DNA of 10,267 bases, taken from Candidatus Micrarchaeota archaeon (GTDB lineage Archaea; Micrarchaeota; Micrarchaeia; Norongarragalinales; Norongarragalinaceae). The notes beneath the pieces are model-generated. The model had not been told where the DNA came from. It saw only the letters and a program-made list of their open reading frames with translations, and did no database searches. The stretch lies in assembly GCA_037444485.1 (NCBI GenBank), contig JBBIMI010000026.1, positions 1 to 10,267 on the forward strand, written 5' to 3'. Position 1 is the stretch's first letter. Each line of letters opens with the position of its first letter. Positions 1 to 10,267 of this stretch are shown here, piece by piece. A program made the position numbers and the translations under genes.

Positions 1-238
1 CACGTGGTCGCGCAGCTTCGCGCGGACGTGAGTCCTGCTCGTGCTGCCATGCTGTTGAAGGGCGCGAGCGCGTACGACTTGTTTCGTTTCGAGCCAAAGT
101 TTCGCCTGCGCTAGGCGCGGCCACTTCTGGGGCCGCGCGTACTTTCACCACAGTGTCGGCGACGCCGACTTGGAAACAGTCGCGCGTTACGTGCGCGAGG
201 ATAACGACGCCCGCCAGCGAACGCTGGCAGCATACTAG
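1..238 (+). pseudogene. tnpA: IS200/IS605-family Y1 (HUH) transposase, 3' part; 5' end outside window; frameshifted
   Basis: Frame 1 reads HVVAQLRADVSPARAAMLLKGASAYDLFRFEPKFRLR then TAG (112-114). Frame 2 from 116 reads RGHFWGRAYFHHSVGDADLETVARYVREDNDARQRTLAAY* (TAG 236-238). Together these give the TnpA pattern H..LKG.S...RYW.GHFW..Y..SVG...Y (catalytic Tyr, TAC 188-190). Restoring 2 nt (TA[CT]GG) gives R-Y-W-R-G-H-F-W. Confidence 0.9.
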
Positions 239-269
239 AAATCCTACGCCTTTAGGCGTAAGTTATTAA
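1..269 (+). mobile_element. IS200-like element copy A (tnpA remnant plus right end; left end outside window)
   Basis: The tnpA stop is followed directly by AAAT (239-242), the hairpin CCTACGCC-TTTA-GGCGTAAG (243-262) and TTAA (266-269). 181-267 matches 1662-1748 at 85 of 87 positions. Confidence 0.85.
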
Positions 270-376
270 AATTAAAACTAGTTTTTAAAATTAGGGAATG
301 CGTTTTTGTTTTTGCGTTACGTTTTTTAAGTACTAGGTTTTTCTTAATAATATTCTTTTTCGCAGTGGGGTGTTTA

Positions 377-583
377 ATGTTGAACGTGAGCAAGGCCGGG
401 ATAAGTAGTTTGGTTGCAGGACTCGTTTTGCTTTTATTGCTTTGGTTTTTTGTTTTCGCGCCACCGCATTACGGCAGCGTTTCCGCTGGCTTGCTTGCAG
501 CGATCGTCACAGCTGTCTTTGGTGGATTGATTATTATCGGAGTGCTGTTGCTGGTAATAGGATTAATAATCTTGATTATATAA
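377..583 (+). CDS. Small hydrophobic membrane protein (68 aa, about two TM helices), function unknown
   Basis: ATG 377 is preceded by GGGGTG (367-372, RBS-like), so it is preferred over GTG 365. Two long hydrophobic runs are separated by PPHYG. TAA at 581-583. Confidence 0.7.
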   Translation: MLNVSKAGISSLVAGLVLLLLLWFFVFAPPHYGSVSAGLLAAIVTAVFGGLIIIGVLLLVIGLIILII

Positions 584-605
584 TCTTAATGCGAATCTTA
601 ATGCG
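582..605. repeat. Perfect 12-bp tandem duplication AATCTTAATGCG x2
   Basis: 582-593 and 594-605 are identical; the repeat spans the predicted left junction of element B. Confidence 0.9.
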
Positions 606-800
606 TTTGGTTGAGAAATCCGCGAGTTCAGTCGCGGGACGAATCAACTCTAATGTTCGTTATGCTCGTAATTGTTTCGCTTCGCTTGTTTGCCGATTTT
701 TGCAGGTGCAGCGTTTCGCGCGCTGATAGTGGCGCCAGCCGCCAAGCCTGGCAACATGCAACATGCCGGAATCCAGCGCCTTTAAGCGTAGGTTGTTTAA
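602..800 (+). mobile_element. Non-autonomous IS200-derived element, copy B (199 bp, diverged)
   Basis: TTAA at 598-601, AAAT at 616-619, left hairpin CCGCGA-GTTCAG-TCGCGG (620-637). A 26-bp block (670-695) is identical to 1564-1589. Degenerate tnpA 3' end at about 716-768. Right end GAAT + CCAGCGCC-TTTA-AGCGTAGG (769-792) + TTGT + TTAA (797-800). Confidence 0.75.
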
Positions 801-830
801 TTTGAGTGTTGAGTTCAGGCCGGCAATCAA

Positions 831-1448
831 TTAACTCGTCTTGAGTACTTCGTTCTGCGTGCTCAGCGCGGTGTACGCTGTTTGGTTTGCTCCAGTCCAG
901 TAAACAACCCACGCGTTTTCAGGCAAGCCGCTTGCGAAAGCAAGCAAAGCGTTTTCGTCGATTCCAGGGCAGTACGCGGTTGCTTCGCTGGAGTTTAATT
1001 CTTTTACGAGTTCTTTTACGAGAAAAGCGCAGCCGAACGCGTCGTTCGCGCCAGTGATTTGTGTGAGTGCCGGCAGTTTTCCAGAGTTTATCAGCGCTTC
1101 TTCGCGCAGCGCGATGCTTGTGCGTTGGTTGCAGTCGTTTACAAGCATTTCAGGCCTGTACTTGAATTTTAAGACGTCACTGTAATCTCTTTTTTCTACT
1201 GTCGGGCACCGCGAATGCTGGTTTTTAGCGATTATCACGGTGGCGGTCCACGCTTCTCCAACTTGAGTCAAGCTTGAAACGCGCGCTTCGCTTGGATTGA
1301 CGCCTTGTTCCGCCAAGTCTTTCAGCAATAGTTTTTGGACTTCGTCCCTAGTCAAAGCAACTTTCTGTTGTTGAGGAATAAGGGTGAAAGCGATTAGGAA
1401 CGCGCCTAGTATTATTGTGAGGATTACTGCACTCCGATACCCGTTCAT
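831..1448 (-). CDS. Membrane-anchored or exported hypothetical protein (205 aa)
   Basis: Long ORF. ATG at 1448 lies about 10 nt downstream of GGCGGGAG on the minus strand (alternative start GTG 1496). N-terminal hydrophobic helix AVILTIILGAFLIAFTLI and four Cys in the soluble part. No family recognised. Confidence 0.8.
   Translation of the reverse strand: MNGYRSAVILTIILGAFLIAFTLIPQQQKVALTRDEVQKLLLKDLAEQGVNPSEARVSSLTQVGEAWTATVIIAKNQHSRCPTVEKRDYSDVLKFKYRPEMLVNDCNQRTSIALREEALINSGKLPALTQITGANDAFGCAFLVKELVKELNSSEATAYCPGIDENALLAFASGLPENAWVVYWTGANQTAYTALSTQNEVLKTS
999..1022. repeat. Perfect 12-bp tandem duplication TTCTTTTACGAG x2 (in-frame, LVKE-LVKE)
   Basis: 999-1010 and 1011-1022 are identical. 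Confidence 0.9.
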
Positions 1449-1506
1449 TTCAAGAATACTCCCGCCTTTTCTTCCTTCAATACTTTTTCGCTTCACTAGT
1501 TTTTAA

Positions 1507-1751
1507 TACATTTGGCTGAGAAATCCGTTGCGTTCAGGCAACAGACGAACTACGGATGAATCAAATTGTTTCGCTTCGCTTGTTTGCCGGTTTTTTGTAG
1601 GTGCCTGCGGGGCGGTTGGCTTCGTTCGCGTGGGCGGCGCGGGCCTCGACGCCTCGTTTCGCGCGCGTTACGTGCGCGAGGATAACGACGCCCGCCAGCG
1701 AACGCTGGCAGCATACTAGAAATCCTAAGCCTTTAGGCGTAGGTTATTTAA
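1507..1751 (+). mobile_element. Non-autonomous IS200-derived element, copy C (245 bp)
   Basis: TTAA at 1503-1506, AAAT at 1521-1524, left hairpin CCGTTGC-GTTCAG-GCAACAG (1525-1544). 1636-1661 matches tnpA 61-86 at 19/26, and 1662-1748 matches 181-267 at 85/87. Right hairpin CCTAAGCC-TTTA-GGCGTAGG (1724-1743), TTAA at 1748-1751. Confidence 0.85.
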
Positions 1752-2219
1752 TTCAAGGCCTTTATGCCGCAGAAGGAAACTTAGGCATGCGTCGTAAAGT
1801 TGCGTGCAGTATTTCTTATACTTCAACAAAGCAGGTTGAGCGTATTTTTGTGAGTAAGTTATTGAATTTCTTAGAGGTTGAAAACAGAATAAAACCCGCA
1901 CATGACGGGGTTAGCGTCTGCGGTTTCAGAAATATACAGAAATTATTTGAAGCCGATGTTTTTGCCTTGAGGCCGTTTGATAGAGTCCTGCTATCAAATG
2001 GATTTAGAGAATTATCCTGGTAAAAGCAAAAATAAGATAATCTCCTTTTTATCAGAACACCCAGATATGCCCGCCTTCGAAATTGCTTCAGCGTTATCAC
2101 TTTCTTATAAGAATACTTCAAAGCAACTTAGAGAATTGGCTAATGAAAATAAAGTAACGGCAAACAGACGATCGAGAGTATCTCTTCCGTATTCCTGGAA
2201 AGTTAATAGTCAGTTATAA
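1748..2219 (+). pseudogene. 5'-truncated LAGLIDADG-like domain plus winged-helix domain, split by a frameshift near 2000-2023
   Basis: LIQGLYAAEGNL (from 1748) fits the LAGLIDADG helix and has no native start; this frame stops at 2021-2023. The overlapping frame gives KNKIISFLSEHPDMPAFEIASALSLSYKNTSKQLRELANENKV...W, a wHTH pattern. The wHTH could instead be a separate 73-aa gene from ATG 1998. Confidence 0.6.
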
Positions 2220-3759
2220 GTTGTTGTCCTTTCTTCACTTTTCTTGGTTGTTTGGACGGTTGACTGGCTGGCTTTAAAGCCAAAGCTTTTAACATCTTAT
2301 TCATTTTCTCTTCCTTCTTGCGGGAAATCCAGTGGAATGCCTCGTCCTTCGTGTCTTTCGTTATCAGGATTACGGTTTTTCCCGCCTTTACGCGTCCAGC
2401 GCGGCCGCGGCGTTGAATTAATCTAACCTCGCTAGGAACTGCTTCATAGAAAATAACTAAGTCGACCGCCCTGATGTCTATGCCCTCTTCCGCCACTTGC
2501 GTTGCGACGAGCGTGTTGAAGTCTTTGTTTCGAAAAGCATCGAGCAGTTCGCCCTGCTGTTTTTGAGTCATTCCGCCTTCGCCGCTCCTGCCGACTAACT
2601 TGCGGGCTTTCACGAAACGCGTTTCTTCAAGCGCTTTAAGAACCTTGTCGACGGAATCGCGGTAGTGGGCGAAGACGATTACCGACTTGCCTTCCGCGGC
2701 TGCCGCGCTGACCAACTCACGCATTTTCGCCATTTTGGGGTGCTCGATTTTTTTCGCGATCAACTCGCCGACTTTCTTTAAAACCTGCGCGTAGCGGGAG
2801 TCTTTCAAAATCGCTTGCACGGCCTTCGTCTTTTTCTCGCGTTCGCCTATTCCCTTCCAAAAGCTCTCGAGCGCGCCGATGCCTTCGGTCTCGAGCAAGT
2901 CGATGGCGTGCATCAAGTTCATCGCGCGCGCGAGCAGGCTCAACGCCCAAAACCTGCTTGCACCTGAGGAAGCGAGCAGCCGAGCGCGCAATGCAAGCAA
3001 ATCGCGTTTGTTGACTCTACTGTAAGAGCTAACGAAATTAGTTTCCTTTAATGCTTTAAGCACTTCGTTAAGCCAGCCTTGCAAGAAATCGCGTAATTCA
3101 AGGAATTCTTTCGGCAGTTCAACGAAAACCCAGTCTATTTCAACTGGCTTGACGTACTCTACCACGTCCTCGTCTTTCGCGGTTTTCACTTCAACATGCT
3201 TGATTCCAAGATTCGCGCAAACTTCTTGTATCTTTTTTTTGTCGGCCGACGGCGAGGCAGTCAAACCGAGAACAAGCGCGCCTGCCTCAACTGCTTTCGC
3301 GCTAACGAAGACGAACGCGTAATTGCCGACCGCGCGGTGCGCTTCATCAACCACGACAAGTGAAAAGTCTTTGAGAGAAAGCATTTTCTTCTTCAAGTCG
3401 TTTGCAACTGTTTGCGGAGTGCCGACAACCACGCGCGCGTTCGCGTACGCGTTCGCGCGTTCCTCTTGCTTTACCTCGCCGGTGACGACGATTATCTCTT
3501 CGCGGGGAATTTCAACCAATTCACGGAATTTTTCTGCTTGCTGCAGCGCAAGCGGCTTGGTTGGCGCGAGAAACAACGTCTTCCGGCCACTCGTTTTAAG
3601 AAAATGTGCGGCGAGAAGCAAGGCGACGAACGTCTTGCCTAACGCGGTCGGCATGACTACGAGCGTGTTGCCGCGTGCCAAAGCGTTTTCAGCAGCGAGC
3701 AGTTGGTAAGAGCGGGGCTCTGCTTTGCTTGTCCGGAAAAGACTCAAGTCTAAAACCAT
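2203..3759 (-). CDS. hef: Hef/FANCM/Mph1-type SF2 DEAH helicase lacking the C-terminal ERCC4 nuclease domain
   Basis: PRSYQ (Q motif), MPTALGKT (I), LAPTKPL (Ia), DEAH (II), LTAS (III), ATQVAEEGIDI (V), QRRGRAGR (VI), plus Hef-typical HPK, GMTQKQQ and YEAVPSEVR. 518 aa, ending in QQLITDY. Confidence 0.92.
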   Translation of the reverse strand: MVLDLSLFRTSKAEPRSYQLLAAENALARGNTLVVMPTALGKTFVALLLAAHFLKTSGRKTLFLAPTKPLALQQAEKFRELVEIPREEIIVVTGEVKQEERANAYANARVVVGTPQTVANDLKKKMLSLKDFSLVVVDEAHRAVGNYAFVFVSAKAVEAGALVLGLTASPSADKKKIQEVCANLGIKHVEVKTAKDEDVVEYVKPVEIDWVFVELPKEFLELRDFLQGWLNEVLKALKETNFVSSYSRVNKRDLLALRARLLASSGASRFWALSLLARAMNLMHAIDLLETEGIGALESFWKGIGEREKKTKAVQAILKDSRYAQVLKKVGELIAKKIEHPKMAKMRELVSAAAAEGKSVIVFAHYRDSVDKVLKALEETRFVKARKLVGRSGEGGMTQKQQGELLDAFRNKDFNTLVATQVAEEGIDIRAVDLVIFYEAVPSEVRLIQRRGRAGRVKAGKTVILITKDTKDEAFHWISRKKEEKMNKMLKALALKPASQPSKQPRKVKKGQQLITDY

Positions 3760-3850
3760 TTTGTAAAACGCCTTTTCGAAAAAAATTTAGTTCGCCCAGA
3801 ATTAAATTGCTTTGTTTTAAAAAAAAATTTTGAGGCCCCGCGCTTCCACT

Positions 3851-3870
3851 AAAACCAAGCTTTTAAAAGC
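3851..3870. promoter_or_regulatory. Candidate BRE/TATA element in the divergent hef-histone intergenic region
   Basis: A-rich AAAACCAAG followed by TTTTAAAA; GCTTTTAAAAGC (3859-3870) is a perfect palindrome, so it reads the same in both directions. The region is AT-rich, so the call is tentative. Confidence 0.35.
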
Positions 3871-3945
3871 AAGAACGCAGTTTCCTAAATTCCTTTTCAC
3901 AGAAAAAAGTTGACAGCTTTATTGCTTTATTTTTTGTGATTTTTT

Positions 3946-3969
3946 TTCGTGAAGTAATTCGTGAAGTAA
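3946..3969. repeat. Perfect 12-bp tandem duplication TTCGTGAAGTAA x2 upstream of the histone RBS
   Basis: 3946-3957 and 3958-3969 are identical; a partial third copy TTTGTGAAG (3973-3981) runs into the RBS. Confidence 0.9.
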
Positions 3970-3996
3970 TCTTTTGTGAAGGTGGTGGGGTAAACA

Positions 3997-4197
3997 ATGG
4001 CTATTCTGCCTCTAGCGCCAGTCGAGCGCTTGATCCGCAAGGCTGGAGCGGAACGCGTTTCGCAGGATGCTGCAGAAGCGCTTGCGGACGTGCTTGAAGA
4101 CGTGGGCATAGACATTTCGCAGAAGGCGGTTCAACTCGCGAAACACGCGGGACGCAAGACCGTGACAGCCGAAGACGTCAAACTCGCGAGCAGGTAA
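3997..4197 (+). CDS. Archaeal histone, HMfA/HMfB type (66 aa, single histone fold, no tail)
   Basis: [19 protein letters not shown]...[16 protein letters not shown] is the HMf signature. RBS GAAGGTGGTGG at 3978-3988. Confidence 0.97.
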
Positions 4198-4231
4198 CGC
4201 CCGCCGCTCGCTAGTCTTCCTTTTCTTTTTT
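4186..4231 (+). terminator. Putative histone terminator
   Basis: GCGAGC (4186-4191) and GCTCGC (4206-4211) form an inverted repeat, followed by the pyrimidine tract TTCCTTTTCTTTTTT (4217-4231). Confidence 0.45.
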
Positions 4232-4449
4232 AGTAATAGCTTACGTCATTACAGTGCTAATTTAAGAGTTGCACTAATTCAGCATATGCCTCAATTCAGG
4301 GAATCAGACAACATTATTTTTTAAGGGAGTTCCTCAGAATCTTATTATGGGGCTTTCCGAAAAAGATTTTTTAAATTTCTTGTTTAGTTGAGGTGCATTA
4401 ATCCTCGTTTTTTTAAACGGCTTCTTCCTTTCTCTTTAAGGTGATCTCT

Positions 4450-5751
4450 GTGCGTTACGAGGATTTTGTTGACTTGAATTACAAACCTAAAGAAGACGAA
4501 TTGATTGCCGAGTTTATAGTCACCCCCGCCAAAAGCGTATCCTTCAAGGAAGCGGCTGGCGGGATAGCGGCCGAGTCAAGCGTTGGAACTTGGACCGAAC
4601 TTACTACCATGACCAAACGCATAGAACGCGAGTTGGCTCCCCACGTATTTCAGGCAAACCCGCGCACCGGAATCATAAAAATAGCTTACTCCCTAGAATT
4701 GTTCGAACTTGGAAACATGCCGCAAATTTTCTCTTCAATCGCTGGAAATGTTTTTTCGATGAAAATCGTCGATGCGCTTCGGCTTGAAGACATTCGTTTC
4801 CCCAAAAAATTGTTGAATTCCTTCAAAGGTCCAGCTTTCGGAATTCCCGGAATTCGAAAAATCACTAAAATCAAGAATCGGCCTTTGCTTGGAACGATAA
4901 TAAAACCCAAGCTCGGCTTGCGAGAGGCGGAACATGCTAAAGTCGCTTTCGAAGCCTGGATGGGTGGACTCCAAGTTGTAAAAGATGATGAAAACTTATC
5001 GAGCATGTCCTTCAACAATTTCGATAAACGCATTCGCGCAACGCTAAAAGCCCGCGACAAGGCAGAACGCGAGACTGGCGAGAAAAAAATCTATTTGCCT
5101 AACATCACTGCAGATTTCGCGACGATGGTAAAACGCGCTAAGCTAGTAAAGAGTTTAGGCGGCGAATTTGCTATGGTTGACGTAATCACGATAGGCTTTT
5201 CAGCGCTTCAAGCGCTACGCGACGCCGACTTAAACCTAGCGTTGCACGCGCACCGCGCGATGCACGCGGCGTTAACGCGCAACCCGCGCCATGGCGTTTC
5301 GATGCTGGCGCTCGCTAAAGCATTTCGGCTGATTGGCGTTGACTCGCTTCACGTAGGAACGGCTTTTCTAGGGAAAATGAGCGAATCCGGCGGAGAAACC
5401 GTTTCCTTAGTCAAAGAAGTGGAACAGTCTTTCATTAAAGAAGAGGATTTCGCTCACGCCCTCGTTCAAGACTGGGGAAAAATAAATCCTGTTTTAGGCG
5501 TGTGCAGCGGCGGCTTGCACCCGGGCTTGATTCCCGGCTTGGTAAAACTGTTGGGAACCGACTTGTTGATTCAATTTGGCGGCGGAGTGCATGGAAACAA
5601 GCTAGGTACGCGCGCTGGCGCTATGGCAGCTCGTCAGGCTTTAGATGCCGCGTTAGAAGGCATCAATCTAAGGGAATACGCGAAAACGCGCAAGGAATTG
5701 AAGTGCGCGTTGGACCAATGGGGCACTAGTCCTAGCTATAATCGAGAATAA
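4450..5751 (+). CDS. rbcL: RuBisCO large subunit, form III (III-b-like)
   Basis: AESSVGTWT, AGNVF, IKPKLG, KDDENL, HAHRAMH, LHVGTAFLGKM, SGGLHPG and QFGGG are all present. Start placed at GTG 4450 (MRYEDFVD, 433 aa) because the track's GTG 4441 lies inside the RBS AAGGTGAT (4438-4445). Confidence 0.97.
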   Translation: MRYEDFVDLNYKPKEDELIAEFIVTPAKSVSFKEAAGGIAAESSVGTWTELTTMTKRIERELAPHVFQANPRTGIIKIAYSLELFELGNMPQIFSSIAGNVFSMKIVDALRLEDIRFPKKLLNSFKGPAFGIPGIRKITKIKNRPLLGTIIKPKLGLREAEHAKVAFEAWMGGLQVVKDDENLSSMSFNNFDKRIRATLKARDKAERETGEKKIYLPNITADFATMVKRAKLVKSLGGEFAMVDVITIGFSALQALRDADLNLALHAHRAMHAALTRNPRHGVSMLALAKAFRLIGVDSLHVGTAFLGKMSESGGETVSLVKEVEQSFIKEEDFAHALVQDWGKINPVLGVCSGGLHPGLIPGLVKLLGTDLLIQFGGGVHGNKLGTRAGAMAARQALDAALEGINLREYAKTRKELKCALDQWGTSPSYNRE

Positions 5752-5980
5752 GCCTTAGCTGGGTCAACCACGTTATAAACTTTTTTTTTTCGTTTATAAG
5801 CCACTGCCTTTTTTTTCTATCCGACCAGCTTTAATTTCGACAGTATGGCGCCCGTCTTTCTAGGGTCTCTTACAGCCAGCCATTTAACCGCTTCGGAGAA
5901 GGTAAATTCTTTTCCACCACTTTTTTTAATAACGTCGAATAAGTCAAAGTCAGCCATTTAGGTAACGGTTCCGCGCACAA
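5736..5980 (-). pseudogene. Decayed small winged-helix protein gene with several frameshifts
   Basis: Minus-strand pieces across frames: AEPLPKWLTLTYSTLLKK / SGGKEFTFSEAVKWLAVRDPRKTGAILSKL / AGRIEKKG / YKRKKKVYNVVDPAKAYSRL*. From memory this resembles small archaeal wHTH proteins of pattern PLPKWL..Y..L....EFTF.EA...LS.L..AGWI...RK..Y; unverified. Confidence 0.55.
5773..5816 (+). terminator. Putative oligo-T terminator for rbcL
   Basis: T10 (5781-5790) is flanked by the inverted repeat TTATAAAC/GTTTATAA (5773-5780, 5792-5799), and a T8 follows at 5809-5816, within 65 nt of the rbcL stop. Confidence 0.4.
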
Positions 5981-6003
5981 AATTTATTAACGGATTCATA
6001 AAA

Positions 6004-6234
6004 ATGAAGGCGATAAATGATAACCTGCTAAAATATGGTAAAATGCCGAAAGCATTTACGTTGAAACAAGTAAGGGCCGTATACAGTCTTAAAAAAGATT
6101 CTAGTCAAGGAATCGACAAACTCTAGTATTTAGGGCTAGTGAAGCAAATAAGCGGATCTGGCAACTCTTCTCATCCGAGAGTTTTTGAACTTACCGACCT
6201 CGCGAAAAACATAATTAAATTAAGCAAGAACTAA
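6004..6234 (+). pseudogene. Winged-helix protein gene interrupted by one in-frame TAG
   Basis: MKAINDNLLKYGKMPKAFTLKQVRAVYSLKKDSSQGIDKL*YLGLVKQISGSGNSSHPRVFELTDLAKNIIKLSKN*. TAG at 6124-6126, TAA at 6232-6234. L..LGLV...F.LT..A is the wHTH recognition-helix/wing pattern. Ends 7 nt before the next gene. Confidence 0.6.
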
Positions 6235-6241
6235 TGTTTGT

Positions 6242-7414
6242 ATGCTTTCCGTCTGCTTTATTTCAAACAATTCCAAACATTTAAGACACTCTTTAAGCGC
6301 ATTCATGCCGCAATTACTCGAGTCCGGCACAAGCTTGACTGTCGTGGACACGCCGCAAACGCATTCCGAAAACAAGGCGTTCCTCGAAAAATTGGAAACC
6401 GAAAAAGTTTTTCACGCTAGCGACGCCGAGTTTATTAAAACAATTTCTGTAAGAATGCCTTTCGCGCAACAAGTTTTTTCAGGCAAGTACGGAGGGGCGC
6501 GCAACGCCGGCTTGTTTTTCTCAGCGGTCGAAAACGAAAACGCGGTTTTTTTCGATGATGACACCAAACCAGCGAACGATTGCATCGCGCGCTTCAAAAA
6601 ACTTTTTGCGGAAGGAAAGCTGATAGTATGCGGAAAGTACTTGAAGCACGCTGGCGGAGCTGTTTCGATCTTGCTCGAGTTGACGCGAGCGCTGGAAGAC
6701 TTTGTGGAAAAGCGTTTGAGCGCGGCCAAGGCGCGCGAGCGCTTGCGCAGCGCTTTGTGCGGCGTTCCGCAGGACACGAAGCGTATTATCGTAAGCGCTG
6801 GTTTTAACGGCGGGTGCGCTGGAATCGCGGCGAGCGTCGCGCGGAAGTACTGCTTTTTTCCGACGAGTTACAGAATTGAAGACGGAGTTTTTTCGACGTT
6901 CGCGCCTTTCTTTCTTGAAGAGCGAAACCCGGTTTACAACCCAGAGTACGAGGAAGAGGCGTTCGCCAAGCTTCCCGCGGTTTTTCATGAGAAGACGCCC
7001 GGCACTTTGGACTCGCTGCGCAAGTCTCTAGTCAACGAAATCGAGGGCAACGCGATCGCGATAATAATGCTCGGTTTGCTGCAGGAAGGCAAGCGCGCCA
7101 GCGACTTGAAGCAAAACGAACTAAAAGAATTAGTCGAGCAAGCAGCTGGAGAGTGTTTTGAAGACTCGCTTTTGCCTTACTTTCTCGAAAAATCAAGGCA
7201 GTACTCTTTCGAACGCGCGGTCAACGCGTTGGGAGACGCTGAACTCGAGAAAGAGTTTTTTAACTTGTCGAACATCAAGAAACAAGACTGCATTCCATCA
7301 ACCGAAAAAGTTCTCGGCGAGTCTAAAGCGTTTTTCTACGCTCAAGAAAACTGGGCGCGCGCGGTCGAGGAAGGAAAACGCTTGGGTTTGGCGGAACAAT
7401 TCAAGTTAAAGTGA
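6242..7414 (+). CDS. GT-A fold (GT2-like) glycosyltransferase, divergent
   Basis: LSVCFIS, LTVVD, YGGARNAGL, VFFDDD (DxD), GFNGGCAGI and YRIED occur in GT-A order. 390 aa with no obvious TM segment. Confidence 0.75.
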   Translation: MLSVCFISNNSKHLRHSLSAFMPQLLESGTSLTVVDTPQTHSENKAFLEKLETEKVFHASDAEFIKTISVRMPFAQQVFSGKYGGARNAGLFFSAVENENAVFFDDDTKPANDCIARFKKLFAEGKLIVCGKYLKHAGGAVSILLELTRALEDFVEKRLSAAKARERLRSALCGVPQDTKRIIVSAGFNGGCAGIAASVARKYCFFPTSYRIEDGVFSTFAPFFLEERNPVYNPEYEEEAFAKLPAVFHEKTPGTLDSLRKSLVNEIEGNAIAIIMLGLLQEGKRASDLKQNELKELVEQAAGECFEDSLLPYFLEKSRQYSFERAVNALGDAELEKEFFNLSNIKKQDCIPSTEKVLGESKAFFYAQENWARAVEEGKRLGLAEQFKLK

Positions 7415-7421
7415 TGTCTTA

Positions 7422-9287
7422 ATGCTTCTAGCATTGTTTTTCATCGCTTGCCTGCTTTTTTTCGGCATCGTCCTCGCGCGAAAGTTTTTTGAAGACAACT
7501 TGCTCGTCTACGCGATTCCTCTCGGCGTGCTTTTCGCAACGTGGCTCGTCTTCCTCACCTCGCTCGCAATCGGATTCACTGAAGCGAGCGTCGCGGCAGC
7601 GACGGTAATCCTGCTCGCCGCAAGCTTTTTTTTGCAAAAACGCTGGCGTTTGCGCTTAAGCAAAACCAGCTTGCTGTCGCGTGAGTTGATTCCGCTTTTC
7701 TTAATCTCAATCGCGTTTTTCACCGCCGTGAACTACTTGATGTTTCACTACGACGCGGAAGGAAACCTCGCAGGCATCCGCATCGACTTTGGCTTTCACC
7801 ACGCAATAATTTCTTCGCTCGCGAACGGCAACTTTCCGCCCGAAAACCCGTTCTACGCCGGCCACCCGCTGATTTACTATTACTTCACGCACTTGTTCTC
7901 AGCCGCGCTAATGAACGGCGGCTTCAACCTGCAAGCCGCATCCTACGCGCCCTCAATTCTCTTAAACGCCGCCATCGCCTGCCTGATTTTCCTAGTCGCA
8001 AAAACGCTTTTCGGCGAGAAGAACAAGGCGAAAAAACAAGCGAAGAAAACAAGCGCGAGCGAAAGCGCGTTGGCGCGCGTTTGGCTTCATGCGAAACGGA
8101 ATTCGTTGGCGTACCTTGCAATCGCGTTATTCTTGTTTAACGGTAGCTTCGCATTCATTCCTTACTTCCAGCAAAATCAAATTGCGCTGACAGACTTGCC
8201 AACAATACTCCAAAAACCCGAGTTCTATTATGGTACATATTATTTGGTTGGTTTTACTTTTCAAACCCTCCTTTCAAGTATCTTCTTATTGCAACCAGCA
8301 TTTTTATTGAGCTTTCCACTATTCTTTTTAAGCCTTTTGACTATTGTAAAAAATTTATCTAAATTATTTATTGGTTTGCTTGTTGGTCTTTTGCCGATGT
8401 TTTCGTTTTTTGGTTTTGTTTTAGCTTTCCTTTTTTTAGTCACTTATTTTATTTTGTTCGACCGCAAAAAACACTGGGTTTTGCCTATTCTAGTCGTACT
8501 CGCATTGGCTTTACCGCAATTGTTTTTCTTTTTGCAGCAGCGAAGCGAATTGATTAATTTTGTTTACGTTCGTTTGGGCTGGATGTCTCCCACTCAGGAT
8601 TTTGTTTTTATAGTGTTGTTTTGGCTTGGCAATCTTGGTTTGTATTTGGTGCTCGCCGCACTCGGTTTTTACTGGATTAAGTCGAAAACAGCACGCGCTT
8701 TCTTCGTTTCTTCGATTCCGCCATTCGTTTTAGGAAATTTGTTTATAGTCGCGCCTTACGATTGGGATAACTTCAAGTTGTTCGTATTCTTCTTTTTCTT
8801 CCTGGCGTTGTTTTCAGCCTTCGCTTTAAAGAAATTGTTTGAAAAAAATATTTTGTTGAAAATAGTTGTAGTAATTCTATTCGTTTTAATGACTTTCACC
8901 GGTTTCTTGACTCTGCAGACTATAATCAGTCATTCTACCGATGTGATTTACTCGGCTGAAGACGTTGCGGCATGCGGTTACATCGAGAAAAACACACCTA
9001 AAAACGCTGTTTTTCTTACGGACGGGCAACATACTTGCTTGTTTGCAACTGCCGGCAGGAAGGTTTTTGTGGGCTATACCGAATGGCTTAAAAATCATGG
9101 TTACGATTATTCAAAACAATTACAAGAAAACAACAAAATGCTTGCAGGAGACTGCAGCCTGATAAAAAACAAAAACATAAGTTACTTTTACAACGGCGGT
9201 TACTTGGGAAGGAACGCCATAATCAATGAAACATTCTTTGAAACTATGCAATCGCCGATTCCCAAACTATACTTACTAGAGTGTTGA
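7422..9287 (+). CDS. Multi-pass membrane protein, probable GT-C superfamily glycosyltransferase (DUF2298/YYY-like motif)
   Basis: Many TM helices. External loop DFGFHHAIISSL...FPPENPFYAGHPLIYYYF. Soluble C-terminal domain YIEKNTPKNAVFLT...AGRKVFVGY.EWL..HG. Confidence 0.75.
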   Translation: MLLALFFIACLLFFGIVLARKFFEDNLLVYAIPLGVLFATWLVFLTSLAIGFTEASVAAATVILLAASFFLQKRWRLRLSKTSLLSRELIPLFLISIAFFTAVNYLMFHYDAEGNLAGIRIDFGFHHAIISSLANGNFPPENPFYAGHPLIYYYFTHLFSAALMNGGFNLQAASYAPSILLNAAIACLIFLVAKTLFGEKNKAKKQAKKTSASESALARVWLHAKRNSLAYLAIALFLFNGSFAFIPYFQQNQIALTDLPTILQKPEFYYGTYYLVGFTFQTLLSSIFLLQPAFLLSFPLFFLSLLTIVKNLSKLFIGLLVGLLPMFSFFGFVLAFLFLVTYFILFDRKKHWVLPILVVLALALPQLFFFLQQRSELINFVYVRLGWMSPTQDFVFIVLFWLGNLGLYLVLAALGFYWIKSKTARAFFVSSIPPFVLGNLFIVAPYDWDNFKLFVFFFFFLALFSAFALKKLFEKNILLKIVVVILFVLMTFTGFLTLQTIISHSTDVIYSAEDVAACGYIEKNTPKNAVFLTDGQHTCLFATAGRKVFVGYTEWLKNHGYDYSKQLQENNKMLAGDCSLIKNKNISYFYNGGYLGRNAIINETFFETMQSPIPKLYLLEC

Positions 9288-9296
9288 GCTAACCTG

Positions 9297-10267
9297 ATGA
9301 AATATACCTATCTAAGCATACTTCTATTTCTCGTATTATCTTCAGTTGCAAATGCAGAATTTATTAAAATTGGCGATGCTGGAACTGGCGTCGGAGATTA
9401 TGCATGTAATGGCGGAAGTGGCCCATACTATGTGCGATATACCCTGTACAAAGATAACGCTTGTTATTCTTCCATAAATAATTGTGATCCAAATTACAAG
9501 TATGGCGGAAGTTCTGTTGCAACTACTGTAACTGTACCAGCAGGAACTTTTAGTAGTGGTGAGCTTTGCGCTGGTTTATCCCGCTATTATACTGGAAATT
9601 CGCTGATAGATTTTAGAATTAATGGCAATAGTGTTTGCCAGTTTTATGGTGGAATAAATCTATCTTGGGACGCTGTTTATTGCTGTTCTCTGCAAGCAAA
9701 TTCGTTACAAATGGGACAGCCAAATGTAATTTCTTTTGTTACACCAGATATCGATTCTGGTTTCAATTCGGCGCATGTTCTCGCCTTAACAACTGGTTTG
9801 TCTGTCTCTGATTGGTGCGGTACAGTAAATCCGCCAAAAATTGCTGCAGAACTTAGATTATATTATTCTTTACCGTCTCCTTCGCCGAGTCCGTTGCCGT
9901 CTTCTTCTCCTTCTTCGTCACCTTCTCCTTCGCCTAGCCCGTCTCCAAGTTCTTCTCCCTCTCCTACTCCGTCTCCAAGTTCTTCTCCCTCTCCTACTCC
10001 GTCTCCAAGTTCTTCTCCCTCTCCTACTCCGTTTCCGTCGCCTTCAACTTCTCCAAGTCCTTCGCCTAGTCCCACTCAGTCTCCAACTCCATCCTTACCG
10101 CCCGTGTCTTTCACTCCAACGCCTTCAGTCTCGCTTAGTCCTTCGCCGACTTTGTTTCCTTCGCCTAGCGTTTCGCCTTCAGCATCGCCGTCGGCTTCGC
10201 CGTCTGTGGTTGCGTCGCCGTCGCCTTCTGTTTCGCCGTCGGTTGCGCCGTCGCTTGAAGTGATTGA
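9297..10267 (+). CDS. Secreted/surface protein: signal peptide, Cys-rich domain, Ser/Pro/Thr-rich stalk; 3' end outside window
   Basis: Absent from the track because it has no stop in the window. ATG 9297 begins [27 protein letters not shown] (AxA cleavage site). About 170 aa with 8 Cys, then PSPSP... from 9873; frame open to 10267. Confidence 0.85.
9939..10032 (+). repeat. 30-bp coding tandem repeat CCGTCTCCAAGTTCTTCTCCCTCTCCTACT x3 ([10 protein letters not shown])
   Basis: Identical units at 9939-9968, 9969-9998 and 9999-10028, plus CCGT. Confidence 0.95.

Follow-up and report, generated by a model that had tools for sequence, protein, structure and literature searches.

The window, the whole 10,267-nt stretch of DNA analysed here, comes from Candidatus Micrarchaeota archaeon, a DPANN archaeon whose assembly amounts to 0.96 Mb. 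Three related sequences, named copies A, B and C, lie near its start, and the question raised by the locus is what kind of element B and C are and how their ends are specified. A sequence-only reading had proposed a non-autonomous family derived from IS200, with an AAAT guide, a TTAA site and covarying left hairpins, and all features named in it are present at their positions (Table 1). The results below make it very probable that B and C are palindrome-associated transposable elements (PATEs), internally deleted and transposase-less derivatives of a ~575-nt insertion sequence of the IS200 group that carries tnpA only, without tnpB. The two copies belong to a known type, IS200/IS605 elements with PATEs, and are an ordinary example of it that obeys the known guide rule. 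According to a 2026 survey, IS200/IS605 elements occur in >65% of Micrarchaeota genomes; the word PATE is absent from the available text of that survey (PMC13343696).

Results

Copies A, B and C share one end architecture

The left ends of B and C both start with TTAA followed by AAAT at exactly +15 to +18 (616-619 and 1521-1524), and the right ends of A, B and C have a pattern in common, consisting of an RAAT guide, a hairpin, a short linker and TTAA. In copy A the hairpin is followed by TTATTAA, one T below the family norm, as had been noted from the sequence. The right hairpin of copy B is weak, with five Watson-Crick pairs and one G-T pair out of eight.

Table 1. Features of copies A, B and C in the window.
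Feature	Position	Strand	Description
Copy A, 3' part of tnpA	1-238	+	Cut by contig start, broken; PF01797 match 95-199; stop codon TAG 236-238
Copy A, right end	239-269	+	AAAT 239-242; hairpin CCTACGCC/TTTA/GGCGTAAG 243-262; linker TTA; TTAA 266-269
TTAA left of copy B	598-601	+	Putative target and left cleavage site, outside the element, by analogy with IS608
Copy B, very probable 199-nt PATE	602-800	+	Linker TGCGTTTGGTTGAG 602-615; guide AAAT 616-619; left hairpin 620-637 (CCGCGA 620-625, loop GTTCAG 626-631, TCGCGG 632-637); outer stem GGTTGA 609-614 paired with TCAACT 644-649; decayed tnpA-derived interior; right end GAAT 769-772, hairpin 773-792 (arms 773-780 and 785-792), TTGT, TTAA 797-800
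TTAA left of copy C	1503-1506	+	Putative target and left cleavage site
Copy C, very probable 245-nt PATE	1507-1751	+	Repeat family D4; guide AAAT 1521-1524; left hairpin 1525-1544 (CCGTTGC 1525-1531, GTTCAG, GCAACAG 1538-1544); last tnpA codons 1662-1719 (97% to copy A); right end AAAT 1720-1723, hairpin 1724-1743 (7/8 pairs), TTAT, TTAA 1748-1751

The ends recur across the genome and stop at TTAA

An nhmmer search of the 0.96-Mb assembly recovered 35 left ends and 27 distinct right ends, with hairpins on the same strand at a fixed distance from both element ends. Of these, 30 left and 22 right ends had TTAA in register, against a chance of 0.6% per position; the seed profiles contained TTAA columns, which is a small bias, and ends without TTAA were still recovered (TCAA on contig C47, TTGA on contig C31). 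AAAT occupied +15 to +18 in 27/35 left ends. When the ends were aligned, the flanks diverged exactly at TTAA and were unrelated beyond it, in agreement with the boundaries that had been proposed. Rfam gave only two sub-threshold matches on the minus strand of right ends (psRNA14, 26 and 24 bits; gathering score 60).

Reuse of the right TTAA as a target should yield insertions in head-to-tail tandem; none was observed, no right end among the 27 being directly followed by a left end. Neighbouring elements on one contig were co-oriented in 14 of 19 pairs, which is at most a hint of the lagging-strand template bias known from the IS200/IS605 family and is not significant (P = 0.064). Three of the 35 left junctions lay inside a perfect tandem duplication, compared with 1.77% of the genome covered; no enrichment is claimed, because tandem duplications are probably concentrated in spacers.

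The family derives from a tnpA-only insertion sequence

The proposed IS200 origin is borne out by copy A and five other contig starts, where the 3' part of a Y1 (PF01797) tnpA lies directly 5' of the same right end. Copy C has 90 nt in common with copy A at 97% identity, the last tnpA codons included. Fragments matching PF01797 were found on contigs C17, C19, C26 and C27 (42 bits for C17, 32.5 bits for C19 and 24 bits for the window), and the C17 fragment keeps the H-V-H motif and the Tyr of RYVREDN. An intact 140-aa TnpA from a relative (G049:C8) shares 69% identity with the C17 fragment, with 78 residues aligned, and scores 96 bits to PF01797. Its DHVHVV and SYVRE motifs align with ISDra2 TnpA (2xm3, E 9e-15), and it also matches IS608 TnpA (2a6m, E 7e-8). 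These matches identify the encoded protein as a Y1 HUH transposase of the IS200/IS605 family (Pfam Y1_Tnp).

A search for an intact tnpA found no full-length gene assembled in this genome, all long copies being broken at contig ends. Frameshifts are present in copy A and the C27 copy, and stop codons in the 5' part of the C19, C3 and C12 copies. Translations showed that copy A has a 2-nt deletion relative to the open C17 copy, leading to a TAG at ~109-111 and a frameshift; tblastn rows show one TAG. The genome may hold a source of intact TnpA, as suggested by two open pieces of the gene, a 5' one on C24 and a 3' one on C17. A second GC-rich stem-loop, GCGGCGC...GCGCCGC followed by GGAGG, is located just 5' of the ribosome-binding site and start codon.

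The same observations bear on REP-like sequences served by a domesticated Y1 transposase (RAYT/REPtron), which the available text of the literature defines by a single-copy domesticated tnpA and short flanking REP hairpins of ~20-40 nt (PMC3333891, PMC5581495). Such a system would fit the abundance of hairpin repeats in intergenic DNA, the conserved tetranucleotide that precedes their stem and their association with a Y1 enzyme. The tnpA found here, however, is part of an element whose left and right ends are those of the short copies, and it is multi-copy (at least seven right ends and eight left ends at contig ends), and the short elements of 167-247 nt carry two different ends, in contrast to REPs of 20-40 nt. 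A REP/RAYT origin is therefore considered extremely improbable.

Several short copies share one deleted architecture

The non-autonomous family that had been postulated comprises 17 complete short elements of 46-247 nt. They are too short for a transposase, and their ends match tnpA-bearing copies of the same genome. Alignments of copy B revealed many copies at unrelated loci: at least nine other loci share its whole architecture over ~200 nt with 69-85% identity and unrelated flanks, the best match being C11:895-1103 (85%). The shortest element, C6:21438-21487, is a 46-nt counterpart of terminal-only PATEs. With the exception of this 46-nt stub, the best pairwise identities among the short elements are 66-93%, on which basis they are judged to be old, and copies so diverged give no sign of current activity. 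The 12-mer CGTTTCGCGCGC, which had been presented as a junction common to B and C, is indeed found at 712-723 and 1655-1666, but the motif alone is unspecific, having 76 genome matches with at most one substitution, of which 13 lie close to a left end.

Copies B and C could instead be immobile relics, produced by in-place internal deletion and decay of full-length insertions, so that the short copies never transposed. Independent deletion does exist, as seen in a 191-nt derivative (C7:39184-39378) that has its own junction and retains both the start codon and the final codons, and in the 3'-truncated copies at C19 and C3:4600. The divergence of the short elements and the decay of several hairpins are also consistent with relics. 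However, the complete architecture of copy B, with an interior unlike that of full-length left ends, recurs at nine unrelated loci, and the core TTGTTTCGCTTC adjoins 20 left-end-proximal positions. Because so many identical independent deletions are unlikely, amplification after deletion is the simpler reading, and the relic explanation is judged improbable.

The PATE reading favoured here is compatible with present immobility: B and C may no longer be mobile, since several hairpins and guides have decayed (the right hairpin of B is weak, the left hairpin of C is disrupted, and AAAC guides occur). The short copy C9:32866-33091 is better preserved than B. Empty sites were looked for by a DNA search of window positions 271-2400 against 40 relatives, none of the same genus, and none were found, the matches being repeat ends and a single piece of a conserved gene. 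Logan contigs showed no excision joints or circle junctions either, the joints listed there being matches of one copy to another. Run X2, which belongs to another study, contains a relative at roughly 90-95% identity, whose short contigs end before the junctions.

Left hairpins covary at the family level

Covariation of the left hairpins had been deduced from copies B and C. It is robust for the family, but it does not follow from this pair alone: the left hairpin of copy C contains an insertion, six of its seven positions pair before an extra ACGAACTACGG segment, the minimum-energy fold prefers CCGT...ACGG, and in two sister copies of C on contig C3 the hairpin arms are unpaired. The 51 left ends compared, 34 of this genome and 17 of relatives, contained 31 distinct left hairpins, and 21 of these had at least six consecutive pairs from the foot. 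Pairing statistics, computed by script, showed that the 14 distinct 6-bp foot stems use 1, 2, 4, 4, 4 and 3 Watson-Crick pair types by position. After the 3' arms were re-dealt, 52.5 of 84 cells were paired, compared with the 84/84 observed, a value that is given by the selection of stems. An outer stem was also found, in which GGYTGA, part of the linker that separates the left site from the guide, pairs with TCARCC 3' of the hairpin.

Guides covary with the adjoining tetranucleotide

The rule invoked for AAAT and TTAA is that of IS608, for which the available portions of two papers give the pairs A+16:T-3 and A+17:T-4 (PMC5934647) and the pairs C-3:G-35 and T-4:A-34 (PMC3201880), by which AAAT maps to TTAA; the sequences printed there suggest an additional guide:site pair at the fourth position. 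In this register, the guide is complementary to the site at 27 of 34 left ends of this genome. Three copies of this genome carry the guide AAAC, yet they adjoin TTAA or TTAA plus one A.

A sample of 68 genomes of the same order was used to compare guide variants, and these covary with the flanking tetranucleotide as the rule predicts. The left-end search pattern left the tetranucleotide unspecified, and a reversed-pattern control gave 0 matches. All 17 left ends of relatives showed the predicted tetranucleotide (AAAT-TTAA 10, AAAA-TTAT 5, AAAC-TTAG 2). For right ends, 53 rows were chosen by eye from 108 for paired arms, and among them the predicted tetranucleotide stood 8-11 nt downstream of the hairpin in 44/53 and was absent in nine; of the 47 with at least 7/8 arm pairs, 41 matched the prediction. 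Permuted guides averaged 7.6 matches at left ends and never exceeded 15 (17/17 observed); at right ends they averaged 10.2 and never exceeded 20, with 0/5000 permutations reaching 44. These figures overstate significance because copies within one genome are not independent. Seven right guide classes were distinguished (AAAT-TTAA, AAAA-TTAT, GAAA-TCAT, GATA-TCAT, GAAC-TCAG, GAAG-TCAC and GAAT-TCAA), containing all four Watson-Crick pairs at guide position 4 and two of them, A:T and G:C, at position 1. The guide-to-tetranucleotide covariation across relatives is established by these data.

The suggestion that insertions only mimic a target duplication also gained support. In relative G044 the left end adjoins TTAT and the right end TCAT, and in relative G033 the left end adjoins TTAA and the right end TTAT, each fitting its own guide. 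Such unequal left and right tetranucleotides in relatives argue against reading the paired TTAAs as a target duplication. A further explanation, to which the TTAA on both sides of most copies would conform, is that the elements are cut-and-paste MITEs belonging to a DDE transposon, with TTAA as a genuine target-site duplication. The unequal ends also speak against this explanation. In addition, terminal inverted repeats are lacking, as read by eye from the sequences: the left end starts with TGCGTTTGG, the right end closes with GGTTATT, and the two are not inverted repeats of each other. As the interior moreover derives from a Y1 tnpA, a DDE origin has almost no likelihood in our judgement.

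Discussion

Anatomy, copy number, exact boundaries, derivation from tnpA and hairpin covariation are established for this family, and the IS200/IS605 reading favoured above suggests how it could have spread. If the family works like its homologues IS608 and ISDra2, full-length copies would supply a dimeric Y1 HUH transposase that binds the subterminal top-strand hairpins as single-stranded DNA and mobilises the short copies in trans. Each hairpin foot is preceded by a four-base guide (AAAT at the left end, AAAT or GAAT at the right end), which would pair with a tetranucleotide, guide base 1 with site base 2, guide base 2 with site base 1 and guide base 4 with site base 4. Cleavage, with chemistry and positions modelled on IS608, would take place on the 3' side of two TTAAs, one lying 18 nt upstream of the left hairpin and the other 8 nt downstream of the right hairpin; the left TTAA would, as in IS608, belong to the target. 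The strand would leave as a circle and integrate 3' of a TTAA elsewhere. With both guides specifying the same palindromic TTAA, each insertion would be bracketed by TTAA without duplication, and an empty site would carry a single TTAA.

The element resembles IS608 of Helicobacter pylori in its homologous Y1 HUH TnpA, its subterminal hairpins on one strand, the 4-nt guide 5' of each foot and the pairing register, and the AT directly 3' of the left hairpin corresponds to A+42 and T+43 of IS608. Unlike IS608, it has no tnpB, its guides are AAAT/AAAT rather than AAAG/GAAT, and its sites are the palindromic TTAA at both ends rather than TTAC and TCAA. The distance from site to foot is 18 nt on the left (19 nt in IS608) and 8 nt on the right (10 nt in IS608, kept by some relatives with AGGACGTCAT), and the outer stem GGYTGA/TCARCC joining the linker to the 3' side of the hairpin is a further difference. 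ISDra2 of Deinococcus radiodurans carries tnpB and has the pentanucleotide target TTGAT. Its TnpA is the best solved-structure match to the relative's TnpA, the HUH and catalytic Tyr regions being aligned.

Salmonella IS200 is longer than the intact relative element, which measures 594 nt (G049:C8). It is likewise a small element with tnpA as its sole gene, but it is unrelated at the DNA level to the element described here. The GC-rich stem-loop before the start codon recalls the IS200 5'-UTR structure, as far as this is described in the available text (PMC4513863). PATEs are described, in the accessible part of the Haloquadratum walsbyi study, as arising from IS605-type elements by core deletion, with 52-bp terminal-only forms included (PMC3119063). 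Like those PATEs, the short copies here are too short for a transposase, lack inverted terminal repeats, have near-terminal palindromes in common with their parent type and carry a conserved terminal oligonucleotide, which in Haloquadratum acts as the targeting sequence (PMC3119063). The parents differ, being of the IS200 group with tnpA only here and mostly IS1341/tnpB-bearing in Haloquadratum, and so does the host, here a DPANN archaeon with a 0.96-Mb genome.

The findings document a compact IS200-group element and its PATEs in DPANN archaea, where surveys have counted IS200/IS605 genes, with non-autonomous derivatives unmentioned in the available text (PMC13343696). They are of practical value for annotation: many places where contigs of the assembly break, and several odd hairpins between genes, are explained by about 47 ends or elements. 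The cross-genome table of guides and sites provides an independent, purely natural confirmation of the IS608 guide rule, and the TnpA and end sets with seven specificities are usable for engineering the insertion of single-strand DNA. Tentatively, and with slightly less than even confidence, the IS200 clade of this order can be read as a natural allelic series of the IS608-type guide, in which single-base changes have repeatedly retargeted cleavage and insertion and the lineage in the window has converged on the palindromic TTAA at both ends. If this is true, a TTAA-convergent element could use either strand of any TTAA, its own right end would regenerate the target, and the conserved outer stem, in which the linker is clamped to sequence 3' of the left hairpin, would represent a new structural feature of such ends.

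Guide variants and flanking tetranucleotides

In IS608, A+16 pairs with T-3 and A+17 with T-4, and the guides AAAG and GAAT go with the sites TTAC and TCAA (PMC5934647). Further pairs described are C-3:G-35 and T-4:A-34; the third site base stays unpaired, and the distances are 19 and 10 nt (PMC3201880). In this register, AAAT as the guide (the 4 nt 5' of the hairpin foot) specifies TTAA, which is the rule proposed by the sequence-only reading. The rule was tested on natural variants in 68 genomes of the same order, using a left-end search pattern in which the fourth guide base and all upstream sequence were unconstrained. Matches were obtained in 13 of the 68 genomes and none with the reversed control. 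The predicted tetranucleotide lay 14-16 nt before the guide in 17/17 left ends of relatives (AAAT-TTAA, 10; AAAA-TTAT, 5; AAAC-TTAG, 2), and the flanks differed from copy to copy.

The right-end hairpin pattern gave 108 matches outside the genome of the window and 31 control matches overall; 53 with paired arms were picked by eye, omitting 8 left-end-like matches and about 47 with unpaired arms. The predicted tetranucleotide ended 8-11 nt past the foot in 44/53, and the rule held for 41 of the 47 in which 7 or 8 of the 8 arm positions paired. Seven classes were represented: AAAT-TTAA, AAAA-TTAT, GAAA-TCAT, GATA-TCAT, GAAC-TCAG, GAAG-TCAC and GAAT-TCAA. Permuted guides matched 7.6 times on average (maximum 15) at left ends and 10.2 times (maximum 20) at right ends, figures that serve as descriptive controls and not as probabilities because copies within one genome are related. 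One relative's element (genome G044) has TTAT at its left end and TCAT at its right, and another (G033) has TTAA and TTAT; such unequal ends indicate that the flanking tetranucleotides are guide-specified, with no duplication. The proposed correspondence of AAAT to TTAA is supported by natural guides that covary with their sites.

Census of the family in the genome

The assembly comprises 961,727 nt in 58 contigs, and the window is one entire contig (C26) of 10,267 nt. Searching the whole assembly with BLAST and nhmmer profiles of both ends recovered 36 left-end matches, 35 with the terminus present, and 29 right-end matches. Two of the latter were duplicates (a palindrome matched again on its other strand, and a locus present on two overlapping contig ends), leaving 27 distinct. 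TTAA occupies 0.6% of genome positions, and it stood in register at 30/35 left ends (TTAA plus one A in 3, TCAA in 1, TTGA in 1) and 22/27 right ends (4 short of one linker T, 1 with TTAG). The TTAA boundaries proposed earlier held, as flanks beyond the TTAA, on either side of the element, were unrelated among copies. Left guides (n = 35) were AAAT in 27, AATT in 3, AAAC in 3, GAAT in 1 and TGAC in 1. The base preceding the left TTAA was T in 22/29 in-register cases (hand count), so the preferred site may be TTTAA.

Seventeen complete short elements of 46-247 nt make up 0.35% of the assembly. At C6:21438-21487 (locus L072), a 46-nt terminal-only element lies between two TTAAs, with left-end bases +1 to +18, through the guide, fused straight to the right hairpin; it resembles the 52-bp PATEs (palindrome-associated transposable elements, transposase-less IS200/IS605 derivatives) of Haloquadratum. 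The 191-nt element at C7:39184-39378 (L075) derives from the full-length element by a clean internal deletion, retaining the ribosome-binding site, start codon and last codons as a 12-codon mini-frame (MPSVSQQTLAAY). Across the assembly, neighbouring elements on one contig shared orientation in 14/19 pairs (P = 0.064), which could reflect replication direction; on contig C11, orientation changes between 10.3 and 18.9 kb.

Structure of the ends

The left end consists, in order, of TTAA, predicted cut, 7 nt, GGYTGA, G, guide AAAT, hairpin, ATGAA and TCARCC; its hairpin has CC...GG at the foot and GTTCAG or TTCA as the loop. The right end is made up of RAAT, 8-bp hairpin (loop TTTA or TTCA), 4-nt linker and TTAA. 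When the left ends of the window's genome were folded as DNA, an outer GGYTGA/TCARCC stem enclosed the guide and hairpin in 16/35 by our count, and, within the best-preserved type, in 6/6 copies. In a set of 51 left ends, 34 of them from this genome and 17 from relatives, exactly complementary outer pairs were GGCTGA/TCAGCC 14 times and GGTTGA/TCAACC 4 times. The inner hairpins were of 31 distinct kinds, 21 with at least 6 consecutive pairs, and at a single position the 14 distinct foot stems showed as many as four Watson-Crick pair types. The covariation claimed for the left hairpins is therefore real at the family level, but the original example of copies B and C is less clean: the copy C hairpin contains an insertion, and in the two sister copies of C on contig C3 the arms are not complementary.

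Two relatives carry unusual ends. On the minus strand of locus L053 (G033:C41), about 44 nt that fold into two further hairpins split the right hairpin in its 5' arm, with foot, loop and downstream TTAT retained. At positions 1-90 of L050 (G011:C24), the outer stem of a lone left end reaches the predicted cleavage site as a long perfect palindrome (TTAGCGCAGTAGGCTGAG ... TCAGCCTACTGCGCTAA), and downstream of it come unrelated genes and not tnpA.

Copies A, B and C

Coordinates of the IS200-related copies in the window
Feature	Position	Basis or composition
Copy A, 3' part of Y1 (IS200-type) transposase gene	1-238	PF01797 match at 95-199
Copy A, right end	239-269	AAAT, 8-bp hairpin, TTATTAA, directly after the tnpA part
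Copy B	TTAA 598-601; element 602-800	
Copy C	TTAA 1503-1506; element 1507-1751	

On inspection, every feature the sequence-only reading had described for copies B and C was present where it had been placed. Compared with the open copy with which contig C17 begins, tnpA of copy A has a 2-nt deletion producing an in-frame TAG and a frameshift. The final 90 nt of copy C, last tnpA codons included, are 97% identical to copy A.

The left junction of copy B falls within a perfect 12-nt tandem duplication (AATCTTAATGCG twice) at 582-605, which also overlaps the stop codon that ends ORF 365-583. The genome has 633 perfect tandem duplications (units of 8-30 nt; 1.77% of sequence), and 3/35 left junctions fall inside one. 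Open frames at 9864-10252, at the right end of the contig, are packed with direct repeats of 12- and 18-nt period (families D1-D3) and probably encode a repetitive low-complexity protein. Contigs of a sediment metagenome from another study (run X2) are roughly 90-95% identical to unique genes at 372-587 and 870-1442, indicating that a close relative lives elsewhere.

Full-length element and transposase

Eight left ends and at least 7 right ends lie within 84-280 nt of contig ends, so full-length copies broke the assembly. Pieced together from two copies, the full element would measure about 575 nt. The left-end type of contig C24 runs into an open 5' reading frame (MPSVSEHCPGQNAHHLQWCTKYRFKML), and the other type (C19, C3, C12) has stops in the frame; the assembled pieces make an intact tnpA in this genome likely. 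In a relative (G049:C8), an intact 140-aa TnpA lies in a 594-nt element running from TTAA to TTAA. It scored 96 bits against PF01797, was 69% identical to the C17 fragment and matched ISDra2 TnpA (2xm3, E 9e-15), two Sulfolobus proteins and IS608 TnpA (2a6m, E 7e-8), with which its HUH and Tyr region aligned.

No tnpB was found within the element. The sole TnpB-like match of the genome (C11:28975-29172; PF07282, 67 bits) is part of a 569-aa open frame close to the end of a contig, and nhmmer detected no end of the TTAA family at this locus. Left ends of full-length copies (for example G000:C24:1-203, in the window's genome, and L019, 90-140) have a second GC-rich stem-loop, GCGGCGC...GCGCCGC, immediately upstream of GGAGG and the start of tnpA. 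This stem-loop might act in translational control or keep out read-in transcription, as reported for IS200 (PMC4513863).

Age and spread

The best pairwise identity of the short elements was 66-93%, the 46-nt stub excepted (copy B, 85%; copy C, 76%); the family members at C3:49772 and C3:55546 were 92.7% alike. Hairpins are weakened on the right of copy B and the left of copy C, and 3 copies with an AAAC guide still adjoin TTAA or TTAA plus one A. Given this heterogeneity, the weakened hairpins and the mismatched guides, the family looks old, and copies B and C may be dead. Short copies could also have arisen by repeated deletion in place, but nine other loci have the complete architecture of copy B, which speaks for dispersal in the short form. 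The relatives' genomes and metagenome-run contigs searched yielded no empty site, excision joint or circle junction.

Classification

In the defining features that were tested, the elements fit the IS200/IS605 family and the PATEs known from Haloquadratum (PMC3119063). Assignment to a REP/RAYT system or to inverted-repeat MITEs was rejected, the defining features of each being absent. The family first noticed in the window is real and was correctly interpreted. More than 65% of Micrarchaeota genomes are reported to carry IS200/IS605 elements (PMC13343696). Noteworthy are the identical palindromic TTAA on the two sides, the spacing of 8 nt on the right, and the outer stem on the left along with the series of seven natural guide classes across the order, all of which are variations within a known mechanism.
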